Origin: an uncultured Gammaproteobacteria bacterium
GTDB lineage: Bacteria > Patescibacteriota > Microgenomatia > Levybacterales > GWA1-39-11
Length of the DNA: 64,000 nucleotides
Direction: 5' to 3'
Assembly: GCA_964651815.1 (NCBI GenBank)
Contig: CAZYWG010000011.1
Coordinates: forward strand, 1,056 to 65,055
Position numbers and translations under genes: made by a program. The notes beneath the pieces are model-generated. The model did not search any database. It had not been told where the DNA came from and worked only from the letters and a program-made list of their open reading frames with translations. How positions within the stretch are numbered: position 1 is the first letter of the stretch; every line of letters begins with the position of its first letter. This document shows, one piece after another, positions 1 to 64,000 of the stretch.

Positions 1-952
1 ATCAACTAATATTGCACTTTCTATCTCATTTGCTATTTTTTATATTGGGTGTCTAGCGACACTTATAATTGTAAACGATACTAAAAAAATAGTAGCCCAT
101 GCTCTATTACCGGTAATCTTTGGGATAGGTATTTTTCTTTGCATATACAGGATATTGTTGGTCTACTTTCCTCCAATAGTTCCTTTAAATGGATACCAAC
201 TGGTTTCTTCATTCTATGGGTCCCATAACCACCTTGGGGATTTTTTGATTCTTCCGCTCACAGCAATTTTTTATATCTTAATGAATAAGAATAATAAAAT
301 ACACCCTCTCATACTCTTATTATTATCAATATTTTTTGCACCTTACTTTCTTTTTTCATTTTCAAGGAGCGCATATTTTTCTGTTATCGTAACATTAATT
401 TTCATGTTTTATTATTTTGTAAAAAAAGGAAGAATAAGACTGATTGAATTCAGAACTTTACTTATGATTTTGGTTATATGTATTCTCACCTTATTTATGT
501 TTTCTGTTTCAATTTTCTCAAGTCAAAAAAATTTAGTTTCTGAAATTAATACTCATCTGGTTGAGAATAACAACCTTTCATATAAAGCTCCGTTTGGTGC
601 CAGGGGAGAATATGTAAGAGAAGCTATACTTGCAATTTTTTACAAACCCATTTTTGGTGTTGGTCCGGGAAATTTTATAGAAATTTCAAAAAAGTATAAT
701 CCTATTCAGGGACTTTGGGCAGAGTCTTCTCATAATCTATTCTTAAATATAATGGTTGAAGATGGTATTGCAGCTGGGTTGATACTTTTTATTATAATTG
801 TTGAGATCTTCAGGAAGTCAGAGAAGAACATTTATTTCTTTATGGCACTAGCCTTGCTTATAAATTTTCAGACGGATTACACTTTTAGAATATACTCACT
901 GTTCTTTTTATTTTTTGTTTTGTGTGGGTTGTGTCAACAAAAAGAAAGTTAG
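1..952 (+). CDS. O-antigen ligase (Wzy/WaaL-like) family membrane protein, 5'-partial. The frame is open back to the window start.
   Basis: Multi-TM protein with the motif ...GVGPGNF...AESSHNLFLNIMVEDGIAAG typical of the O-antigen ligase family. No in-frame stop between position 2 and the Met at 155. Confidence 0.55.
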   Translation, partial: STNIALSISFAIFYIGCLATLIIVNDTKKIVAHALLPVIFGIGIFLCIYRILLVYFPPIVPLNGYQLVSSFYGSHNHLGDFLILPLTAIFYILMNKNNKIHPLILLLLSIFFAPYFLFSFSRSAYFSVIVTLIFMFYYFVKKGRIRLIEFRTLLMILVICILTLFMFSVSIFSSQKNLVSEINTHLVENNNLSYKAPFGARGEYVREAILAIFYKPIFGVGPGNFIEISKKYNPIQGLWAESSHNLFLNIMVEDGIAAGLILFIIIVEIFRKSEKNIYFFMALALLINFQTDYTFRIYSLFFLFFVLCGLCQQKES

Positions 953-1536
953 TTAGAAGGAATACAGGGCTTCATAACTACAGAGGAAACAGGTTTGTTA
1001 TTCTGAAAATAAACTCCATTTAAAATATTTCCATCGGTACCAGAATAAATATCAAAAGAAACTTTACTATTTGCAAGTCTGGTTTTACCAATAAGAGATA
1101 TTTTTACTAGTTCTGGTTGAATTTTTCCTTTATATACATAAATAACAGAAGCCTCTCTTCCTTTAATTTCTTTAACTATGAATCCTGAAGGTACTTGGTT
1201 TCCCCATTTACCTTCCCAAGCCCCAACAAAGGATGGTTGTGTTCTGCTAGCATTCGGAACAGGATTGCCAAAATCAGGTGCTACACCCGGAGGAATAAAC
1301 TGACACTTTGCAATATTTGCTGTAGTTTGTGAACCATTACTACCAGAATTTATTTGGTATTGAGTGTTATTTTTTGCTTGGTGTGGTAAAACAGGTATTG
1401 AAGACGGTAAAATGTTAAAAAAATTAAAGGTTATGACAATTAATATAACTAATACTGCAAGACAAACTCCTATAATAATTAATCTTTTTGATGACCCTTG
1501 TGTATTTGGTGTGGTATTAGGTTCGTTTGAATCCAT
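949..1536 (-). CDS. Hypothetical membrane-anchored protein, N-terminal TM then Ser/Gly/Asn-rich region. Start chosen at the internal Met (MDSNEP...).
   Basis: ORF 949..1758. The hydrophobic segment LIIIGVCLAVLVILIVITFNFF follows the Met at 1536. The upstream part of the ORF looks non-coding (AT-rich, low complexity). Confidence 0.4.
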   Translation of the reverse strand: MDSNEPNTTPNTQGSSKRLIIIGVCLAVLVILIVITFNFFNILPSSIPVLPHQAKNNTQYQINSGSNGSQTTANIAKCQFIPPGVAPDFGNPVPNASRTQPSFVGAWEGKWGNQVPSGFIVKEIKGREASVIYVYKGKIQPELVKISLIGKTRLANSKVSFDIYSGTDGNILNGVYFQNNKPVSSVVMKPCIPSN

Positions 1537-1772
1537 AAATAAATAGTAGGATAGTTTACAAGGTTTGTCAATATTACATATATAAACTCCTACGTTTATA
1601 ATACAAATATTGATATTTGTATTTTTTTGTATATAACAATTTTTAAATGTAAGAAATTGTGTAAAATAAAAAGCGTTTTTTAATAATGTCCACATTGGCT
1701 CATTATAAATAGTGCAATTTGAAATAATATACATTATTAATTTCAATTTGCGTAGCAAATACGGACTATGGG

Positions 1773-3617
1773 TTGGCGATTATTAAGCGTAGTAAAATTA
1801 ATATGGAGACAAATATTAGCGGAAAATTTAGTGAAGTTAAGAGAACTTTTATAGTTTCTGTAAGGCTTTTGAAAACTATTTGGAGCTTTGACAGTAAAAT
1901 TCTTGTATTTCAGTTTGTAATAACCGGCGCACAGTCACTAATACCCTTTATAAACGCATTTATCTACGCATTAATTATTGATCTTATTGTAAGAAACATT
2001 GGAAGACCATTCAACTCATCAAACCTAATTGTATTGCTCGGAGTGAGATTTTTAACTTTGCTTGTGCAATTTTCAATAAATTCTATTCAAAGTTATATAG
2101 ATCTTGTAACGTGGTCAAGACTCCCAATTTATTTATATCAGTTGATTTTAGGTAAAATTACAAACCTTGAGGTTGAATACTTTGAAAACCCAAAATTCCG
2201 TGATGCACTACAAAAAGTCCGTGAAAGTTATGCATGGATGCCATTAAATATGTATACGAATATTTTTGGGGTGATTCAAGCTTTAATCCAACTCGCAACG
2301 GCTTTTATATTATTATCTTTTTTAAACGTTTTTCTTGCAATAGGAATAATAGCTGCTGCAATGCCTTCTTTTTTAATCCAAATCAAATATTCAAAAACTC
2401 TTTGGGGCGTCTGGGATAAAAATTCACCTCATAAAAAAAGATTTTGGTATTTATCGGATCTAATTCAGCACAGGGAAGCTGTTAAAGAAATGAGAGTATT
2501 TGGGACTTCCAATAAATTCTTAAATGAGATATCTAGGATTCAAGAAAAATTTGCAAATGAAAATCTTGCTGTCGGGAAAAAAAGACTTAGGGATTCCTCT
2601 ATCTTAAGTTTTATAAGTTCAGTAATTTTTATTTTGATTGAGGGAACCATAGCATTTTTTACAATATTAGGCAAAATATCGCTAGGGGGGCTTTCATATT
2701 TCACATTTGTTGTTTGGAATTTTGAAGGCGGTGTGGCATCTTTTTTTAGCAGCGTATCAAAGACGTTCAATCAAAGTTTATACGTTGAAGACATTTTTAA
2801 AGTCCTAGACCTTCCGCAAAAACTACAAAAAGCTGAAAAACCTATTAAAATCAATACGGCAATTACTCCTAAAATTGAATTTAAAAATGTATCTTTTAAA
2901 TACCCGGGTTCAAAAAAGTATACGCTTAAAGATTTTTCCCTAACTATACATCCGGGTGAAAAAATAGCGTTTGTGGGCGAAAATGGTGCAGGGAAAACGA
3001 CAATTATAAAACTTCTTGCAAGGTTCTATGATGTCTCAAGCGGGGAAATATTAATTGATGGGATTAATATCAAAGAATTAGATCTTAACTCCTGGTACAA
3101 GACGATAGGTGCTATTTTCCAAGATTTTATAAAATATGAATATACATTAGCTGAAAATATCCATTTAGGCAAAATTTACGAGCCGTTTAACAAGTCAAAA
3201 ATAATATCCGCAGCAAAACTTTCTGGAACTGACAAAATCGCAGAAAAATTGGAAAAAGGTTATGATCAAATGCTTGGACTTACCTTTTCCGGAGGAACAG
3301 AATTATCTTTAGGTCAATGGCAAAAAGTTGCGCTAGGTAGGGCATTTTTACGCGATGCTCCAATTTTAATTTTAGATGAACCAACTGCCTCGATTGATGC
3401 AAAAGCTGAAAAAGAAATTTTTGATAAAGTTGAAAGATTGAGAGGAAATAAAACCGTTATAATAATTTCCCATAGGTTTTCGACTGTCAGAAATGCAGAC
3501 AAAATTTTTGTAATTAATAAGGGTAAAATTGCCGAAGAGGGAAATCATAAAGAATTGTTAGCAAATAACAAGATTTATGCCAAATTATTCAAAGTTCAAG
3601 CAGAAAAGTATCAATAA
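1773..3617 (+). CDS. ABC exporter, fused permease and ATPase (MsbA/ABCB-like). Candidate exporter of the adjacent RiPP.
   Basis: N-terminal 6-TM region. Walker A GENGAGKTT, signature-like FSGGTELSLGQWQK, Walker B ILILDEPTASID. Confidence 0.85.
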   Translation: MAIIKRSKINMETNISGKFSEVKRTFIVSVRLLKTIWSFDSKILVFQFVITGAQSLIPFINAFIYALIIDLIVRNIGRPFNSSNLIVLLGVRFLTLLVQFSINSIQSYIDLVTWSRLPIYLYQLILGKITNLEVEYFENPKFRDALQKVRESYAWMPLNMYTNIFGVIQALIQLATAFILLSFLNVFLAIGIIAAAMPSFLIQIKYSKTLWGVWDKNSPHKKRFWYLSDLIQHREAVKEMRVFGTSNKFLNEISRIQEKFANENLAVGKKRLRDSSILSFISSVIFILIEGTIAFFTILGKISLGGLSYFTFVVWNFEGGVASFFSSVSKTFNQSLYVEDIFKVLDLPQKLQKAEKPIKINTAITPKIEFKNVSFKYPGSKKYTLKDFSLTIHPGEKIAFVGENGAGKTTIIKLLARFYDVSSGEILIDGINIKELDLNSWYKTIGAIFQDFIKYEYTLAENIHLGKIYEPFNKSKIISAAKLSGTDKIAEKLEKGYDQMLGLTFSGGTELSLGQWQKVALGRAFLRDAPILILDEPTASIDAKAEKEIFDKVERLRGNKTVIIISHRFSTVRNADKIFVINKGKIAEEGNHKELLANNKIYAKLFKVQAEKYQ

Positions 3618-3724
3618 TAATTTGCCGGATTTAATCATACATATTGATGAAATTTGCAAAACTATAGTTAAGAGTACTGATTAAATTACTTTGCAAATAA
3701 ATTTACTTATGTTATTATTTCCGA

Positions 3725-4531
3725 ATGAAAGAAATATATGTGGAAATTGGAGGTTTTGTTATAAGAATTATTCTTGGAAAGAAGACCCTGGATCCACACG
3801 TTTCTTATTTGATCAATAAACTTGAAATTGAACTATTAATATACCTTAGAGGTTTTATAGTACAGAACAAACGAAAAAGATTTGATTTTGAAATTGAGTT
3901 TGAATATATAAAGGAGCCCGGCGTATTGAGTTTACAAAACGAAGATAAGATTTATATACCAATTTTTCAGAAAGTTACTGATAAAAAATTCAAAACTTAC
4001 TATAATTTGAATACATCTCAACTCGAATTAATACTCAAGTATGCCCTTTTATCACTTTTAAAGAAAAATTCAGGCTTTGGAATTCACGCATCTGTTGCAA
4101 AAGTAAATGGCAAAGCATATCTTTTTTTGGGTGAAAGTGGAGCTGGAAAATCTACAATAGTTGAGCTTATTAAAGAAGTTTTTCCAACAATTAATGACGA
4201 TATGACTTTTATCAGAAAAATAAACAGTGAGTATTGCGTTTTTCAAACTCCATTTAGCGAGAAGCCTTGGTGGATAAACAAGAGTAAAAAATTCGTCAAA
4301 GTGAATAAAATTATCTTTATTCATAAATCACGCTCATCTGATAGCAATAAAATAAATGACAAAAAAATTATAGCTAAGAGGGTTTTAGGTCAAGTTATGG
4401 TTGCGCAACACTTAGATAGTTATATAATTAAAAATGTTACAAATTTTACAAACTTTATTCAAAATTTTTATGATTTAAATTTTGAGAAAGATGTTGATAA
4501 AACTATTAGTTTAGTATCAAAATTGAAATGA
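3725..4531 (+). CDS. HPr kinase C-terminal-domain-like P-loop protein (HprK-related kinase). Putative RiPP-tailoring kinase.
   Basis: P-loop LFLGESGAGKSTIVELIKE resembles the HprK C-domain Walker A. The stop overlaps the PqqD-like gene start by 4 nt (ATGA). Firmicute lasso-peptide clusters encode HprK homologues that phosphorylate a precursor Ser (established knowledge). Confidence 0.6.
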   Translation: MKEIYVEIGGFVIRIILGKKTLDPHVSYLINKLEIELLIYLRGFIVQNKRKRFDFEIEFEYIKEPGVLSLQNEDKIYIPIFQKVTDKKFKTYYNLNTSQLELILKYALLSLLKKNSGFGIHASVAKVNGKAYLFLGESGAGKSTIVELIKEVFPTINDDMTFIRKINSEYCVFQTPFSEKPWWINKSKKFVKVNKIIFIHKSRSSDSNKINDKKIIAKRVLGQVMVAQHLDSYIIKNVTNFTNFIQNFYDLNFEKDVDKTISLVSKLK

Positions 4532-4782
4532 AATATTTTCTTAAAAAGGGGTTTATTTTTCAAAAACATCATGAGATAACTAACATAATTGATGGAGATA
4601 AATCAATACTTCATTCTTTCAACGAGGTAGGGTCTTTTATATTTGAGCAGATAAGAAAAGGAGCTGACCATGTAAAAATTATCGAACGAATGACTAAGAA
4701 ATATAAAATAAGTAAAGAAGTTGCCGAAAAAGACTTAACTGAATTTATATCTAGCCTTAAGAAAAAACAAATAATTTCTTAG
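4528..4782 (+). CDS. PqqD-family protein (RiPP precursor recognition element, RRE, peptide chaperone).
   Basis: 84 aa, ...HSFNEVGSFIFEQIRKGADHVKIIERMTKKYKISKEVAEKDLTEFISSLKKKQII matches the PqqD-like wHTH pattern. Translationally coupled to the kinase-like gene. Confidence 0.7.
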   Translation: MKYFLKKGFIFQKHHEITNIIDGDKSILHSFNEVGSFIFEQIRKGADHVKIIERMTKKYKISKEVAEKDLTEFISSLKKKQIIS

Positions 4783-6015
4783 GCTTGCAAGTGATTTCCT
4801 AAACTGGTACCAAAGAACGAAGTAAATAACTTCCAGGTTTGTGAATATAAATAACTTTCTGATTTCTGATCTTGGAGAAAGTGCATATAATATTTTAAAT
4901 CTTTTCACACCACTAGCTACTCTATAGTCTTCATTAAAAATATTAGTGCCCACCAGATCTTTTTTTATTTCGTTCATAACATCCTTTTTAGGCTTAATAT
5001 GGTTTAAAAATTTGAGTGGCATATTAAATTGATAATACTTTTGAAGTAACAGAAGAACAGGATAGATAAAATTATTAATTTTAAACTCCTCAATAAGTTC
5101 GGCAAGATCATCATAGTTTATTTTTTCAGTTTTTAAAATCTTTACTAGGAGATCATATCTATATGTGCCTGTGAAGTTGTGGTGAAATAGATGTAGCATG
5201 AGATAAACAATCAAGTTTTCAGGAGACAAAATTTTGAAATCTTGATTCAAAACCCTAATAGAGCGGTGTTCAACTAACAATTTTTTTGTAAATTCAATTG
5301 TTAGTTGATTTTGGTATAAAGAGTTGAGGTTTCCTATCTGAGTAAGCAAAAATACAGCTTCTAAGTGTATATCTAGGTAAACTGGGATGTTATTAATTAT
5401 TTTATAAAAGGTTATCTCCATATCACGAGATTTTAGCTTTTTTTGAAGTTTAGAATAAGAAGTATCTGAGATATTAAATTCTAGTCTCTTGAGGATTCTA
5501 ATTACTTTATATAAATCTTTTTTATTGATCAAAATGTCGCAGTCAGAATATATCCTTTTTGCATGGTGACCTTCATAGAAAAGATGTAAGGGTAAACCCT
5601 TGAGAAAAACATACGCTATTTTTTCTTTCTCAAAAGTATTCTTTGTTTTTACTATCTCCTGAAAATATAAAGTAGATTGGAATAGATATATATCGTTAAT
5701 ATTTATTACTCGTTTTTGTTTGCCAACGATTCTTGTTACTTTTTCAACAATTCCTAAGATAGAAGATGGATAAACTTTACCATCTGAAGTCAAGTTATTA
5801 TCCCCACGAGTAATAACGTAGCTTAAATGTTTATAAATTATTCGGTGCGTGAAGATTTGCCCTTCTTTTTTGACTGAGATGATGTCATTTACTTTTAAAT
5901 TACGGAAGTTCTGTTTTTCTATACTTATGACATCTCTGTCAAGCAAAACAGGAAACATACTATTCCCGAAAGTTTTAATTCTCAGTTCTGTGCGAGTTTT
6001 TGTAGGATGCGACAC
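4735..6015 (-). CDS. Fusion protein. N-terminal S26/S24 (signal-peptidase/LexA-type) serine peptidase domain plus C-terminal nucleotidyltransferase-fold domain. Putative leader peptidase/tailoring enzyme.
   Basis: N-term GNSMFPVL ... ITRGDNNLTSDGKV resembles the SPase I/S24 Ser-Lys peptidase motifs (GxSMxP, GDNxxxSxDS). No TM segment. C-term region ...EGHHAKRIYSDCDILI... resembles a GS...DxD nucleotidyltransferase motif. Lies immediately upstream (25-nt gap) of the precursor gene. Confidence 0.55.
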   Translation of the reverse strand: MSHPTKTRTELRIKTFGNSMFPVLLDRDVISIEKQNFRNLKVNDIISVKKEGQIFTHRIIYKHLSYVITRGDNNLTSDGKVYPSSILGIVEKVTRIVGKQKRVININDIYLFQSTLYFQEIVKTKNTFEKEKIAYVFLKGLPLHLFYEGHHAKRIYSDCDILINKKDLYKVIRILKRLEFNISDTSYSKLQKKLKSRDMEITFYKIINNIPVYLDIHLEAVFLLTQIGNLNSLYQNQLTIEFTKKLLVEHRSIRVLNQDFKILSPENLIVYLMLHLFHHNFTGTYRYDLLVKILKTEKINYDDLAELIEEFKINNFIYPVLLLLQKYYQFNMPLKFLNHIKPKKDVMNEIKKDLVGTNIFNEDYRVASGVKRFKILYALSPRSEIRKLFIFTNLEVIYFVLWYQFRKSLASLRNYLFFLKARYKFS

Positions 6016-6040
6016 TTGCTAGATTTTAACACAAGAATAA

Positions 6041-6316
6041 CTATTGGCACCCACAGCTGTAGCATGATCCGTCACCTGCATCACATCCGCAGGGTGAACC
6101 ATTAGACGAAGAGCAATCCCCGCCTCCTGAGTTACAAGTTCCTCCCCCGCAAATATCACAAGTCGCACCTTGAGATGCGCATTCGCATGATGATTGGGCA
6201 AAGACTGCCGGGACAATTGAGTTACTGACTGAATTCAAAAACCGACTACTCATAAAAAAACTAAACTTAATCTTTTGGGATTTAACACTTGGTTTTTCGT
6301 ACGAATTTATGCTCAT
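6041..6316 (-). CDS. RiPP precursor peptide. Leader about 41 aa plus a Cys/Ser/Gly-rich 50-aa core (TOMM/LAP-type).
   Basis: Translation MSINSYEKPSVKSQKIKFSFFMSSRFLNSVSNSIVPAVFAQ-SSCECASQGATCDICGGGTCNSGGGDCSSSNGSPCGCDAGDGSCYSCGCQ. 11 Cys, 12 Ser and 13 Gly in the last 50 residues. Sits directly downstream of the SagB-like and YcaO genes. Start uncertain: an alternative Met lies 21 codons in, and no strong RBS is seen for either. Confidence 0.7.
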   Translation of the reverse strand: MSINSYEKPSVKSQKIKFSFFMSSRFLNSVSNSIVPAVFAQSSCECASQGATCDICGGGTCNSGGGDCSSSNGSPCGCDAGDGSCYSCGCQ

Positions 6317-6369
6317 TTCAATAAAGTATATGCTGAAAAAAACATCATGTCAATAAAGTTTACCATTTA

Positions 6370-7125
6370 CTATACTTCCCCTATTGCCATTGTATATATT
6401 ACAGATTCTTCCAAGACGTCTAACTCCAAGTGGTTGTTTATTACATCATCTACATATCCACCAATTGCACATGCTCCAATTTTCTGACTTACGGCGTTCA
6501 AGTAAAAGTTCTGTGCCATATGTCCGGCCTCCTCTAGCATTAGTCTATACCCTCTATCTCCATACTTCATTGTGTTTCTATTAAATACTGCAGATATAAA
6601 AATTAGGCCTCCTGTTTTTTTGATCCACGGGATATTTGTAATTTTTGGAAGTAGATCTTTTTTATTGAATTTAAACATCTTTTCAAAACTATTATTCTGC
6701 ACAAAATAGTGATAAGAAGCATTGTCAAGTTCACTTTTCAAACTCAAAAAATAAACCTCTAAAGGAAAGCGTGCTCCAGGGGATGGGTAAAAACGTCTTT
6801 CCGAAGGTGTGTTATTAGGTATTCCGGCACTATAATAAAAAAGGTTACTTAATTTTTTTAAGCTCAGTTTTTTATTTGAGAAGTCACGTACTGACCTTCT
6901 TGTATAAAGGGCATCTGAAAGTAGAACGTTGCTTGCGGAAGGTTTTGGTAATTTAATCTCACTAAATCTTCCATAGCTTTTGTAATAAATCTTCTTCCAT
7001 TCCTGCGGCCAATAAATGGTGGATGAAATTCGTCTCATTTTCTTAATTTTTGTAAAGTTATGGAACCTTTGAAATTCAGTGGTAAGCTTTCCTGTTAGAT
7101 GGTAAATTGGTTTATATTTTTTCAT
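6370..7125 (-). CDS. SagB-type (nitroreductase-family, FMN) azoline dehydrogenase.
   Basis: Nitroreductase hallmark ALYTRRSVRDF and C-terminal KIGACAIGGYVDDVINNHLELD. Start overlaps the YcaO stop by 4 nt. Confidence 0.75.
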   Translation of the reverse strand: MKKYKPIYHLTGKLTTEFQRFHNFTKIKKMRRISSTIYWPQEWKKIYYKSYGRFSEIKLPKPSASNVLLSDALYTRRSVRDFSNKKLSLKKLSNLFYYSAGIPNNTPSERRFYPSPGARFPLEVYFLSLKSELDNASYHYFVQNNSFEKMFKFNKKDLLPKITNIPWIKKTGGLIFISAVFNRNTMKYGDRGYRLMLEEAGHMAQNFYLNAVSQKIGACAIGGYVDDVINNHLELDVLEESVIYTMAIGEV

Positions 7126-8381
7126 AAAAATGGGTGAGGAATTGGATTCAAACCGTCAAATTTTTTTCCAAAAAAATTTGCAACTTTTTTTAGTCTTTCA
7201 ATATTTACAACTTTTTCCTTCTCATGCTCAATTAAATATAGGGGATTAAGTCCAGGTATCATTACATAATAAGAAAGAAAGTTTAGTTTTCTAAATTCGT
7301 CCACTGTGGAATCCACGTAGTACACTTTATAACCAAGTTTTTTTAATTTTTTAAGTACTTTAGCAAGTTCTGATTTAATTTTTAAGTTAAATTTTTGAGC
7401 TTGATAATCAACTCGGCGTCCTGCAATCAAAAATTCAATATTTTTTAGACTAGATGAAGAAATCCAATATTTTGCCCTATTTGGAAACAAACCATCAGCA
7501 GTTTTAAAGTCAAAAGAGATTTTACCTTGTATTAACATATTTTTTGTATATAGCCTAGTCATCAGTGTTTCGCCAGCAGAGGCTATTATTGCATCTACGC
7601 TTTTAAACCCTGCCTTTCCTCCTAGACTAATGGCGGGACCCAGACCAGTTCTATCAATTGCCACTGATAGAAAAGAAGGAATACCGAGATCAGTTGTAGC
7701 ATCTAAAACGTATAGATCAAGATTAAATTTATGATATAAGTCTAGAATATATTTAATTCTTTTGTCTTTTATAGCTGATAAGTTAACAATTGGAGGAGAG
7801 ATTTTGTTGAGGTATACTCCCATTAGGGAATCCCTTTCAATTAATTCATAAATACCATTTAACAGTGCCATTTCGTGTGATGCTCCACCTGCTGAACCAT
7901 TAGTATTATGTGGAAAATCAAGATGAGGTTCATTCTTTAACCTTTGGTAATTAAGGTAAACAAACTGTGCAGGAATGAGTTTATTTTTATTTGTAAAGAC
8001 TTCTACCCCCTTGACCCATCCAAACTTGCTTGATTTGACTTGTGGATCTTTTGAAAAATAGCTTAGGTTAAGGAAACTTTCATTATTTTTAGGAATTTTT
8101 TTTATGATGGATTTTCTTTTGAAACTATAATTACAAAATCGCTCCATTGCTTCCCAAATAGATTTCATCACCGCTGATTCCTCATCAAAATATGATACAC
8201 CAGACCCATGAAGGTCACTTGAATTGACCTTTCCATCAGAATACTTTTTATTTGTTTTAAAATTAGTGCTAAAACTTTTTTGTCTTGGCTCGTCGTTATA
8301 TTGTGTGTTTTTTTGTACTTTTGGCTCTAGACCCAAATCATAGAGTTGATCCAAAAGAGTTATTAATTGGCCTTTCTTCAT
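7122..8381 (-). CDS. YcaO-domain cyclodehydratase (TOMM D-protein-like), standalone with no fused E1-like domain.
   Basis: YcaO motifs SAVMKSIWEAMERF and TNGSAGGASHEMALLNGIYELIERDS. 419 aa. Confidence 0.8.
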   Translation of the reverse strand: MKKGQLITLLDQLYDLGLEPKVQKNTQYNDEPRQKSFSTNFKTNKKYSDGKVNSSDLHGSGVSYFDEESAVMKSIWEAMERFCNYSFKRKSIIKKIPKNNESFLNLSYFSKDPQVKSSKFGWVKGVEVFTNKNKLIPAQFVYLNYQRLKNEPHLDFPHNTNGSAGGASHEMALLNGIYELIERDSLMGVYLNKISPPIVNLSAIKDKRIKYILDLYHKFNLDLYVLDATTDLGIPSFLSVAIDRTGLGPAISLGGKAGFKSVDAIIASAGETLMTRLYTKNMLIQGKISFDFKTADGLFPNRAKYWISSSSLKNIEFLIAGRRVDYQAQKFNLKIKSELAKVLKKLKKLGYKVYYVDSTVDEFRKLNFLSYYVMIPGLNPLYLIEHEKEKVVNIERLKKVANFFGKKFDGLNPIPHPFL

Positions 8382-8560
8382 AGATTGGAGTATATCTTAT
8401 TATTCAACTCTGAAAAAGTAAAGGATAGGATGGAATTGACTATTTCTTGAAGATTACTTAGTTAAAATCATTAGTGAATAGTTTCAAAGATTAATTTTTG
8501 TTGAACCAAAGGTGAGGTTTCTGAATGCTAAGCTGTTTTATTAATACTTTATCAAAAACA

Positions 8561-9127
8561 CTAAAGAATTAAAACAGCACCGCCTACAATCATGAATATA
8601 ACTGAAATGAAACCAACTGTAAGTGTAGACGTAACAGAACCTGTAGGTTTTATTGTTGGCTGTGGGGTTGCAGGAGGTATTGTAGGGGCCGTCGTTGAGG
8701 TAGGTGAAACACCTGCTTGGGTTTGGCAAAGAAGTTGGAAAGACCCAACAGGTCCTGCTGTTCCACAAGAATTAACTGCTGAAACGTCACATTTATAAGT
8801 CTTTCCTTGTGTAATAGAAAAGGAAATATTTGTTGTTGCGGCCGGGACTTGTTGATTGTATATTGTTGTGCTAGTTTCAAGTTCTGTTACAACTACATTA
8901 TAATTTGCTGCTGAGGCGACAGTCCCCCAAGTACAACCGGCTTGTGTAAAATTACATTGGGTCCCTACACAGTTTGGATAAACAACTTCAACATTTTGAA
9001 CAGCATCAGGAGTTGTACATGCTGGAGTTTGGGCAAGAGCTTTAGGCGAATAAAATGATAAAGCGATCAGAAATCCCCCAATAAAAACCAGAATGGGCAA
9101 AGATAATTTAAATATTTTCCTCAGCAT
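8561..9127 (-). CDS. Secreted/surface protein. Signal peptide, Cys-containing beta-rich domain, Pro/Thr-rich linker, C-terminal TM anchor.
   Basis: N-term MLRKIFKLSLPILVFIGGFLIALSFYSPKALAQ. 8 Cys in the mature domain. PTIPPATPQPTIKPT linker. C-terminal hydrophobic VGFISVIFMIVGGAVLIL. Confidence 0.45.
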   Translation of the reverse strand: MLRKIFKLSLPILVFIGGFLIALSFYSPKALAQTPACTTPDAVQNVEVVYPNCVGTQCNFTQAGCTWGTVASAANYNVVVTELETSTTIYNQQVPAATTNISFSITQGKTYKCDVSAVNSCGTAGPVGSFQLLCQTQAGVSPTSTTAPTIPPATPQPTIKPTGSVTSTLTVGFISVIFMIVGGAVLIL

Positions 9128-9360
9128 CTATTTCTGCCTATCTCTATCATAGAACAATTTTTCACGGTACGTCAAGCCCCCGTAAGACGTTTACAATTTA
9201 TTATATATTGTTGATCACGTCCAAACTTGGATTGACTATTTTTGATACACTTGTTTCGTGTTTTATTCGGTTTACTTTCGTATTAATTTCGTATAGTATT
9301 ACTTAGGTTGGTTTATTAATTAATTTTCAATTTGAATTTTAAAATTAAAAATTTCAAATT

Positions 9361-10593
9361 ATGATGCGTACTATCCTTCACGTTGATTTTGACTCTTTTT
9401 TTGCTTCATGCGAACAGCATTTCAATCCAAATCTCCGTGGAAAGCCAATTGGAGTGACGGCGGAAAATGGGCGCAATGCAGTTATTGCTGCTTCACGCGA
9501 GGCAAAACGTCTTGGTGTTAAAAGCCCAAATACCACTTGGGAGGCAAAAAGAATTTGCCCGGAGATTCAATTTGTAAAAGCAGATTTTGAGAGATATCTC
9601 GAAATAACAAAAAAGTTATTACAAATAGCATGTCGTTATTCTCCGGTTGTTGAATTATTTTCGCTCGACGAAGTATTTATTGATTTAACACCAGTTAAAA
9701 ATCTTTACCCCACTACTCTATATGTTGTGGAAGATTTTAAAAAGCGGCTCCGGGAAGAAATTGGTACCGCAATCACGGTTTCTGTAGGCTCGTCATACAA
9801 CAAGCTTTTAGCAAAGCTCGCAACAAGCCTTAATAAGCCTGATGGATATGGTGAAATAGATACAGCCAATAAAGAAAAAGTTTTTTATCAAATAAAGCTC
9901 ACTGAAATTATGGGAATTGGCGCAAGATTCGAAAGGCGCTTAAATATGCTTGGTATATATACCTTCAAACAACTTGAAGAATACCCAATTTATTTATTAA
10001 AAGCGGAATTTGGCAATGTAGCTTCTCAAAATTTGAAAGCGCTTTCTATGGGGATAGATGATTCACCCGTTGTCTCATATTTGGAAGAAGTTGAGGCAAA
10101 ATCTGTAGGACGTAATTATTGCCTTCCTGAAAATACATATGACAAAGAAAAAAATTTGAAGACTATTTATGAGTTATGTGAAGAGATTGCAATTAAATTA
10201 AGGAGGTTAAAAATGAAAACAAGGACAGTCGGACTTTTTTTGCATGGAAATGAGTCTGCAGGGGCCAGAAAAACTATAACTCGTTATACAAATACAGCAG
10301 GCGACATTTTTGAAATTTGTTCTGCTTTTTTTAAAAAATGGGACTTGGAATATGTCAGGCAAGTGAGCGTTTGGGCAGGGAATTTGATTGAAGAAAAATA
10401 TACTACTATTTCTATGTTTGATGACCCTAAAAAAGATATAGTCCAGTCTACAATTGACAAAATTAATGACCGCTTTGGGCATCATACTATCAGAAATGGA
10501 TATTTGGTGGATTCTGCTCAACTTCATACAAAACCTAACGGTTTCATGGCTGATAGGTGGCAGAGAAAAGAAATCAGTAACATCCGTACTTAA
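9361..10593 (+). CDS. dinB: Y-family DNA polymerase (DNA polymerase IV, DinB-like).
   Basis: N-terminal ILHVDFDSFFASCEQ motif (the HVDxDxFFAS hallmark of Y-family polymerases). About 410 aa. Confidence 0.8.
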   Translation: MMRTILHVDFDSFFASCEQHFNPNLRGKPIGVTAENGRNAVIAASREAKRLGVKSPNTTWEAKRICPEIQFVKADFERYLEITKKLLQIACRYSPVVELFSLDEVFIDLTPVKNLYPTTLYVVEDFKKRLREEIGTAITVSVGSSYNKLLAKLATSLNKPDGYGEIDTANKEKVFYQIKLTEIMGIGARFERRLNMLGIYTFKQLEEYPIYLLKAEFGNVASQNLKALSMGIDDSPVVSYLEEVEAKSVGRNYCLPENTYDKEKNLKTIYELCEEIAIKLRRLKMKTRTVGLFLHGNESAGARKTITRYTNTAGDIFEICSAFFKKWDLEYVRQVSVWAGNLIEEKYTTISMFDDPKKDIVQSTIDKINDRFGHHTIRNGYLVDSAQLHTKPNGFMADRWQRKEISNIRT

Positions 10594-10613
10594 CATCCTA
10601 TAATATTGACATT

Positions 10614-11564
10614 TTGGATTGGTTTTGCTATAATCCCCAAATGGACAAAAATATAGAGCGTTCCTTAGCAGCCGCGAGGTCTACGGAAGCACACAGAATA
10701 GACCTTTTTACAAGGGTAAAAAACAACCGTGAAAGAGACCTCAGACGAGCATCATTTGTAAGAAAAATGTTCTCAGGAAGTATGAAAGCAGATATTGATG
10801 AAGTAACTGCTAAGCTCAGTGGTGCACGTAATAAATATGAGTTTCTAAACACCATAGTAGATTTTGATTTTACCCCTGAAGGAGGTTGGACATTAAAAGG
10901 AAATTTCCGTGGAAATCCATTTACTCTCGATCGCTTGACTGAAGCACAAAAACGTTCGCAAAGAAAGCTAGTAGACTATGTAGTAAGTCTTAATGGCCGA
11001 GTAATAGATGATAATGGACCTATTGTCAGGACATACGTCCCAATAGTTAATGATTTACTTCAAAGAGCCGGATTAGGCGGAAGAACACAGCAAGATAGAA
11101 CCGGAGGGCAAGGAAGAGCCAGAGGCCAAAGCAGAACCAATGACCGTGCTGGTGGACAAGAATGGACTGGTTGGGAAGGAAGAACAGGCGGACAAGGAAA
11201 TGACGGACAAAGAAGTAGGACTGGTGGACAAGCGGGTGGCCGTACAGGCTCAAGTGGTTCTGAATCAAATCGAAGACGAGAGGGTCGGGTTGATCCTAGG
11301 GACCATCTTGGATATTTTGCTACTCTTGGGCTTAACCCGGACGAACTTAGCGGCTTAACAGATGCCCAAATTAGTAAAAAAATAAGGGATAAATTCCGTC
11401 CTCTAGCACATAAATATCATGCGGACCTTAATCCTAACGATAAAAATGCAGAAGAAATGATGAAAAAGGTAAATGTTGCCAACGATACACTCTCTAAACC
11501 TGATAAAAGAAAAGAATACATGACAAGAACTGGAGAGTTTGAGCCAAACGGCAGAGATCATTAA
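10614..11564 (+). CDS. J-domain-like protein with a Gly/Arg/Gln-rich repeat region. Tripeptide is HAD, not the canonical HPD.
   Basis: C-terminal ...LGLNPDELSGLTDAQISKKIRDKFRPLAHKYHADLNPNDKNAEEMMKKVNVANDTLSKPDKRKEY aligns to a DnaJ J-domain. Central (GGQ/RGQ/RTG)n low-complexity tract. Start uncertain. Confidence 0.5.
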   Translation: MDWFCYNPQMDKNIERSLAAARSTEAHRIDLFTRVKNNRERDLRRASFVRKMFSGSMKADIDEVTAKLSGARNKYEFLNTIVDFDFTPEGGWTLKGNFRGNPFTLDRLTEAQKRSQRKLVDYVVSLNGRVIDDNGPIVRTYVPIVNDLLQRAGLGGRTQQDRTGGQGRARGQSRTNDRAGGQEWTGWEGRTGGQGNDGQRSRTGGQAGGRTGSSGSESNRRREGRVDPRDHLGYFATLGLNPDELSGLTDAQISKKIRDKFRPLAHKYHADLNPNDKNAEEMMKKVNVANDTLSKPDKRKEYMTRTGEFEPNGRDH

Positions 11565-11570
11565 AAACTT

Positions 11571-12485
11571 CTAGCTCAGAGTGGACTTAATAATTGAGCT
11601 TGTCAACTTCACCTTGCTAGTTTTAAACTTTTTGCCCGTTATTTTTTCATAAATTGCAATATAGCGCTTCCCTACTTGTTCAACGAATTTCTTAGTCATT
11701 TTAGGCGCTTCACCTTCCCCTTTGTACCCTTTTTCCGCATACCAAAGTCTCAAAAATTCTTTATCGAAATTTTCAGGTTCAAGACCTTTCTTAATTCGTT
11801 CAGAATACGTTTTTTTAATCCAAAAGCGAGAGCTGTCTGGCGTATGAATTTCGTCAATTAAAATAAGCTTTCCTTTATATAAGCCAAACTCGTACTTTGT
11901 ATCTACCAAAATAATTCCCGCTTTTGCGCAGATTTTTGAACCTTTGTTGAATAAAGCAAATGCCGCATCTTCCATTTGTTTATAAAGTTTTGGAGTCAAC
12001 AATTTCTGTTCTAGAATTTCTTTTTTTGTGATTCGTTCGTCGTGTCCTGAAGCGACCTTTGTTGTTGGTGTAATAACAGGTTTTGGAAGTTTATCATTCT
12101 TGTGAAGGCCGTTTGGAAATTTTATACCGTAAATTACCCTCTCCCCTTTTTCATATGATCCCCATATTGAAGTATTTGTTACGCCGGTGATGTATCCTCT
12201 TACAACAACTTCTATAGGAATTGGTGTCGCATTTTTTGCAATCATGACATTTGCGTGAGATACAGAAATCATATGGTTTTCAATAATATTTGAAGTTTGA
12301 TTAAACCAAAATTCTGAAAGTCTATTTAAAACTTGCCCTTTATTTGGAATAAAGCCCAAAACGCGGTCAAAAGCAGAAATTCTATCTGTAGCTATAAGGG
12401 CTAGTTTGTCGCCTAAAACATAGCAATCACGGACTTTTCCTGTATATTTTTCTCCCAGGCCTTTAAAATTAGTGGTTTTTAGCAT
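11571..12485 (-). CDS. purC: Phosphoribosylaminoimidazole-succinocarboxamide synthase (SAICAR synthetase).
   Basis: N-term ...KGLGEKYTGKVRDCYVLGDKLALIATDRISAFD typical of PurC. About 300 aa (long form). Confidence 0.85.
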   Translation of the reverse strand: MLKTTNFKGLGEKYTGKVRDCYVLGDKLALIATDRISAFDRVLGFIPNKGQVLNRLSEFWFNQTSNIIENHMISVSHANVMIAKNATPIPIEVVVRGYITGVTNTSIWGSYEKGERVIYGIKFPNGLHKNDKLPKPVITPTTKVASGHDERITKKEILEQKLLTPKLYKQMEDAAFALFNKGSKICAKAGIILVDTKYEFGLYKGKLILIDEIHTPDSSRFWIKKTYSERIKKGLEPENFDKEFLRLWYAEKGYKGEGEAPKMTKKFVEQVGKRYIAIYEKITGKKFKTSKVKLTSSIIKSTLS

Positions 12486-12551
12486 TATGCAAAGATTGTC
12501 ATTGCAAGCAATCTCGAGTAAGAGTTTGCTTCACTTCGTTCGCAAAGATAG

Positions 12552-13070
12552 TTATTTTTCCTTTAGATATTGTTTGAATTTCACTTTTTCCAATTTCTCC
12601 GCCTTTTCCAAAACGTTTTTTTCCAGGGTTTTTTTATATGCCTGGAGCTTCTTTTGAAGATCAGTATCGCTAAGTGCCAGGATTTGAACAGCCAAAAGCC
12701 CGGCATTTTTAGAACCGTTGACCGAAACTGTTGCAACAGGGATCCCAGGCGGCATTTGGACAATTGAAAGAAGAGAATCAAGCCCTTCCATAGCCTTAGT
12801 TTTAATAGGGACACCAATTACGGGTAAAGTAGTTTCTGATGCCGTCATTCCGGGTAAATGTGCAGAACCGCCTGCACCTGCAATTATAACTTTTAAACCT
12901 CGCTCGTCTGCTTTTTTTGCATAGTCTTTCATTCTACTCGGCGTTCTATGAGCTGAAACTACGGTGAGTTCGTACCCTACCCCAAACTCGTCAAGGATTT
13001 TTGCAGCGTCTTGCATCACTGGAAGGTCTGTATCGCTGCCCATAATAATTCCTACTTGTAATTTATCCAT
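12552..13070 (-). CDS. purE: N5-carboxyaminoimidazole ribonucleotide mutase.
   Basis: [39 protein letters not shown]...[14 protein letters not shown] is the PurE signature. Confidence 0.85.
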
Positions 13071-13116
13071 TAGATTCTTATACCATTCGCAAGCTTAATT
13101 GGCAAGACGCTCTAGA

Positions 13117-13794
13117 TTATCCGTTTTCATGTATAGTTGAAAGACCTCTTATTCTCCTATTAACCTCAAGTCTTGTTCCGTCTCTTCTGTCTAAAATTTC
13201 AAATACTGATTTGAACTCTTCACGCAACTCCGGAGTCATTTGAAAAGGAATCAGTCTTCCTCTTATACCATCTATTACTGAGGTGTCTGCTGGAGTAAAC
13301 ATCAATTCATAGGTTCCTTTGAATAGGTCGAAATGAAGACGATCGTTAACAGCAACAATAGATCCATCGGGAAGAAACGTTTCGGCTCTTTTGCCTGAAG
13401 AATAGCCCGGTAGTACGTTTGAAGTTGTATTGCTCAAGTCTATATCAAAATCTGAATAGAACTTTTCGATAGAACCTGCGAGTTTGTCTCTATGAACATT
13501 AATTCTTCTGACTTTCGCGCCCTCCCCGTAAATTTTACCAACGAGCCCAGATAAAGTAGGAGGTAAAGCGATTGATGTGTCTAATTCATTCTCCTCTGTA
13601 ACCAAAGATAAAGTAGAGCCCGCTTTATCCGTAAACCAAGGGTTGACCCCATGGTCAGAGCACAGCGCATTGAACTTTCTATCCAAAACTCCAGTGAACT
13701 CAATCGTTTCAGGGCTCAACCGATCCGCATGACCTTCGGAACCGGTTAATGGCGCTCCGAAACCCGAAAATTGTTCGATCCCACGACTCATCAT
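13117..13794 (-). CDS. Hypothetical protein, higher-GC island between purK and purE.
   Basis: Long ORF with coding-like composition. GC visibly above neighbours. No recognisable motif. Confidence 0.4.
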   Translation of the reverse strand: MMSRGIEQFSGFGAPLTGSEGHADRLSPETIEFTGVLDRKFNALCSDHGVNPWFTDKAGSTLSLVTEENELDTSIALPPTLSGLVGKIYGEGAKVRRINVHRDKLAGSIEKFYSDFDIDLSNTTSNVLPGYSSGKRAETFLPDGSIVAVNDRLHFDLFKGTYELMFTPADTSVIDGIRGRLIPFQMTPELREEFKSVFEILDRRDGTRLEVNRRIRGLSTIHENG

Positions 13795-13795
13795 A

Positions 13796-14936
13796 TTAAA
13801 TCTCCAGCATTCTACGAGCTTTATTAGCTTTTTTCAAGCACTCTTCAATATTGTTGCCTACAACAGTAATATGCCCCATTTTCCTTGCCGGTCTTGATTC
13901 CTTTTTTCCGTACATATGGATTGTAACACCCGGAATTTTAAGAGCCTTCTCAATTCCAATAGGCACGCCATTGCCTGTCTTTGTCCCCAAAATATTTTTC
14001 ATTACTGCCGCTTTTGGAATCATTTTGGTAGACCCCAAACGCAATCCGGAAATTGCCCTGATATGTTGTTCAAATTGGGACGTGACAGACGCTTCAATTG
14101 TTAAATGGCCGGAATTATGGACTCTAGGCGCAATTTCATTAATCAACAAATTGTCACCTTTAACCAAAAACATTTCAATACCAAAAACACCGGCCCCTTT
14201 CAATTGGGCAACAGTCTTTTTTGCAAGTTTTAATGCATTTGTACTCGCTTTTTTTGAAATTCTGGCAGGCGCAATCACCATATCGCAAATGTTGTCTTTG
14301 TGGATTGTCTCAACAGGCGGATAAGTTGCTATTTCCCCGTCTGGAGTACGGGCAACAACAACGGCCACCTCTTTGACAAATGGCACAAACTTTTCAACGT
14401 AAAGGTTGCGCCCTTTAAGCTTCTCAAGACCCAGTTTAATATCATTTTGATTTTTAACTAGCGCATTTCCCCGTCCGTCATACGCGTCAGTTCTGGCTTT
14501 TAACAAAAAAGGGTAACCAAATTTTTTAGCTGCCTTTTCAATACTTGATTCATTTGTAACTTCCATAAATTCGGCGGTTGGGATTTTATTTTCTTGCAGA
14601 AATTTCTTTTGAAAAAATTTATCCCTAATTATTGAAAGGGTTTTGGGGTTGGGATGAACAGTTTTGCCAGCCTTAACAAGTTTTTCAAGTGCTTCGTCAT
14701 TTGCGAGCTCAATTTCAAAGGTTATTACATCTGACATTTCTCCAAGTTTTGCAATTGCCGCCGCGTCTTTATAGTCTGCTACTATTTGTAAATCTGCAAT
14801 CTGGCCAGCCGGACTTTGCGGCGTAGGATCAGTCACCGTAACTGAATAGCCCATTTTCTTGGCAGCTTGGGTTAACATTCGGCCTAATTGCCCTCCACCA
14901 ACTATGCCAATTTTAGAAACTCGTGATGTCTTCATG
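13796..14936 (-). CDS. purK: N5-carboxyaminoimidazole ribonucleotide synthase (ATP-grasp). Start set at the internal Met MKTSRVSKIGIVGGGQLGRM.
   Basis: KIGIVGGGQLGRMLTQAAKKMGY Rossmann/ATP-grasp N-term typical of PurK. The ORF track extends to 15025, but the first 30 codons look non-coding. Confidence 0.8.
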
Positions 14937-15009
14937 TACTCTAGCCATTTTAAACTAATGGACAAGATTTTCAATAGCCCGCCGTATTTGATAGAATTGA
15001 TGGTGTCTT

Positions 15010-15081
15010 GGCCTTCGTAGCTCAATGGATAGAGTGCTGGTCTTCGGAACCAGTGATGAGAGTTCGATTCTCTCCGAAGGC
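15010..15081 (+). tRNA. tRNA-Arg, anticodon TCG.
   Basis: Cloverleaf folded by eye. Acceptor GCCTTCG/CGAAGGC, D-arm GCTC..GAGT, anticodon stem CTGGT/ACCAG with loop CTTCGGA (anticodon TCG), T-arm GAGAG-TTCGATT-CTCTC, discriminator G. Confidence 0.8.
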
Positions 15082-15106
15082 GCAGGTTTATTCTTTTTAG
15101 TTTATT

Positions 15107-15379
15107 ATGGATAACGCAGATTGGTATTTATACATTGTGGAATGTTCTGATAAGTCACTTTATACTGGGATAACAAAAGATATAGAAAGACGCGTAAAGG
15201 AGCATAATTTCTCAAACAGAGGTGCAAAATCAATTAAATTCAAACGTCCGGTTTGCTTAGTTTATTCAGAGTTGTATAATAATCATTCTGACGCAGCACG
15301 CAGAGAGCTTGAAATTAAAAGTTGGCGAAGGGAAAGGAAATTAAAGTTGATAGAAACTGGATTAAACCCAAAAGTGTAA
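15107..15379 (+). CDS. GIY-YIG (URI-domain) nuclease family protein.
   Basis: WYLYIVECSDKSLYTGITKDIERRVKEHN matches the GIY-YIG motif series (Y..Y.G.T.....R..EHN). 90 aa. Confidence 0.7.
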   Translation: MDNADWYLYIVECSDKSLYTGITKDIERRVKEHNFSNRGAKSIKFKRPVCLVYSELYNNHSDAARRELEIKSWRRERKLKLIETGLNPKV

Positions 15380-15431
15380 GGGTTTAATCCTGAAGTTTTT
15401 TATAAGTTTGCATTTATTTTGTAAACTTTCA

Positions 15432-15504
15432 GGGCCGCTAGCTCAATTGGTAGAGCAATTCCCTCTTAAGGAATAGGTTCAGGGTCCGATTCCCTGGCGG
15501 CTCA
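15432..15504 (+). tRNA. tRNA-Lys, anticodon CTT.
   Basis: Acceptor GGGCCGC/GCGGCTC (one G-U), D-arm GCTC-AATTGGTA-GAGC, anticodon stem ATTCC/GGAAT with loop CTCTTAA (anticodon CTT), T-arm CAGGG-TCCGATT-CCCTG, discriminator A. Confidence 0.8.
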
Positions 15505-15656
15505 CAAAAGTTAAAAGCAATTTTAATTGATTCGAAATTATTTAAATATTAATGAGTATGCTTCGATAGGGGCCATTTCAGCTCATCTTCAGCCTCCTCC
15601 TTTATAAATGAAGCGTGTGTTGATATAATCAGGTATAGAAACTGCCTCAAGAATTT

Positions 15657-16601
15657 ATGCAAAAAGATTTTTCAATTGTTGTCCCCGTGTATAACGAACA
15701 AGAAAGTGTGAGAGAGCTTGTTTTAAATATCCAAAAAGCGTTTTCAAAGATGAAGAAAACTTATGAAATACTTTTTGTTGATGATGGGTCTAATGACAAT
15801 ACGCTCGAAATACTAAAAACACTCGAACGAGAATTTAAAAATGTCAAGATTTACTCTTTCAGAAGAAATTTGGGAAAATCCCCAGCACTAACTCTTGGTT
15901 TTCAAAAAGCCACAGGTAAGTTTGTTGTCACCATGGATGGAGATCTACAAGATGACCCAATAAATATCCTGAGACTATATCAGAAGCTGACACATGGAGG
16001 ATTTGACCTTGTAACGGGTTGGAGAAAAGAAAGAAAAGATGGGATATTTAAAAAATTGTCATCAAAACTTTTTAATAAAATCGCAATCCCCTTCTTGTTT
16101 AGTTTAAAACTCAATGACCTTAATAGTGGACTAAAAATTTACAGATTAGAACTTGCCCGAGAACTTAAAATATATGGGGGTATGCACAGATTTATTCCTG
16201 TGATTGCAAACGAAATGGGTTACAAAGTTTCAGAAATTGACACTATTCACCACGCCAGAAAATACGGAGTATCAAAATACAAATTCTCAAAAATGTTTAC
16301 GGATATTCCGGATCTTATGACAATTTATTTTATTACAAAATATAATCGCAGACCGCTTCATTTTTTTGGAAAAATAGGATCGTTTGTTTTAGTAATCGGA
16401 ATTATTATTCTTATTTATCTTTCAATTCTTCATTTCATGGGACAGGCAATTGGGGACAGACCACTTTTAATGTTTGGTATTTTACTTGTGATCGCAGGTA
16501 TTCAGACTATCTTTACTGGACTAATAGCAGACCTGATTGTTAACTTTAACAATAGAGGTGAAGCCACGTTTCCAATAAAGTACGAAACTCGAGCAATTTA
16601 A
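15657..16601 (+). CDS. Family 2 glycosyltransferase (polyprenyl-phosphate sugar synthase, DPM1/ArnC-like) with C-terminal TM helices.
   Basis: IVVPVYNEQESV ... FVDDGSNDNT ... DGDLQDDP, the GT-A DxD pattern. Two C-terminal hydrophobic helices. Confidence 0.8.
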   Translation: MQKDFSIVVPVYNEQESVRELVLNIQKAFSKMKKTYEILFVDDGSNDNTLEILKTLEREFKNVKIYSFRRNLGKSPALTLGFQKATGKFVVTMDGDLQDDPINILRLYQKLTHGGFDLVTGWRKERKDGIFKKLSSKLFNKIAIPFLFSLKLNDLNSGLKIYRLELARELKIYGGMHRFIPVIANEMGYKVSEIDTIHHARKYGVSKYKFSKMFTDIPDLMTIYFITKYNRRPLHFFGKIGSFVLVIGIIILIYLSILHFMGQAIGDRPLLMFGILLVIAGIQTIFTGLIADLIVNFNNRGEATFPIKYETRAI

Positions 16602-18943
16602 TGGATAAAATAAAAACCTTTGCTAAATTTTTTTTAGGTTTTCCATTATCAATTATTTCTATCTACTTTATTTTTAAATTCATTGCAAATGAATGGCCAC
16701 AGGTTTCAAGCCATTTGTTTAGTTTAAATCCTGTAGGAGCAGTCTTAGGAGTTTTTTTTCTATTTTTATTTTTTTTATTTCGTTCGCTCACATGGAATAG
16801 TCTTCTTGAGACTGAAGGTTACGAGGTCCCTCCCGTATATGCCACTTATCTACTTTCAGTTTCCGAGATAAAAAGGTATATCCCGGGGAGTGTATTGGGA
16901 TTTTTAAGTAGGGTTAATAATTTTGGCGAGTTTAAGATTCCAGCAAAAAAAGTGGTCCAACTTATTTTCTACGAAAGCATAATTTTTTTGCTTACAAGCA
17001 TTGCTTTATCAATTCCGTCCCTAATAATGTTGGCGCAAAGAATCAGGCTTAATTACCTAGAAATCGCGGCAGCCTTGTTAGTGCTTTTAACTTTTTTCAT
17101 TGTCCTCATTTTTTCGGTTTTAAAGATAAAAAAAACAATTACTGTAAAAAATGTTTTTTTGAACCTCAAAAAATACAAGAAATCCGTAATTTTTATGATG
17201 GTAGCCTGGATTTTATTTGGCATTGGTAATTATTTGGTTGGAGCATCCCTAAACTATCTTGACCCAAGTAAAATATTTGAGTTTTCATCTTTATTTATTT
17301 TGTCGTGGCTTGCAGGGTATTTAATTTTAATAGCACCCCTAGGACTAGGGGTAAGGGAGGGTGCCGTGACGTATGGACTTTCTTTTTTTATGCCTGTCCC
17401 GTTAGCTGCAGCGATTGCAATTCTATCAAGGTTAGCGCTTGTTTTGTCAGAAATTCTGTTTTTAACTGTAGCATTTTTTTTCAACAAATTTGGAAAACTA
17501 CCTAAGAGAATTGACTACCATTTAGTATTGCTTTGGGGCGCTATTGTGTCTTATATTGCTTATTTTTCTTATGTTTCTTTTGAAAAGTATAACAATTTTT
17601 TCTCCGGTAGGTTTGATCTCGGTAATATGGATCAGACTGTTTGGAATACAATACATGGGAGAATATTTGAGCTCACAAACCCTGACAGTACTCAAATAGT
17701 TTCACGTCTTGCCTTTCATGCAGATTTTATGTTGATATTGCTATCACCTCTTTATCTTATTTGGGGAGATCCAAGAATGCTACTTCTTGTTCAGAGCGTG
17801 ACTCTTGGACTCGGAGCTTTTTTTGTCTATAAAATTGGGACCAAAATTTTAGATGATAAAACGCTTTCTCTAATTTTCTCAATTTCTTACTTGCTAAATC
17901 CATGGGTTCAAAAACAAAATTTATTTGATTTCCATGCTGTGACCCTTGCGACAACTTTTTTCCTAGCTTCATTTTATTTTATTTTGGAAAAGAAATACCT
18001 GCCGTCATTTATTTTTATTGTATTATCAGCCCTTACAAAAGAAGAGGCATGGGTAATCGCCGGGCTAATGAGCTTGTATGTTTATTTTAAAACTAAACAA
18101 AAAGAATGGCTGCTATTTAGTTTAGTATCTTTTTCGTCGTTTTATTTCTTGATTACAAAGATTATTCCGAGTTTTAGGGGTGGAAGCCACTTTGCGATTA
18201 GTTATTTTAAGGACTTTGGAGATTCCCCTCCTGAGATAATAAAAAACATTGTTTTTAGACCAACAAAAACCGGATCAACCATATTTACACTGTCAAATTT
18301 CACTTATGTTTTCAAACTTTTACTACCTGTAGGATTCCTATCTGTACTTGCGCCACTTGCGCTAATTTTTGCTTTACCCGATTTTTTTATTAATATTTTT
18401 TCAAATAATGAGAATCTTAAATCACTTACATTTCACTACGCTGCGGCAATAATCCCTTTTATCTATATTTCCGCAATTTATGGTGTAAAAGTGTTGCACT
18501 TAAGAATGAATAAATCAGCTTTTAAGTTAATTGGTATTTACTTTTTAGCTTCATCTGTAGTTGCAACCTTTTTCTTAGGAACACTTCCCGGCTCCTTGCA
18601 TTCGTCTATTGAGATTTATAACAATAGCCTTGCAAATAGAGACAAAATTGAAAAATACTTGTCTCAAATTCCAGCAAGACTTAGCGTTTCTGCCTCAAAT
18701 AATTTAGGAAGCCACCTTTCGCATAGGGAAAATATATATACAATCCCTAGCGGCGTTGAGAGTGCTGACGTTGTAGTTTTCCTACTTAACGATGAATTTG
18801 CCCAACCTTCGCTTAAAGAACAGAAAAGCATGGCACAAATGTTGAAAAATAACCCTTCCTACACAGAACTGTTTCAAGTAGATGACTTTATAGCTTTTTC
18901 AAAAAAAAGCGTTGCAAAATATATTAAAAGTGACAGGTTTTAA
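16601..18943 (+). CDS. Large polytopic membrane protein. Flippase-like/UPF0104 N-domain (GLGVREG) fused to a DUF2079-like C-domain.
   Basis: 780 aa with more than 15 predicted TM helices. Motif APLGLGVREGAV. Start overlaps the GT2 stop (ATGG). Confidence 0.45.
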   Translation: MDKIKTFAKFFLGFPLSIISIYFIFKFIANEWPQVSSHLFSLNPVGAVLGVFFLFLFFLFRSLTWNSLLETEGYEVPPVYATYLLSVSEIKRYIPGSVLGFLSRVNNFGEFKIPAKKVVQLIFYESIIFLLTSIALSIPSLIMLAQRIRLNYLEIAAALLVLLTFFIVLIFSVLKIKKTITVKNVFLNLKKYKKSVIFMMVAWILFGIGNYLVGASLNYLDPSKIFEFSSLFILSWLAGYLILIAPLGLGVREGAVTYGLSFFMPVPLAAAIAILSRLALVLSEILFLTVAFFFNKFGKLPKRIDYHLVLLWGAIVSYIAYFSYVSFEKYNNFFSGRFDLGNMDQTVWNTIHGRIFELTNPDSTQIVSRLAFHADFMLILLSPLYLIWGDPRMLLLVQSVTLGLGAFFVYKIGTKILDDKTLSLIFSISYLLNPWVQKQNLFDFHAVTLATTFFLASFYFILEKKYLPSFIFIVLSALTKEEAWVIAGLMSLYVYFKTKQKEWLLFSLVSFSSFYFLITKIIPSFRGGSHFAISYFKDFGDSPPEIIKNIVFRPTKTGSTIFTLSNFTYVFKLLLPVGFLSVLAPLALIFALPDFFINIFSNNENLKSLTFHYAAAIIPFIYISAIYGVKVLHLRMNKSAFKLIGIYFLASSVVATFFLGTLPGSLHSSIEIYNNSLANRDKIEKYLSQIPARLSVSASNNLGSHLSHRENIYTIPSGVESADVVVFLLNDEFAQPSLKEQKSMAQMLKNNPSYTELFQVDDFIAFSKKSVAKYIKSDRF

Positions 18944-18944
18944 A

Positions 18945-20294
18945 TTATCTTCGAGCAATTGTGTAAGTTTGTGGAAAGTATAAGAAGGTAGCGGGTGCAT
19001 CATCTATAAAATATTTTTGGAAATCTGAATATATACTCTGCCTTCTTTCTATGTCTGTTGTTGATCTGCCGTCTTCAAGAAGTTTATCAATTCGCTTACT
19101 GTTGTAACGAGTTATATTATTTGGTTGTGCGGAGTGCCACAATGTATATTGGTCGGGATCCTGTGGTAATTTGATGGGATAAATTAAGACTTGAAAAGTT
19201 TGGGGCAATTCACTAACAATTTTTATTTTGGATTTTATACCAATTTTCTGCCACTCTCTCTGAACTATATTAGCAACGTCCAGGAATTCGTCTGTTGTTG
19301 AAATTTCTAGCGTTAATTTACCAATGTCTTTGTTTCCGGATATTAGATTTTTAGATATTGCTATGTCTGAAATTCCGTAATTTGGTGGCTTGGAAAAGTA
19401 GATTGACGTTGGGGGAATTGATGAATATGCTCTGTCTCCCAGAGAAAACCTGGACGGTATAGCAAAGGAAAGCGCTTCCCTGAGTTTTTTATCTGATAAA
19501 TTACTGTCATTATTATTGTAGAAAAGCGTTACAAGATCGGAATAATTTATGTTACGGGAGATATTTACATTTTTCCAACTTGAAAGATCCTGGTTATCAA
19601 GAGTCGAGTTATCAAGGTTATATGCCGTGTCTACTTCACCCAAAGCAAATCCCGTTTTCAAAGCATCTTGTGTGGGGTAAAAAATTATGGTTTTTTTAAC
19701 ACCAGCATTTTGTGTACTAACTAGAGTTAATGTATGAATAAAACCCGCGTTTATATCAATGTTCTTAATTTTGTAAAAACCAAGACCATATAGATTTTTT
19801 TCGAGAAGAGGATGTGAGGCTAAAGTGAGAAAAGGTGAATAAGGACTTTTGAGATCAAATTCTACAGTATATTTGTCAACATTTTTTCTCTTTACATCTG
19901 CAAAGGACAATGGAAGGCTTGTTGTATCAAGTTCGCGTCCATCATGGAAATACTGACCTCGTCTTATATAAAAAACATAAGTTTTGCCTTCATTTTTTAC
20001 GTCCCATTTATAAGCAGCAGCAGGAGCAATTGAGCCATCCTTATTCAGCTTTGTAAGGCCATATGAGACGTCTGAAATAATTTGCATTGGGATATTTCTT
20101 GCAGTGTATGACCCGGAATAACCAATTTTTTGGATCCTTTTTTCAAATACAGGCAAGATATAGAAGTTAAATGCTATAAGCGAGACAAAGAAAACAAGTG
20201 CACCAACAATAATTGAGGAGAAAATAGTTTTACTCCAGCGCCTTAAATATGCTTTTAATAGCCAAAAGTAATAGCGTCTCCTAACAATAGTCAT
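18945..20294 (-). CDS. Membrane-anchored solute-binding-protein family 5-like protein.
   Basis: N-terminal TM anchor. The central region has SBP_bac_5-like character (...YVFYIRRGQYFHDGRELDTTSL...). Confidence 0.4.
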   Translation of the reverse strand: MTIVRRRYYFWLLKAYLRRWSKTIFSSIIVGALVFFVSLIAFNFYILPVFEKRIQKIGYSGSYTARNIPMQIISDVSYGLTKLNKDGSIAPAAAYKWDVKNEGKTYVFYIRRGQYFHDGRELDTTSLPLSFADVKRKNVDKYTVEFDLKSPYSPFLTLASHPLLEKNLYGLGFYKIKNIDINAGFIHTLTLVSTQNAGVKKTIIFYPTQDALKTGFALGEVDTAYNLDNSTLDNQDLSSWKNVNISRNINYSDLVTLFYNNNDSNLSDKKLREALSFAIPSRFSLGDRAYSSIPPTSIYFSKPPNYGISDIAISKNLISGNKDIGKLTLEISTTDEFLDVANIVQREWQKIGIKSKIKIVSELPQTFQVLIYPIKLPQDPDQYTLWHSAQPNNITRYNSKRIDKLLEDGRSTTDIERRQSIYSDFQKYFIDDAPATFLYFPQTYTIARR

Positions 20295-20340
20295 GCATTA
20301 AATTTAATGAAGCAAATTTGTTTACCCATGAAAGCTGGGC

Positions 20341-20556
20341 CTAGATAAGGACAGCCAGAATCGAGAGACTAGCAAAAAGTAAAGCTAAAAATATCGTGGC
20401 ATAGAACAAAAATTTCTCAAGCCCCTTCTTGCTTCTATAGGATTGTGCTCCTCCTCCAAACGCGACACCAACGTCGGTCCCTCTGTTTTGTAGCATTACA
20501 ACTACAATTAAGACTACAGAGATTATTATTTGTAATACATTAATAATAAGTTTCAT
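20341..20556 (-). CDS. secG: Preprotein translocase subunit SecG.
   Basis: 71 aa, two TM helices, LQNRGTDVGVAFGGGAQSYRSKKGLEKFL typical of SecG. Confidence 0.7.
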   Translation of the reverse strand: MKLIINVLQIIISVVLIVVVMLQNRGTDVGVAFGGGAQSYRSKKGLEKFLFYATIFLALLFASLSILAVLI

Positions 20557-20957
20557 CTTTCAAAAATCCAGGAAAGAAATCTTCCGAGAAGGTATATTGT
20601 AGCAGAAACTGCCACTATTGACAAAATTCCTGAAATGTAGATTCGGTTTATGTGTATTCCAAGAAAAGTTATTCCCTGAAAAATAAAACTTGCAATTGCG
20701 ATATTATGGTAAAAATATGTCAATACAAGAAGCGAAACAAGTGTGCTCAAAAATGAAAGTAAACCAAGAGTCAAAAGGTTAAAAGGTAGTGTCACAATTT
20801 TAACAACTGGATCTATTATAATTGACAGTATTGAGAGTAAAATTCCTGCATAAATATATGTCGAAAAACCACCTCTCACAATAAGACCCGAAAATAAAAG
20901 TGATACTAAAAATAAGGATAGCGCATTCACAGCAGACCGTCTTATAATTTCCTTCAT
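20553..20957 (-). CDS. Hypothetical small integral membrane protein (4 TM).
   Basis: Hydrophobic profile. Overlaps the secG start by 4 nt. Confidence 0.4.
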   Translation of the reverse strand: MKEIIRRSAVNALSLFLVSLLFSGLIVRGGFSTYIYAGILLSILSIIIDPVVKIVTLPFNLLTLGLLSFLSTLVSLLVLTYFYHNIAIASFIFQGITFLGIHINRIYISGILSIVAVSATIYLLGRFLSWIFER

Positions 20958-20988
20958 GAGATTATCGTAACAGGCAAAGGCTTTCTTT

Positions 20989-22287
20989 TCAAATGTTTAA
21001 GGCTCGACGCCTCAATAACTTGTGGTATGTTATGGCAAATCTGTGTGCCTCATCCCTGATTCTTCTCAATAAATTTATTCCTGGAGTAGATGTAGGTAGT
21101 TTTACTTCAAGAAAATCTAGACCCAGCCCAGTTTTAACTGGCACGACTATTGTTTCCTCACGTTTTGCAAGACCAATGACTGGCACTTTATAATTTGTCT
21201 CAGCGTGTGCCTGTAAAACCGCAGAAACCTGGCCTTTTCCGCCATCTATAACCATAAGATTAGGTTTTTCCCAGTCCTCTCTTGCAATTCTTCTGCGCGC
21301 AACTTCCCTATGCATTTCAAAATCGTCCGGGGTTTTTTTAAATTTTATCTTAAATCTTCTATAATCATTTTTAGATACATCGCCATTTATAAATACAACC
21401 ATAGATCCTGTAGCGTTTTTCCCTGAAAAATTAGATATGTCATAGCATTCAATCCTATGCAAATTTCCAACGTCAAGTGCATATTTATTTAATATTTCCG
21501 AAAGAGAGGCTACTTCTGCCTTAATCCTTTCAAAGTAAAAATCAGGCTTTTCCTCGTATTTAAAGGGATTGTAATTTTCCTGAGTTATAAAATCAATTTT
21601 TTCAATTTTTTTCTGGATTTCAGACGCCTTTTCAAATTCTTCTAGCTTTATATATTCTTTTTGTTCGCCTAAAAGTTCTTTTACAACTTTTTCTTTACCG
21701 CCTTCAAGAAATGAGGTGAGACTCTTTAAATTCTTTCTATATTCCGGAAGTCTCTCCGGAAATACAGGTATACAAGGACATAATTTTAAGTGGTTATAAA
21801 GGCAACGTTTTGGAGGATGGTTTTTAACAGATTGAAAAGGAAAAATACGGCGTAAAATTCGCAAAATTATTTTAAGGTCAGTGACGTTTGTGTAGGGACC
21901 AAAATATGAAGCATTCTTCTCACCAGTCTTTCTAGTAATCACGACATATGGTATTTCATTTTTGGCATTTTTAATATTTCCTATTTTTAGGTATGGATAA
22001 AACTTATCATCAGACAATTTAATGTTATAGAGGGGTTTGTATTTTTTGATTAAAGATGCTTCTAGGAGGAATGCTTCTATTTCTGAACCAACAACTATAT
22101 GGTCTAAATTTTTAGCCTCTCCAACCAATCTTAAGGTCTTTGAGTCAAGCGCTTTATTTGAAAAGTAATTTGAAATGCGTTTTTTAAGGTCTTTTGCTTT
22201 CCCAACATAAATAACATCACCGTTTCCGGCCTTGAAAATATATACTCCAGGTTTTGAAGGTAACGCTCGCCACAATTGTTGATCCAC
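20989..22287 (-). CDS. uvrC: UvrC-like excinuclease subunit, short form (GIY-YIG plus UvrC core, lacking the C-terminal HhH module).
   Basis: N-term PSKPGVYIFKAGNGDVIYVGKAKDLKKRISNYF (GIY-YIG). C-term RRIRDEAHRFAITYHKLLRRR (UvrC motif). 432 aa against about 600 for canonical UvrC. The 5' end overlaps the preceding ORF by 71 nt. Confidence 0.6.
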   Translation of the reverse strand: MDQQLWRALPSKPGVYIFKAGNGDVIYVGKAKDLKKRISNYFSNKALDSKTLRLVGEAKNLDHIVVGSEIEAFLLEASLIKKYKPLYNIKLSDDKFYPYLKIGNIKNAKNEIPYVVITRKTGEKNASYFGPYTNVTDLKIILRILRRIFPFQSVKNHPPKRCLYNHLKLCPCIPVFPERLPEYRKNLKSLTSFLEGGKEKVVKELLGEQKEYIKLEEFEKASEIQKKIEKIDFITQENYNPFKYEEKPDFYFERIKAEVASLSEILNKYALDVGNLHRIECYDISNFSGKNATGSMVVFINGDVSKNDYRRFKIKFKKTPDDFEMHREVARRRIAREDWEKPNLMVIDGGKGQVSAVLQAHAETNYKVPVIGLAKREETIVVPVKTGLGLDFLEVKLPTSTPGINLLRRIRDEAHRFAITYHKLLRRRALNI

Positions 22288-24046
22288 AGATTATAATTCC
22301 TCCAAGCACAAGCAGATAATAGTCTGGAAGCATTCCAACATTAATTGTCCTTTGAAGATAGTACCCATCAAAACCGATTTTAACTTGAATTGAACGTGTT
22401 GTCAAAAATGGTGTCTTATCAAAAGATACTGTGATGGTTTTTGTCCCATACGGGAGAATTGTACCAACATAATAACTTTGTTTTTTTGGAGTGAAATTAG
22501 AATTTACATTTAGTGTCTTATTTCTTAAAGGCACATTCCCTTTGTTTTGAATACTTATTGTGCCAATTATTGGAAAGCCTGAAAATGCCTGGTTTGGAAA
22601 GTTTGGAATAATTGAAGAATTAATAGTATCATTAAATCTGTCTTCCCCGTTCAAGGTAATGTTTACGTCTTTTGAATTACCACTAAGCTTGTATTCTCCA
22701 GCTGGAACAGGATATGTGCTGCTTTGGCCTTTAATTGCAAACACAATATGGTCAAAATCAAGGTCGTTAAAATAGTCTAGCCCGTGAGTTGTGTTTCCCC
22801 AAGTTGGATCAACCATAATCCATGTCTTACTTTTCCCATCATAATATTCTGGCCAAGAATGGAGGACATCTGCAACCAAGGAAAGCGGCCTGAGTCTGCT
22901 ATTATCAGTATACGCGTATCCCTCTACTTCTCGAGCCGGAATGTTAGCAGCTCTTGCAAGTGCTACAAATAAATCCGTGAATTCAAGGCAAACCGCAAAA
23001 TTTGGTTTGTTTAAAGCGCCTTCCGCACCAAGCCTTACATTGCTGCCGGAAATTTTGTCATAGTTATATGAGAGAGTTTTTAAAACGTATTTATAAATTG
23101 CCTCGGGAGTTTTTAATTTTTGGGCGAGAGACTTTATTTCTTGGTTGTCAGACTCCCAATATTTGTCCGGTTTTAAATCTTCTTTGGAAGGCTGTTGAGA
23201 AGTTTGTGTACTATTTGAGAATACTTTTACAACTACATTTGCCACAATATCTTTCTTCTCACCCGGTTTTAAGTTATATGTTGCAAGCCAATTTCCGTCT
23301 TTGTCCTGGTAAACATCTGCAGGTTCTGGTTTTATTGATAAAATTCGCGCGTCCTGGTAGTTAGTTTGTGGTGGAAGGGCAATTTCAGTTTTCACCGGAA
23401 CTATTTGAGAATCAACCAGATGATAAGAAAGCTTTAGAGTATAAAATTGATGATCACCAAATACAATAAATATTCCTGCTTTGCCAATTTCATCTTTTGA
23501 ATAATCGTATGTTGTAGAGTTTTTAAATTTTTTGTATGGCTTGAGAATACTAGGTGTGCCAAAGGATTCGGGTACCGTCACATCCGAGGTGTAGTCTGTA
23601 AAGTTTGCCGGATCAGATATCCCTGGTATTGAGACCTCCCAAGTATTTCCTTTATTTTTTGCGATATTCGATGTGGTATAGGTAATAGTAAATTGATTTT
23701 TAGTCCCAATTCCTACAATCCGTTTTGGAAATGAAACGCCAATACTCTTCCCTTGTGAATCTTTTTTTACGGCGTTAGGCAACACTCCATCTTTACTACT
23801 CGCGTGAACGTCTCGTACATCACTAAAACCTACGGAGACCGTATATGAAGGACTATAAACAAACTGTGTTTTATTTTTAATTGTGACATTTTGAGTAACC
23901 TTAGTATCCCCGTTTTCTTGGACGTTATAAGTAACGGCAGTTGAAATATCAAAATCTTTATCAGCGTATGACTGAGCACGAAAATACGAGAAAATAAAGC
24001 ACAGGAAAAATAAGATGAATATAAAAGAAATTGGTTTGAATTTCAC
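22217..24046 (-). CDS. Secreted transglutaminase-like domain protein with C-terminal TM anchor.
   Basis: Signal peptide. Transglutaminase-core Cys motif CLEFTDLFVALARAANIPAREVEGYAY. C-terminal hydrophobic helix. Confidence 0.6.
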   Translation of the reverse strand: MKFKPISFIFILFFLCFIFSYFRAQSYADKDFDISTAVTYNVQENGDTKVTQNVTIKNKTQFVYSPSYTVSVGFSDVRDVHASSKDGVLPNAVKKDSQGKSIGVSFPKRIVGIGTKNQFTITYTTSNIAKNKGNTWEVSIPGISDPANFTDYTSDVTVPESFGTPSILKPYKKFKNSTTYDYSKDEIGKAGIFIVFGDHQFYTLKLSYHLVDSQIVPVKTEIALPPQTNYQDARILSIKPEPADVYQDKDGNWLATYNLKPGEKKDIVANVVVKVFSNSTQTSQQPSKEDLKPDKYWESDNQEIKSLAQKLKTPEAIYKYVLKTLSYNYDKISGSNVRLGAEGALNKPNFAVCLEFTDLFVALARAANIPAREVEGYAYTDNSRLRPLSLVADVLHSWPEYYDGKSKTWIMVDPTWGNTTHGLDYFNDLDFDHIVFAIKGQSSTYPVPAGEYKLSGNSKDVNITLNGEDRFNDTINSSIIPNFPNQAFSGFPIIGTISIQNKGNVPLRNKTLNVNSNFTPKKQSYYVGTILPYGTKTITVSFDKTPFLTTRSIQVKIGFDGYYLQRTINVGMLPDYYLLVLGGIIICGSTIVASVTFKTWSIYFQGRKR

Positions 24047-24084
24047 TGTTATCTAATGATAACAAATTTAACTAGGCTTAGAAT

Positions 24085-24867
24085 TTAATACAACTTTGCG
24101 AGGCCGTTTTGTAAAACTTTATCAAAACTCATTTTAAGAAAAACTAGAGATCCCGCAAGGTAAATAATATCAATAACAAAAGCGGCAATTAGCATATTCA
24201 TGTTTACTTGTTGCTTGAGAATAACCTGTCGCATTCCTTCAAAGATATAACTTGGCGGAATAAGAAGTGCCACTTTTTGAGCCCATACTGGTAAGGTAGA
24301 CACTGAATAGTATATTGCGGAAAAAGGCGAGATAAGCGCCATGGTTGACCACGCAAGAGTTTGGATTTTCGTTGTATAACGCAAGATTAGTCCAGAGACA
24401 AAAAATCCAACAGAATATGCGAACAAAGTAAGTAGAGCAAGAAATGGCAAAAGATAAAATCCCTGGCTAAAGATGTTCATTTTATAAAGCACAAGTGCGA
24501 GTAGAGCTGCCACAAAAAAACTAACAGTAGATTTTGTTACGGCTGTAATAACTATTGAAGTTATCCATTCTGGAAAAGTAAGTGGGGTTGTAAAAATATT
24601 CACCATATTCCTGTTCCATAATACTTCTAAAAGGCCAAATGATATTTCTCTTTGTCCCTGATAGACAATGGTCCAAAGAACAAGCCCGGACATAATAATT
24701 GGGATAAGCGTTGGGATGTTTGAATTCCTTGTAAAATAAAGGCTCGTTAATCCCCATACAATAACGTCTATTGTTGGCCAGTAAAAAACGTCAGTGATCC
24801 TATCAGGACTACTCTTCAAAATATAAAGATAATGTAAAATTGTGCCTTTAATTCTATAAAATTTCAT
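24085..24867 (-). CDS. ABC-2 type transporter permease.
   Basis: 6-TM profile, adjacent to and overlapping the ATPase gene. Confidence 0.6.
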   Translation of the reverse strand: MKFYRIKGTILHYLYILKSSPDRITDVFYWPTIDVIVWGLTSLYFTRNSNIPTLIPIIMSGLVLWTIVYQGQREISFGLLEVLWNRNMVNIFTTPLTFPEWITSIVITAVTKSTVSFFVAALLALVLYKMNIFSQGFYLLPFLALLTLFAYSVGFFVSGLILRYTTKIQTLAWSTMALISPFSAIYYSVSTLPVWAQKVALLIPPSYIFEGMRQVILKQQVNMNMLIAAFVIDIIYLAGSLVFLKMSFDKVLQNGLAKLY

Positions 24868-25780
24868 GGTTTGTCCCCTTTCCTATAACTTGTAAAAAAT
24901 AATCCTCAAGCGAGGGTCTTTCTATGCTAATTTCACTATACGAAACGTTACTTTTATTTAGATTCTGCAAAAGTGAAGGTATTTTAGAACTTTCAAGTGA
25001 GATGTATATCGATTTTCCATCGATTTCATATTTTAACTTCTCTGAGGCACAATATGATGTAACTTTTTTCAGATTTTTTTCAATAAATAATTCAACGCGG
25101 CAGATTTTTATTGATTTGATAAGAGCAGCCGGAGTATCGTTTGCAATAATTTTACCGTTGTTTATTACTATTACCCTATCGCATAGCTCTTCAACTTCTG
25201 CCATATTATGAGATGTGATGATAACTGAAACTTTGTATTCTTTCCTTTCTTTCAACACAAGGTTTCTAATATATTTTGCAATTTCAACGTCAAGTGAAGC
25301 GGTGGGTTCGTCAAGTAGCAAAATTTTTGGGTAATTAATAAAAGCCTTTGCCATATTTACTTTGGTCAATTGCCCTGCTGACAAGTCTGCCATTATCTTC
25401 TTTTCTATATCCTCCATTTTAAAAAGTTTAATTATCTCCCTAACTCTTTGTTTTCTGTCTTTAATTAAAAACATGTGTGAAATCCAAGTTAAATTCTCTT
25501 TAACCGTTAGATACCAAGGCAAATTAGTATAAGTAGAAGAAAAACCTATCTGCTCCATGATTTCCGTCCTTTGATTTTTCAGTTTTTTCCCAAAATAATA
25601 CACCTCACCAGCACTTGGCGTTAGAATCCCTAAAAGCATTTGTATTGTTGTTGTTTTTCCAGCTCCATTTGGGCCTAAAATTCCAAGAATTTCGCCCTCT
25701 TTGAGCTGAATTGAAACATTATCAACCGCAACAAAATCACCAAATTTTTTACTAAGACTTTTAGTCTCAAGAATATACAT
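24854..25780 (-). CDS. ABC transporter ATP-binding protein.
   Basis: Walker A GPNGAGKTT, signature LSAGQ, Walker B LLLDEPTASLD. Confidence 0.85.
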   Translation of the reverse strand: MYILETKSLSKKFGDFVAVDNVSIQLKEGEILGILGPNGAGKTTTIQMLLGILTPSAGEVYYFGKKLKNQRTEIMEQIGFSSTYTNLPWYLTVKENLTWISHMFLIKDRKQRVREIIKLFKMEDIEKKIMADLSAGQLTKVNMAKAFINYPKILLLDEPTASLDVEIAKYIRNLVLKERKEYKVSVIITSHNMAEVEELCDRVIVINNGKIIANDTPAALIKSIKICRVELFIEKNLKKVTSYCASEKLKYEIDGKSIYISLESSKIPSLLQNLNKSNVSYSEISIERPSLEDYFLQVIGKGTNHEIL

Positions 25781-25832
25781 AAAATTATTGTAACAAGCAG
25801 AGGAATTATATGCTATCGAGGAACTTGGAAAA

Positions 25833-28712
25833 TTAGAGCTCTCTTTTTAGATATTGGCCTGTGTAAGAAGTAGGGTTATTGGCAATTTGTATAGGAGTGC
25901 CTGTTGCAAGAATTTTACCTCCTGCGTCTCCCCCCTCAGGTCCAAGATCTATTATCCAGTCTGCATTTTTAATTATATCAAGATTATGCTCAATTACAAT
26001 AACAGTGTTTCCCTTTTCAACTAGACGCCTCATAACACCAATTAATTTTTCAAGGTCTGCAAAGTGAAGCCCCGTTGTTGGCTCATCAAGTAAATATAAA
26101 CTGCTATTGTTCCCTTTTTTAGAAAGTTCTGACGCAAGCTTTATTCTTTGAGCTTCCCCTCCAGAAAGCGTAGTTGCTGCCTGCCCAAGTTTTATGTAAG
26201 AAAGCCCCACTTCTTTAAGCGTTGCGAGTTTGTTGAATAGACCTTCATGGAATGAAAGAAAATCAAGGGCTTCGTCAACGCTCATTCCAAGAACCTCTGA
26301 AATATTTTTTCCTTCAAAATCAATTTCAAGAGTGTCTTGTGTGTAGCGTGTTCCATTGCAAGTCTCACAAGTTACAAAAACATCAGGTAAAAATTGCATT
26401 TCTATTTTAATCTGCCCTTCCCCTTCACATGTTTCGCATCTGCCTCCCCTTACGTTAAATGAAAATCTTCCAGGTCCATACCCTCTCATGCGTGCTTCAC
26501 GAGAATTTGCAAACAAATCACGAATGTAAGTAAAAGCTCCGGTGTAGGTGGCAGGGTTTGATCTTGGTGTCCTTCCAATTGGAGATTGGTCAATCATAAA
26601 TACTCGTTTTAGCATTTCGTCCCCAATTATTTCATCAAACGATCCGGGTTTTTCTTTGTGAAATGGATTTTTCCGTAGTGCTAATACATGATACAAAACG
26701 TCATTAATTAAAGTAGATTTTCCACTTCCGGAAACGCCTGTCACGCAAACAAGTGAACCAAGCGGGAATTTTACATCAACATTTTTTAAGTTGTGGGCAC
26801 TGACTCCTTTAAGTTCTAAATAGTTTTCTATTTTATTGATATTGAAATTGTGGTTTTTATTAGTAATTTTCTTTTTTCCGGAAAGATAAGCACCCGTTAT
26901 AGAGTTTGGGTCATCAATTATTTCCTGTGCTGTCCCTTTTGAAATAATTCTACCGCCAGCTTCTCCCGCCGCCGGTCCGATATCAAAAATATAGTCAGCC
27001 TCCATCATCATCTCACGGTCATGCTCAACAACTATGACGGAATTACCAAGATCTCTTAGCTTTTTTAGAGTATTTATTAGTTTTGTATTGTCTCTTGGGT
27101 GAAGACCAATTGAAGGTTCATCGAGAACATACAAAACGCCTGACAAACCCGAACCAATTTGGGACGCCAATCTGATCCTTTGTGCTTCTCCCCCGGCAAG
27201 CGTTTGGGCGGAGCGTGACAGAGTTAAATAAGAAAGGCCAACGTCAATCAAAAACTTAAGCCTGGTTGTAATTTCCCGCAATATTATTTTTGCAATTTGT
27301 TTTTCGCGTGAAGAAAGTTTATCAAACAAAGTTGAAATGAATTCAAAAGATTTTTCTATTGACTGGTCGGATAAACCCACAATAGATAGGTCATCTATAG
27401 TAATTGATAATGCCTCGGGTTTTAACCGTTTTCCGTGGCATTCTTCACAAACAAGTTCTGTCATAAATTTTTCAATTTCGTGCTTAATAAGATCAGATTC
27501 TGATTCGTTATGGCGTTTTAGAAGGTAATTAACTACACCAGTATATGGCTCATAAATTTTGGTATTGTCACCAAAACGGTTTTTTCCTTTCACCTCATAA
27601 AGCTCGTCGCCTGTTCCATATAAAACTATTTTCTTCTGCGCATCCGTAAGTTCCCGAATTTCAACCCTAAGCGGAACATTGTTTTTTTCAAGCGCTTGCT
27701 TAACAGTCCTTGCTGTCCAAGTGTCCTGTTCACCAATATTTGCAAACGCCAAAATCCCGCCCTCATTAATAGAGAGGTGAGGGTTTAAAACCAGATCTTC
27801 GTCAACTGACTGAATAACGCCAAGCCCGTTACATGTTGGGCAAGCACCGTATGGTGAATTAAAGGAAAAAAGTCTAGGTTCAATTTCCTGGAGTGCAAGT
27901 CCGCATTTTGGGCAAGCAAATTTCTCAGAATAAAATGTGTCTTCCATGCTTTTTGGTTTTTCAGGGATTGAAAACCCTTTATCTTTAATTTCCGTTACAA
28001 CTAATTCCCGACTTCCCAAATTTAAGGCTTGTTCAACGGAATCAACCAATCGTTGCCTTTCAAAATTTTTATCTAACGCCAAACGGTCAACTACGGCTTC
28101 AATTGTATGTTTGTTAGTTTTAATCAAAACTAAATCTTCGTCTAACCCAAAAATAATTCCATCAATTCTTACCCTTTGAAACCCACGCTTTTTTAAATCC
28201 TTAAATAGATCTGAATATTCCCCTCGTCTGCCCTTTACAATTGGTGCCAGAACCATAATTCTTACTGGCGCTACTCTCACAAATTTCATAATAATATCTT
28301 CAACAATTTTTTCTTTTGTGGTCCTTGATATTTCCGTTCCGTCATTTGGACAATGAGGGTGCCCTATCCTTGCGTACAAAAGCCTGAGATAATCGTAAAT
28401 TTCGGTTACTGTTCCGACAGTAGAACGAGGGTTATGGGAAGTTGACTTTTGATCGATTGAGATAGAGGGAGACAATCCTTCAATCAAGTCAACATCAGGT
28501 TTTTTCATAATACCCAAAAATTGCCTGGCGTAAGACGAAAGACTTTCTACATAACGCCTTTGCCCTTCAGCATAAATAGTGTCAAATGCAAGAGAACTTT
28601 TACCGCTTCCAGAAAGTCCGGTAAAAACCACAAGTTTATACTTTGGTATCTCCAAATCAACGTCTTTAAGATTATGTTCACGAGCTCCTTTAACTATAAT
28701 TTTGTCTATCAT
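25833..28712 (-). CDS. uvrA: Excinuclease ABC subunit A.
   Basis: 959 aa. Two ABC modules ([20 protein letters not shown]), Zn-finger CxxC pairs, [17 protein letters not shown]-terminus. Confidence 0.95.
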
Positions 28713-28848
28713 GGGGTGACTTTAAGAATGTTTTTAATAAAACTTAAAGTTTTCTATTATAACCCTTATGTTCCACCCAGAGCAAGCCCTTACAAAATAG
28801 GAAGTGTCGAATGCTATTTTTGAAGCCAATTTTATGAAGTAGACGATT

Positions 28849-29532
28849 CTACACCAAATCAGGCAGAAAAGTATGGGTCCAATCGGATATATTTGTGACA
28901 GTACGAAGTTTTACCTCCTCGTCAATTGGCGGATCAAAAAAATTATCTGATAGATAAAAAAAGGTGCCGTTTGTTTTGTTTTTGGCTACCGTAAAGCCGT
29001 TATGCGCAACTCTATCAAATAACGCAAAATAAAGTAATAATGAACCGGACATCACAACTTCAAAAGAACTATCCGATGCATCTTCTATTTGGTCAAGACC
29101 TACTCTTTGCTCCAGTCTGTTAAGTATTACGCCAGATTTTAAGTCGAGAGCTAAACGAAAGAAATTCCTACCTGTTTGTTCTGCCCGCGTTCTTCGTGAA
29201 GCGTGTTCCGACAACCACTCTCGGCTGAACTTTCCTGTTCTTGCTCCGGTAAGAAGTGCCGAATCTATTCTTTCACCGATGTGCGAGCCTACTCTATAGG
29301 CTTCAATTTCAAACCCGTCGGAAGCAAGCCTCGTGGCTTCATCCGTCAAATACATACTTTGTTGAAACATTAAGCTTACTGAACCAAACTTTACAACTTT
29401 CTCAGCTCTTTTCAATACTCTTGGGGTTTTGGGTCCTAAATCAACAATAAAAGGGAATTTATCGTTAAAACTTAGGTCAGCATCTTTCCTTTGTGGTGGA
29501 ATTTCGTAATTCATATAGCAAAATTGTAGCAT
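28849..29532 (-). CDS. Hypothetical protein (higher GC).
   Basis: Long ORF, no recognisable motif. True start possibly at an internal Met. Confidence 0.35.
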   Translation of the reverse strand: MLQFCYMNYEIPPQRKDADLSFNDKFPFIVDLGPKTPRVLKRAEKVVKFGSVSLMFQQSMYLTDEATRLASDGFEIEAYRVGSHIGERIDSALLTGARTGKFSREWLSEHASRRTRAEQTGRNFFRLALDLKSGVILNRLEQRVGLDQIEDASDSSFEVVMSGSLLLYFALFDRVAHNGFTVAKNKTNGTFFYLSDNFFDPPIDEEVKLRTVTNISDWTHTFLPDLV

Positions 29533-29628
29533 ATCAGTGCGCTTTCTTTAATACCAGCTCCTTACTTACAAATTCTTACATTGGGAAGTCAATTGCTTGC
29601 AAAATAATTATGCTGTATTATACAAAAT

Positions 29629-30621
29629 ATGGAAAAATGGCAACAAATACTAAATAAGCAAGTTTCGAGACGATCAGCCTTGGGTTTAGGTGTTGGAGCA
29701 GTAGTGACCATATCTTGTTCAGGATCAACAGATCGAAAACCAACTCCAAGCGCAGTTGCAACTTTTACACCAATTCCAAATAAAGAAGCAGTTTTTGGTC
29801 CGGAAGAACCCATCAGAAGATCTGAGGGTAACTGGACAGATTCTGATGTCGAGAATCTTTCAAGAAAAATGTTGAGTCAAACAGAATTAACCGAGATCCC
29901 TTTTGCCGGATCAATACTCATGAAAAACGTTAAAGGACAACCAAGTTTTTCTGAAGAGACATCTCTTTTTACAGATTTAAAGTTGATATTTAAAACCCAA
30001 AGATTGTTACCAGGCAATCCCCTCTCGCCCATAGCTACATTACCGGACTACAATGTAGGAACAATAGTTACTTTACCTGTTTTTAAAGCCAACGGAGAAC
30101 GAGTAGGTACTACCACGGGTCGATCAAGCATGGCACTCAAATTAATTACTATATCTACGCAAGCTACTCAAGGCCATTCGGATTTTTTTTTGATGTTCGG
30201 TGCTGCAAAGGAAATTATGAACTATAAGGGATTTGCGATGGGGCTTGAATATACTTTGAATCGCTCCGGATACAAAGTACCAGACGATCAAAAACAAAAA
30301 AATACGCTTATGTTAAAAATGTTTGATTTTGGCTATTCAGACTATGGGGATATGCCAACGCAATATATGTCTGATCTTTGGGCTCAATTTCTGATGATAC
30401 CTGACTATTTGAAAGCTAAGGAGTCGAGTAAGTTTTCAAGTAGTGACTTAGCGACATTGAGACTTACTGATGCTGCAGCAAATGATTTTATAAATAACAG
30501 TGTTCTTTCAAAAAATGCTGATGGTAAGTATATTTGGACACAAGATAAAAATAAGTTCTACGATAATTGGGTTAGAGTTGCGGGGGAAATATATACTGGA
30601 AAATTACCAATTGCTCCCTAG
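29629..30621 (+). CDS. Hypothetical exported protein (Tat-like RR motif plus lipobox-like ISCSG).
   Basis: N-term ...VSRRSALGLGVGAVVTISCSGS. Confidence 0.4.
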   Translation: MEKWQQILNKQVSRRSALGLGVGAVVTISCSGSTDRKPTPSAVATFTPIPNKEAVFGPEEPIRRSEGNWTDSDVENLSRKMLSQTELTEIPFAGSILMKNVKGQPSFSEETSLFTDLKLIFKTQRLLPGNPLSPIATLPDYNVGTIVTLPVFKANGERVGTTTGRSSMALKLITISTQATQGHSDFFLMFGAAKEIMNYKGFAMGLEYTLNRSGYKVPDDQKQKNTLMLKMFDFGYSDYGDMPTQYMSDLWAQFLMIPDYLKAKESSKFSSSDLATLRLTDAAANDFINNSVLSKNADGKYIWTQDKNKFYDNWVRVAGEIYTGKLPIAP

Positions 30622-32600
30622 TTATTGCCTTGTCTTAAATACCTGATTTTGTCCCGCAATAATGCTGCGGTTTCAAAATCTAATTGTTTTGCAGATTCTG
30701 CCATTTCTTTTCTAAGTTTTTTGATGAGTTTTTCTCGGTCATCAGGAAGTAAAACATCTTTTTCAAGCAACGGTTTCAAATCTTCCAAAATGTCAACTTT
30801 TTTAACCAATCTTTCCCTAATAATTTTCTCAACCGTTTTTGGAGTTATTCCGTGCATTTCATTATACTTAAGTTGATTCTCTCGTCTTCTGTCTACCTCT
30901 TCAATTGCGGCTTTCATTGAACGAGTGTTGTCATCAGCATATAAAATAACTTTTGAATCAACCCGCCTTGCTGCTCTCCCCATAATTTGGATAAGAGAAG
31001 TCCTGGATCTTAAGAAACCTTCTTTATCAGCGTCCATTATGGCAACGAGTGAAACCTCGGGCAAATCAAGTCCTTCACGGAGCAAATTTATACCAACCAA
31101 GACATCATACTTCCCATTTCTCAACTCATCCAAAATATCTTGTCTTTGAAAAGTGTCTATCTCAGAATGTAAATATTGAACCTTTATTCCTTTGTCTTCA
31201 AGATAAAAAGACAAATCCTCAGCCATTCTTTTTGTGAGTGTGGTGACTAATACTCTTTCTTTTTTTTCAACAGTTTTATTGATCTCGGAAATAAGGTCAT
31301 CTACTTGCCCTTCAGTAGGTCTTATCTCTACGTTTGGGTCAACTATCCCCGTGGGTCTAATTAATTGTTCTGCAACATTTTCTTTCCCAGCCAACTCAAT
31401 TTCCCAAGGGTTAGGGGTTGCAGACAAAAATATAGTTTGTTTGATTCTTGTCATAAATTCTTCAAATTTTAGCGGTCTATTGTCATATGCTGAGGGAAGC
31501 CGAAAACCATAATCTACTAAAAGCTTTTTACGGGCAAAATCACCATTAAACATACCTCTTATTTGCGGGACAGTCATGTGTGATTCATCAAGTATCAAAA
31601 GCCAAGGTTTTCCCGAGTGGGCATAATAGTCTAGAAGCGTATAGGGTGGATCTCCCGGTTTTCTGCCGTCAAAGTATCTTGAATAGTTCTCGATTCCATT
31701 AACGTATCCTACTTGCTTAATCATTTTTATATCATATTCCGTACGTTTTTGAAGGCGGTCCGCTTCAAGGGGCTTTTTCATTTCTATTAATTCCTTGACA
31801 CGAGCGGCCAAATCTTTTCTCATTTCCGCAAATGCACCTTCATACGTGTTTCTATTTGTTATGTAGTGCTTTGCAGGATAAATTGTCACCCATTTAGTAT
31901 TTTCAACAACATTTCCGTTGAGAGGATCAACCTTGTCAATTTTCTCAACAATGTCCCCTGCCAAAGTTATTCTTAAAACCAGATCTTCAGAAGCCGTGTA
32001 AACTTCAATGGTGTCTCCTCTGACTCTAAAAGTGCTTCTCTTAAAAGCATAGTCATTTCTTGCGTATTGAAGGTCAAGCAAACGGTCAAGAATTGAGTTT
32101 CTAGAGAGTTTTACGCCTTCTGCTATCTCAAGACTTATTTTTCCATATTCAACCGGAGACCCTAAATTGTAAATTGCAGAAACAGATGCTACAACAATAG
32201 TATCGGGACGGGTAAGTATATTGGTTGTTGCTGCTAAACGAAGTTTGTCTATCTCCTCATTTATCTCAGTCTCCTTTGCAATATAAGTGTCGGTTGTGGG
32301 AATATATGCTTCTGGTTGATAGTAATCATAATAAGAAACAAAGTAAGACACCGCATTTTTTGGGAAGAAGTCACGAAACTCCTGATAAAGCTGTGCTGCT
32401 AGCGTCTTATTGTGTGTCATGACAAGCGTTGGAATATTAAGGTCTCTTATAACGTTTGACATGGTAAACGTTTTTCCACTTCCAGTCACACCAAGCAAAA
32501 CTTGAAACGGAGCATTATTCTTAAATCCTTTTTCAAGCTTCAGAATTGCATCTGGTTGGTCTCCTGTAGGTTTGTATTTTGATAATAGTTCAAAATTCAT
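30618..32600 (-). CDS. uvrB: Excinuclease ABC subunit B.
   Basis: 660 aa. N-term FELLSKYKPTGDQPDAI, helicase motifs GVTGSGKT, DESH. Confidence 0.95.
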   Translation of the reverse strand: MNFELLSKYKPTGDQPDAILKLEKGFKNNAPFQVLLGVTGSGKTFTMSNVIRDLNIPTLVMTHNKTLAAQLYQEFRDFFPKNAVSYFVSYYDYYQPEAYIPTTDTYIAKETEINEEIDKLRLAATTNILTRPDTIVVASVSAIYNLGSPVEYGKISLEIAEGVKLSRNSILDRLLDLQYARNDYAFKRSTFRVRGDTIEVYTASEDLVLRITLAGDIVEKIDKVDPLNGNVVENTKWVTIYPAKHYITNRNTYEGAFAEMRKDLAARVKELIEMKKPLEADRLQKRTEYDIKMIKQVGYVNGIENYSRYFDGRKPGDPPYTLLDYYAHSGKPWLLILDESHMTVPQIRGMFNGDFARKKLLVDYGFRLPSAYDNRPLKFEEFMTRIKQTIFLSATPNPWEIELAGKENVAEQLIRPTGIVDPNVEIRPTEGQVDDLISEINKTVEKKERVLVTTLTKRMAEDLSFYLEDKGIKVQYLHSEIDTFQRQDILDELRNGKYDVLVGINLLREGLDLPEVSLVAIMDADKEGFLRSRTSLIQIMGRAARRVDSKVILYADDNTRSMKAAIEEVDRRRENQLKYNEMHGITPKTVEKIIRERLVKKVDILEDLKPLLEKDVLLPDDREKLIKKLRKEMAESAKQLDFETAALLRDKIRYLRQGNN

Positions 32601-32776
32601 AGCTTTCTATTTTAACATAGTTCGTAAAGTCACCTGCTATCTAGCATAGGCTTTTATTAATCAATTTTGATATCGTTTGAATATTTTTACATCAGTTGAC
32701 CTTCGCATTATTTTCGTGTAAATTAGTATTATTGTTCGATAGTATAGATTTTACATCTTATATCCTACAATCCTAT

Positions 32777-33430
32777 ATGACAGCAGTACTATATAGAAGA
32801 GAAAGGGATCTACTTGCATACATTATGCAGTTTCAGGAGCAAAATGGATATTCCCCTACCCTACGTGAAATGGCTGACGCAATGGGCCGCAATAGTGTTT
32901 CTACTATCCACGCGCTCATTCGCACAATGGTTGAGAAAGGTTATCTTCAAAAAGTTGAAGGCAACAACAGAACACTTAAAGTCCTAAAAAAAGAAAATCT
33001 TGGGATACTCATGGGTTCAACACCAAAGATTATTGGACCAACAATTACTCTACCACTTATGGGTTACATTGCAGCTGGAAAACCTCTTGAACCATATACG
33101 GACCCGGAGGCAACTTTTCCTATTGCTACAGGAATGTTAACCGGAAAGCGCACCTCTTACGTCTTACAGGTTAAAGGGAGTTCTATGATTGAAGATGGAA
33201 TATTAGATGGAGACTTTGTAGTAATTGAAAAGACAGAAACCGCAAAAAACGGGGATATAGTTGTAGCTTTGGTGGATGACAGCCTCGCTACATTAAAACG
33301 ATTTTATAGAGAAAACGATCGAGTTGTTCTTAAGCCAGCTAACAGCGCTATGGAGCCAATTTACCCCGAGCAAATTCAAATTCAAGGGATAGTAGTAAGT
33401 TTGGTCCGTAGATTTAATTTCTTGTCCTAG
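32777..33430 (+). CDS. lexA: LexA repressor (wHTH plus S24 peptidase domain). Start set at the internal Met MTAVLY...
   Basis: ...SPTLREMADAMG...(HTH). VKGSSMIEDGILDGDFVVIEK...GDIVVALVDDSLATLKRFYRE (S24 Ser/Lys dyad region). Divergent from uvrB. Confidence 0.8.
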   Translation: MTAVLYRRERDLLAYIMQFQEQNGYSPTLREMADAMGRNSVSTIHALIRTMVEKGYLQKVEGNNRTLKVLKKENLGILMGSTPKIIGPTITLPLMGYIAAGKPLEPYTDPEATFPIATGMLTGKRTSYVLQVKGSSMIEDGILDGDFVVIEKTETAKNGDIVVALVDDSLATLKRFYRENDRVVLKPANSAMEPIYPEQIQIQGIVVSLVRRFNFLS

Positions 33431-33490
33431 CCAGTTTACCCTGAGGAACAAAGTGACGAATGGGCCGCTTTTAACTTTCTCCAATAAAAT

Positions 33491-33907
33491 CTACCGAAGA
33501 GTTGTTTCAAATAGTAGTTTACAGTTTGTTAATCCTGATTTCTCCATCTGACTAACAGAGTAGGCTCCTGCTTTACGTTCCTCAACCTCGCTTGGTAGCA
33601 TACTCCTTCTTATTACCCCAAGTGTGTGGCTTGATGCTGTCCACCTATCAAATAACTCTACCATTCGTTGATAGTCAGAAGTACCCGTAGCAGTACTACG
33701 TTCTGTAACAAAATTAAACTGAATTACTACGCCAGTGTTATCGGCGTTTACAGCGCGCGTCAAACCCATCCAACGAAAATAATGAGACCTTTTTATATGA
33801 TCGCCAAAAGCCTTTAATTGTCCCGCCGCAACAGAGTTAGGTAGGATTTCAAAGTGAGATCTCAGGTATTCATATACATCTAGAGGTTGGGGTCTTTGCT
33901 CAGGCAT
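33491..33907 (-). CDS. Hypothetical protein (higher GC).
   Basis: ORF only. Confidence 0.3.
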   Translation of the reverse strand: MPEQRPQPLDVYEYLRSHFEILPNSVAAGQLKAFGDHIKRSHYFRWMGLTRAVNADNTGVVIQFNFVTERSTATGTSDYQRMVELFDRWTASSHTLGVIRRSMLPSEVEERKAGAYSVSQMEKSGLTNCKLLFETTLR

Positions 33908-33930
33908 CAGAGGATTATATCAAAGATGAT

Positions 33931-34560
33931 CTATTTTTTGAATAATTTCTTTCGGAGATGAAGGTGTTTTTCAACATAAACTATTATTCCGATTACTATT
34001 AACGCAATTATGAAAAATTCAAATTTCCTATAATAAGGCTCAAGGCTGTTCCAGTGTGCTCCCAATGTAAACCCTATGTATGTTAAGAGTGTAGACCAAA
34101 TCAGGCAACCAAGTGTTGTATAAATTACAAACTTTTTGATATCCATTTCAAACATTCCGGCAGGAAGTGATATAACCGTCCTGATCCCAGGAAGAAGCCT
34201 TGAGATAAAAATTACTTTATCGCCATACTTTTTAAACCACGTTCCCGCCTTTTCATATTCGTGCTCGGACAAAAGAACGTATTTTCCGTATTTTTTGATA
34301 AGCCTAACTAAAACACTCTCTTCAAGAAAATACCCAATGTAATATGCAACAAGTGAACCTACAAGATTCGCCAAAGTGCCCACAAGTACAACATATATAT
34401 ATGATAGCGAGCCTTGGGAAGCTAAGAAGCCCGAAAAAGGCATGGTCACTTCTGAAGGAATTGGAATGAGCGCCGATTCAAGAGCCATCAGAGTAAATAT
34501 GCCAATATAGCCAGTTGATGATATAAATTGTATAATAAAGGCCGCCAAGTGCTCTAACAT
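33931..34560 (-). CDS. DedA/SNARE-associated (TVP38/TMEM64) family membrane protein. Start at the internal Met MLEHLAAF.
   Basis: ...LESALIPIPSEVTMPFSGFLASQG...RLLPGIRTVISLPAGMF... The upstream part of the ORF overlaps rsmI divergently. Confidence 0.6.
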   Translation of the reverse strand: MLEHLAAFIIQFISSTGYIGIFTLMALESALIPIPSEVTMPFSGFLASQGSLSYIYVVLVGTLANLVGSLVAYYIGYFLEESVLVRLIKKYGKYVLLSEHEYEKAGTWFKKYGDKVIFISRLLPGIRTVISLPAGMFEMDIKKFVIYTTLGCLIWSTLLTYIGFTLGAHWNSLEPYYRKFEFFIIALIVIGIIVYVEKHLHLRKKLFKK

Positions 34561-35254
34561 GAATCTATATATTGTATCAACGCCTATCGGGAATTTGCAA
34601 GATATAACTCTTCGTGCGGCAACAATTTTGCTAGAAACAAAAATTATAATTGCCGAATCCACTTCAAAAGCCGGACTATTACTTAGTTTTATTGAGCGTG
34701 AATTTGACAAAAAGAGATTACTAGATCAAAAAATCATTTCTCTAACAGAAGATGAGGAGGAAAATAAAATTCCTCACATTTTAAATTTTTTGGAGACTGA
34801 TGACGCAGCTTTAATTTCCGAAGCAGGTACCCCGTTAATTTCTGATCCAGGTTTTAAATTAGTCCGTGAAGCAATAAGTCATGGCGTCACAATAATTCCG
34901 ATCCCCGGAGCAACTGCAGTAATGGCTGCGCTGAGCGTTTCAGGATTTCCTACGGATAAATTCTTGTTTTTGGGATTCCTGTCAAAAAGTGCCTCTAAAA
35001 AAGAGAAAACCTTTGCCGATTTAAAATTGGTGCCATTCAAACAAACGATAATATTATACGAATCACCCCAAAGATTAATTGAAACATTAAAGTCAATCAA
35101 TAGTGTTTTAGGAGACATTGATATTGTGATTGCACGCGAATTAACAAAAATTCATGAAGAAATAAGAAGAGAAAGAATTTCTGTATCCATAGATCACTTT
35201 AGGGCAAATGCTCCAAGAGGTGAGTTTACAATTCTTTTTATTTCCGGCAGTTAA
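34559..35254 (+). CDS. rsmI: 16S rRNA (cytidine1402-2'-O)-methyltransferase.
   Basis: MNLYIVSTPIGNLQDITLRAATILLETKIIIAESTS, tetrapyrrole-methylase-fold RsmI N-terminus. Confidence 0.75.
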   Translation: MNLYIVSTPIGNLQDITLRAATILLETKIIIAESTSKAGLLLSFIEREFDKKRLLDQKIISLTEDEEENKIPHILNFLETDDAALISEAGTPLISDPGFKLVREAISHGVTIIPIPGATAVMAALSVSGFPTDKFLFLGFLSKSASKKEKTFADLKLVPFKQTIILYESPQRLIETLKSINSVLGDIDIVIARELTKIHEEIRRERISVSIDHFRANAPRGEFTILFISGS

Positions 35255-35268
35255 ACGCAGTCGTTACT

Positions 35269-36516
35269 TCATTTAGATATAGCTTGTTCAATCTCGAGGA
35301 GCTTGTTGTATTTTACAGTACGTTCTCTTGCAGGCGCGCCAAATTTAACGTAGTCCGCTCCAATCCCCACCGCAAAATCTGCAATAAATGTGTCATTCGT
35401 TTCGCCACTTCTACTGGAAACAATTATTTTCAGATTTGTGTATTTTGCAATTTCAGCAAGCGCAATGGCTTCACTTATTGTACCAATCTGATTGGGTTTA
35501 ATTACCACCCCGCCAATTGCTTTTGCTGATACAGCTGCTTGGAGCCTATAAGGGCTCGCCGATATTAAATCATCCCCTACAATGAGTGCTTTTGAAGAAA
35601 TTGCAGGTGTTATTTTCTTCCACTCTTCAGGGTCTGCGCTTTCTAGAGGATCCTCAAGGTAGATGAGCGAGAAGTCAGATGTTAAAGTTTGGTAAAATCC
35701 AATCATATCTGTCGTACTTAGAGGTGTATGTTTGTCAAAAATTGTATAGTTTTTATTTGAAAAAAAAGAATCAGATGCACAATCAAGTCCTAAAAACGCG
35801 TCAAGAGAAAAAGACAATCCGGCGCCTTCAACAGAATCTTTAAGTGTGGAAAGGGCTTCTTGGTTTGTTGCAAGGTCTGGTGAAAAACCTCCTTCATCTG
35901 CTGACAGAATGCTTCTGTTTCTTTCTGTCAATATTTTTTGAAGAGAAGCGTAGACCAAACTACCTATCTCAAGACTTTCAGTGTACGTTTTAGTGGACGC
36001 TGGAATGAGTAAAAATTCTTGGAAATTGAGCTGTCCTTTTCCGTGTTTACCACCCTCAATCAAAGAAAACAAAGGGACCGGCATTTTTTTTTCTTTTTTG
36101 CCGGTAAATTGACCAATGTATTCAAATAGTGGGATTTTTGCAGATTTAGCTGCCGCTTTTGCAACGGCTTGCGATACAGATATAATTGCATTTCCGCCAA
36201 TTTTTTCTTTATTCGCAGTTCCGTCAAGGTCTATCATGAGCCTATCTATTTTTTGTTGCTCGGTAGAGTCAATACCTAATAATTTTGGTGCAATAATGTC
36301 TGTTACATTCTGAACTGCTTTTAATACACCCATGCCGTTGTATTTGCCGCCGTCTCCATCACGCAGTTCATGTGCTTCATATGCGCTTTGCGAGAGGCCT
36401 GACGGTGCCGAGGACCGTGCCCAAGTTTCATCTGAAAGCGTAACTAGTGATTCAATTGTAGGAATTCCTTTGGAATCCAGAATCTGTCTTGCAGAGACTG
36501 ACTTAATAGTGGCCAT
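35269..36516 (-). CDS. eno: Enolase (phosphopyruvate hydratase). Start at MATIKSV.
   Basis: MATIKSVSARQILDSKGIPTIESLVTLSDETWARSSAPSGLSQSAYEAHELRDGD... canonical enolase N-terminus. Confidence 0.9.
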   Translation of the reverse strand: MATIKSVSARQILDSKGIPTIESLVTLSDETWARSSAPSGLSQSAYEAHELRDGDGGKYNGMGVLKAVQNVTDIIAPKLLGIDSTEQQKIDRLMIDLDGTANKEKIGGNAIISVSQAVAKAAAKSAKIPLFEYIGQFTGKKEKKMPVPLFSLIEGGKHGKGQLNFQEFLLIPASTKTYTESLEIGSLVYASLQKILTERNRSILSADEGGFSPDLATNQEALSTLKDSVEGAGLSFSLDAFLGLDCASDSFFSNKNYTIFDKHTPLSTTDMIGFYQTLTSDFSLIYLEDPLESADPEEWKKITPAISSKALIVGDDLISASPYRLQAAVSAKAIGGVVIKPNQIGTISEAIALAEIAKYTNLKIIVSSRSGETNDTFIADFAVGIGADYVKFGAPARERTVKYNKLLEIEQAISK

Positions 36517-37732
36517 AAAACCCTCCTTCAAAAATTTGTCCAGAATTTGCATTAAGTGTCACGATTTTATTATCTTGGAAGGCAGAAAGTGCATTTTTTA
36601 CGCCAACTATAGCAGGCATTTGAAGCATTTTTACAAACGCTTGCGTAGCGTTATCACCTTTGTCTTCTAAAACAACTCCACGTGCAAGCTTTAAAACGTT
36701 TGCGCGTGCTTTACCTAAAGTTTTTGCAAAAATGATATCTTCGCTTCTTATTTTTGAAAAATCACCAATATTTTCTAACTTTCTGGTATGTCCGGTTGCG
36801 ATGCCGGGATTAATGGGCGTTCCGTTTATAGTATTTCTATTTTGAGTACTTTGGCCAGGAATAATTGCCGGTTTAACCAGTAAAATATAGAAACTGTCAC
36901 TGCTTTTTCCCCACAAAATTTCTTGTGGGGAAAGATAGTGTTTTTCAAGCTTATTTATAAGATGAACTAGCGCCGCAACTTCACTACCCCTAAGCTTATC
37001 AAAATCATATGTTTTGGCTCCATTTCTTATATAAACTGCCGGACCATTTTTTGGATAACGCTTGGTCGCTTCGTAACTAGCTTTATCTACCACTAGTTCG
37101 TGTCCGGTTGAAAACTGTATTACAATTTTTGACCTGTCATTTAGTTGATAATCAAAAGGAAAAATTTTTCCAAGAAGGTCATCAACTGATGTTTTTTGGA
37201 CAAGTGACGTAACTGCACTCTTAAAATGGTCAATTTTTTTTAAATGGCGATTCAAAATATTAGCCGGTGTAAAAAGCGAGATCCAATATGCCCTAATTGT
37301 ATCAAATAACACAGCGTCTCCTTTGATATGGTGAGGCTTGGTGTGTAAGTTGAGAGACGATTCGCGAGGTGTAGTGTAACCATGAATTGCAAAATTCAAA
37401 CTGTTGAGTTTAGTGTAATAATCCCTAATTTCAGAGACTAAATTGTTTGGTATTTCGCTAGAGGCAATAATTCTCTTAATATGTATTGCAATTTGTTCAA
37501 GAGATCCAGGTAATTCATAATTGATTGCTCCTAACAAATGTTTGATCTTAGTTTCTAATGAATTGTGCCTAACAAATTCATAATATGCGTGGGGTGTTAC
37601 AACAAAACCAGGGGCAATGGGAAATCCATGAGTAAATAATTCTCCGAGTCTCGCCAAATTTTCTCCAACAAGATGCGCGTCGTCAAGATCCAGGTCATAC
37701 AAAGAAACAACCCAGGCAGAGGGCTTTATCAT
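36503..37732 (-). CDS. PEP-utilising-enzyme-like protein (pyruvate,water/phosphate dikinase N-terminal ATP-grasp plus mobile domain, no TIM-barrel catalytic domain).
   Basis: N-term ...VVSLYDLDLDDAHLVGENLARLGELFTHGFPIAPGFVVT resembles PPDK_N. 409 aa is far shorter than a full PEP synthase. Confidence 0.45.
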   Translation of the reverse strand: MIKPSAWVVSLYDLDLDDAHLVGENLARLGELFTHGFPIAPGFVVTPHAYYEFVRHNSLETKIKHLLGAINYELPGSLEQIAIHIKRIIASSEIPNNLVSEIRDYYTKLNSLNFAIHGYTTPRESSLNLHTKPHHIKGDAVLFDTIRAYWISLFTPANILNRHLKKIDHFKSAVTSLVQKTSVDDLLGKIFPFDYQLNDRSKIVIQFSTGHELVVDKASYEATKRYPKNGPAVYIRNGAKTYDFDKLRGSEVAALVHLINKLEKHYLSPQEILWGKSSDSFYILLVKPAIIPGQSTQNRNTINGTPINPGIATGHTRKLENIGDFSKIRSEDIIFAKTLGKARANVLKLARGVVLEDKGDNATQAFVKMLQMPAIVGVKNALSAFQDNKIVTLNANSGQIFEGGFYGHY

Positions 37733-37786
37733 ATATTAATGGTACGCAAATTGAATAGTTATTGCAAGTTCGTACTTTGCGTAGTT

Positions 37787-38713
37787 TTATTCAGTTGAGC
37801 CGGGGACAATAAGGTCAAACTGTTTGGTAGTGGGGCTATAAGCCTTCGGGCCGTAATCTGAGACATAATTAACAATATTTTCTTTAAAATATGCTGGTTT
37901 TGATTCCTGTATTTTACCCGTAATATAATAAGTCAAAGCCATTATTCCAGCAAAGCCCATATCTTCAGGTGGGAATATATCCCAGCGGCTATCAGGGATA
38001 CCAAAAAATTCATTTTTACTACCGATAGATATTACTAATTCGTCTTTATCCCTAATAACAAATTTAGCGTGCCTAGCATGCCCTTGACTAAATGCCCGTA
38101 AAGAAAGCTTGGGCCCAAACATCTCGCTTTTTTTAATATCTAACATAGGGCAAATTGGCATAAATTTGTCTGGTAAAACATACGAATACGCTCTATAATC
38201 ACCAAAATTCTGTGGGAATGAAAGTGACTCGATATACTCTTTAATTTTTGAAGGTTCTTCTCCCGTGGCCGACAATATCATGCCCATATAAGTTGATGTA
38301 TTGTATGTGTATGGCTCGGGGATTGATTTATAAACATATACCTTATCCGCGACATTTGCTGCATCTGAATTTCCTTTTGTAGTAAGCAAGGTTGTATGAA
38401 GAGAGTATTTTTTTGCGAGCTCTATCTCCCAAACTGAATCTTTACCTCCGGAGGCAGAAATTACCATCGCCTGTGTTATTAGCTTATTTTTAATAGCTAA
38501 TTCATAAGAAGGTATAATTTGTTTAAAATTGCTTTCATCCGCAAATACAGCTGACCTTCCGGAAAAAAGAATTAAACCTGTATTATAAGCGTTTCCGGAA
38601 CCTACTACAAAAGGGAAGTTAAAATCGTTAATATTGAGTTGTGGCGGCGGATTTTTAACAAAAAAATCGAGTGTTTGGAGGACAATCTTATCTAAATTTT
38701 GTATCTCATCCAT
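37787..38713 (-). CDS. Hypothetical protein.
   Basis: ORF only. Confidence 0.35.
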   Translation of the reverse strand: MDEIQNLDKIVLQTLDFFVKNPPPQLNINDFNFPFVVGSGNAYNTGLILFSGRSAVFADESNFKQIIPSYELAIKNKLITQAMVISASGGKDSVWEIELAKKYSLHTTLLTTKGNSDAANVADKVYVYKSIPEPYTYNTSTYMGMILSATGEEPSKIKEYIESLSFPQNFGDYRAYSYVLPDKFMPICPMLDIKKSEMFGPKLSLRAFSQGHARHAKFVIRDKDELVISIGSKNEFFGIPDSRWDIFPPEDMGFAGIMALTYYITGKIQESKPAYFKENIVNYVSDYGPKAYSPTTKQFDLIVPGSTE

Positions 38714-38716
38714 ATC

Positions 38717-39154
38717 CTAAACTTCTCCTCTTTCAATTTTTCTTTGTTCAGGAGTTTCATCGGGCCTACTATAGTCATCCTCAAGTCTAATTGTTGTTCC
38801 TTGCTCATTCATTGAAGATTCAATTACATCACAATCTGTAACTGCTTGATGTCTATGTTTTTGTCCTGCATACGTAGTATAGCCTTTGCCTTTTTCCATC
38901 TTTACTGCTTCAAGTTCGCCGCTACTATTCTCAAGAATAAGGTTACATTCCCCGTTTATTAACCAATAACTTTCCTGTTTTATTTCATGGACCTGCAAAG
39001 AAAGCCTACAACCAGCGTTAATGTGAAGGACCTTGCCCATGTAAGGCATGCCTTCACGAACCCAATGCAACTCATAGCCCCATGGCTTATCTACTTTTTT
39101 GACATAACCTTCTAAATTAAACTTAGATTTATCAATATTTTTTAAATCAATCAT
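38717..39154 (-). CDS. Cupin-domain protein (mannose-6-phosphate-isomerase-like small barrel).
   Basis: ...KPWGYELHW...LHINAGCRLSLQVHEIKQESYWLINGEC... His/Glu cupin motifs. Confidence 0.5.
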   Translation of the reverse strand: MIDLKNIDKSKFNLEGYVKKVDKPWGYELHWVREGMPYMGKVLHINAGCRLSLQVHEIKQESYWLINGECNLILENSSGELEAVKMEKGKGYTTYAGQKHRHQAVTDCDVIESSMNEQGTTIRLEDDYSRPDETPEQRKIERGEV

Positions 39155-39187
39155 AATTAAATAAAAATCGCTTTCCGATATAGATTT

Positions 39188-39976
39188 TTATAGACTCAAA
39201 ACATCAACGATTTTGTTGTGAATTATTCCATTTGACAAAATAACGTCCCCGTCAAAAATTGAAGCTTCTTCTCCATTTGACCGAGTCATACGCCCACCTG
39301 CTTCAAGAACTACAATTGTTGCGGCAAGCCTATGAATAGGAGGGACATTGAATTCAACATGTGCATCGGTTTTCCCTTGAGCAAGCTTGCAAACAGTATT
39401 TGGATAAGACCCAGTAATCCTAAGATATTGGGCGCTCATCGCAATTTTATTAACAATTTTAAGCTGTTCTACTCGAGGCCTAATATTTGATGCAAAATCT
39501 GTAGTGACAATTGCATCAAACATATCAAAAGTTTTTGAAACATGTATTTTTTTGCCATTAAAGAATGCACCCTTACCTTTTTCTGCCCAGAATAGCTCAC
39601 TTGTTACAGGCATAAAGCAAACTCCCAAAACCAACTTTTCTTTATGAGTTAGCGCAATTGATATTCCAAACTCAGAAAGTCCGTGGATAAAGTTCATTGA
39701 GCCGCACAAAGGATCAAAGTACCATACATAATCACTTTTTCCTCCACTTTCCCCAAATTCTTCACCAATGATGTGGTGATCTGGAAATTGAGCAGATATG
39801 GTCTTTCTAATGGTTTTTTCAGAGTCTTTATCGGCGTTGGATACGCGGTCTGTCTCACTTTTGTTTTCAATTTTTCCGGCACTACCGCTATTAAAGTAGT
39901 CTAACAGGATTTTCCCCGCTTTTGCTGCAGCATCTTTTGCTGTTTTTAATTCTTGAGACATTTTAATCTTTTGCAA
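39188..39976 (-). CDS. Inositol monophosphatase family protein.
   Basis: ...IIGEEFGE...WYFDPLCGSMNFIHG... IMPase metal-binding motifs. Confidence 0.65.
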   Translation of the reverse strand: MQKIKMSQELKTAKDAAAKAGKILLDYFNSGSAGKIENKSETDRVSNADKDSEKTIRKTISAQFPDHHIIGEEFGESGGKSDYVWYFDPLCGSMNFIHGLSEFGISIALTHKEKLVLGVCFMPVTSELFWAEKGKGAFFNGKKIHVSKTFDMFDAIVTTDFASNIRPRVEQLKIVNKIAMSAQYLRITGSYPNTVCKLAQGKTDAHVEFNVPPIHRLAATIVVLEAGGRMTRSNGEEASIFDGDVILSNGIIHNKIVDVLSL

Positions 39977-41345
39977 CTGACTTTATTGTGGACATTAGTT
40001 CTTCGTGATATTTTTCCATGTCATTTTTTTCATAAGCTTCAACATTAAGTCTCAAAAGTGGTTCGGTGTTTGAAGTCCTTACAGAAAAGCGCCAAGTTGG
40101 ATAAGAAATAGCAACGCCATCCATTGTTTCCAATTCACCATCTTTGTATTTATTTTTAAGTATGTCCAAAATTTCTGGTGCATTAGTCACTTTGAAGTTA
40201 AATTCACCAGATTCATAACTTCTTCTATACTCTTCTATCACTTCCGAAAATGGCTTTCCCTCTCGCGTCAGGACTTTTAAAACAGTCAATATGATCGGCA
40301 TTTGGGATTCTGCATTTCCTGTTGCCCTAAAAAAGTAGTGGGCAGATGACTCCCCGGCAAAAATTCCTCCAGTAGTATTCATTGCCTCAGTAATATATGC
40401 ATGTCCTACGCGGGTTATTACCATTTTTCCACCATTTTCTTCAATTATTTTACGTGGGGTAAAAAGATAACGAATATCAACGTAAATTGTGTCACCCGGG
40501 TTTTCCTTCAATAATTCACTTGCCACAATTGAAGTAATAATGGTTGGCTGGACGACTTGTCCCTTTTCATCTATAAAAAAAAGCCTGTCACCATCACCAT
40601 CTGGCGCTAGGCCCAAGTCAGCCTTCTCCGCAACTACTCTTTTTTGTAAATCTACAAGCGTTTCAAGTTGGAGAGGGTCAGGTTGGTGGGCCGGGAATGT
40701 ACCATCAAGCTCCCAATTCATTTTTATTAAATCTTGAGGAACGTGATCAAAAAGTGACCCAATATATTGCGACCCCATTGCGTTTGCTGGGTCTGCTACG
40801 ACTTTAAATTTTGCAATTTCCGGATTCCCTACAATTTTTAGCGCGTTCTCAACTTCATCATTTAAAATTCCAGTTTTTTTAGTTATATTACCTCCGCTTT
40901 GTGGTTTCGGAAGATTACTGTTTACAGCATTTTCTTTCACCTCGTCCATTCCCGTAGATTTTCCAATCTTAATGAGTCCTCGTTCGCCCTTTTTTACAAA
41001 TTTCACACCATTCCACTGGGGTGGATTGTGGGAGGCTGTTATTTGCATTCCACATTCATACCCATAATGTGAGACAGCAAAGTAAAACGTAGGAGTTGAC
41101 ACAACACCGATATCTATAACGTGCGCGCCTAGCGCAACAAGCGTCTCAATTGCGATTTTAGTTAAAGAGGGTGAAGAAGTTCTCATGTCGGTCCCAACAA
41201 CAAGCGTTAAACTTTCATCATCGGGTTTCCCTTTTTTGAAAAATCCATAAATTGAAGCAACTATTGTCTTAATATTCTCTTCGTTTAATTCCTCAGGATA
41301 AAGTCCTCGGATATCGTAACCCTTAAAAATGTGAGAAGGAATCAT
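39963..41345 (-). CDS. Phosphoglucomutase/phosphomannomutase (alpha-D-phosphohexomutase).
   Basis: Active-site loop TASHNPPQWNG, GTDMRTSSP, GDGDRLF metal loop. Confidence 0.85.
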   Translation of the reverse strand: MIPSHIFKGYDIRGLYPEELNEENIKTIVASIYGFFKKGKPDDESLTLVVGTDMRTSSPSLTKIAIETLVALGAHVIDIGVVSTPTFYFAVSHYGYECGMQITASHNPPQWNGVKFVKKGERGLIKIGKSTGMDEVKENAVNSNLPKPQSGGNITKKTGILNDEVENALKIVGNPEIAKFKVVADPANAMGSQYIGSLFDHVPQDLIKMNWELDGTFPAHQPDPLQLETLVDLQKRVVAEKADLGLAPDGDGDRLFFIDEKGQVVQPTIITSIVASELLKENPGDTIYVDIRYLFTPRKIIEENGGKMVITRVGHAYITEAMNTTGGIFAGESSAHYFFRATGNAESQMPIILTVLKVLTREGKPFSEVIEEYRRSYESGEFNFKVTNAPEILDILKNKYKDGELETMDGVAISYPTWRFSVRTSNTEPLLRLNVEAYEKNDMEKYHEELMSTIKSVAKD

Positions 41346-41351
41346 AGAAAT

Positions 41352-42044
41352 TTAGTTTAAATCTTGGAGTAGTATTATGTCAAGATAGCTCGCGAGAGGC
41401 ATTGTCATGCCACTTGTTTTGATTTGTTCATCTAGGTTTGCAAGACTTAAAAAGACATGCCTTAGCTCATTCTCTCGCCATAAAAGTGCTTGTCTTTTGA
41501 GTTTTTCAAGTTGCCACGGTGCCATTTTAGAAGTTTCTGAAAATTCATTTTCAAGATTACCCTTTACAACCATCAAATTCCTAACACGTTTGATAAGAGA
41601 ATATAGAATCTGCTCCACTTCAGTATTTTTTGAAAGTGTTTTAAACAATTCTAGGCTTCTCTTTTTATTTTTAGGTGAAAAAGAGTCAATAAATTCAAAA
41701 AATACTTTTGGAAATTCAAAACTAAAAAATGTAGCTGTTTTTAATTCGTTTGTTGAATTTTTGTCAAGCTGTTGTTCATCCCACAAAATGATTGTTGTGT
41801 CCTGGTCTTTTAAAAACGTTTTTATGTTTTCAATTAGCTCTTTACTAGGTTTCACTTTTGTTGCATATTCGACTACAACGATCCTTTTAGCTGTGAATAG
41901 GCTTACTGATACAAGCGAATCAAGGATTACCTGTAAACTTTGTTTTTTTCCGTCGAACCTCGCAATTTCTGAATTGGGACTCAGAAGAGATAACAATTTG
42001 TTTCTGGAATCAACAATATTTTCTCCGGTTATAACGTAAATCAT
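41352..42044 (-). CDS. holA: DNA polymerase III delta-subunit-like protein (short).
   Basis: Helical AAA+-like N-domain pattern and C-terminal ...QLEKLKRQALLWRENELRHVFLSLANLDEQIKTSG resembling the delta C-domain. Weak assignment. Confidence 0.4.
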   Translation of the reverse strand: MIYVITGENIVDSRNKLLSLLSPNSEIARFDGKKQSLQVILDSLVSVSLFTAKRIVVVEYATKVKPSKELIENIKTFLKDQDTTIILWDEQQLDKNSTNELKTATFFSFEFPKVFFEFIDSFSPKNKKRSLELFKTLSKNTEVEQILYSLIKRVRNLMVVKGNLENEFSETSKMAPWQLEKLKRQALLWRENELRHVFLSLANLDEQIKTSGMTMPLASYLDIILLQDLN

Positions 42045-42085
42045 ATTTAAAACTACCTATTTTTTAATCGGAATAAATCTGAGCT

Positions 42086-43258
42086 TTATTTTATCACAGG
42101 ACTGTTCATGAAAAGAACTTCTTTAATATATGATCTCAAAAGACCTGAATCAAATTTAATCCCCAATATCCCTCCATTTGGGTCGCCAAATTTAAATGTA
42201 GGGACAGATGCTGTGAATCTTGGACTAAGAGCTGGAATGCTCATGGGATTTGTTGGCGGTAGACCTTTTTGCTTTTGCAAATCTTGGTAAACCTTTGCAT
42301 AAGCGGTGAGTTCATTATTTTTCATAAATGATAACTTGTCAAACTGACCATTTTGTGAATCGAGCAAAAAAGGTGTAACTGCGATTACATTTTTATCTTG
42401 TTCCCAAATTGATTCAAATGACGTTTTATAGTAACTTCCAATTACACTCCCCGCGAGTCTCTCAGAACTCCAGCCTGTTTCGGTTATAAAAACGGGTTTT
42501 TCCGATCCGGCAAATCTTGAAATTATGTTCTCTTCAAATTTGTAAGTAGAAGTGCTTTCCTGAGCGTTAACCAAAGGTGGTACGGAAAAACCAGGATTTG
42601 GGTAAGAGTGCGACGCAATACCATCAATATTTTTAAATACATCGGAATTGTAATTTCCCATTTCCCTGATGTACACAAAATTATCCATATATTTTACGCC
42701 GTCATTTGGAGACGCATTATCAAGCCCCGCCGTAATCAAAAAAAAGTCTGGATTTTCGTTATGAAACGTTTGTTCAGCATACATAACCAAATCGGCGTAG
42801 TCCTTTGGGCTAGGTGGTTCGCCTCCCCATTCATCATAACGATTCGGTTCATTAAACAAGACAATATACCTATTTTTCGTAGGCCAAGTAAGCGAATTTA
42901 GAAAATTAGCAAAATCCAGTACGTTATACTCATTAGGTTTGGCCCAAACGCCAGTATTTATATAATATGGATCTGTAGCAAGTCGAACAATTGGAATTAA
43001 GTGGAATGTTGAACAATCATTAAAAAAATTTTGCCATTTTACAATATCCCGGTCAGAATATTGAATGGGTATTGTTACATATCCCCAGTCCCCACCTCCA
43101 GAATTCACAAGTTTTGCAGCATCTGAGAGTTCTGCTGGGAATAAAATATGTATTCCAAAAATGTTGTTTGGGAGGCTTACTGGATTGTAAAAAGCATACG
43201 ATTTTGTGGTAAATGAAAACAAAAATAAAACAAAAAAAATGAATAGCAGTTTCCTCAT
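42086..43258 (-). CDS. Secreted clan GH-A glycoside hydrolase-like protein (GH5-like).
   Basis: Signal peptide MRKLLFIFFVLFLFSFTTKSYA. IVLFNEPN (acid/base NEP motif) and FITETGW (nucleophile TE motif). Confidence 0.5.
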   Translation of the reverse strand: MRKLLFIFFVLFLFSFTTKSYAFYNPVSLPNNIFGIHILFPAELSDAAKLVNSGGGDWGYVTIPIQYSDRDIVKWQNFFNDCSTFHLIPIVRLATDPYYINTGVWAKPNEYNVLDFANFLNSLTWPTKNRYIVLFNEPNRYDEWGGEPPSPKDYADLVMYAEQTFHNENPDFFLITAGLDNASPNDGVKYMDNFVYIREMGNYNSDVFKNIDGIASHSYPNPGFSVPPLVNAQESTSTYKFEENIISRFAGSEKPVFITETGWSSERLAGSVIGSYYKTSFESIWEQDKNVIAVTPFLLDSQNGQFDKLSFMKNNELTAYAKVYQDLQKQKGLPPTNPMSIPALSPRFTASVPTFKFGDPNGGILGIKFDSGLLRSYIKEVLFMNSPVIK

Positions 43259-43322
43259 GATAAGCCTTATATTCTAATATAATGCCCCAAAAAACAAAAG
43301 CAAATGTTATAATAATATCCTT

Positions 43323-45089
43323 ATGTGCGGGATATTCGGGTACATAGGTCCCAAAGAGGACGCGGCACAGATTGTGCTTGAAGGACTAAAAACTCTTGAA
43401 TATAGAGGTTATGATTCGTGGGGAATTGCCGTTAAGAAAGGCACTGTCCTTGAATCAGAAAAACATACCGGCAAAATTGGTGACGCTAATACTATCCTCC
43501 CAAAAAGCAACGTAGGAATTGGCCACACCCGCTGGGCTACACACGGAGGTGTAACAGACCAAAACGCACATCCGCATCTTGACTGCACAAAACAAATTGC
43601 GCTTATCCACAACGGCATAATTGAAAACTTTCTTGAATTAAGGAATGAGCTCGTTAAAAAAGGGCATAAATTTAGTTCTGAAACGGATACCGAGGTTGCC
43701 GTCCATTTAATTGAAGAGAATCTTAAAACAGTTGGGTTTGCAACGGCAGTCCGCGACGCATTCAACAAGCTGTCCGGTATGAATGCGATAGTTGTTTTAA
43801 ATAGTGCTTCCTCGGAAATCATTGCTGCAAAAAATGGGTCTCCTCTTGTAGTTGGTGTTGGGAAAGATGAATATTTTGTCGCGTCTGACGCTGCTGGAAT
43901 TTTAAAATACACAAAAGATATTTTGTTTTTAGAAGACAACCACATGGTAATTATAGGTGAAGATTTAAAACTTCTTACACTTCCTGCGGGGCGTGAGGTA
44001 AAGGCCAAAATTGAAACAATTAAATGGGCATTTGAAGAAGCAGAACTTGGGAATTATAAACATTTTTTTATAAAAGAAATCCATGAAGAGCCCAGAGTTA
44101 TTAAAAACATAGCACTTAACGGTTTGCAAAGCGCAAAGAATCTCGCAAATCTAATTGAACACGCAACCGGAACCTTTCTGATTGCCTGCGGTTCTGCGTC
44201 ATACGCGGCAACTGGTGCCACATATCTTTTTTCAAAAGTTGCAAAAAAACACGTTAACTTTGCCGTAGGTTCGGAATTTAAATATATTGAAGACTTTATA
44301 ATACCTGAAACTTTAGTAATACCTATCTCTCAAAGCGGGGAATCAATTGATGTTATTGAACCAACAACCAAAGCAAAAAAAGAAAAGGGCGCAAAAATCG
44401 CGTCCATTGTAAATGTCCTTGGGTCAACTCTCTATAGACTTTCAGACTTTAATTTTTTACTTGAAGCGGGCCCCGAAAAAGCAGTAGTTGCCACAAAAAG
44501 TTTTAGCGCAATGATTGCCGCTGTTCTTCTGACAGCTTATGCCTTGGCAAACAAGGCTAAAAAAGGGCAAGAATTGCTGTTACAAGCTTCATTAAATGTT
44601 TCAAAAATTTTGGGTCCAACCTATATTGAAATGGTGATAGAGATTGCAGAAAAGCTCAAAAACCGCGAACATATTTATGTAATTGGAAGAGGTATTTCAT
44701 ACACAGCAGCGCTAGAAGCGACTTTGAAAATTAAAGAGGCAACATATATTCATGCGGAAGCGTTTCCGGGTGGCGAATTAAAACATGGCGTAATTGCATT
44801 AATAGAAAAAGGCACACCCTGCATAGTCTTTGCTCCAAATGACGAGACTTATGAAGAAATTGTGTCAAATGCTCAGGAAATTAAGGCGCGTGGCGGTCAT
44901 ATAATTGGTATTGGACCTATCAATAATGAAGTTTTTGATGATTTCCTCGAGACTGACGATATTGAGGAAGCAACTCTACTCCCTCAAGTAACTGTTGCAC
45001 ATTTACTTGGGTATTATCTTGCTCTAGCACGCGGAAACAAAGACCCGGATAAGCCCCGAAATCTCGCAAAATCCGTCACTGTGAAATGA
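43323..45089 (+). CDS. glmS: Glutamine--fructose-6-phosphate aminotransferase.
   Basis: MCGIFGYIG N-terminal nucleophile, two SIS domains. 588 aa. Confidence 0.95.
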   Translation: MCGIFGYIGPKEDAAQIVLEGLKTLEYRGYDSWGIAVKKGTVLESEKHTGKIGDANTILPKSNVGIGHTRWATHGGVTDQNAHPHLDCTKQIALIHNGIIENFLELRNELVKKGHKFSSETDTEVAVHLIEENLKTVGFATAVRDAFNKLSGMNAIVVLNSASSEIIAAKNGSPLVVGVGKDEYFVASDAAGILKYTKDILFLEDNHMVIIGEDLKLLTLPAGREVKAKIETIKWAFEEAELGNYKHFFIKEIHEEPRVIKNIALNGLQSAKNLANLIEHATGTFLIACGSASYAATGATYLFSKVAKKHVNFAVGSEFKYIEDFIIPETLVIPISQSGESIDVIEPTTKAKKEKGAKIASIVNVLGSTLYRLSDFNFLLEAGPEKAVVATKSFSAMIAAVLLTAYALANKAKKGQELLLQASLNVSKILGPTYIEMVIEIAEKLKNREHIYVIGRGISYTAALEATLKIKEATYIHAEAFPGGELKHGVIALIEKGTPCIVFAPNDETYEEIVSNAQEIKARGGHIIGIGPINNEVFDDFLETDDIEEATLLPQVTVAHLLGYYLALARGNKDPDKPRNLAKSVTVK

Positions 45090-45751
45090 TGCCAAACAAA
45101 GCTTTCATATTCGATATGGATGGCGTACTTGTTGATAGCGAGCGTTCGTGGGAAAAAGTTGATAAAGATTTTTTGGATAGAATTCTAGGAAAAGATATTA
45201 GCAAAAAAATCGGAAGCACCATAGGATTTGGAGTTAGTAGTATTTACGAGAAAGCTAAAAACTTTGGGTTTGTGATGGATCCACATAAATTCCAGTCGCT
45301 TTATGATGAAATAGCTTTTGAAGTTTATGACAGATCAACAATAACCCCCAACGTCGAAGATTTATCCACTTTTCTCTTGTCTAATAACTTTAAAATTGGT
45401 TTAGTAAGCTCTTCTCCTACTTCTTGGATTGATCACGTCATGAAAAGAATTTCATTTGGAAATAAGTTTAAAACCATTGTTTCTTTAAATGATCACCCGA
45501 ATTTAGCAACAAAGCCTGCGCCGGATGGATACTTAGAGGCAATGAAAGAATTGGATAGTACACCAAGCACTACAATTGTCCTTGAGGACTCAAATCCTGG
45601 GATAAAATCTGCTAAAAAATCTGGATCTTATACTATTGGATTTAGAGGAAATATAGTTCCTGGATATATCCAAGATGAAGCAGATATTTACGCTGATCAC
45701 ATGCTTGAGGTAATTGAAATTATCAAAAATAAATTCATGTCCACTGAATAG
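45086..45751 (+). CDS. HAD-superfamily hydrolase (beta-phosphoglucomutase-like).
   Basis: FIFDMDGVLVDSE motif I. Start overlaps the glmS stop. Confidence 0.7.
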   Translation: MMPNKAFIFDMDGVLVDSERSWEKVDKDFLDRILGKDISKKIGSTIGFGVSSIYEKAKNFGFVMDPHKFQSLYDEIAFEVYDRSTITPNVEDLSTFLLSNNFKIGLVSSSPTSWIDHVMKRISFGNKFKTIVSLNDHPNLATKPAPDGYLEAMKELDSTPSTTIVLEDSNPGIKSAKKSGSYTIGFRGNIVPGYIQDEADIYADHMLEVIEIIKNKFMSTE

Positions 45752-45775
45752 CCTCAGATTTAGTATAATTATCTC

Positions 45776-46729
45776 ATGAAGTCATTTTGGAATAATTTAC
45801 CAAAACCTATCTTTGCATTGGCACCTATGGAAGGCGTGACTGATACAGTCTTTAGAAGACTTATCAATTATTGTGGAAGACCTGCCGTTTATTTTACAGA
45901 ATTTACAAATGTTGACGGGTTATTTTCTAAAGGACATAAAGCAGTTGAACACAGGTTGATTTTTAAGCAAGAGGAAAAACCCATAATTGCCCAAATTTGG
46001 GGGATGAAACTTGAAAATTATACTGAAGCTGCAAAAAAAATTGTTGAAATGGGTTTTGATGGAATTGATATCAATATGGGTTGCCCTGAAAAAAATGTAG
46101 TAAGACGTGGCTCTTGTGCAGGTCTTATACACAACCCAAAACTTGCGGCACAAATTATTGCTGCAACAAAAGAAGGTGCGGGAGATTTACCTGTTAGCGT
46201 AAAGACTCGAATAGGTATAAAAGAAAACGAAATTAATGAATGGATCACATTTTTACTCGAACAAAATATTGACGCACTTACCGTGCATTTGAGAACCGTT
46301 AAAGAAATGTCTCAAGTACCTGCACATTGGGAAGAAACCGCAAGAGTTGTAGAAATTAAAAACAAAATTAGTCCTGAAACCATTATTCTAGGTAACGGAG
46401 ATATAGAAAGTTTAGCAGAAGCTACTGAAAAGACCCAAAAATATAGTCTTGATGGGGTAATGATAGGACGCGGAATTTTTCACGATCCCTTTTTATTTAA
46501 TCCTAAAAAGAGATTGGAAGATTTAAATCTTGAAGAACGAATGACTTTATTGCTTAAACATTCAACTCTATTCGAGGACGAATGGGGAGAATCAAAACAC
46601 TTTGAAATACTGAGAAAATTTTATAAAATCTATACTCTTGGACTTCCAAATGCTTCAGAACTTCGTGAGAAGCTAATGACAACAAAAAACCTTGAAGATG
46701 TCAAAGAAGTAATTAGTGGTACCATATAA
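45776..46729 (+). CDS. dus: tRNA-dihydrouridine synthase.
   Basis: LAPMEGVTDTVFRRL...GIDINMGCP..., the Dus FMN-barrel motifs. Confidence 0.8.
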   Translation: MKSFWNNLPKPIFALAPMEGVTDTVFRRLINYCGRPAVYFTEFTNVDGLFSKGHKAVEHRLIFKQEEKPIIAQIWGMKLENYTEAAKKIVEMGFDGIDINMGCPEKNVVRRGSCAGLIHNPKLAAQIIAATKEGAGDLPVSVKTRIGIKENEINEWITFLLEQNIDALTVHLRTVKEMSQVPAHWEETARVVEIKNKISPETIILGNGDIESLAEATEKTQKYSLDGVMIGRGIFHDPFLFNPKKRLEDLNLEERMTLLLKHSTLFEDEWGESKHFEILRKFYKIYTLGLPNASELREKLMTTKNLEDVKEVISGTI

Positions 46730-46734
46730 CGTAA

Positions 46735-48312
46735 ATGCAAAATGTTGTAAAACTCCTACGTCCAAAGCTCGACATAATTATTCCATTAGTATTATTACTT
46801 CCTCTCTACTATCTTTTATATAAAATCTATATTCCTCGCGTAAATGCTTTTGGATGTTTTGATGATTGTTTTAATTTCATGGGAGGATTTTTTTTGCTTC
46901 ATGGAAAGCGCATTTATACTGACTTTTTTTATAATCACCAACCTCTTGCCGCTTTCATAAGTTACTTTATCCAAGTGCTTACTCATCCGCAAAGTATTTT
47001 TGAACTAGTTTTGAGGCATAGGCAATTTGTTCTACTTTTTGGGCTTTTGTTTAACATTTTTCTTGTAATTCGATTCCGCCTACCTGCATTTTTGTTTGCT
47101 GTAGTTTTTGAACTTAGTAAGTTCTACTTATTTGGTGATAGATTTTTAGCCGAGGCAATAATAGTTTACCCGGTTGTATATATGGCAGGAATTTTATACC
47201 AAAAACTCACAAATCGCAAACTATTATCTATTGACTACTTCATAACTGCAGTGTCTACATGGTTCGTGATTTTTATGCGAGAACCATATATCCCCCTCGC
47301 TCTATTTCTGTATGTAGCAATTTTGCTTCAAAAAAAACCCACGAAAACAGTTATTTACTCGGTTTTGCTGTTTATCATCTTGTCTGGTATCACTCTTTTG
47401 AGTTTTAATTTAAAAGATTATTTTTTCGATGTCTTAATCGTAAATTTCAAAGTAGTTTTGCCTATTGAGGCCAAAAGTCAGCTTTATGGAGGACCCCTAC
47501 AAATTTTCTTTTACCCTATTTTTGTATTTTTTGCAGGACCTCAAAACATTTTCAAAATGCTTTTGGAAGCCGTCGATATTCTGTTCATTATCTTTTTTGT
47601 AAAGCTTTTGAAAGACAAGAAATACGTATTGGCTATGACAATTTTTATAATGCTCGGACTTGCAAATCTTAAAGACAATCTGCCTGGGAAATTATTTTAT
47701 GAAGCATTTCATATGATAATTTGGTACACACTATTTGTGTTTTCAACTTTAGTTTTAATATTTAAAAATCAGAAAAATAGAAATTTATTTTTAGGATCTC
47801 TCTCTGTACTTCTTATAGTTTTTTCGATATTTGTCTTGTCACCGTCTTATTTTGCTCGTGAGAAAATTGATGAACATTCTGAATTTTTGACAAATTACGG
47901 CCAAACTTTACAAGAAGGCTCAGTGATAAAAGCTTTATCGAAACCTGGAGATTCACTTTTTGTTGACGGTTCAGATGATATGGTATACTGGCAGGCAGAT
48001 AGGTTTTCTAGTTACAAATATTCCTGGTTTACAGGAGTCATGAGTTATTTCCCGGAATATAACCAAGCAAGAATAGAAATGTTTAGAAAAAACCCACCGG
48101 ATTTTTACAGGGAATTTGGATCTTGTCCCACAAATTCAAAAGCTGAGTTTGTTTTGCCTAAATTTGTTGAGAACAAATACGTGAGACTTTATGAAAACAA
48201 TAAACCGGGTTGCATTTTTGTCAATCGCGATAAATTAAAAGAAATTACGCCTCAACAATTTAAAGAGGCTTCTATCTGGCTCTATTCTCTACCTAAAAAT
48301 GAAACTAATTAA
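46735..48312 (+). CDS. Hypothetical polytopic membrane protein (possibly a GT-C-like glycosyltransferase).
   Basis: More than 10 TM helices, C-terminal soluble domain. No definitive motif. Confidence 0.4.
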   Translation: MQNVVKLLRPKLDIIIPLVLLLPLYYLLYKIYIPRVNAFGCFDDCFNFMGGFFLLHGKRIYTDFFYNHQPLAAFISYFIQVLTHPQSIFELVLRHRQFVLLFGLLFNIFLVIRFRLPAFLFAVVFELSKFYLFGDRFLAEAIIVYPVVYMAGILYQKLTNRKLLSIDYFITAVSTWFVIFMREPYIPLALFLYVAILLQKKPTKTVIYSVLLFIILSGITLLSFNLKDYFFDVLIVNFKVVLPIEAKSQLYGGPLQIFFYPIFVFFAGPQNIFKMLLEAVDILFIIFFVKLLKDKKYVLAMTIFIMLGLANLKDNLPGKLFYEAFHMIIWYTLFVFSTLVLIFKNQKNRNLFLGSLSVLLIVFSIFVLSPSYFAREKIDEHSEFLTNYGQTLQEGSVIKALSKPGDSLFVDGSDDMVYWQADRFSSYKYSWFTGVMSYFPEYNQARIEMFRKNPPDFYREFGSCPTNSKAEFVLPKFVENKYVRLYENNKPGCIFVNRDKLKEITPQQFKEASIWLYSLPKNETN

Positions 48313-48748
48313 ATTTACAAAAGAAGGGCTTGAAAATCTAAAAAAGGAGCTCGAAGAAACGCAAATTTCAAGACCCGCAGCAGTCAAAGAATTAACGCGA
48401 GCTCGTGAGATGGGAGATCTATCAGAAAACGGGCTTTATCACGCCGCAAAGTCCCGTCTCAGGTCTATGGACAGCAAAATAAGGAGATTATCTAGTATGA
48501 TAAAACTTGCGGATGTCTATGAAGCGCCTATTGGCGTTGTGGGAATAGGATCAAAAGTTAAAGTAGAACAAAACGGTAACACGCTTGAGTATGAAATAGT
48601 TGGTGATTTTGAAGCAGATCCTGGTAACCATAAGATTTCCTCAAACTCTCCAATTGGCATGTCTTTAATTGGGAAGAGAATAGGTGAAGATGCCAACATT
48701 ACAACCCCTAACGGCCTAACAACACTCAAAATTATTAAAATTCTATAG
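48299..48748 (+). CDS. greA: Transcription elongation factor GreA.
   Basis: ...LTRAREMGDLSENGLYHAAKSRLRSMDSKIRRL... GreA coiled-coil acidic tip and FKBP-like C-domain. Confidence 0.85.
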   Translation: MKLIKFTKEGLENLKKELEETQISRPAAVKELTRAREMGDLSENGLYHAAKSRLRSMDSKIRRLSSMIKLADVYEAPIGVVGIGSKVKVEQNGNTLEYEIVGDFEADPGNHKISSNSPIGMSLIGKRIGEDANITTPNGLTTLKIIKIL

Positions 48749-48822
48749 TCAACATAGTCTAAATTTATCAAACAGGGGCTTGCATTTAATAATAGATACT
48801 TATAGAATATTCTTTGGCTTAA

Positions 48823-50094
48823 ATGAGTGTAACTCTTGTTATCGGTTCTCAATGGGGGGATGAAGGAAAAGGAAAAATTATTGATTTCCTATCTCCCAAA
48901 CAAGATTTTGTTGTCCGGTTTCACGGAGGCAATAACGCAGGCCACACAGTAGTAAATAGTTTTGGCCGCTTCCCCATGCACCTAATCCCTTCTGGAATTT
49001 TCAATAACAGCGCAACGGCAATTATTGCCAACGGCACAGTCATTGACCTTGAAGTATTATTACTAGAAATTGAGATGTTAAAAAAAGCCGGGATAAGTCT
49101 TAACGGACGCCTTTTTATCTCCCCCCGTTGCCACCTTATTTTACCTTATCACAGACTTCTAGACGCGCTTTATGAAGAAGCAAAGGGTTTGGGTAAAACT
49201 GGCACAACCGGTAGGGGAATTGGCCCAGTTCATGCTGACAAAGTAAGCTATAACGGAATAAGAATTTGGGATTTTCTAGACCCACAAAAATTTTCGGAAA
49301 AGCTTGAAATTCAGCTTAGAATTAAAAACAAAATCATAGAAGCGCTTGGAGGACACGCCATGTCCCAACAAAAAATTGAGGAATTATTTTCAGAATTAAG
49401 GCCTAAGATTGAGCCATACATCCGGGAACCTTATCCAATTTTACACAAAGCAATTAAAGCAAAGAAAAACATTTTAATGGAAGGAGCACAAGCCGTATTT
49501 CTTGATAATGAATGGGGAACTTACCCATATGTAACAGCGTCAACTGTTGTAGCAGGCGGGACAAATGCACAGGCAGGAATTCCGCCAAATGCTCTAGATG
49601 AAATTATTGGTGTTTCAAAAGCTTATACTACTCGCGTTGGGGCCGGTCCTTTCCCGACTGAGCTTAAAGATGAGGTTGGCGAGACTCTACGCAAAGCTGG
49701 GAATGAATATGGTACTACAACCGGAAGACCACGCCGATGCGGGTGGTTTGACGCGGAGCTAATAAAATTTGGTGCGGAGCTATCAGGGTTTACCTCCCTT
49801 GCCCTTACAAAACTTGATGTACTTGATGAATTTGAAGAAATATATGTTTGCACTGGGTATGAAAAAGACGGTAAAAAAGCAAATTATTACGATGGTGACG
49901 CAAACTTTTTAAATGAGTTAACCCCGGTTTATAAAAAAATGCCGGGTTGGAAAACTTCTACTCGTGGCGTAACAAAATTTGCAGATCTTCCATTAAAAGC
50001 GAGGCAATATGTAAATATGCTCCAAAAAGAAACGGGAGTACCAATCAAATATATTTCAACTGGGGAAGAACGCGGCGCAATAATTATTAGGTGA
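48823..50094 (+). CDS. purA: Adenylosuccinate synthetase.
   Basis: VIGSQWGDEGKGKIID P-loop and GTTGRGIGP motif. Confidence 0.95.
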   Translation: MSVTLVIGSQWGDEGKGKIIDFLSPKQDFVVRFHGGNNAGHTVVNSFGRFPMHLIPSGIFNNSATAIIANGTVIDLEVLLLEIEMLKKAGISLNGRLFISPRCHLILPYHRLLDALYEEAKGLGKTGTTGRGIGPVHADKVSYNGIRIWDFLDPQKFSEKLEIQLRIKNKIIEALGGHAMSQQKIEELFSELRPKIEPYIREPYPILHKAIKAKKNILMEGAQAVFLDNEWGTYPYVTASTVVAGGTNAQAGIPPNALDEIIGVSKAYTTRVGAGPFPTELKDEVGETLRKAGNEYGTTTGRPRRCGWFDAELIKFGAELSGFTSLALTKLDVLDEFEEIYVCTGYEKDGKKANYYDGDANFLNELTPVYKKMPGWKTSTRGVTKFADLPLKARQYVNMLQKETGVPIKYISTGEERGAIIIR

Positions 50095-50106
50095 TAGATA
50101 CTCAGA

Positions 50107-51546
50107 TTAATCTCCTTTAGAATAAGAAACCCCACCTAAATCAGGAAGCCAATTTGCTCCACTATAATCTTTTGAAAAGTATAATTTGACGTCCGAAAAC
50201 TTAACGTGATCCGGTTTTTCTCCAGCTAAATCATAAAACGCAAATGGTTGATATCCAAGTGCTTCATCCGCATTTACAATACCTTTACCATGTAGAAATT
50301 CTTCTTGCGCGTACTGTTTTTCCCACGCGCCCCCCATATAACTTTTTGAATCTTTAACAGCAATTTTTTCAACTCCGCCAAAAGCGTAAGCTGTCTGGCA
50401 TTCACTTGAATCCGAATTTTCAATAAAAAGCGCGCCGGCAACAGTACCGTCAGTTTCTGATTTTGTTACGTCATATGCAGTAGCGCAGTCAAACGCTTGA
50501 GAATCTTTAATATGGGCTACAGAATTTCCTTGCAAATCAAATGCTTGCCGAGCAGTTTTTACCTGAGAATTATCAATTATTACATTTTGTGCGTTAGTAA
50601 TATACAAACCATCCGAATTCAATCGTTCGCCTACCAAACCAGTTACTCCAACTTTGTCACACCAACTAGCATTAAACAAAGCGTCTAGATTTTTTCCTTG
50701 AAGATTGACTGCCACAACAGTCCCAACATTTTGTGCCATAAACCCGCCCGATTCTGAATTTTGAAAATTGCAATTTTTGACATCCACTCGTCCTTTCCTT
50801 TTTCCGGATTGTTTCATAACGGCATGTTGATCTGAATTTGATCCATCACCACTCCCCACAACAAAAACAACAGAATCCCAAGGGCTAGCAGGCGGAATAT
50901 ATCCTTCTTTTCCGGCTCTGTCGGATCCGCCGTGAAATTCTATCCCGTCAAAAACTAGTTCTCCATCCATATCTTTGAAGTACATCATATTTTGCTTTCC
51001 AAATGATCCCCACGCTTTTGGAACATCTGAGAGTGCAGGGTTTAATTTTAAACGGCTCCCGTTTGGATGACCTTTTAATAAAATTTTTGCTCCTTCAGGA
51101 ATTGCAATGTCTAATCTTTTATTAACCTCAATTTCCCCTTCAGGCAAGTCTATTTCAACCTGTCTTCCGCTGGCTAAAGATTCCCCAACACTTTTATTAA
51201 ATGCTGCAAGAATCGTATTATCTGTCCACACTTCTGTCTTCTCAAGATTTTTGAAGGCATCAACTCCTTGAAAGTCCCTAACTAAAAGCTCTGGGCCTAC
51301 TTTTGTTTCATCTAGATTTTTATATGATATCGAATCATCTCTTTTGGCCAACTTATCCCTCTCAAGTTTGCCTACCACACCCATAATCGCAGCACCTCCC
51401 ACAATCTCTGCTCCTAACCGTGCTCCCGACATAAGCTGCCTTCTTGAAACTCTTCTGCCCAAAATCCCCACTGTATGGTTGGAACCATCACTCTTAGATG
51501 AATCGGCTACACGCTCTGGAGGTTTTTGTTCCGGCCCATCGTTCAT
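50107..51546 (-). CDS. Hypothetical exported protein with a Tat-like signal. Possible beta-helix repeat protein (higher GC).
   Basis: N-term ...RRVSRRQLMSGARLGAEIVGGAAIMG. Gly/Asn/Asp-rich repeats. Confidence 0.4.
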   Translation of the reverse strand: MNDGPEQKPPERVADSSKSDGSNHTVGILGRRVSRRQLMSGARLGAEIVGGAAIMGVVGKLERDKLAKRDDSISYKNLDETKVGPELLVRDFQGVDAFKNLEKTEVWTDNTILAAFNKSVGESLASGRQVEIDLPEGEIEVNKRLDIAIPEGAKILLKGHPNGSRLKLNPALSDVPKAWGSFGKQNMMYFKDMDGELVFDGIEFHGGSDRAGKEGYIPPASPWDSVVFVVGSGDGSNSDQHAVMKQSGKRKGRVDVKNCNFQNSESGGFMAQNVGTVVAVNLQGKNLDALFNASWCDKVGVTGLVGERLNSDGLYITNAQNVIIDNSQVKTARQAFDLQGNSVAHIKDSQAFDCATAYDVTKSETDGTVAGALFIENSDSSECQTAYAFGGVEKIAVKDSKSYMGGAWEKQYAQEEFLHGKGIVNADEALGYQPFAFYDLAGEKPDHVKFSDVKLYFSKDYSGANWLPDLGGVSYSKGD

Positions 51547-52026
51547 TTATTTAGTATAGGACAAATGAAGTAAAGATAAAATAACATGCAGAAAACAAAG
51601 ATTATCCGTGTGACCCTAAAGGTCAACAGTTTGAACCGGCAGGTATCCCCACACTTCATGTAGAGAACAAATAGTGTTAACGCGTTAACACTCGAAACGA
51701 CATTTTTTGAACCTAAGATTCTTAGATTTTGTACACCCTTTCTATATATAAAATAGTAGCAACGTGTAGCTACTCAAAACAAACAATTTCAAAGCCAATA
51801 CAATCAAAATCTGTACACCCTTTATTTATACATATATAAAAATTGAATGATATAATAAACAGAATAAAACTATGCCAAGAAAGAAAAGCGAATTTAAAAA
51901 ACTAACAGAAAAAGAAATACTAAAAAGAAACCCTACAAGAAAAAATCAAACAGGAAACAAAAATCTATTTGAAAGACTAATCACAAAAAGCAGCAAGCAA
52001 GAACCGTTTGATAAAAAAGCTAACCC

Positions 52027-53070
<1,044 letters not shown>

Positions 53071-53428
53071 AGAAGGATATCTGATTTGGATTAATATTGC
53101 TCCTCATATTCCCCGCGGGGCGCGCTATACAATAGGTTCAAGAATAGAGAATAAGTTTCTTGACCTACTCGAACGCACATATATTGCATATTTTACAGAA
53201 AAAGATAAAAAGAGCGACAAATTGTCAGAATGTATTCTCACACTGGATACTCTTAAATTTCTCGTATCCGTTGCTTGGGAGGGAAAGCTCATTTCCAATA
53301 AACATTGTGAAGATGTTTCGGTTAAACTCGGTGAAGTAGGTAAAATGTTTGGAGGTTGGAAGAAAAATTTGGACACAATTAAGTAAGAAAAACCGCAAGC
53401 TTTGCAAAGCATGCGGTAAAGAAAGCAG

Positions 53429-53559
53429 TTTCGGACACCGAAAGCAAACTGATTGTCAGGATTCCACTTGTTGTCAGGATTCGCCCAATTGTCATTGAGC
53501 CACACCTCATCATCATTGCGTTCCACATTGAACACGTTCGGATTGCCATCGGAATCAGT
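53429..53559 (-). repeat. DGR template repeat (TR), about 131 bp, lying between the RT and the target gene.
   Basis: Aligns base-for-base (offset 451) with 53880-54010. All 17 mismatches are at TR positions that are A on the minus (coding) strand. TR encodes Asn AAC codons (VERNDDEVWLNDNWANPDNKWNPDNQFAFGVRN). Confidence 0.85.
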
Positions 53560-53875
53560 AAGTGTAACGCACCGTCTATGTCACTGTCCTTTGAATTCTC
53601 TTAGGACTGTATTTTATTCGGGATAGAAAATCCTCAAGTGCGAAACACCAAGTCCTATTCTTTTTTGACAAATATACAAACCCTCTGCAAGAAACCTTAA
53701 TCGCTTGCGTTCTCAATTAGTATATGTCGGAAAGGTTTTGAAAAGCCGTAGCCGTTCAATAAAGCCAGTCTATAAGAAGTATATAAAAAAATTTCGCGGC
53801 CGAAAAGAATCAAAGTATCAAAAAGGCAAAGAGTCAAAAGAATAAAAAAGAATTTAAGAGTTTAAGAATTAAAAA

Positions 53876-54571
53876 TTACTTGCGGACACCGAAAGCAAAC
53901 TGATCGTCAGGATTCCACTTGAAGTCAGGATACGCCCAATTGTCATTGAGCCACACCTCATCACCATCGCGCGCCACACCGAACACGCCCGGACCGCCAA
54001 CGGAATCAGCTATTGGTTTCATTCCTGCAATAATCCATTCACCTTTTTGCAATTTATCCCCATTTTCAATGAGATGGTGGATAAGTGCTTCGGCAGGTAA
54101 AAGTTCAAGACCTAATTCATTTATTTTACCTTTAGTGAAGGGTGCAGAATTGCCCTGCTCATCAACGTCGTCTTTTGTCCCAATGATATCAGCGGTTGTA
54201 GGATAGTCCTTTTTAATTCCTAAGTCGCCAGCCTTTAACAAGCCGACTTCAATAGTTGTGGGTTCTGGCAAAGTTGTAAATTCGGAGCTTTCGACCATGC
54301 TTCTGGCATAAGAGCCAATTTTGCGACCTCGTATGGCAAGACCACCCAAGAGTGTTTTTCCATCTTTTCCACCCATTGTCCAAGGCTCGATACGGATTTT
54401 ACCTTCAAGTGAAGGGTGTAATCTTGATGGTTCCGGTGCAAATCTTTCGGGAAGAAGTCCTTGTGACTGAAGATCGCGGGCTAAACTTTCCATTTGAGCA
54501 ATTCCAGGAGCAAATTGTTCCTGTTGTGCTTTTGAAGCTCCACGAGGTGCTTCAATGTAATTCATTGCCAT
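53876..54571 (-). CDS. DGR target protein. Variable region (VR) in the last ~44 codons.
   Basis: C-terminus ...ARDGDEVWLNDNWAYPDFKWNPDDQFAFGVRK is the VR counterpart of the TR. Higher GC than the genome background. Confidence 0.8.
   Translation of the reverse strand: MAMNYIEAPRGASKAQQEQFAPGIAQMESLARDLQSQGLLPERFAPEPSRLHPSLEGKIRIEPWTMGGKDGKTLLGGLAIRGRKIGSYARSMVESSEFTTLPEPTTIEVGLLKAGDLGIKKDYPTTADIIGTKDDVDEQGNSAPFTKGKINELGLELLPAEALIHHLIENGDKLQKGEWIIAGMKPIADSVGGPGVFGVARDGDEVWLNDNWAYPDFKWNPDDQFAFGVRK
53880..54010 (-). repeat. DGR variable repeat (VR), coordinates approximate to within 1-2 nt.
   Basis: 131-bp match to the TR with 17 A-to-N substitutions. Confidence 0.85.
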
Positions 54572-54600
54572 AATCCGAGCATTTTATACTACTATAGGTA

Positions 54601-55590
54601 TGTTGTCAAGCTCAGCTAGGCGTGATATGCAGAGCTTAGCACTCTAACACTCGCTACTTCCCCAAGTAGCCTTTCAAACATCTGATCGTTGAATTGTCTA
54701 TTGTTATATCTCCAGGAATATTCATCAATATATGCCTGTAGATATTTCTTTGATACAACCCTATAAACTCCATAAATACCACGTTTGACTATTGACCATA
54801 GCCCTTCTATATTCTGCGTGTAAATGTCTCCTACAACATAAGTTTCTTTATGCTTTACAAAGTCATGCTTGTACCCATGGTATTTAAGCTGAGTGTATCC
54901 AGCATATTCATCAGTAATAACTCTGGCTGTTGGATCTACGTTATCTTTAATTTGAGAAAGTAATGTCCATTTTCCCGTGTTTGGTATGTGTTTGAGATAC
55001 GCTCTGTTGCCACCTTTAGTATCTTTGTTTCTTTGAACCATACCCATAACAACTTCCTTCTCTTTGCCTTCTATTCCTTGTTTCCACTTAAAGGCTCTGT
55101 TTTTACCTTTACCACCAATAAATGTTTCATCTATTTCTACTGTTCCATCTAACTTTCCACCTGAACTATTTGCATTAGCCATGAGTATCCTTATTTGCTT
55201 AAAGATTCTCCAGGCAGTCTTGTATGTGACCCCAAGCTCCCTTTGTAATTGCTTTGCTGATACTCCTGAACGTGTATTGGTCATTAAAAATATCGCATAG
55301 AACCAGTATTGTAGAGGTGTAGTTGTCTTCTCAAAAACGGTTCCGGCAAGAGGGGATATTTGATATCCGCATGAACATTGATAAACCATCCTGCCTTTGA
55401 TTTTGTAGAAGCGAGATAACTTTTCAAAGTATTTACAGGAAGGATTGTTGCAGATTGCACCAGAGGGGAATTTAATATTGAAGATTTTATCTATACAGGC
55501 ATCATCATCTTTGTATTTTCGAAGGAATTCTCCGAGGCTAAATTTTTTATTCATAGCCTCAGTATACACCTTATTCTACCTGTTGTCAAG
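54601..55590 (-). mobile_element. IS1595-family insertion sequence, single transposase ORF flanked by 10-bp direct repeats TGTTGTCAAG.
   Basis: Identical 10-mers at 54601-54610 and 55581-55590 bracket the transposase gene. Element about 970 bp. Confidence 0.6.
54616..55569 (-). CDS. IS1595-family (ISXO2-like) DDE transposase.
   Basis: N-terminal Zn-finger-like CxxC...CxC (CNNPSCKYF...CSCGYQ) and a DDE core (...EIDETFIGGK..., ...ITDEYAGY...). Resembles ISXO2-like transposases by recollection. Confidence 0.7.
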   Translation of the reverse strand: MYTEAMNKKFSLGEFLRKYKDDDACIDKIFNIKFPSGAICNNPSCKYFEKLSRFYKIKGRMVYQCSCGYQISPLAGTVFEKTTTPLQYWFYAIFLMTNTRSGVSAKQLQRELGVTYKTAWRIFKQIRILMANANSSGGKLDGTVEIDETFIGGKGKNRAFKWKQGIEGKEKEVVMGMVQRNKDTKGGNRAYLKHIPNTGKWTLLSQIKDNVDPTARVITDEYAGYTQLKYHGYKHDFVKHKETYVVGDIYTQNIEGLWSIVKRGIYGVYRVVSKKYLQAYIDEYSWRYNNRQFNDQMFERLLGEVASVRVLSSAYHA

Positions 55591-55714
55591 GGATAAGTGC
55601 TTTTGAACCAACTTTAAGGTTTTGGACTACGCTCATGTATATTTACGATACTGATAATGAATGGTTATTTCCCACAGCTTGACTCTTACGTGATAATAAT
55701 GGGATATTTATATT

Positions 55715-56956
55715 ATGGAAGAAAAAACTAAAAAAAATCAACCGGCCGTTCCAGATTCAGTACCCGGACAAACTTTACCTGTTCCCGAAGTTTCTAAATC
55801 AAAACCAAAATTGAAAGCATCTATTTTAATTGCTGGAATAATTATATTCTTAATTATAATAGGAACCATCTCTGCGGTTTTTATGCATGCCTCAAAGCAA
55901 AATCGGATGATTGAAGAACAAAAAACTCAAGCCCCCTCTGTAACACAAACTCCTGCTGTAAGTAAATTAGAAGACTCATTTACGATAAAAGTTCCTGAAG
56001 GATGGACGTCTGTATCGGCAAATTCTAACGCAGACACTTATGGATACGGAAATGAGCATGGTTTCTTAATCTTCTCACCTGACTTTAAAAAAGGGGGGGA
56101 AGATGAATCAACAGGAGTAGTTATACAAATAAATCGTAAACCTGCATCTAAAAATGAGGATATACAAAAAGAAGTTGGAAGCTTTTATACAAATTTATTG
56201 TCAACCTGTAAAGAGACTATTAAACCCATAGCTATTGGAGGAATTGATGGTTATGAAGCAACATGCGATAGGGTTTTAGGAATTTACGAATCATCCCGTT
56301 CTTACAATAGATATTATTTGATAGAAAAAGGACAATACGTCTGGTCTATACAAAGTTTTGCTCGTCAGACAAGCCAAGACTACATTAGCCAAATCGATCA
56401 AATCCTTTCCAATTTCGAATTCACTGACCAAAATCAAACAACCGATACTTCAAATTGGAGAACATACAAAGACACTGAAGGATCATTCACGTTCATGTAT
56501 CCCACTGACTTGAGATTAGGAATTGGGGATAAGGCGGTAAATTTAACAAATTTCACTGGGCAGGAGGGTGTAAGCACAATTGGTATTTATGTACAATTAA
56601 CTAGTCCTGAAGCGATGAGGGGTACTGAGTTTACAAATATTTCTAAAGATGAATTTTATAATCCTTCAAATAGTATATGGTTAAAAGGTAATGCGGGGGG
56701 CGGGGGGTCAGGCACAACTTTTGAAATTCCACAAGTTTTAACTGTTGGTAACAATCAATTTATATTGCAGGTATCAAAACCTACGACTAATTATGAATCC
56801 TCATCTATAAACGATCGTGATTATAATTATTACCATTGGATAAATACTTCTAGTATTGCCAAAATCACTTTAGGAATGAATGTAAATAACCCAGGAAAAG
56901 AAAAGTATGAAAAAATGTTTCAGCAAATTCTCTCATCCTTCAAATTCACAAAATAA
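55715..56956 (+). CDS. Membrane-anchored (signal-anchor) extracytoplasmic protein, paralog A.
   Basis: N-term acidic/Pro-rich then TM ILIAGIIIFLIIIGTISAVF. Shares N-terminal architecture and the C-terminal ...FKFTK with paralog B. Contains a G7 tract and a G6CG6 tract. Confidence 0.55.
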   Translation: MEEKTKKNQPAVPDSVPGQTLPVPEVSKSKPKLKASILIAGIIIFLIIIGTISAVFMHASKQNRMIEEQKTQAPSVTQTPAVSKLEDSFTIKVPEGWTSVSANSNADTYGYGNEHGFLIFSPDFKKGGEDESTGVVIQINRKPASKNEDIQKEVGSFYTNLLSTCKETIKPIAIGGIDGYEATCDRVLGIYESSRSYNRYYLIEKGQYVWSIQSFARQTSQDYISQIDQILSNFEFTDQNQTTDTSNWRTYKDTEGSFTFMYPTDLRLGIGDKAVNLTNFTGQEGVSTIGIYVQLTSPEAMRGTEFTNISKDEFYNPSNSIWLKGNAGGGGSGTTFEIPQVLTVGNNQFILQVSKPTTNYESSSINDRDYNYYHWINTSSIAKITLGMNVNNPGKEKYEKMFQQILSSFKFTK

Positions 56957-57248
56957 CTATGGAAGTAAGAATTAAAATTCAAAGCCAATTATTATTGGCT
57001 TATTACCCTGATGGAATATCGAACCAAAATGAGGCTAAAATATAATTATGAAAAAGATTATAACCCTAAACTACTATATTTCCATGCTCAAGCGGTTCAA
57101 ACCTCTTGCCTGAGTGTCCTTTAGGTGACCCTAAAGCTCCACAGTTCGAACCGATTATAAAGTTTTGGACAACGCTAATTTCTTCTTACGAACGTACGAA
57201 AGACAAATACCCAGATAGTTGACATAGACATTTAAATAGCAAATACTT

Positions 57249-58346
57249 ATGAATATGGAAGAAAAAATTAAAACAGAAAAACAACCGATAGAAAATTCTG
57301 TACCAGAAAAAACCCCGCCGGTTCTTGATGTTCCAAAAGCAAAACCAAAATTAAAGTTGCCAATTCTAATTGGTGGAATTATATTGTTTTTAGTTTTAAT
57401 CGGGTGTGCCTCAGCTTATTTGTTGCTTTCAAAACAAAAAACAACCGACACACAAAAACAAGTATTCCAAGGACTTCGCATATCCACTCCAACTCCCGAC
57501 TTAACTCCTACTCAGGGATCCTCCCACATTACTCGTCTTCGTCCGGATAAAGGTCCTATTGGTACTCTCGTAACCGTAGATGGAACAAATTTTACAAGTG
57601 ACTATAATATAATTCAGTTTGGGTCAGATGATTCTTACAGCTCAATTGGACTACCAAATAACGCAATAGATAGTGCTACTTCGCGTAACTCTAGTGACGG
57701 GAAAGATAGCATAGAATTTATTATTCCTGGCCCTTCGATTCAAAGCGGCCCAAGTACAGGCAAGATATGTAACTATCTACTTCAGTGCATTCCAGTTGTA
57801 CAAAGAAATATAATGCCGGGAACTTATCCTGTTTCTGTATCAAACCGCCAGGGACACAGCAATACACTTAATTTTACGGTTATTCAAGTAGATCAGGGAC
57901 CAGCTTCAAAACTCATTCCGGGTTGGAAGACGTATGTTGATACAACCTATGGTTTTACTATTGATTATCCTTCAGATAGCGGAGTGAGTTATCGCCCTGA
58001 TCAACCCTATGTCAATGATGATGGATATACTCTCGGTTTTAAATTTGTTACTGTTTCTTTTTCTCCAAACCCGGATAAACTTTCCGCAACGAATTTTGTC
58101 AAACAAGAAGCATTCAAAAACGATTTACCCGGTTGGGATAACAATAAAAAACCCATTATTCCCTTAAACTTAAAAGAAATAGATGCTGTAGAAGTTAATA
58201 ATATCGTAGGAGGAGCAGGAGGTTTTGGATCGGAAGTATTCATATCAGATGGAGCAAATATAATTAAGTTGCTTGCTACGGACTCTACACCCGCAACGGA
58301 GAGTAAGTTACAGCAAATGCTTTCAACCTTCAAATTCACAAAATAA
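57249..58346 (+). CDS. Membrane-anchored extracytoplasmic protein, paralog B.
   Basis: MNMEEKIKTEKQPIENSVPEKTPPVLDVPKAKPKLKLPILIGGIILFLVLIG... C-terminus LSTFKFTK. Confidence 0.55.
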   Translation: MNMEEKIKTEKQPIENSVPEKTPPVLDVPKAKPKLKLPILIGGIILFLVLIGCASAYLLLSKQKTTDTQKQVFQGLRISTPTPDLTPTQGSSHITRLRPDKGPIGTLVTVDGTNFTSDYNIIQFGSDDSYSSIGLPNNAIDSATSRNSSDGKDSIEFIIPGPSIQSGPSTGKICNYLLQCIPVVQRNIMPGTYPVSVSNRQGHSNTLNFTVIQVDQGPASKLIPGWKTYVDTTYGFTIDYPSDSGVSYRPDQPYVNDDGYTLGFKFVTVSFSPNPDKLSATNFVKQEAFKNDLPGWDNNKKPIIPLNLKEIDAVEVNNIVGGAGGFGSEVFISDGANIIKLLATDSTPATESKLQQMLSTFKFTK

Positions 58347-58625
58347 TTACGTAAGGAAGTATTAAAGTTGAATACCAATTATTATCGGCCTATTACCCTG
58401 ATTGAATATCGAACCAAAATGAGGCTAAGAATAAAAGATGAAAAAAGAAAGAATACTAATCTACAATACCTTCATGCACAAGCGGCTCGAACCTCTTGCC
58501 TGAGTATTCCTTTAGGTGACCTCAACGCAAATACCATCGAACCATTTTTAACTTGGATTTTCAAGCTTATGGAAGCTTATGGTCACAAATCAAGCACAGA
58601 CGATATTGTATAATACGTTTAACAA

Positions 58626-58943
58626 ATGAATAATACACCAAAAATAGAAGTTCTGCCAGAAGATAAAGTTGTTTTAACCCAAGAACAGAAAAACCTGCTT
58701 GAACTGGCTTTTGTAAAACAAATTCCTCCGGAAGACGCCAAATTTATTGAAAGTGTAAAAAATCAGACCACAGAAAACCCATTCGATAAAATAAGTGAAT
58801 ACTTTACTTCAAAATATGGGCAGGATTTTGGAGTGATTTATCTTTCGGCAATTACTAGCGGACGTGATGAATGTGCTGAAACTATAAAATTTATAGAGAA
58901 TAGAAGAGCTTCGGAAAGAATTAATAAGCAGAAGAGGGATTAA
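58626..58943 (+). CDS. Hypothetical protein.
   Basis: ORF only. Confidence 0.3.
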   Translation: MNNTPKIEVLPEDKVVLTQEQKNLLELAFVKQIPPEDAKFIESVKNQTTENPFDKISEYFTSKYGQDFGVIYLSAITSGRDECAETIKFIENRRASERINKQKRD

Positions 58944-59158
58944 GAAGGGAAAATATCGGAAGCTTTAACTCCCAGAGCCCTAATTATGCTATTCAATTTC
59001 TCAGGTGAGGTACCTATACCTCCTCGCTCAATCTTAGCGAAATAATTGGCCTTTATTCCAGCCCTTTTTGCCACTTCTTCCTGCGTCAATCTCTTCTCTT
59101 CCCTTATTTTTCTGATGTTATTTCCAATTTCTTCCCTAACACTTTTCAAAGTAATCAT
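58940..59158 (-). CDS. XRE-family helix-turn-helix transcriptional regulator.
   Basis: LTQEEVAKRAGIKANYFAKIERG, HTH_3 pattern. 72 aa. Confidence 0.65.
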   Translation of the reverse strand: MITLKSVREEIGNNIRKIREEKRLTQEEVAKRAGIKANYFAKIERGGIGTSPEKLNSIIRALGVKASDIFPS

Positions 59159-59489
59159 ATCCTTAGGTTTGTATTATAACATTTTGTAATGCCCGTTTTT
59201 TCTAAAGCGAGCTGTATTTTATACATATATTATATGTCCTATATTATTAGAAAATAAACTACGAATTTACTATAAATTTATGCCCGAAGTTTATATGTGC
59301 ACCATAGCCACATTTCTGCTTGACATTGGCCTATAGTTATGATATACTTATCCCATCATTTGGTAGGAATTTCCTGACTCGATTTAAGAAGCTCTTTTAT
59401 AACTTATCTTTTCGCATACACCAGCTAAAAGCTTGGGTTCAATACTCTGTACGTATTGTATTCTTAGCCTCACATTGAGGCTAGACATA

Positions 59490-59512
59490 CCAGCACAGAA
59501 GCTGGTTTTTTT
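59490..59512 (+). terminator. Candidate intrinsic terminator or structured RNA 3' end. Hairpin CCAGC-ACAGAA-GCTGG followed by T7, preceded by a second hairpin TAGCCTCA-CAT-TGAGGCTA at 59465-59483.
   Basis: Read directly from the sequence. No ORF upstream on this strand for about 330 nt. Confidence 0.3.
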
Positions 59513-59951
59513 GTGGCTAAATACTAATCAGTGAAAGAGTGTGCGTGGGTGGGTAAGAATTATATTTACTCATTCCTGCGTACTCTTTCGTTGACTAGGT
59601 AACTAGCCAGCGACTTATCCTCAAACTACCTTTCTCGCATTACGCTTGAGAAAGGCCCGTGTGAGGCTCTATGCTCTTACCAAGTTTAACCAGATCTACC
59701 CCGCTCTGCGGGAGAAAGACGAGGGAAGATGCGGTAAGGCGAGATAAGTTCTTTGACAATTTAATTTTCAAGACATGTTCTCTGATAGGGAACAATAAGA
59801 TTAGGAGGAGTCCTGGTTTTGTTGTTCCTTATCAGGAATAAATTCAAGTGAGCGGACAGCTATAAAAGGAGGCTGATAAGATAACCCCGCATAAAATAAG
59901 TACGAACTACCTGTTGGCTAGCAAATTAGCACACCGAAAGGACGGGAATTC

Positions 59952-60125
59952 ATGAAAGTTCCAGTATGGTTGGGATTAGTGATTGCAACCGCAATCGCAC
60001 TGGTAATTCAGCTTCTGTTTACGGATGCTGTTCCCAGCGCGTTACTACGGCTGCTCATATGCATCCCTATCGTATCTTTCATCATGTGGGGTCTGCAAAA
60101 GCTCCATATCATCAAATATGAGTGA
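59952..60125 (+). CDS. Candidate small membrane protein (57 aa), not in the ORF track because it is under 60 aa.
   Basis: ATG preceded by AAAGGA 7-12 nt upstream. Translation MKVPVWLGLVIATAIALVIQLLFTDAVPSALLRLLICIPIVSFIMWGLQKLHIIKYE has two hydrophobic helices. Lies in the higher-GC island. Confidence 0.3.
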   Translation: MKVPVWLGLVIATAIALVIQLLFTDAVPSALLRLLICIPIVSFIMWGLQKLHIIKYE

Positions 60126-60174
60126 CCGCAGCTAAATTGGCAAGCACGAGTTCACGTTCCTATGAAAGGGGACT

Positions 60175-60693
60175 ATGATGACAACTACAGCACTCGCTCT
60201 TCATCTGAAGGCAGACCCAATGCCCGTATCGGACTGGGATGTACCAGATGGTTTACCGAGCAGGATCTACGATGTTCTGTACTCTGATGAGTTTTGCAGG
60301 CGGAAATGGATGCTTCTCACTGCAGTGCGAATAGCTCTGTTTGAGGAACTTCCTGCGCTCGTAAACGCGTCCGAAGGGGCCGTCAGAGCAGCCTGCATGA
60401 TTCTGATTGATAAGGGTAAGGTCCGAACCTGGCGAAACGCTTCTGGCGTCATCGTTGGGGTTTCGTGTAAGAACATCGGCACCAACATGGCAGACATCGT
60501 CGTGAACGAGCCTGCTCGTCAGATCATGCCACCCGATGAGGTGCAGCGCCGCAATAAGGCTTTCAATGACCGTTTCGGCAAGGGAAAGTCAGCTGTGGCC
60601 GTAGGCAACAGGCGCGAAAGCGACAAGGATTGGTACGACAGAACGTTCGGTCCGCAAGTCCCTTTCGACCCGAAAAACCACGAGTACGACTAG
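60175..60693 (+). CDS. Hypothetical protein (GC about 50%, foreign-looking).
   Basis: ORF with strongly atypical composition for this genome. Confidence 0.4.
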   Translation: MMTTTALALHLKADPMPVSDWDVPDGLPSRIYDVLYSDEFCRRKWMLLTAVRIALFEELPALVNASEGAVRAACMILIDKGKVRTWRNASGVIVGVSCKNIGTNMADIVVNEPARQIMPPDEVQRRNKAFNDRFGKGKSAVAVGNRRESDKDWYDRTFGPQVPFDPKNHEYD

Positions 60694-61084
60694 TTCAAGG
60701 GTACGTGCAGATTCCTTAACAAACTACCGATGAGGTAGAACTGCACCGCTAGATAGGCGCTACTATCAAACACATTGTCTTGAACCAGGTCCATGTAGGG
60801 TCTGAAAGTTACCTCCGGGTAACAACTACATCGCGTCGAGCGCACTCGATACTTATCTCGTAGTAGATGCGTCTCGGAGAGAAAGCGTGAGGATCATTAT
60901 CCTTGCCATAGCACTAATGCTATTTTTTCTCTCCGAGACCTTCTTCCCAATTCGAATTTATTAAAAGAATAACTTTTAAGCAGGAAGCTGTTTATGACTA
61001 AAATTTTGAAGGAGTACAGACCTTTGATTTTATATATGTCGTAGACAGCTTCCTGTTTTTTTTGCGCGAAATTGATTTTTGTAG

Positions 61085-61885
61085 CTATTCCTCTCTCACT
61101 TCTTCCCAAACATCATCCGTTAATTCATTTTCCAAAATTTTTTGCTGAGTAGCTAAGAAAAATGTTAAACCTTCCACATCATAACTTTCTTCTAGTCTTC
61201 TTTGTATGTACCTTTTAATGCGATTTAGTTTCTGTTGTGTAGGCAAAATTAAGCGAACAGTAAGGGTATTTTCAGGGAAATTAATAAATGGAGCAAACTC
61301 GTCTGAGATACTACGAAACTCAATATATTGATCAATTTTATAGCGCACAGCATACATTGGCACGTAGGGCTCGATAAGGTCAAGGAAGTATGTTTTGAGC
61401 TCATCTCTCCAAGTCTCAATATGTGCATCCGGTCTAATATTTTTTAATTCTTCCTCATACCACAATTCAGTACTTGTAGTGAAGAAGTGAGTTTCATCCT
61501 TTTTCAATTCTTGTGGCTTCCATTTTACATAAATCTCAGCAAGCGTAACACAATGATTTACAAATCTTTCTGATGCATGCTTGTCCTGATAAAATCTTTT
61601 GGCTTTTTTTGGTTCATCTTCATAGTAATTTGCTATTGTCCACCCAACACCCCGATTATCTAAAAAGTAAATTGCAGGTTTTGTATTTTCTAAAAGCTTA
61701 TGGGAGTAAATTCTTCCTAAGTATTTGTGCTCTATTAAATCTTTAAGCCATGCGTTAATTCTTCTTGCATCTTTATGTCCCATTAAATACTGTATCTGGC
61801 GTCTATTAATAAAACGGAACTTATATACTAATTCTAGGATATCCATTTGTCTCTCAGATGGAATATAGTTATCGGCATTTATCAT
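61085..61885 (-). CDS. Replication-relaxation-family-like protein (wHTH), typical of mobile elements.
   Basis: N-term ...SERQMDILELVYKFRFINRRQIQYLMGHKDARRINAWLKDLIEHKYLGRIY... resembles the replication-relaxation family pattern. Confidence 0.4.
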   Translation of the reverse strand: MINADNYIPSERQMDILELVYKFRFINRRQIQYLMGHKDARRINAWLKDLIEHKYLGRIYSHKLLENTKPAIYFLDNRGVGWTIANYYEDEPKKAKRFYQDKHASERFVNHCVTLAEIYVKWKPQELKKDETHFFTTSTELWYEEELKNIRPDAHIETWRDELKTYFLDLIEPYVPMYAVRYKIDQYIEFRSISDEFAPFINFPENTLTVRLILPTQQKLNRIKRYIQRRLEESYDVEGLTFFLATQQKILENELTDDVWEEVREE

Positions 61886-62326
61886 AAGTTTATATGGACA
61901 GATATTTTAGATAGTTTTTAGAATTTATTTAGAGCAGATTATGAAGGGCAGGATATTAGTTGAGCAGTTATTATTAGATTATTTATTGGAGCAGAAGTTA
62001 AGGTGAATTATACTACGTTTTTACATTTTTGCTAGATTTGTTTGTATCTCTTCTATACTATACATAGTATAGAGAAAGAACGGAAAGAGATTTTTCATTT
62101 TAGCTTCAAATACCGTAAAGTGCTAGGCATGGTCTATGTCCTAGAGGGTAGGACGTACAATTTACATCAAACGAGTGTATTGACAAATATATTTTTCAAG
62201 CTCTGAGCGGAACGGAAGGCTGCCCTTTTACACAATGCTTTGAAAAATTATTTCATGCCTAAGTTAGCCTCATCTAGTGCTTGACAAAGAGCTTTAAATA
62301 GTTATATACTGTCCATATATGGACAG

Positions 62327-62647
62327 GTGATAAGAAATGGTATGACAGACTTGAATAAGACTGATTTAGATAAGACTACACAAACTCCGCAGAATAATCC
62401 TCGTTTTGATCTGAGCTACTTTTCCCAACAAGACACCTCAAGTTCTCTTGATAAAATGTTTCCCGAACAAGAACATGAAACTAAAACTATCAAAAAAGCA
62501 AAGGAAATATTGGGAGATAAATATTCTACTGAAGATGTTAAAACAACAATAGCTTCATTCGAATATCTTATAAATGCTTGGCTTGGTGAATACGAGAAAA
62601 AGATTTTTGGCAAGAACACTTTGAAAGAATTGTTAAGGGAGTTATAA
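62327..62647 (+). CDS. Hypothetical protein.
   Basis: ORF immediately upstream of the recombinase gene (5-nt gap). Confidence 0.3.
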   Translation: MIRNGMTDLNKTDLDKTTQTPQNNPRFDLSYFSQQDTSSSLDKMFPEQEHETKTIKKAKEILGDKYSTEDVKTTIASFEYLINAWLGEYEKKIFGKNTLKELLREL

Positions 62648-62651
62648 GAAT

Positions 62652-64000
62652 ATGGAACTAGACTCTGTACAAAACAAAAAAGCTATCTTATACCTAAGAG
62701 TTTCAAGTGAAGAACAAGTTGAAAATTATTCCTTAGGAACTCAAGAAGAGATTTGTAAAAGAGAAGCCGTACGACGAGGCTTTGAGGTCACAGATATATA
62801 TAGAGAAGAAGGAAGATCGGCTAAAACTATCGTTGGAAGACCAGAGCTTATCAGACTATTAGATTTCTGTAGAAGAAACAGAAAGATGGTTGATGCCGTT
62901 TTTGTTTACCGACTTGATAGGATTTCCCGTCAAACTCAGGATTATTTAACCATTCGTAAGAAACTTTTCGACTATGGTATAGCTTTAATTTCAGCCAATG
63001 AACCAACAGGTAACTCACCTACGGAAAAGCTACTAGAAACAATTATCGCTAGCTTTGCACAGCATGATAATGACGTGAGAAGCGAGAGAACGAAAAATGG
63101 TTTACGTGCTAGATTTCTTGCAGGTTTACATACTGGTAAAGTTCCACTTGGTTACATAACACAAAATGGATATGCTCTAAAAGACGGAGAGAATTTTAAC
63201 AAAATGAAAAAGGCTTGGGATTTAATGCTAACAGGTACTAAAAGCTTGTCAGAGATGGCAAAGATAATGAATTCTTGGGGGCTTCGTAAAGTCGTTGCAG
63301 GTAAAGAATACTCTTTAAGAGCACAGACGACTGACAGGTTGTTTAGGTGTAAATTTTATACAGGTATTCTTGTCTCAAATAAATATCCGGATGAAGTAAA
63401 AGGACAACAAGAACCGATGATAACAGAAGAGCAGTATTATAAAGTTCAAGCAATTATTGATGGGAGGAATACATCCGGCATGACTGTAGGTAAAAGACTC
63501 AAAGATAACCCTGAATTTCCACTAAGAAGAACTATTAAATGTGGCAAGTGTCTTGGCCCACTATCCGGCGCTTGGAGTCGTGGGAGAACAAAAAAATATG
63601 CCTATTACATCTGTAAAAACCGATGTGGGGCAGCATCTATAAAAGTTCAGGTATTAGACGACTCATTAATTGATTATCTACATGAAATTACGCCCCCTAA
63701 AGAGAAGCTGGAACTATTCTTAATGCTTCTTAGAAAGAACTTCAATCAAAACGTTATGTTGCTAAATGGCAAAAGAGAAAAGGCAGCGCAGCAGATAGCC
63801 GAGCTAAAAGAACTTAGACAAGCTTTAGTATTAAAGAATTTAAAAGGAACGTATTCAGATGAGATGTTTCAAGAACAAGATAATATTATCAAAGGAAAAC
63901 TAGTACTCCTTGAGAGAATACTTGGGGGAACTATCTTTGATAAATACACAATAGATGATGTTGAGAAGTTTATGAAAGAGAAGTTTAAAGATTTGGGAAT
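62652..64000 (+). CDS. Large serine recombinase (resolvase/invertase catalytic domain plus recombinase and zinc-ribbon domains), 3'-partial at the window end.
   Basis: Translation from ATG 62652: MELDSVQNKKAILYLRVSSEEQVENYSLGTQEE...YRLDRISRQTQDYLT... (serine-recombinase catalytic motifs with nucleophile Ser in YLRVSS). Later CGKC...C...YYIC Zn-ribbon. No stop before position 64000. Confidence 0.8.
   Translation, partial: MELDSVQNKKAILYLRVSSEEQVENYSLGTQEEICKREAVRRGFEVTDIYREEGRSAKTIVGRPELIRLLDFCRRNRKMVDAVFVYRLDRISRQTQDYLTIRKKLFDYGIALISANEPTGNSPTEKLLETIIASFAQHDNDVRSERTKNGLRARFLAGLHTGKVPLGYITQNGYALKDGENFNKMKKAWDLMLTGTKSLSEMAKIMNSWGLRKVVAGKEYSLRAQTTDRLFRCKFYTGILVSNKYPDEVKGQQEPMITEEQYYKVQAIIDGRNTSGMTVGKRLKDNPEFPLRRTIKCGKCLGPLSGAWSRGRTKKYAYYICKNRCGAASIKVQVLDDSLIDYLHEITPPKEKLELFLMLLRKNFNQNVMLLNGKREKAAQQIAELKELRQALVLKNLKGTYSDEMFQEQDNIIKGKLVLLERILGGTIFDKYTIDDVEKFMKEKFKDLG

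Follow-up and report, generated by a model that had tools for sequence, protein, structure and literature searches.

A predicted LAP/TOMM-like peptide cluster with a kinase, PqqD and peptidase::nucleotidyltransferase gene set in a Microgenomates-type genome

Gene content of the locus

The window, as we call the whole stretch of 64,000 nucleotides that was analysed, carries seven open reading frames between positions 1773 and 8381 (Table 1). They lie in two convergent arms, on the strands and at the positions given in an earlier note on this DNA, and the 3' ends of the arms share 48 nt (4735-4782). The kinase-like gene shares 4 nt with the PqqD gene, and the YcaO gene as many with SagB, which is consistent with translational coupling within each pair. 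Catalytic motifs are intact throughout the cluster enzymes, and independent genomes whose YcaO is as little as 36% identical carry the gene set again, with a homologous precursor. Because of this recurrence the arrangement goes beyond chance, and the sequence confirms the locus as a predicted biosynthetic cluster that would make a ribosomal peptide with azole modifications, carried by a tiny genome of the CPR/Microgenomates type. A Wzy_C gene flanks it at 155-952, and conservation of the window's flanking ORFs is limited to the closest relatives.

Table 1. Positions of genes, domains and sites at the locus (nucleotides of the window)
Feature	Position	Strand	Details
ABC exporter	1773..3617	+	fused permease + ATPase, MsbA/bacteriocin-exporter-like
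HprK/ScmC-like P-loop protein, putative precursor Ser/Thr kinase	3725..4531	+	PEPCK/HprK fold
Standalone PqqD-family RRE, putative leader-binding chaperone	4528..4782	+	PF05402
S26B-type peptidase::PF14907 NTase fusion	4735..6015	-	
PF14907 NTase-fold domain	aa ~106-426; nt 4738-5700	-	D158-x-D160
S26B-type peptidase domain	aa ~16-97; nt 5725-5970	-	Ser19/His57/Asp72
Precursor, 91 aa	6041..6316	-	Cys/Ser/Gly-rich
Precursor core, aa 41-91 (51 aa) + stop	6041..6196	-	QSSCECASQGATCDICGGGTCNSGGGDCSSSNGSPCGCDAGDGSCYSCGCQ
Precursor leader, aa 1-40	6197..6316	-	Y6-E-K-P9-S-V11, KIKFSFF, junction V38-F39-A40
Promoter-like site TTGACA-17-TATACT	6325..6353	-	upstream of precursor ATG; 11/12
SagB-type FMN-dependent azoline dehydrogenase	6370..7125	-	TIGR03605
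YcaO cyclodehydratase, single-domain	7122..8381	-	PF02624

The YcaO protein matches PF02624 at 140 bits and TIGR03604 at 171 bits, the latter under the SagD-family cut-off of 219, and its nearest solved structures are the YcaO domains of TruD, MusD and LynD (1e-16). Residues E77, E80, R81, E179, E182, R183 and D184 are invariant among 40 homologues, and the C-terminus, NPIPHPFL, forms a PxPxP motif. SagB scores 108 bits against TIGR03605 (cut-off 78.4) and 2.7e-18 against PF00881; its PDB relatives include McbC and CyaGox, and its KYGxRGYR Lys-Tyr motif is conserved in every bacterial homologue compared, with KYG and YR retained in the archaeal copy (L009). No E1-like/RRE half is fused to the YcaO, no E1-like/Ocin-ThiF partner occurs in the window's cluster, as the earlier note had also stated, and no ThiF/E1-like gene occurs in six bacterial neighbourhoods with precomputed Pfam annotation. 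Azole formation by this putative YcaO/SagB pair is considered very likely.

The predicted core of the precursor holds 11 Cys, 10 Ser, 12 Gly and 2 Thr; the number of Cys reported before is correct, while the 12 Ser and 13 Gly are not. A leader HMM finds homologous precursors in ~35 loci. The lasso-type leader motif YxxPx[LIVM] is present in 38 of 39 precursors, YxxPxL being the recognition motif of lasso B1 proteins (PMC10368454). At least 34 of the 39 also have a Φ-Φ-Ala junction that directly precedes the hypervariable core; both the lasso motif and this signal-peptidase-like junction had been missed in the earlier note. Type I signal peptidases follow a -3/-1 rule for cleavage sites, and the predicted junction, which places Ala in position -1 and a hydrophobic residue in position -3, fits a cut of this kind. 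The cores are Cys/Gly/Ser-rich in most YcaO-bearing loci, but Cys-rich cores also occur in several YcaO-less loci, so that Cys richness alone is no proof of azoles. The -10 element of the promoter-like site ends 8 nt before the precursor ATG; the site is the best of 45 sigma-70-like matches between 800 and 9500, defined by consensus only and with a match total within chance.

The kinase-like, PqqD, fusion and exporter proteins

Sequence matches of the P-loop protein are weak, both PF07475 (E 2e-4) and ScmC TIGR04249 (E 5e-7; 29 bits against a cut-off of 125) being below their cut-offs. Its confident AF2 model (pLDDT 92.6), however, has ATP-PEPCK as the best Foldseek match in the PDB (2e-7) and also resembles HprK/P (1knx, 1kkl and 1ko7; 4e-6 to 2e-5). 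The motifs LH121xS, G136ESGAGKST144 and N157DD159 are recognizable, with H121, G141, K142, S143, T144 and D158 invariant among 14 homologues, and the DD metal site is essential in PsmK. In lasso systems, kinases of the HprK type act on the linear precursor and phosphorylate a C-terminal or internal Ser. The core in the window has no terminal Ser, the classic PadeK/PsmK site, and 9 of the 39 family precursors have one. Phosphorylation of the peptide by this putative kinase is, in our estimate, slightly favoured. The PqqD protein scores 44.1 bits against PF05402 (gathering score 23.4), in agreement with its earlier description as a standalone RRE; its best NCBIfam match is lasso_PqqD_Bac, at 34.8 bits under a cut-off of 80, and it is likely to recognise the precursor leader.

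The fusion protein exceeds the PF14907 gathering score (70.8 bits). Its N-terminal domain scores 37 bits against the archaeal SPase I model TIGR02228 (cut-off 52), matches human SEC11A/C in a profile comparison (E 1e-4) with SM-x-P, HR and GDNN aligned, and is structurally like LexA/UmuD/SEC11. In the AF2 model (pLDDT 88.8) the NTase domain resembles LnuA, MenT1 and ANT(2'')-Ia, and the structural neighbours reported for PsmN also include ANT(2''). Across 25 sequences, M20, P22, H57, R58, G71, D72, D158, D160, D215 and H217 are invariant, and S19 and E219 are kept in at least 90%. In the public annotation the gene product (P0068, 407 aa) begins at Met20, and Ser19 is thereby lost. The motifs and the junction liken the domain to the S26B signal peptidases of MEROPS (SEC11, archaeal SPase I and Bacillus SipW), whereas it is fused to an NTase, is only ~85 aa long and is devoid of an N-terminal membrane anchor, for which reason it is predicted to be cytoplasmic; the leader, moreover, has no signal-peptide h-region. 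The putative S26 domain is probably a leader peptidase that cuts at Φ-Φ-Ala. S24/S26 domains may alternatively be autoproteolytic or regulatory (LexA-like).

PsmN, a PF14907-like protein, is needed for adding hexose to phospho-Ser, and two candidate routes have been considered for its chemistry, namely direct transfer of the glycosyl group, or a nucleotidylation after which host enzymes take over. The plain AMPylation suggested in the earlier note gives way to this analogy, by which PF14907 more likely decorates phospho-Ser, hexose being the product observed with PsmN. No single candidate for the group that the NTase domain would attach is more probable than not.

The ABC exporter (PF00005, 9e-31) is an MsbA-like half-transporter whose best NCBIfam matches are MsbA, type I secretion and NHLP exporters, all below cut-offs. 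Domain profile searches found no C39 peptidase domain in it, so that another protease is required. Close exporter homologues adjoin the module in L002, L004 and ~10 fusion-anchored loci.

Distribution of the gene set and relation to known systems

The fusion protein family comprises 244 clusters at 50% identity and is very widely retained across reduced genomes. Among 29 full-flank loci from species-representative genomes, anchored on the fusion protein, PqqD is found in 27, the kinase in 25, both together in 24, a detectable precursor in 20 and YcaO with SagB in 10, counts that are lower bounds because many loci lie on short contigs. YcaO-anchored neighbourhoods at 74, 55, 41, 37 and 36% identity retain SagB, kinase, PqqD and homologous precursor in five of five cases; the fusion is visible in four within the stretch read, and at L007 a fusion homologue (P0105) lies on the same contig outside that stretch. 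Related loci L008, L061, L075 and L079 contain rSAM genes.

These counts bear on the possibility that the HprK/ScmC-like ATPase and PqqD are the missing YcaO partner, bringing in substrate and activating the cyclodehydratase with no peptide phosphorylation. The lack of E1-like/ThiF genes noted above, the 4-nt overlap of the pair and the presence of a kinase-like gene and PqqD in every bacterial YcaO neighbourhood read over more than 10 kb all favour it. However, the pair accompanies the fusion in 19 classified loci with no YcaO within 8-10 kb, so its role cannot be tied to YcaO; in Walker A, DD site and fold the kinase-like protein matches genuine phosphotransferases, and its homologues in lasso systems have proven peptide kinase activity, which makes this explanation improbable.

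An ordinary LAP cluster of YcaO, SagB, protease and exporter, in which kinase-like gene and NTase domain either have no function or are bystanders with roles of their own, is still less probable. The published CPR LAP clusters required only YcaO, nitroreductase and peptidase (PMC7298704), and a core without C-terminal Ser agrees with it. Against it, catalytic residues of kinase and fusion vary little or not at all even between divergent homologues, kinase and PqqD are frequent companions in the full-flank loci, and gene order, even the convergent 3' overlap, is kept in 45 of 49 loci; such retention in ~1-Mb genomes argues for a functional kinase and NTase.

Sequence comparison indicates that the kinase, PqqD and peptidase::NTase trio with its leader family is a conserved, lasso-accessory-related chassis found Microgenomates-wide, on which YcaO/SagB is an optional, exchangeable azole module, an argument for modularity that uses a poorly resolved NJ tree. 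The trio is therefore no unusual tailoring set on a TOMM cluster, as had been claimed, YcaO/SagB being present in about a third of loci, and from the fusion-locus counts, leader motif and junction we infer an azole-forming subclass of a RiPP chassis.

The LAP/TOMM-like, azol(in)e-type assignment made earlier is supported by YcaO and SagB passing their HMMs with catalytic motifs kept and by the conserved precursor. As in microcin B17 (McbBCD), streptolysin S (SagBCD) and phazolicin, there is a YcaO whose ATP/Mg residues are intact and whose C-terminus is Pro-rich, next to a SagB/McbC-type FMN dehydrogenase that bears the Lys-Tyr motif; an ABC exporter and an adjoining Cys/Ser/Gly-rich precursor complete the set. 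The present cluster differs in having no E1-like protein (McbB/SagC) or Ocin-ThiF, a discrete PqqD and no RRE fused to YcaO, a YcaO below the SagD-family cut-off, a lasso-type YxxPxΦ leader, and the HprK-like kinase and PF14907 domain as obligatory companions. The leader peptidase, apparently S26B signal-peptidase-like, also sets it apart, those known from other LAP systems being TldD/E, CaaX-like or C39 proteases.

With the lasso systems compared (paeninodin PadeK; pseudomycoidin PsmK/PsmN; Bradymonas BsfK/BsfN/BsfB1) the window shares the quartet of PqqD RRE, HprK-family kinase, PF14907 and ABC exporter, a resemblance already recognized for kinase and NTase, together with the YxxPxL-type leader motif. 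It differs from them in lacking the Asn-synthetase-like cyclase C and the transglutaminase-like B2 protease, which is replaced by the S26B domain fused to PF14907, and in a motif-to-cut distance of ~35 residues rather than 17. Its kinase is also nearer to ScmC than to the HprK_rel_A/B models: ScmC is the best-scoring curated family and matches 14 of 14 members, compared with 12 for HprK_rel_A and 9 for HprK_rel_B, all below cut-offs. In the SynChlorMet (SCM) cassette ScmC pairs with a PqqD-family protein and with radical SAM/SPASM maturases; the window has no rSAM/SPASM enzymes, and no ScmC-type protein with demonstrated activity was found in the literature.

Proposed maturation and significance

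Overall, the best explanation, which we hold to be quite probable, is a heavily modified secreted RiPP made through PqqD, YcaO/SagB, kinase, fusion and exporter. The 91-aa precursor would be transcribed, possibly from its own promoter, and PqqD would bind the leader motif Y6-x-x-P9-x-V11 and hand the precursor to the enzymes, standing in for the E1-like/Ocin-ThiF partner usual for azole-forming YcaOs. The ATP-dependent YcaO would cyclodehydrate core Cys, and perhaps Ser/Thr, to azolines that SagB would oxidise with FMN to azoles. The kinase may phosphorylate at least one core Ser/Thr hydroxyl while the precursor is still linear, and the PF14907 domain may move a group (hexose by analogy with PsmN, or NMP) onto the phosphate or a hydroxyl. 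The soluble SEC11-like Ser-His-Asp domain would then cleave the leader after V38-F39-A40, leaving an N-terminal Gln, and the ABC transporter would export the mature product.

The same biosynthesis might instead yield an envelope-associated or signalling peptide and not a diffusible antibiotic, for example a phospho-glycosylated surface peptide tied to the Wzy_C/O-antigen-ligase-like, glycosyltransferase and membrane-anchored neighbours. In the full-flank loci Wzy_C-family genes occur in 19 of 29, a 275-aa membrane-anchored protein in 19 and GT1 in 8, while the ABC exporter is present in a minority only; the Wzy_C gene beside the present cluster and the wide retention of the family in reduced genomes point the same way. 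The association may nevertheless be mere single-lineage synteny, the ORFs on either side of the present cluster are shared only with the closest relatives, and antagonistic or signalling RiPPs are where hypervariable cores and precursors in tandem copies are more typically seen, so that we regard such a product as unlikely and the secreted RiPP described above as the preferred reading.

A LAP cluster in a reduced genome, called notable in the earlier note, is not itself new. In CPR genomes, Sharrar et al. (2020; PMC7298704) tallied 110 clusters of this kind, and they described one from Microgenomates with YcaO, nitroreductase, a "peptidase" and an 84-aa precursor, which is very probably of the identical cluster type. 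What is added to that report is the kinase/RRE/NTase chassis, the putative leader peptidase of S26 type and the larger share of loci that lack YcaO, which together would represent a maturation family that is apparently new to the literature.

Gene content and putative azole-forming enzymes of the window cluster

All seven open reading frames that the earlier note had described are found in the window at their claimed positions (see table). The plus- and minus-strand arms are convergent, with a 48-nt overlap of their 3′ ends (window 4735-4782), and overlaps of 4 nt join the kinase/PqqD pair as well as the YcaO/SagB pair.

Genes of the window cluster and their profile matches
Gene product	Position	Strand	Profile match
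ABC exporter	1773-3617	+	
P-loop protein, 268 aa	3725-4531	+	
PqqD protein, 84 aa	4528-4782	+	PF05402 44 bits, gathering score 23.4
Fusion protein, 426 aa	6015-4735	−	PF14907 (NTP_transf_5) 70.8 bits, gathering score 31.2
Precursor, 91 aa	6316-6041	−	
SagB-type dehydrogenase	7125-6370	−	TIGR03605 108 bits, cut-off 78.4
YcaO	8381-7122	−	PF02624 140 bits

The cluster region (window 1-8000) has a G+C content of 0.29-0.34, against mostly 0.36-0.40 in the remaining window. In L001, the locus of the closest relative, the genes that flank the cluster are those of the window (DinB-type polymerase, purine genes, Wzy_C); any acquisition of the cluster hence predates the split between the two. Two further open reading frames, 949-1536 (-) and 8561-9127 (-), were considered as cluster members and rejected, since their homologues are confined to the 2-3 closest genomes (L001, L004); they are taken as its boundaries. 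Their products are small envelope-type proteins on either side of the cluster, one of 188 aa with a signal peptide, conserved Cys residues and a C-terminal anchor, and the other of 195 aa with an N-terminal anchor. The best sigma-70-like match within 800-9500, TTGACA-17-TATACT, is located in the 53-nt spacer between SagB and the precursor (window 6325-6353 (-)). Given that its -10 element ends 8 nt before the precursor ATG and that no obvious Shine-Dalgarno sequence is present, the precursor transcript may have little or no 5′ leader.

The YcaO and SagB assignments, which the earlier note had proposed to check with profile searches, are borne out by the scores in the table. The YcaO residues that bind ATP and Mg²⁺ (E77, E80, R81, E179, E182, R183, and D184) are invariant among 40 homologues, and the C-terminus carries a conserved (I/V)PHPF(L/V), represented in the window by NPIPHPFL, which is a PxPxP motif of the kind diagnostic of azoline-forming YcaOs. 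SagB keeps the Lys-Tyr motif KYGxRGYR and resembles McbC and CyaGox. Both enzymes of the window look functional. With these features and a conserved Cys/Ser-rich precursor beside SagB, the locus resembles LAP/TOMM clusters; it differs from them, however, in two respects. The YcaO scores 171 bits against the curated SagD-family model TIGR03604, below the cut-off of 219.25, and can be assigned on its sequence to a divergent clade; among solved structures it is closest to the YcaO halves of TruD, MusD, and LynD, cyanobactin heterocyclases with a fused E1-like/RRE half that the window protein lacks. Moreover, as the earlier note had claimed, no E1-like (C protein) or Ocin-ThiF-like (F protein) partner with an RRE was found among the seven genes or in six Pfam-annotated homologous neighborhoods.

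A recent survey of CPR and DPANN genomes reads CPR YcaO RiPP clusters as McrA thioamidation genes (PMC12153355, 2025). We reject this function for the window locus, because SagB and a Cys-rich precursor adjoin the YcaO and the score against TIGR03266 (77 bits) falls far below the cut-off of 365; for loci of this composition in general, the McrA label is very unlikely. That reduced genomes can encode an azole RiPP is by itself already known, because Sharrar et al. (2020) described a Microgenomates LAP cluster with a YcaO, a nitroreductase, a "peptidase" and an 84-aa precursor, in addition to 110 LAP clusters in 93 other CPR genomes (PMC7298704). In the literature searched, which covered few subscription-journal papers, we did not find kinase, PqqD or nucleotidyltransferase components described for CPR LAP clusters, nor an S26 domain as a RiPP leader peptidase, nor the shared lasso-type leader, nor the YcaO-less majority of loci. 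Searches for PF14907, NTP_transf_5 and ScmC returned nothing relevant ("ScmC" matched unrelated acronyms), and the RRE-Finder paper contains nothing on YcaOs with a discrete RRE or on kinases.

The peptidase-nucleotidyltransferase fusion, the P-loop protein and the PqqD protein

The predicted model of the fusion protein (pLDDT 88.8) combines an N-terminal LexA/signal-peptidase fold with a C-terminal nucleotidyltransferase fold that resembles LnuA, MenT1, and ANT(2″)-Ia; ANT(2″) is also given as a structural neighbor of PsmN (PMC6993621). Likeness to PsmN (PF14907) extends to a score above the Pfam gathering threshold and to the DxD motif (D158, D160), invariant in 25 sequences. Because the SM-x-P, H-R, and GDNN motifs in a profile of 25 fusion homologues align residue by residue to human SEC11A/C, the peptidase domain is predicted to be of the Ser-His-Asp S26B type (SEC11/SipW); S19 is present in at least 90% of the 25 sequences, and H57 and D72 are invariant. 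The score against the archaeal signal peptidase I model TIGR02228 is 37 bits (cut-off 51.85). Unlike signal peptidase I, however, the fusion lacks a hydrophobic N-terminal segment ahead of the Ser motif, and the precursor leader, unlike Sec signal peptides, has no signal-peptide-like hydrophobic core.

The public gene call of the fusion (P0068, 407 aa) starts at Met20 of the 426-aa open reading frame, which has a GTG start. This places its start inside the G-x-S-M-x-P motif (window 5959-6015 (-)), with loss of the catalytic Ser19. About one fifth of the 150 best fusion-family representatives likewise start at profile position 23. Standard gene calls often begin past the catalytic Ser and so leave the peptidase domain unannotated; this is part of the reason that it has gone unnoticed. 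S24/S26 proteases do not appear in a 2023 review of RiPP leader proteases.

For the P-loop protein, a sequence-only search of the PDB returned only Walker-A matches to ABC transporters, and structure prediction was therefore needed to place it. Its model (pLDDT 92.6) matches ATP-PEPCK and HPr kinase/phosphatase structures in Foldseek (E 2e-7 to 2e-5), and the motifs LHxS…GESGAGKST…NDD, which include a Walker A and, after it, a DD metal site, are kept, with D158 invariant among the homologues compared. For the lasso kinase PsmK the two corresponding Asp residues are essential (PMC6993621). The protein thus shares fold and motifs with ScmC and HprK-related kinases A and B, although its scores are below the curated cut-offs: 29 of 125 bits for ScmC, 12 of 200 for HprK_rel_A, 13 of 200 for HprK_rel_B and 28 of 240 for HprK. 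Among 14 family members ScmC is the best match in all, with matches to HprK-related kinase A in 12 and kinase B in nine, again all below cut-off; the precomputed Pfam entry PF27840 "ScmC" does match the window protein (P0188) and its homologues. Judged from its model, the protein looks functional as a putative peptide kinase. The PqqD protein, as a discrete protein scoring above the gathering threshold, agrees with the stand-alone RRE that had been claimed; it scores best against lasso PqqD models, yet below their cut-offs.

Leader, junction and core of the precursors

No Pfam or NCBIfam model for a known RiPP family matches the window precursor. A leader HMM nevertheless retrieved homologous precursors in all five close loci (L001, L002, L004, L006, L007) as well as in 12 of 15 YcaO loci anchored on the fusion, which answers the earlier question of its conservation in related genomes. 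Of 39 non-redundant precursors, 38 share Y-x-x-P-x-[LIVM] and, after it, KK[IV]x[IL]xxF in their N-terminal part. At least 34 of the 39 have, after a variable spacer, a Φ-Φ-Ala junction directly before the hypervariable core. Type I signal peptidases follow a rule of Ala at −1 and a hydrophobic residue at −3, and the precursor junction has both. These junction residues, together with an exporter without a C39 domain, fit the S26B domain as a candidate leader peptidase.

The motif YxxPxL is bound by the lasso B1 RRE (PMC10368454), and the combination of a discrete PqqD protein with the leader motif Y6-x-x-P9-x-V11 suggests a lasso-like recognition in the window. An Asn-synthetase-like lasso cyclase (C) is, however, absent from the window cluster. 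A transglutaminase-like Cys protease (B2) is encoded neither by the window genes nor in the six Pfam-annotated neighborhoods, and no transglutaminase occurs among the 16 recurrent neighbor families scanned.

The predicted core of the window precursor is 51 aa long. Its 11 Cys agree with the earlier count, whereas the 12 Ser and 13 Gly then given are corrected here to 10 and 12. Across the related loci the cores comprise Cys-rich types (with and without YcaO), very short non-Cys tails, GGYYGQ repeats, and short cores joined to Hint domains. The locus L027, which has no YcaO, encodes tandem precursors (146-517 and 542-931 (+)) with the same leader and Cys-free GGYYGQ-repeat cores; the chassis is shared, but the core chemistry differs greatly. 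Two tandem precursors are also present in L004 (10617-10943 and 11028-11363 (+)) and in L010, where public gene calls in the wrong frame report Val/Ala-rich proteins of 91 and 77 aa. Both true L004 precursors end in Ser; a C-terminal Ser is the classic site of lasso HprK-type kinases.

Five precursors, four of them in loci with YcaO and SagB, consist of the leader, a very short Cys-containing core and, directly after it, a Hint (intein/hedgehog-like) domain: L002:13317-13949(+), L017:3459-4034(+), L019:~1785-2324(+), L058:2091-2690(-), and L066:6746-7333(-). Their Hint domains start with C[FV]… and end with …(V/I/A)H(N/S). Intein-like splicing is unlikely for four of the five, since the terminal HN is followed by a residue other than C, S or T; L017 has HS followed by Ser. 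The domain looks like a hedgehog/BIL-type module for N-terminal cleavage, a self-cleaving "follower" whose action would give the core a C-terminal thioester.

Distribution of the chassis and a proposed maturation route

A search of 5.8 billion proteins shows the YcaO family to be small, with 67 matches, mostly from CPR MAGs. In five neighborhoods at 74, 55, 41, 37, and 36% YcaO identity, SagB, the ScmC-like kinase and PqqD are present in all, and the fusion is found within the stretch read in four. The contig of the fifth, L007, encodes its fusion (P0105) elsewhere, outside that stretch; L007 proteins of 383 and 427 aa, both unannotated and considered as candidates for it, are not homologues. 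At 32% YcaO identity, a Roizmanbacteria locus keeps kinase and PqqD. In a Heimdall-archaeal locus, YcaO and SagB are the only cluster genes. The fusion family greatly exceeds the YcaO family in size: an indexed search gave 378 matches, and an exhaustive one (E ≤ 1e-30) gave 244 clusters at 50% identity. Where its matches are named, they belong to Microgenomates-group CPR (Roizman-, Gottesman-, Levy-, and Beckwithbacteria) or come from generic Patescibacteria-group MAGs, an assignment drawn from the named subset of records. Many loci with this CPR-typical module (L012, L014, L018, L020, and others) are titled "uncultured Gammaproteobacteria bacterium", probably a placeholder taxonomy of bulk-submitted MAGs, and one locus, L067 on a 3-kb contig, is labelled Omnitrophota.

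HMMs made from the proteins of the cluster were run on 78 loci of species-representative genomes. Many of these loci lie on short contigs, so that co-occurrence counts are lower bounds; 29 have about 10 kb on both sides. Among these 29, PqqD is present in 27, the kinase in 25, both in 24 and a leader-type precursor in 20, whereas YcaO and SagB, always together, occur in 10. The order is stereotyped, with the fusion (+) converging on PqqD (−) and the kinase (−), and the 3′ coding ends of fusion and PqqD overlap in 45 of 49 loci (4-150 nt, median about 60). For convergent coding regions, an overlap conserved to this degree is uncommon and may reflect antisense or termination coupling. In the fusion tree the YcaO loci are interleaved with YcaO-less loci, which does not support a single YcaO clade, although this neighbor-joining tree is rough and star-like and carries little weight. 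Other modification genes vary among loci (sulfatase-family, arylsulfotransferase, radical SAM, carbamoyltransferase, QueC-like::PqqD, AsnB-like). The co-occurrence counts, the interleaving and these variable genes lead us to regard kinase, PqqD and fusion as a conserved chassis on which YcaO and SagB are exchangeable. The "unusual tailoring set" of the earlier note is thus real as to its genes and mistaken in treating them as an unusual addition.

A second sub-cassette adjoins the chassis in some loci, with a QueC-like PP-loop ATPase::PqqD, a radical SAM protein and sometimes a stand-alone S26 domain. AsnB-like proteins (GATase + Asn_synthase, ~620 aa) occur in five chassis loci, all without YcaO, and could be lasso-cyclase-like enzymes or ordinary AsnB. 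Loci with the sub-cassette or AsnB-like proteins, listed together, are L061, L075, L079, and L084, and also L036, L040, L064, and L065. Three protein types recur beside the module in related loci (e.g., L013, L016, L022-L024, L045, L060): of the 29 full-flank loci, Wzy_C/O-antigen-ligase-like membrane proteins are found in 19, a 275-aa N-terminally anchored protein (weak DUF4330) in 19, and GT1 glycosyltransferases in eight; this recurrence may reflect synteny or a functional link. A Wzy_C/O-antigen-ligase-like gene also stands beside the window cluster (155-952 (+)), and a ~180-aa anchored protein is often encoded directly upstream of the precursor in related loci.

From gene content, motifs, folds, and co-occurrence we infer all chemical steps of the following route. 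The leader would be bound by PqqD, and YcaO and SagB would put azoles on the 11-Cys core. The HprK-like kinase would then phosphorylate Ser/Thr of the linear precursor; PadeK, PsmK, and BsfK phosphorylate linear lasso precursors at C-terminal or internal Ser. The PF14907 domain would decorate the phosphate. For PsmN a hexose is the product seen, added either by direct glycosyl transfer or by nucleotidylation followed by host enzymes. Finally, the S26B domain would cut off the leader after Ala40 and the ABC transporter would export the product.

We tentatively propose, with a confidence that falls somewhat short of even, that the window represents one member of an undescribed Microgenomates-wide RiPP class, and that the chassis deserves a class name of its own, defined by a YxxPxΦ leader, a discrete PqqD RRE, an HprK/ScmC-like kinase and a SEC11-like peptidase::PsmN-like enzyme. 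If so, the fusion would be a cytoplasmic, bifunctional leader peptidase and phospho-decorating enzyme, and the first dedicated S26-family RiPP leader peptidase. The azole-forming YcaO would be served by a stand-alone RRE alone, without an E1-like partner, and the product would carry azoles together with phospho-(glyco/nucleotidyl) groups. YcaO/SagB, radical SAM, QueC-like::RRE, AsnB-like, sulfatase/sulfotransferase, and self-cleaving Hint "followers" would be swappable modules.

This raises the questions of whether a discrete PqqD-type RRE can take the place of an E1-like partner for an azole-forming YcaO, whether an S26B signal-peptidase fold was recruited as a cytoplasmic RiPP leader peptidase, and what PF14907 enzymes truly do to phosphorylated peptides. 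The module also shows that lasso "accessory" genes can make up a self-standing maturation chassis without a lasso cyclase. CPR genomes are of ~1 Mb and have very few biosynthetic clusters, and the retention of this module in hundreds of Microgenomates lineages therefore points to an important ecological or symbiotic role.

Follow-up and report, generated by a model that had tools for sequence, protein, structure and literature searches.

A Patescibacterial fusion of an LppS-like leader peptidase and an LppN-like nucleotidyltransferase in a RiPP-type gene cluster with azole-forming enzymes

Introduction

The closest described counterparts of the locus analysed here are the 'linear polyphosphorylated peptide' (LPP) clusters of Bacillota with the genes LppA/K/B/S/D/N (Popov et al., Nat Commun 2026; PMC13381572). 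Their parts are a SipW-like leader peptidase (LppS), a nucleotidyltransferase (NTase) of the NTP_transf_5 family (LppN), an HprK-like kinase (LppK), an RRE (LppB) and an MsbA-like exporter. S29, H68 and D93 of LppS are essential for cleavage of the leader, for which the RRE is needed as well. LPPs are said to be restricted to Bacillota, and deletion of LppN had no visible effect on the products in a heterologous LPP system, the only one studied (PMC13381572). PsmN, the one studied relative, is required to put a hexose on phospho-Ser, and a DxD mutant loses the modification (PMC6993621). Fusion of the family to a leader peptidase has been noted for the B2 proteases of lasso peptide clusters (PMC8498205). 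In the Candidate Phyla Radiation (CPR), Sharrar et al. 2020 reported LAP clusters and drew a 'peptidase' gene in a cluster from Microgenomates; the peptidase was left unanalysed and its NTase half went unnoticed (PMC7298704). The RRE-Finder paper does not mention the architecture of the fusion.

Here we analyse such a fusion gene in a stretch of 64,000 nucleotides (the window) of contig CAZYWG010000011.1. A preliminary description, made from the sequence, had proposed that one polypeptide might remove the leader of a RiPP and nucleotidylate its core.

Results

The fusion gene

Table 1. Features of the locus; positions are counted from the first nucleotide of the window
Feature	Positions	Strand	Basis and remarks
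MsbA-like ABC exporter, LppD-like, 614 aa	1773..3617	+	TIGR02203 E=7e-82; without peptidase domain
ScmC-family HprK-like P-loop protein, LppK homologue, 268 aa	3725..4531	+	Walker A GESGAGKST; weak TIGR04249 and HPrK; PF27840 (precomputed)
Discrete RRE, PqqD family, lasso-B1/LppB type, 84 aa	4528..4782	+	PF05402 E=2.6e-11; NF033536 lasso_PqqD_Bac
Fusion gene, LppS-like S26 leader peptidase and LppN-like NTP_transf_5 NTase	4735..6015	-	426 aa, GTG start; profile, homologue and fold evidence
Linker helix, NTase core and helical bundle, residues 106-426	4738..5700	-	PF14907, invariant columns, Foldseek, hydropathy
NTase key codons	G140 5596-5598; D158xD160 5536-5544; D215xH217 5365-5373; H275..HHN280 motif 5176-5193	-	Invariant columns
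S26 (ER/archaeal-type) peptidase barrel, residues 11-104	5704..5985	-	Invariant in 106 sequences; aligned to SEC11A/C and LppS
Peptidase catalytic codons	Ser19 5959-5961; His57 5845-5847; Asp78 5782-5784; Asp72 5800-5802	-	Codon positions checked
Precursor peptide, 91 aa	6041..6316	-	Also annotated as gene in public assemblies
Precursor leader, residues 1-40	6197-6316	-	Y6-E-K-P9-S-V11; junction V38-F39-A40 / Q41-S42-S43
Precursor core, 51 aa	6044-6196	-	11 Cys, 12 Ser/Thr
Sigma-70-like promoter match TTGACA-17-TATACT, 11/12	6325..6353	-	Best of region, directly upstream of precursor gene; consensus match only
SagB-type FMN dehydrogenase (azoline to azole)	6370..7125	-	TIGR03605 E=3.4e-31, above cut-off
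YcaO cyclodehydratase, SagD-like, 419 aa	7122..8381	-	PF02624 E=1.5e-40; TIGR03604 E=3.5e-50

The protein is encoded by a single open reading frame (Table 1), which the preliminary description had placed at exactly these positions. Its GTG codon at 6015, two codons past an in-frame TAG, is the sole start that retains Ser19; a Shine-Dalgarno sequence was not found there. Database gene calls for the fusion, including the contig's own record of 407 aa (P0001), begin at Met20 and lose the nucleophile. Because 105 of 120 homologues keep the residues IKTFGNS ahead of Met20 and an ATG is found 17 codons upstream in the nearest relative, we take the longer reading to be correct. The Met20 start is then a systematic mis-annotation of the family that removes the catalytic serine.

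The claim that this is one polypeptide and not two genes with an undetected frameshift held up, and an artefact of this kind is rejected, because the fusion is conserved at full length in more than 100 distinct homologues of 41-76% identity. Full-length versions also occur in at least 204 clusters (50% identity; E<=1e-30), the fusion is present at 78 loci of the GTDB species-representative genome collection, and all homologues and loci belong to Patescibacteria (Microgenomates). One homologue, P0171, has an extra Bac_transf phosphoglycosyl-transferase domain and is a triple fusion. Candidates for unfused NTase-only relatives in the CPR are the matches of about 300 aa P0210, P0211, P0216, P0223 and P0236. 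Only 9 bases separate P0210 from the end of its 1.1-kb contig, and P0216 too starts in the middle of the domain and lacks an initial Met; P0211, P0223 and P0236 start with Met, and by their sequences a stand-alone form of the NTase in the CPR is conceivable.

The peptidase domain

The N-terminal part of the protein carries the motifs G17-N-S19-M-F-P22 and G71-D-N-N-L-T-S-D78-G-K-V, the C-terminal part E148...Y-S-D158-C-D160-I-L. An AF2 model (pLDDT 94.3, pTM 0.91) and Foldseek gave an S26 barrel for the former and an NTase fold for the latter, so that the proposal of a signal-peptidase-like N-terminal domain was confirmed by structure as well as by profiles. NCBIfam TIGR02228 (archaeal-type signal peptidase I) matched residues 16-94 with an E of 2.4e-9, which is below the family cut-off. 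The profile of 106 homologues found human SEC11C (E=3e-5) and SEC11A (E=6e-5) in the PDB with the SM.P, HRV and KGDNN..D boxes in line. Foldseek matches of the N-terminal part were the LexA C-domain, SEC11A/C and SipA, and UmuD C-domains were also listed. The best relative outside the CPR is LppS, a proven cytoplasmic leader peptidase; alignment with its family (hhalign 98.9%, E=1e-17) equates S19, H57 and D78 with S29, H68 and D93.

Ser19, His57-Arg58 and Asp78 do not vary among the 106 sequences. The Ser/Lys dyad assumed at first had to be replaced by a predicted triad of Ser19, His57 and Asp78, as the latter two align with catalytic residues of SEC11 and with H68 and D93 of LppS. Ser/Lys chemistry of the S24 LexA/UmuD type was rejected because an invariant His57, aligned to the Sec11 His, occupies the position of the base. 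By these alignments the peptidase half is of the Sec11/SipW (ER/archaeal) type with Ser/His/Asp. A transmembrane segment or N-terminal anchor was not found in the fusion protein, the best 19-residue Kyte-Doolittle window being 1.37, in agreement with the anchor-less enzyme proposed before. The N-terminal segment is short with 16 residues ahead of G17.

Because the N-terminus carries neither an anchor nor a signal sequence, the outer face of the membrane is out of reach for the active site. This argues against a SipW-like signal peptidase, whether housekeeping or dedicated, for secreted proteins that is coincidentally joined to an unrelated NTase, in spite of the name 'signal peptidase I' that public annotation gives to homologues and of the secreted proteins encoded nearby (see below). 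A LexA/UmuD-like self-cleaving regulator, for which the LexA and UmuD C-domains among the Foldseek matches might speak, is at odds with His instead of Lys as the general base. Moreover, the NTase requires cytoplasmic nucleotides, an RRE is linked to the fusion at 32 of 35 loci and the best non-CPR relative is cytoplasmic. A housekeeping signal peptidase is largely refuted by the missing anchor, the RRE linkage and the proximity to LppS, and we consider either version of a coincidental fusion scarcely credible.

The nucleotidyltransferase domain

Pfam NTP_transf_5 (PF14907) covers residues 113-328 with an E of 1.8e-19, above the gathering score, and Foldseek matched the C-terminal part to the NTases LnuA, MenT1 and ANT(2'')-Ia, which upholds the assignment of an NTase fold. 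G140, D158, D160 and D215, i.e. the Gly loop, the DxD and the third carboxylate of the pol-beta-like NTase fold, are invariant in 106 sequences, and the motif H275/H278-H279-N280/R286 is invariant or nearly so. Of the GS...DxD signature originally described the DxD (D158xD160) stood, while the 'GS' is really K139-G140-L. The C-terminal helix (residues 394-425) is hydrophobic or amphipathic, and a hydrophobic C-terminal helix is common to many homologues. Similarity to LppN is weak (E=5e-5, hhalign 69%) and that to a lasso-cluster NTase has an E of 1e-6; all three belong to one Pfam family. That the domain nucleotidylates the core is conjectural: PsmN is needed for a hexose on phospho-Ser (PMC6993621) and the deletion of LppN has no visible effect (PMC13381572).

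The invariance of G140, D158, D160 and D215 and of the His/Asn/Arg motif across 106 sequences at 40-50% identity suggests that catalysis is retained, and the DxD mutant of PsmN loses the hexose modification (PMC6993621). These observations make it unlikely that the NTase half, next to a peptidase working as proposed below, is a scaffold or substrate-binding module which holds the leader or the RRE, or a nucleotide-gated regulator of cleavage. The product would then be a plain azole-containing, possibly phosphorylated, linear peptide. Catalytically silent partner domains occur in many RiPP pathways, the products of the heterologous LPP system were unchanged by the deletion of LppN, and the AF2 model is predicted to pack both halves rigidly (pTM 0.91), all of which would fit such a module.

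Neighbouring genes

Genes for a YcaO protein, a PqqD-type RRE and a precursor adjoin the fusion gene, which bears out the RiPP context. The RRE gene and the fusion gene are convergent, with 48 nt of overlap at the 3' end of the former. The RRE profile matched TbiB1, TfuB1, PbaB1 and LppB in the PDB (hhalign 94% for LppB), and it is the sole RRE among the genes from 155 to 9127. An E1-like (SagC) or Ocin-ThiF partner, fused or neighbouring, was not found among the same genes. The ScmC-family protein aligns with LppK (hhalign 98.6%, E=8e-16), and the Walker A motif and H121 are invariant in its homologues; its matches in the PDB were at the P-loop level only (ABC, PEPCK). An Asn-synthetase-like macrolactam cyclase and a transglutaminase-fold B2 protease were absent around the fusion in the window and at loci L001-L006, L085 and L088. 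Genes near the fusion also encode secreted proteins with signal-peptide cleavage sites of the form ...A-Q-T/S.

At 35 well-flanked loci PqqD was present 32 times, ScmC 31 times and YcaO with SagB 15 times; YcaO was absent at 20, and an ABC exporter lay within 10 kb of the fusion gene at only 7. PqqD and ScmC, rather than YcaO, are the regular companions of the fusion. The preliminary description had suggested a search for the same fusion beside YcaO or PqqD; it recurs beside PqqD at most loci and beside YcaO at fewer than half.

Glycan genes (Wzy_C, Bac_transf, GT2, DegT or PMT_2) lie within 10 kb at 33 of 34 loci. Together with the 20 loci devoid of YcaO, the triple fusion P0171, the hydrophobic C-terminal helix of many homologues and the location of Bacillota LPP clusters inside capsular polysaccharide loci, they raise the question whether the protein serves the biosynthesis of cell-envelope glycans or glycoproteins and not that of an antibiotic-type RiPP, the YcaO cluster being a mere frequent neighbour or optional add-on. 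The NTase would then join a phosphorylated peptide via a phosphodiester to a sugar or an undecaprenyl-linked glycan. Yet, synteny does not count as independent evidence among related Microgenomates, and SagB and the fusion flank a precursor with a matching leader and a core that is a classic substrate for YcaO. To our knowledge a glycan-peptide conjugate of this kind has never been demonstrated, and we judge a role in the cell envelope quite improbable. The same doubt applies to a broader version, in which a pathway spread across Patescibacteria, with the fusion at its centre, yields peptide-glycan conjugates in place of free antibiotics. We hold it to be equally questionable that the NTase links a phospho-Ser at the N-terminus that leader removal creates on the core by a phosphodiester to a sugar or undecaprenyl-phosphate-linked glycan, and give no greater chance to its working at the membrane with a phosphoglycosyl transferase and a Wzy_C-type ligase. 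If true, azole-rich, Tyr/Gly-repeat or HINT-processed ribosomal peptides would join the cell surface of the episymbionts, and the long-missing function of LppN/PsmN-type NTases would be revealed.

The precursor peptide

The precursor gene sits between the SagB and the fusion gene and is present at 19 of the 35 well-flanked loci. The sigma-70-like match upstream of it (Table 1) belongs to a set of sites that, taken together, are no more numerous than expected from shuffled sequence. The 24 distinct precursors share the pattern (K/R)YxxPx(I/V)..KK(I/V)K..FFxS...PhiPhiA with a Pro-to-Ala spacing of mostly 30-34. Relative to a cut after the Ala, P1 is Ala in 24/24, P3 is L/V/A/I in 22/24 and a helix breaker is found at P5/P6 in 23/24, while P1' is Gln in 14/24 and P2' is Ser in 12/24; beyond the P1'/P2' region the sequences are hypervariable. 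The surroundings of Ala40 with G/P at -5/-6, V/L at -3 and Ala at -1 are like a signal-peptide c-region.

The proposed cut lies about 31 residues from the RRE motif versus 12 in LppA, and the conserved FFxS of the precursors occupies the place of the FET/xxS of LppA (slash, cleavage site). A cut where LPPs would have theirs, in the FFxS some 12-13 residues past the Pro, was ranked lower because it would place a bulky hydrophobic residue at P1. Judged by the pattern, the cut or the phospho-site may still fall within this region. Cleavage ahead of the Ala, i.e. VF/AQS, is also possible by analogy with the core of LppA, which starts with AQS.

Proposed pathway

We favor the view, with a probability of roughly 0.65, that the fusion protein is a cytoplasmic, possibly membrane-peripheral, bifunctional enzyme of RiPP maturation and the Patescibacterial counterpart of the LPP enzymes, combined with azole-forming enzymes. 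From sequence and from analogy with LPPs it is most likely that the peptidase cuts after Ala40 and that the NTase decorates a nearby phospho-Ser.

In such a pathway the 84-aa PqqD-type RRE would, by its homology, bind Y6xxP9xV11 of the 91-aa precursor. YcaO and SagB, as expected from their families, would convert Cys and perhaps also Ser/Thr residues in the 51-aa core to azoles. The ScmC/LppK-like kinase may then phosphorylate Ser42 or Ser43 at the leader-core junction in analogy with Ser3 of LppA; both are candidate counterparts of the Ser near the start of LPP cores, whose polyphosphorylation is the primary modification of LPPs. Next, the NTP_transf_5 domain with its putative metal site (G140/D158xD160/D215) and a nucleotide-activated donor might decorate the phospho-Ser with a hexose or another phosphodiester-linked group. 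This is the weakest step, suggested by PsmN and by the association with glycan genes. Finally, the Ser19/His57/Asp78 domain would remove the leader after the invariant Ala40, as the sequence pattern and the biochemistry of LppS suggest, and the product would be exported by the MsbA-like ABC protein. A fusion makes sense since the targets of the two domains at the leader-core junction would be separated by a mere 2-3 positions.

Several findings weigh against this pathway, i.e. the weak resemblance of the NTase to LppN, a P2' Ser in only half of the precursors, the unsupported GTG start, the exporter near the fusion at only 7/35 loci, the long distance from RRE motif to cut compared with LppA, and an N-terminal segment that is short compared with the helix of LppS.

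Discussion

The locus would extend the LPP machinery from Bacillota to the CPR, where it is common with at least 204 clusters and 78 GTDB loci. The S::N fusion may be regarded as a natural experiment in which the NTase shares a complex, and nearly the same residues, with the leader peptidase; it offers a concrete handle on the role of LppN/PsmN enzymes. One leader-handling module appears to be reused with differing cores, i.e. YcaO azoles, Gly/Tyr repeats and HINT-domain cores, which is relevant to the evolution and engineering of RiPPs. In addition, the fusion explains the 'peptidase' of CPR LAP clusters, which was unexamined until now.

With Sec11/SipW (S26B) enzymes the fusion shares the SM.P, HR and GDNN..D boxes and the -3/-1 pattern of the substrate. 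In contrast to these it has no membrane anchor and a cytoplasmic rather than a trans-side active site, it probably depends on an RRE, as judged from its homology to LppS, and it carries a C-terminal NTase.

LAP/TOMM clusters are similar in the YcaO cyclodehydratase, the SagB dehydrogenase and a Cys/Ser/Thr/Gly-rich precursor (11 Cys in the 51-aa core). They differ in the E1-like (SagC)/Ocin-ThiF partner that carries their RRE and is absent here. Instead, the leader is handled by LPP/lasso-type parts, and the leader protease is of the S26 type and not of the CaaX, TldD/E or C39 type.

Lasso clusters of the paeninodin/pseudomycoidin type have an RRE of the same clade, a kinase (PadeK/PsmK) and a PF14907-type NTase (PsmN) that act on a peptide Ser, and some of them encode leader peptidase and NTase as one protein (B2::NTase). 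Yet, the cyclase and the transglutaminase-fold B2 protease are theirs and absent here, and their modified Ser is C-terminal. Because the fused peptidases have unrelated folds, the S26::NTase fusion with its S26 barrel arose independently of B2::NTase.

The closest likeness is to LPP clusters, of which all five protein families (peptidase, RRE, kinase, NTP_transf_5, exporter) are present around the precursor. Both systems have an anchor-less archaeal-type S26 leader peptidase with Ser/His/Asp, a discrete lasso-type RRE, a ScmC/HprK-like protein (PF27840) with predicted kinase activity, an NTP_transf_5 protein and an MsbA-like exporter. Both also have a YxxPx(V/I/L) motif in a conserved leader, a hypervariable core, a Ser shortly past the cleavage site and surrounding polysaccharide loci. 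On the other hand, S and N are one polypeptide here and separate genes with the exporter between them in Paenibacillus, and 0/66 LppS homologues are fused. The host is a member of the Patescibacteria instead of Bacillota, about 18 additional residues separate the RRE motif of the leader from the junction, and the junction reads PhiPhiA/QS versus FET/xxS. The N-terminal helix of LppS contacts the RRE, whereas the window protein has only a short segment of 16 residues; the exporter is often not adjacent. LPPs have a linear backbone without another class-defining enzyme, while here YcaO and SagB adjoin the fusion, and about 40% of the loci, the window included, add these two and Cys-rich cores. 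The preliminary view that no such enzyme class had been described was right for the S26::NTase fusion itself, but LppS together with an RRE, a kinase and LppN had already been reported (PMC13381572). New are the S::N fusion, the CPR host, YcaO with SagB in about 40% of the loci, and the Cys-rich precursor, whose YxxPxV leader runs out in a VFA/QS junction like that of a signal peptide. On the strength of its sequence relationships the gene is a fused Patescibacterial version of LppS and LppN, in which an LPP-type pathway is merged with azole-forming enzymes.

Domains and conservation of the fusion protein

The fusion gene is one uninterrupted ORF of 426 aa. Residues 113-328 match NTP_transf_5 (PF14907) above the gathering score of Pfam (E=1.8e-19), and residues 16-94 match NCBIfam TIGR02228, the archaeal-type signal peptidase I, at a sub-threshold but specific E=2.4e-9. 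AlphaFold2 with 106 homologues as input gave a very confident model (pLDDT 94.3, pTM 0.91), the segments of which are listed in the table. In Foldseek searches against the PDB the N-terminal part resembled the C-domains of LexA and UmuD, human SEC11A/C and SipA, and the C-terminal part the nucleotidyltransferases (NTases) LnuA, MenT1, ANT(2'')-Ia and TM1012. Thus both domain assignments of the preliminary description stand, and the motifs it had named are located at G17-N-S19-M-F-P22, G71-D-N-N-L-T-S-D78 and Y-S-D158-C-D160. It was also right in claiming no membrane anchor: no 19-residue window reached transmembrane-level hydrophobicity (maximum 1.37). In many homologues the hydropathy of the C-terminal helix is 1.6-2.0, which suggests their peripheral membrane association.

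The Ser/Lys dyad proposed for the peptidase half had to be abandoned because His57 takes the place of the catalytic Lys of bacterial SPases and LexA. The conserved boxes SM.P, (T)HR(V/I) and (K/R)GDNN..D are the ones seen in ER/archaeal S26B peptidases, and the family profile matched SEC11C (E=3e-5) and SEC11A (E=6e-5) with these boxes aligned.

A search of 5.8 billion proteins yielded 378 matches. The best 120 of these comprise 388 to 465 aa, the shortest starting at Met20, and all belong to Patescibacteria (Levy-, Roizman-, Gottesmanbacteria, Microgenomates group). An exhaustive search produced 204 clusters at E<=1e-30 (50%-identity representatives), nearly all of 380-455 aa among the matches listed, and the GTDB species-representative genomes contributed 78 fusion loci. 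With its full-length homologues the fusion is real, not two separate genes joined by a frameshift. Among the few matches of about 300 aa, P0210 is located where its 1.1-kb contig ends, whereas P0216 starts mid-domain without Met; three others start with Met, making an unfused NTase form possible.

Both active sites are conserved. Two alignments, one of 30 and one of 106 sequences, showed G17, S19, M20, P22, H57, R58, G71, D72 and D78 of the peptidase half and K139, G140, D158, D160, D215, H217, H275, H278, H279, N280 and R286 of the NTase half to be invariant or nearly so. Yet the catalytic Ser19 is missing from 15 of the 120 database entries, which are annotated from Met20 onward; P0001 (407 aa), the entry for this contig, is one of them. 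The sole upstream start of the window gene is a GTG at 6015, two codons past an in-frame stop; in the closest relative (76% identity) an ATG lies 17 codons upstream, and the sequence IKT(F/Y)GNSM is kept. The Met20 start of the public gene calls (window 5956-6015, minus strand) therefore looks like a systematic start-site error, and the GTG, which has no obvious ribosome-binding site, is probably the true start.

Genomic neighbourhood

On the minus strand the order is YcaO, SagB, promoter-like site, precursor and fusion gene. The convergent overlap of the fusion and PqqD genes is conserved, measuring 24 nt in the related locus L001 and 17 nt in another, L003.

Coordinates of features in the window and in related loci (L numbers), and residue ranges of the AlphaFold2 model
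Feature	Location	Strand	Remark
Wzy_C	window 155-952	+	
(A)AYSGxWxGxW paralogue	window 949-1758	-	
MsbA-like ABC exporter	window 1773-3617	+	converges on fusion gene
ScmC/HprK-like P-loop protein	window 3725-4531	+	converges on fusion gene
PqqD	window 4528-4782	+	84 aa
Overlap of fusion and PqqD 3' ends	window 4735-4782		48 nt
Fusion gene	window 4735-6015	-	
Precursor	window 6041-6316	-	91 aa; fusion gene 25 nt further on
Strong promoter-like site	window 6353-6325	-	consensus match only
SagB-type dehydrogenase	window 6370-7125	-	
YcaO	window 7122-8381	-	SagD-like; paired with SagB dehydrogenase
GT2	window 15657-16601	+	
Glycan-biosynthesis genes	L001/L003 10287-17236		
(A)AYSGxWxGxW paralogues	L005 9344-9871, 15389-15928		
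(A)AYSGxWxGxW paralogues	L006 1363-1911, 7286-7861, 11969-12502		
HINT-bearing precursor	L005 13317-13952	+	
HINT-bearing precursor	L014 3456-4034	+	
HINT-bearing precursor	L055 2091-2690	-	
HINT-bearing precursor	L063 6746-7333	-	
(GGYYGQ)n precursors, tandem	L024 146-517, 542-931	+	
Beta-barrel	fusion residues 11-104		
Long linker helix	fusion residues 106-130		
Alpha/beta NTase core	fusion residues 135-217		
Helical bundle	fusion residues 236-425		

Neighbours within 10 kb were counted for 35 related loci whose flanks are 6 kb or longer on each side. PqqD was present in 32 (31 within 3 kb), ScmC in 31, Wzy_C in 27, a homologous precursor in 19, YcaO with SagB in 15 and an ABC exporter in 7. 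The fusion is therefore tied first to the presumed leader-binding PqqD-type domain (RRE) and the kinase-like protein rather than to YcaO; of the neighbours suggested in the preliminary description PqqD was borne out, YcaO in only 15/35 loci. No E1-like or Ocin-ThiF-like partner was found near the window YcaO. Because the lasso/LppB-type PqqD is the sole RRE there, it may serve several enzymes.

Paralogues of about 180 aa recur beside YcaO-containing clusters. Each has an anchor or signal at the N-terminus and contains two conserved Cys and an (A)AYSGxWxGxW motif. No family match was found; a function in immunity or as receptors is conceivable.

Precursors and the leader-core junction

The leader (K/R)-Y-x-x-P-x-(I/V)-x-x-K-K-(I/V)-K-x-x-F-F-x-S...Phi-Phi-A-(Q)-(S) is common to the 24 distinct precursors, and the sequence beyond it is hypervariable. 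The distance from Pro to Ala is 30-34 in most. P1 is Ala in all 24, P2 is L/Y/F in 23, P3 is L/V/A/I in 22, and G/P/S/N occurs at P5/P6 in 23; P1' is Gln in 14 and P2' Ser in 12. The junction thus reads like a signal-peptide c-region minus the hydrophobic h-region, as expected for a cytoplasmic S26 enzyme. In the window precursor it is V38-F39-A40 / Q41-S42-S43, and the core of 51 aa contains 11 Cys.

Cores are Cys/Gly/Ser-rich, consist of (GGYYGQ)n repeats or are very short and followed by a HINT domain. Two tandem repeat precursors with the same leader have no YcaO within 10 kb (L024). In four precursors with the YxxPxI...PhiPhiA leader a core of just 4-11 residues, the last a Cys, precedes a HINT/intein-like domain (C-F-[LP]-...-H-N/S). 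Ordinary splicing looks unlikely because the HINT domain is followed by K, S, Q or A. The domain may cleave itself off, leaving a C-terminal thioester on the short peptide.

Relation to the linear polyphosphorylated peptides of Bacillota

The preliminary description had proposed an undescribed enzyme class, a claim overtaken by the linear polyphosphorylated peptide (LPP) system, defined in Bacillota by a homologue search for the archaeal-type signal peptidase of lasso clusters (Popov et al., Nat Commun, May 2026; PMC13381572). Its core genes encode a precursor (LppA), an HprK-like kinase (LppK), an RRE (LppB), a SipW-like leader peptidase (LppS), an MsbA-like protein (LppD) and an NTP transferase (LppN). 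The neighbourhood domains in its supplementary tables (NTP_transf_5, TIGR02228, TIGR04249, PqqD, TIGR02203) are the families found around the window fusion gene. LppS cuts after Thr-1 (FET/AQS) solely with LppB present and needs S29, H68 and D93; Ser3 of the core is polyphosphorylated by LppK, unphosphorylated precursor is poorly cut, and the leader motif is YxxPxVLxHQxIxFETxxS (all PMC13381572).

Profiles were compared by hhalign with LppS and LppB from Supplementary Data 1 of that paper and the Paenibacillus lpp locus (L089). The S26 domain matched the LppS family (98.9%, E=1e-17), aligning S19 with S29, H57 with H68 and D78 with D93. ScmC matched LppK (98.6%, E=8e-16), PqqD matched LppB (94%, E=9e-8), and the NTase domain matched LppN (69%, E=5e-5) and the NTase of the adjacent lasso cluster (91%, E=1e-6). 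The PqqD profile also matched TbiB1, TfuB1, PbaB1 and LppB in the PDB. The role of RiPP leader peptidase suggested in the preliminary description holds. The most plausible reading of the protein is an LppS::LppN fusion belonging to an LPP-like pathway of Patescibacteria, one that has recruited YcaO and SagB in the window and about 40% of loci.

In such a pathway the S26 domain would cleave after Ala40 in an RRE-dependent manner, the ScmC protein would phosphorylate Ser42/43, the NTase would act on the phosphoserine, azoles would form in the core and the product would be exported. Alternatively, cleavage may occur before Ala (VF/AQS), giving an AQS start identical to the LppA core, or the cut or phospho-site may lie at the LPP-equivalent FFxS position of the leader. 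The cut after Ala40 accords with the c-region pattern. In LPPs scissile bond and phospho-Ser are three residues apart (PMC13381572); therefore peptidase and phosphate-acting enzyme share one short stretch, a rationale for their fusion.

The NTase step, for which the preliminary description had suggested a possible nucleotidylation of the core, is the weakest link. Deletion of LppN had no visible effect (PMC13381572), and the NTase half may be non-catalytic; its active site is conserved, and the lasso-cluster NTase PsmN depends on its DxD motif for decorating the C-terminal phosphoserine of pseudomycoidin with one or two hexoses (PMC6993621). Glycan genes (Wzy_C, Bac_transf, DegT, GT2, PMT_2) occur at most 10 kb away in 33/34 well-flanked loci, paralleling the location of LPP clusters in capsular polysaccharide loci (PMC13381572). 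P0171, a metagenomic relative of 589 aa from outside the window, combines S26 peptidase and NTP_transf_5 with a C-terminal Bac_transf phosphoglycosyl transferase (Pfam E=9e-52), which suggests a tie to membrane sugar-phosphate chemistry. Taken together, PsmN, the glycan genes and P0171 suggest a link of the NTase domain to sugar-phosphate chemistry. The glycan genes and P0171 would also suit a protein serving envelope glycoconjugates, a less likely alternative.

LPPs were stated to be restricted to Bacillota, and PMC13381572 mentions neither the fusion nor YcaO nor Patescibacteria. The sole Microgenomates entry of its dataset (Supplementary Data 1), OGV92686.1, is a 343-aa fusion of an ABC-type ATPase and an SpI-like peptidase adjoining an RRE gene, an architecture different from S26::NTase. 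Microgenomates LAP clusters with "YcaO, nitroreductase and peptidase" have been noted, the peptidase unanalysed (Sharrar et al. 2020, PMC7298704), and lasso-cluster NTases are sometimes fused to the B2 protease (PMC8498205). The Paenibacillus genes are arranged A-K-B-S-D-N, S (151 aa) and N (341 aa) being separate, in contrast to the single polypeptide of the window; none of 66 LppS homologues retrievable from a large protein database was fused, all being 120-160 aa long. New in comparison with the LPP system are the joining of S and N in one polypeptide, the bacterial phylum, the combination with azole chemistry and the unusual precursor cores.

Follow-up and report, generated by a model that had tools for sequence, protein, structure and literature searches.

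Gene content of the locus and evidence for a genuine precursor gene

We analysed a window of 64,000 nt on contig CAZYWG010000011.1 (GCA_964651815.1, positions 1,056-65,055, forward strand), in which a small precursor gene lies among the following genes and features.

2..952 (+): Wzy_C (O-antigen-ligase-like) membrane protein, PF04932; runs off the window start
1773..3617 (+): MsbA-like ABC exporter (LppD-like) without a C39 peptidase domain; ABC_membrane and ABC_tran only
3725..4531 (+): HprK-like / ScmC-family P-loop kinase (LppK/BsfK-like); weak HPr-kinase and ScmC matches
4528..4782 (+): PqqD-family RRE (LppB / lasso B1-like), PF05402
4735..6015 (-): fusion gene, S26 plus NTP transferase, whole; start GTG 6015
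5032..5679 (-): NTP_transf_5 nucleotidyltransferase domain (LppN/PsmN-like), PF14907, E 1.8e-19
5701..6015 (-): S26B (SipW/Sec11-type) signal-peptidase-like domain without a transmembrane anchor; needs the GTG start at 6015
6041..6316 (-): precursor peptide gene (LppA-like), 91 aa; ATG 6316, stop TAG 6043-6041; by translation, leader residues 1-40 and core residues 41-91
6044..6196 (-): core peptide, 51 aa including Gln41; 11 Cys, 10 Ser, 12 Gly, 4 Asp
6325..6353 (-): sigma-70-like promoter TTGACA-17-TATACT, 11/12 match; a consensus match only
6370..7125 (-): SagB-type FMN dehydrogenase, TIGR03605, 108 bits against a cut-off of 78.4
7122..8381 (-): YcaO cyclodehydratase, 419 aa, PF02624, E 1.5e-40

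The 91-aa ORF at 6041..6316 (-) is a genuine conserved gene, and its translation was identical to that given in the original prediction. Comparing it with its homologue in a related locus (L002), to which it is 57% identical, we found 14 synonymous and 16 non-synonymous codon differences over the first 45 codons; the nucleotide changes by codon position were 10/8/23, most of them at the third position, and stops interrupt both other frames of the precursor strand in the window and in L002 alike. This third-position-biased divergence, together with the 47 distinct homologous ORFs described below, makes it more than a chance ORF. The promoter-like sequence ends 8 nt 5' of the precursor ATG and is the best match in 4400-9400, and L002 possesses identical hexamers at the same 8-nt distance.

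Collecting homologues by an exhaustive representative search, a leader-profile search and scans of the loci of homologous enzymes, we recovered 47 distinct small ORFs in related loci of uncultured Microgenomates-type bacteria, all beside the same enzymes. Their leader is conserved and their core hypervariable, with conservation limited to the N-terminal 42 residues; this is the pattern that the original prediction had proposed looking for, and it supports the product of 6041..6316 as a RiPP precursor. A word-indexed search with the precursor as query returned only itself, a metagenome scan with a 4-sequence leader alignment confirmed no homologue, and no model of Pfam or NCBIfam matched the precursor. 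The leader signature lets such precursors be found where current Pfam and NCBIfam models recognise none.

The core had originally been counted as 11 Cys, 12 Ser, 13 Gly and four Asp and as 72% Cys, Ser and Gly; the Cys and Asp counts stand, with 10 Ser and 12 Gly, and the three residues together make up 33 of the 50 residues after Gln41 (66%). A small residue was also said to precede nearly every Cys, which was overstated, as the residues before the 11 core Cys are S, E, T, I, T, D, P, G, S, S and G, only 7/11 of them small. Across the family, cores with at least 10 Cys were confined to loci with YcaO and to contigs whose context is unknown, loci without YcaO had at most 6 core Cys, and some members have 0-1 Cys.

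When loci were collected with YcaO or the precursor as anchor, the six-gene cassette was present in 9-10 of 10. The absence of a homologous small ORF beside YcaO, which had been named as grounds for refutation, fails to apply because such an ORF is present in 9/10 YcaO-anchored loci. Eighty metagenome loci were recovered through the S26-NTP-transferase fusion, and PqqD and/or the kinase are usual among them where the flanks suffice. The RRE, the kinase and the S26-NTP-transferase fusion accompany the leader family throughout; YcaO/SagB occur in only about one third of loci, with radical-SAM enzymes replacing YcaO in related YcaO-less loci. The Wzy_C gene is a recurring neighbour of the cassette (by tblastn, 2..949 matches the homologue in L002).

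Predicted leader recognition, leader removal and phosphorylation

The leader and the RRE point to a binding site near the precursor N-terminus.

6284..6301 (-): leader motif Y6-E-K-P9-S-V11 (YxxPx[ILV]), predicted RRE site from conserved leader and RRE residues

Tyr6 and Pro9 are present in every full-length family member, and position 11 is I, L, V or F. The RRE (4528-4782, overlapping on the opposite strand the 3' end of the fusion gene 4735-6015) has its best solved matches in TfuB1 (5.9e-8), TbiB1 (1.2e-6), PbaB1 and LppB, with true PqqD at only 0.92; hhalign against LppB gave 92.4%, and its invariant N32 and D69 fall on N33 and D70 of LppB, the two residues holding leader Pro-13 and Tyr-16 (PMC13381572). 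YxxPx[ILV]-type leader motifs are bound by lasso B1 and LppB RREs (PMC10368454, PMC13381572). Given an invariant leader Tyr/Pro and a PqqD protein keeping the RRE residues that hold them, the RRE-binding element is likely Y6-x-x-P9-x-V11 rather than, as first suggested, the hydrophobic patch KIKFSFF as such.

The gene beginning 25 nt downstream had been described as encoding an S26-like domain, and this was confirmed: it starts at GTG 6015 on the same strand, and its N-terminus is S26-like. The domain matched TIGR02228 (the NCBIfam archaeal-type signal peptidase I) with E 2.4e-9, below cut-off, its best solved matches were SEC11A/C, and hhalign against LppS gave a probability of 96.3% (E 1.5e-9). 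Its catalytic Ser19, His57 and Asp78 align to LppS S29, H68 and D93 and are kept in 78/79, 79/80 and 82/82 homologues, respectively (86-homologue set), while in the nucleotidyltransferase domain D158-x-D160 and H217 are each kept in 85/85. LppS is a signal-peptidase-like enzyme found by experiment to remove the leader of LppA, which it does only when the RRE is present, and this kind of RiPP leader peptidase was first described in 2026 (PMC13381572). Because its triad aligns to the LppS catalytic residues, the idea that the S26 domain acts as leader protease, already part of the original prediction, is well supported by homology, and this domain most likely removes the leader; a domain search revealed no other protease in the cassette, and the ABC exporter lacks a C39 domain. 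A single-sequence AlphaFold2 model of the fusion protein reached a pLDDT of 34.8 and was discarded.

The predicted cut site falls at the end of the leader.

6191..6205 (-): junction V38-F39-A40 / Q41-S42, predicted S26 cut site from family conservation

In 40/44 members the junction reads hydrophobic-hydrophobic-Ala, mostly at a distance of 34-37 residues from the Tyr (35 in the window precursor), and the AVFA-Q junction whose conservation was to be checked is kept as [VA]-[FY]-A-Q among close relatives. The leader end had been read correctly as ...IVPAVFA-Q, although that string took in Gln41, which follows the proposed cut; Val at -3 and Ala at -1 do agree with the signal-peptidase-I rule, as had been stated. 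Position -3 is Tyr or Phe in 7/44 members, an unusual feature for a type I signal peptidase site. Precursor P0067, in which the junction motif is absent, sits on a 936-bp contig. We predict that the leader is cut at or within one residue of VFA/Q. A Ser, Thr or Tyr is found at core positions +1 to +3 in 40/44 members (59% expected), and the conserved Ser42 is a candidate phosphorylation site.

The exact bond is where the nearest alternative arises, namely the same system with the cut one residue earlier (V-F/A-Q-S), giving an A-Q-S core start and a phospho-Ser at +3. LppS cuts F-E-T/A-Q-S, LppK phosphorylates Ser3, and the Paenibacillus LppA core starts A-Q-S-W-N-K (PMC13381572); a Rossellomorea homologue has a core beginning S-Q-S, BsfK also modifies Ser3 (PMC10368454), and A-x-[S/T/Y] is the commonest pattern behind two hydrophobic residues in the family. 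If the cut follows Ala, the conserved Ser is instead at +2, against +3 in LppA. The earlier cut would, however, give a -1 residue of Phe, Tyr or Leu, at a position for which S26 enzymes accept small residues and LppA has Thr. Conservation at the junction is highest for Ala (40/44), which suits a -1 determinant better and makes the hydrophobic -3 match LppA F-3. We consider the shifted cut a minority possibility and prefer cleavage after Ala40.

The kinase possesses H121, G136-x-S-x-A-G-K-S-T144 and D158-D159, invariant in 9 homologues, and BsfK carries the same H...GxSxAGKST...DD motif (PMC10368454). Its profile matched the PDB mostly through 27-residue Walker-A matches to ABC transporters, and only HPr kinase and PEPCK matches span more of the protein. 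The ABC protein at 1773..3617 has MsbA models as its best NCBIfam matches.

Relation to linear polyphosphorylated peptides

The closest described system is that of the linear polyphosphorylated peptides (LPPs), encoded by LppA/K/B/S/D/N in Bacillota (Popov et al., Nat Commun 2026, PMC13381572). All five of its functions are found in the window, where the peptidase and the NTP transferase are fused: a SipW/archaeal-type S26 peptidase with a Ser/His/Asp triad, a discrete co-located RRE with the Asn/Asp that fix leader Pro/Tyr, an HprK-like kinase with H...GxxGxGKS...DD, an LppN-type NTP transferase, plus an exporter resembling MsbA. The precursors share an N-terminal YxxPx[VIL], a variable C-terminus and a Gln-Ser dipeptide at the core start; in addition, both systems lack a lasso cyclase and have polysaccharide-gene neighbours (Wzy_C in the window, Bac_transf and GT4 in related loci).

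There are also differences. The LPP consensus YxxPxVLxHQxIxFET/xxS does not describe this family, in which the Tyr lies 34-37 residues from the junction as opposed to -16 in LppA; the window leader is about 13 residues longer (Tyr at -35) and has an extra R-F-x-D-S element, and its junction reads V-F-A/Q-S in place of F-E-T/A-Q-S, with a hydrophobic -3 and a small -1 in both. The window core is Cys-rich and the LppA core lacks Cys, the window operon has YcaO and SagB (neither mentioned in PMC13381572), and the host is a candidate-phyla-radiation bacterium, whereas LPPs were called restricted to Bacillota (PMC13381572). Searching the PDB with the leader profile gave chance matches only and did not detect the LppA leader chain, so homology of the precursor to LppA rests on short motifs and context.

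Taking these observations together, we interpret the peptide as the precursor of an LPP-related RiPP cluster of candidate-phyla-radiation, Microgenomates-type bacteria with an added YcaO/SagB azole-forming pair, a reading to which we give a probability of roughly 0.75. In the pathway we propose, the PqqD-type RRE (4528-4782) would bind the leader at Y6-x-x-P9-x-V11, as conserved leader and RRE residues and solved homologous complexes suggest. The HprK-like kinase (3725-4531) would phosphorylate a hydroxyl at the core start, likeliest Ser42 and possibly several times, by analogy with LppK and BsfK (core Ser3). YcaO and SagB, going by their family membership, would form thiazol(in)es and oxazol(in)es from a subset of the 11 Cys and perhaps from some Ser, and may use R25-F-L-N-S, given the correlation set out below. 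Following LppS, the soluble S26B domain would cut after Ala40, give or take one residue, with the substrate presented by the RRE. The fused nucleotidyltransferase domain may decorate the phosphate, comparable to PsmN of a lasso cluster, which puts hexoses onto phospho-Ser; LppN itself was inactive when examined heterologously (PMC13381572). The MsbA-like ABC protein (1773-3617) would export the product.

The YcaO/SagB pair as an addition to the cassette

Assessing the pair itself, we found that the SagB K-Y...RGYR motif and the YcaO C-terminus (...P-H-P-F-L) are conserved, and that about 65 residues lie N-terminal to the YcaO domain. The closest solved structures of the YcaO are the azoline-forming TruD, MusD and LynD; its match to TIGR03604 (SagD family) is 171 bits, below the cut-off of 219. 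Azoline-forming YcaOs normally need an E1-like or Ocin-ThiF-like partner. A domain search of every ORF of the cluster and its flanks found no ThiF/E1-like or Ocin-ThiF-like partner; if this YcaO works with the PqqD-type RRE alone, the rule of such a partner would need revision.

A second conserved stretch of the leader follows the distribution of YcaO.

6227..6244 (-): second leader element R25-F-L-N-S-V30, candidate YcaO/SagB recognition element

The family consensus is R-F-[LFI]-D-S, and the window has Asn28 at the Asp position. This Asp is present in 16/18 precursors from YcaO loci against 2/11 from YcaO-less loci of at least 9 kb (Fisher p = 2.5e-4, a test that ignores relatedness), and R-F-x-D-S may serve YcaO/SagB as a recognition element. 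The leader family is defined by its partners RRE, kinase and peptidase, with YcaO/SagB an add-on correlated with R-F-x-D-S. A bipartite leader, in which YxxP would serve the RRE and R-F-x-D-S goes with the presence of YcaO, provides a testable model of how two enzyme sets may act on one substrate.

The same distribution raises the question of whether two independent systems simply lie side by side, with the peptide a substrate of the LPP-type enzymes only and YcaO/SagB inactive or acting on another target. About two thirds of loci have leader-family precursors with the RRE, kinase and S26-NTP-transferase and no YcaO/SagB, and the missing E1-like partner and the sub-threshold SagD match would fit such a separation. 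Gene order argues against it: in the window the precursor is flanked by SagB and the fusion gene and no other ORF there resembles a precursor, and the precursor adjoins YcaO/SagB in at least 6 loci, directly following SagB or YcaO in the window, L002, L012, L013, L014 and L015. Moreover, in L013 the precursor stays with YcaO-SagB while no S26-NTP-transferase gene was found in the fetched 13.7 kb; a 427-aa ORF in that locus was checked as a possible diverged S26-NTP-transferase protein and proved not to be one. As R-F-x-D-S tracks YcaO and the very Cys-rich cores occur only with YcaO or on context-unknown contigs, we regard independent systems as improbable and retain the LPP-related cluster with an added YcaO/SagB pair.

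That leader could alternatively be an ordinary Sec signal peptide, the peptide being exported unmodified after a housekeeping signal peptidase cut. A Lys-rich N-terminus, Pro at -5 and the Val and Ala of the -3/-1 rule would suit this, and RiPPs with true Sec signal peptides exist, such as the bufferins (PMC11626156). The hydrophobic core is absent, however: the Kyte-Doolittle mean over 12 residues peaks at 1.33, compared with 2.98 in the true signal peptide of the neighbouring gene 8561-9127, and the leader lacks a Sec-type h-region (7-15 hydrophobic residues before small-x-small). The conserved Arg25, Asp/Asn28 and position-specific motifs of the 47 homologues have no counterpart in Sec signals, and no signal peptide or membrane anchor was detected in the cluster enzymes, leaving this explanation very unlikely. 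Least credible of all is a reading in which the ORF is no RiPP precursor and encodes a small metal-binding or structural protein, rich in Cys and in the operon by chance. Its 22% Cys and many C-x-C and C-x-x-C spacings would suit this, but the Cys lie in the part that is not conserved, some members have 0-1 Cys, conservation covers the N-terminal 42 residues only and synteny with the RiPP enzymes is strict. We rejected both the Sec reading (no h-region) and the metallothionein-like reading (Cys part unconserved), along with a lasso reading (no cyclase or B2).

Comparison with other RiPP systems

Linear azol(in)e-containing peptides (LAP/TOMM; microcin B17, streptolysin S, plantazolicin) share with the window a YcaO beside a SagB-type FMN dehydrogenase, a Cys/Ser/Thr-rich precursor (the Gly/Ser/Cys-rich window core recalls microcin B17) and a leader F-x-x-x-V (F26-V30) of the FxxxB type, a motif reportedly described by Mitchell et al. 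in 2009. Unlike them, the window has no E1-like C protein or Ocin-ThiF-like partner, its sole RRE is a lasso/LPP-type PqqD protein, its leader peptidase is S26-type instead of TldD/E, a CAAX-type protease or a C39 domain, and a kinase and a nucleotidyltransferase are additional.

Phosphorylated and phosphoglycosylated lasso peptides (paeninodin, pseudomycoidin, Bsf; PMC8498205, PMC10368454) share the B1-type RRE, the YxxPxL motif, the HprK-like kinase and the PF14907-type nucleotidyltransferase, and in some lasso clusters the nucleotidyltransferase and the leader peptidase B2 form one protein, an arrangement with the logic of the window's fusion. We found neither a lasso macrolactam cyclase (Asn-synthetase-like) nor a B2 cysteine protease in the cluster, its flanks or the mapped related loci, and the window precursor has no Thr or Ile at -2; its product cannot be a lasso.

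The window and about 90 related loci place LPP-type machinery in ultra-small uncultured bacteria, fused differently and apparently coupled to azole-forming enzymes. More tentatively, they may represent a large and undescribed candidate-phyla-radiation branch of the LPPs, in which one lasso/LPP-type RRE platform would serve swappable modules (an E1-less YcaO/SagB via R-F-x-D-S, radical-SAM enzymes or a precursor-embedded Hint). Under that possible reading the product would be phosphorylated, thiazole-rich and possibly glycan-linked, and this would be the first YcaO cyclodehydratase fed by a discrete lasso-type RRE. Our literature searches on PF14907, SynChlorMet/ScmC, candidate-phyla-radiation YcaO RiPPs and natural Hint-containing RiPP precursors found nothing relevant.

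Matches of the cassette to the SynChlorMet (SCM; TIGR04248/TIGR04249) models ScmC/ScmD fall far under the cut-offs (29 bits vs 125). Radical-SAM enzymes are a further shared feature, but of related YcaO-less loci, as the window has none; the likeness of the window to SynChlorMet consists of a ScmC-family P-loop protein together with a PqqD-family protein.

A precursor family with a conserved leader and a hypervariable core

Retranslating the minus-strand ORF at 6041..6316 returned the precursor MSINSYEKPSVKSQKIKFSFFMSSRFLNSVSNSIVPAVFAQSSCECASQGATCDICGGGTCNSGGGDCSSSNGSPCGCDAGDGSCYSCGCQ, identical to the peptide of the original prediction. That prediction had also described a core of 11 Cys, 12 Ser and 13 Gly (72% Cys/Ser/Gly) with four Asp and a small residue before nearly every Cys; over the 50 residues after Gln41, the 11 Cys and 4 Asp stand, Ser and Gly number 10 and 12, the three residues together make up 66%, and Ser, Thr or Gly precedes 7 of the 11 Cys, the other 4 following Glu, Ile, Asp or Pro. 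A word-indexed search with the precursor matched only the precursor itself, and none of the Pfam and NCBIfam models matches the peptide. Loci of YcaO homologues yielded homologous small ORFs (related loci L002, L003 and L007, later L008-L015), an exhaustive phmmer search added 9 further relatives and a leader profile search another 8, and the family comprised 47 distinct sequences once a metagenome scan was included. Across these 47, conservation covers the N-terminal ~42 residues, and what follows is hypervariable, as had been anticipated, with cores of 3 to more than 160 residues containing 0 to 40 Cys. Comparing the first 45 codons of the window and L002 precursors, we counted 14 synonymous and 16 non-synonymous codon changes, with nucleotide changes by codon position of 10/8/23; stops interrupt both other frames of the precursor strand in window and L002 alike. 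Judged by these sequence comparisons, the precursor is a real, conserved gene. Related loci belong to Candidatus Levybacteria, more distant YcaO relatives carry the names Roizmanbacteria and Moranbacteria, and the metagenome loci stem from metagenome contigs in JGI/IMG, ENA and GenBank, some of them from Hainich groundwater; window G+C is 36%, and we assign the window putatively to a Microgenomates-type organism.

The top sigma-70-like match of the region (TTGACA-17-TATACT, 11/12, window 6325-6353 (-)) stops 8 nt short of the precursor ATG; no Shine-Dalgarno sequence is visible, and identical hexamers stand at equal distance from the ATG in L002 (about 7350-7403). It may be that the precursor is transcribed from a promoter of its own, as an almost leaderless mRNA. 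Often immediately upstream of the precursor, with a 4-nt overlap with its start, is U167, a ~167-aa membrane-anchored protein without family assignment (L007, L008, L010, L012, L015, L016, L020, L026-L028 and L092; absent from the window).

Recurring partners of the precursor

Genes at the window locus (coordinates, strand, description).
7122-8381 (-): YcaO
6370-7125 (-): SagB-type dehydrogenase
6041-6316 (-): precursor
4735-6015 (-): 426-aa fusion protein, S26-like N-terminus and NTP_transf_5 domain
4528-4782 (+): PqqD-family protein (RRE)
3725-4531 (+): HPr-kinase/ScmC-like P-loop protein
1773-3617 (+): MsbA-like ABC exporter without C39 domain
2-952 (+): Wzy_C protein

With YcaO or the precursor as anchor, 9-10 of 10 loci have six genes together, for precursor, YcaO, SagB, PqqD, kinase and fusion protein. 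Scanning metagenomes with the fusion protein recovered 80 additional loci, in which PqqD and/or kinase usually lie beside the fusion gene, given enough flanking DNA, whereas only about a third carry YcaO/SagB; many of these loci are short, so that gene absence is meaningful in the longer ones only. Radical-SAM enzymes, sulfatases, two families without assignment, and Bac_transf, Wzy_C and GT4 genes are encoded in other loci. Because YcaO/SagB are confined to this third while PqqD and kinase are usual, the distribution of genes indicates that RRE, kinase and peptidase-nucleotidyltransferase fusion are the partners defining the leader family, with YcaO/SagB as an add-on.

Polysaccharide genes are repeated neighbours of the RRE-kinase-peptidase genes in the window (2-952 (+)), L008, L012, L018, L020, L046, L055, L064, L074, L092 and others; they encode Wzy_C ligase-like proteins, Bac_transf phosphoglycosyl transferases, GT4 glycosyltransferases and a 279-aa membrane protein without family assignment. 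Such neighbours hint at a peptide that may be joined to a glycan or itself glycosylated. Directly upstream of YcaO, a 188-aa protein (8561-9127 (-); conserved in L002 at 4702-5280) combines an evident signal peptide (...KALA|Q) with a Cys-containing domain, a Pro/Thr-rich linker and a membrane anchor at the C-terminus; no family matched it, and it could serve in immunity or at the surface, or be unrelated.

The locus resembles linear polyphosphorylated peptide clusters

Linear polyphosphorylated peptides (LPPs), described in Bacillota in May 2026, combine a discrete RRE (LppB), an NTP transferase (LppN), an MsbA-like pump (LppD), an HprK-like kinase (LppK), which attaches several phosphates to core Ser3, and a SipW-type signal-peptidase-like leader peptidase (LppS), whose cleavage depends on presentation of the leader by LppB; the family was called restricted to Bacillota, and the paper makes no mention of YcaO, radical SAM, Hint domains or Patescibacteria (PMC13381572). 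By sequence and by analogy, we read the window locus as an LPP-type precursor and cluster, all of whose chemistry we infer. The polysaccharide neighbours mirror the capsular-polysaccharide loci in which LPP clusters often lie (PMC13381572), while the window differs in its fused peptidase-nucleotidyltransferase, longer bipartite leader, Cys-rich core and added azole-forming pair. Literature searches beyond the LPP paper found no description of such a cassette. Supplementary Data 1 of that paper, from which we took LppS, LppB and LppA for comparison, includes one such Microgenomates-group entry, OGV92686.1, an ABC-type ATPase fused to a SipW-like peptidase domain beside an RRE (PMC13381572); undiscussed there, it is another fusion architecture of this peptidase in candidate-phyla-radiation bacteria.

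The PqqD family aligned with LppB (hhalign 92.4%, E 5e-7), and its nearest solved structures are the lasso B1 proteins TfuB1 (5.9e-8) and TbiB1 (1.2e-6), then PbaB1 and LppB, with true PqqD at a score of 0.92. LppB holds leader Pro-13 and Tyr-16 in place through N33 and D70 (PMC13381572), and it is with these two residues that the invariant Asn32 and Asp69 of the PqqD family align. The motif H...G-x-S-x-A-G-K-S-T...D-D is invariant in the kinase family; it was also described for BsfK, a kinase of lasso precursors that, aided by its RRE, phosphorylates core Ser3 (PMC10368454).

The original prediction of the S26-like domain as leader protease gains, by homology, an experimentally characterised counterpart in LppS: the fusion-family profile matched it over 120 columns (hhalign probability 96.3%, E 1.5e-9), placing Ser19, His57 and Asp78 on S29, H68 and D93, whose S29A, H68A and D93A mutants are inactive (PMC13381572). 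These residues also align with the catalytic residues of human SEC11A and are kept in 78/79, 79/80 and 82/82 homologues covering each position. Automatic calls start the gene at Met20 of G-N-S-M (window 5956-6015 (-), 407 aa in L001, the window locus; likewise L010 12741-12789, 395 aa), which would remove the invariant K14-T-x-G-x-S19, catalytic Ser included. From the sequence, translation must really begin at a non-ATG codon further upstream, in the window at GTG 6015, the only canonical start retaining the active site; it lies on the same strand 25 nt past the precursor stop, the spacing first proposed. In pseudomycoidin, phospho-Ser receives hexoses from a nucleotidyltransferase of this type, and some lasso clusters encode such an enzyme fused to leader peptidase B2 (PMC8498205).

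A possible bipartite leader and its junction

KIKFSFF had been proposed as the RRE-binding element, but Tyr6 and Pro9 are the invariant residues of the leader, within a YxxPx[ILV] motif shared with lasso and LPP leaders. The K-I-K-F-S-F-F stretch that follows directly is conserved across the family with the pattern K-[IV]-x-hydrophobic-[SN]-x-F and may lengthen the beta-strand; by analogy, it would not be the primary binding determinant. A second element, R-F-[LFI]-D-S (R25-S29 in the window), overlaps F26...V30, which we take to fit the FxxxB pattern. Its fourth-position Asp is present in 16 of 18 precursors from YcaO-containing loci vs 2 of 11 from YcaO-less loci of at least 9 kb (Fisher p = 2.5e-4; like our other family contrasts, uncorrected for relatedness through shared ancestry), and because this Asp tracks YcaO, the leader sequences suggest a bipartite arrangement.

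Among 44 family members, 40 have a hydrophobic-hydrophobic-Ala junction, in most 34-37 residues past the Tyr; position -3 is taken by Tyr or Phe in 7. The LppA leader motif is YxxPxVLxHQxIxFET|xxS (PMC13381572). Aligned to LppA F(-3)-E-T(-1)|A-Q-S, one candidate cut is V(-3)-F-A(-1)|Q-S, the best functional match because it likewise has a hydrophobic residue at -3 and a small one at -1; the Q-S dipeptide common to both peptides would instead suggest a cut one residue earlier, V-F|A-Q-S. A Sec signal peptide was rejected, the leader's best 12-residue hydropathy being 1.33 vs 2.98 for the genuine signal peptide of the neighbour at 8561-9127, and position-specific conserved polar residues also being present.

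Putative core-modifying enzymes vary among loci

We infer that YcaO/SagB act on the precursor, counting in favour the nearest solved proteins of YcaO (azoline-forming TruD, MusD and LynD), its conserved Pro-rich ...P-H-P-F-L C-terminus, which may correspond to the PxPxP motif of azoline-forming YcaOs, a SagB above the NCBIfam cut-off with its K-Y motif kept, at least six loci in which the precursor directly follows SagB or YcaO, and cores of >=10 Cys found only in YcaO loci or contigs of unknown context, cores of YcaO-less loci having 6 Cys at most. Counted against a canonical azoline picture are a YcaO below the NCBIfam SagD-family cut-off and domain searches of the window genes that found no E1-like or ThiF-like partner encoded in the cluster.

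Several YcaO-containing loci also encode large membrane proteins bearing a DCC1-like thiol-disulfide oxidoreductase domain (L003 10289-11998, L010 10876-12630, L014 7197-8942; none in the window), so that some core Cys there may form disulfides rather than thiazoles. L014 holds two YcaO-SagB-precursor sets on one contig (5085-9225 and 12999-15994), with differing cores of a single Cys each and two kinase genes, but one S26-NTP-transferase gene and one PqqD gene within the stretch examined.

In YcaO-less loci, radical-SAM enzymes adjoin the same leader family and RRE-kinase-peptidase genes (L037 8251-9663; L041, L049, L090; L026/L028 9139-10146); one such enzyme has 470 aa and a C-terminus that is Cys-rich and SPASM-like. 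Judging by these gene arrangements, the platform seems to be paired with differing core-modifying enzymes.

A Hint (PT-HINT/intein-like) domain stands directly behind a short core in 7 of the 47 precursors, scoring 38-65 bits against the Pfam PT-HINT cut-off of 27.7; our literature search found no report of natural Hint-containing RiPP precursors.

Hint-bearing precursors.
L003 13317-13952
L024 4837-5397
L063 559-1125 (-)
L069 5849-6901
L072 886-1470 (-)
L086 628-1281
P0066, a homologous precursor protein

The domain's first residue is Cys, and in L003 and P0066 the residue after its terminal ...VHN is Lys or Ile instead of Cys/Ser/Thr, suggesting self-cleavage, or activation of the core at its C-terminus, rather than splicing.
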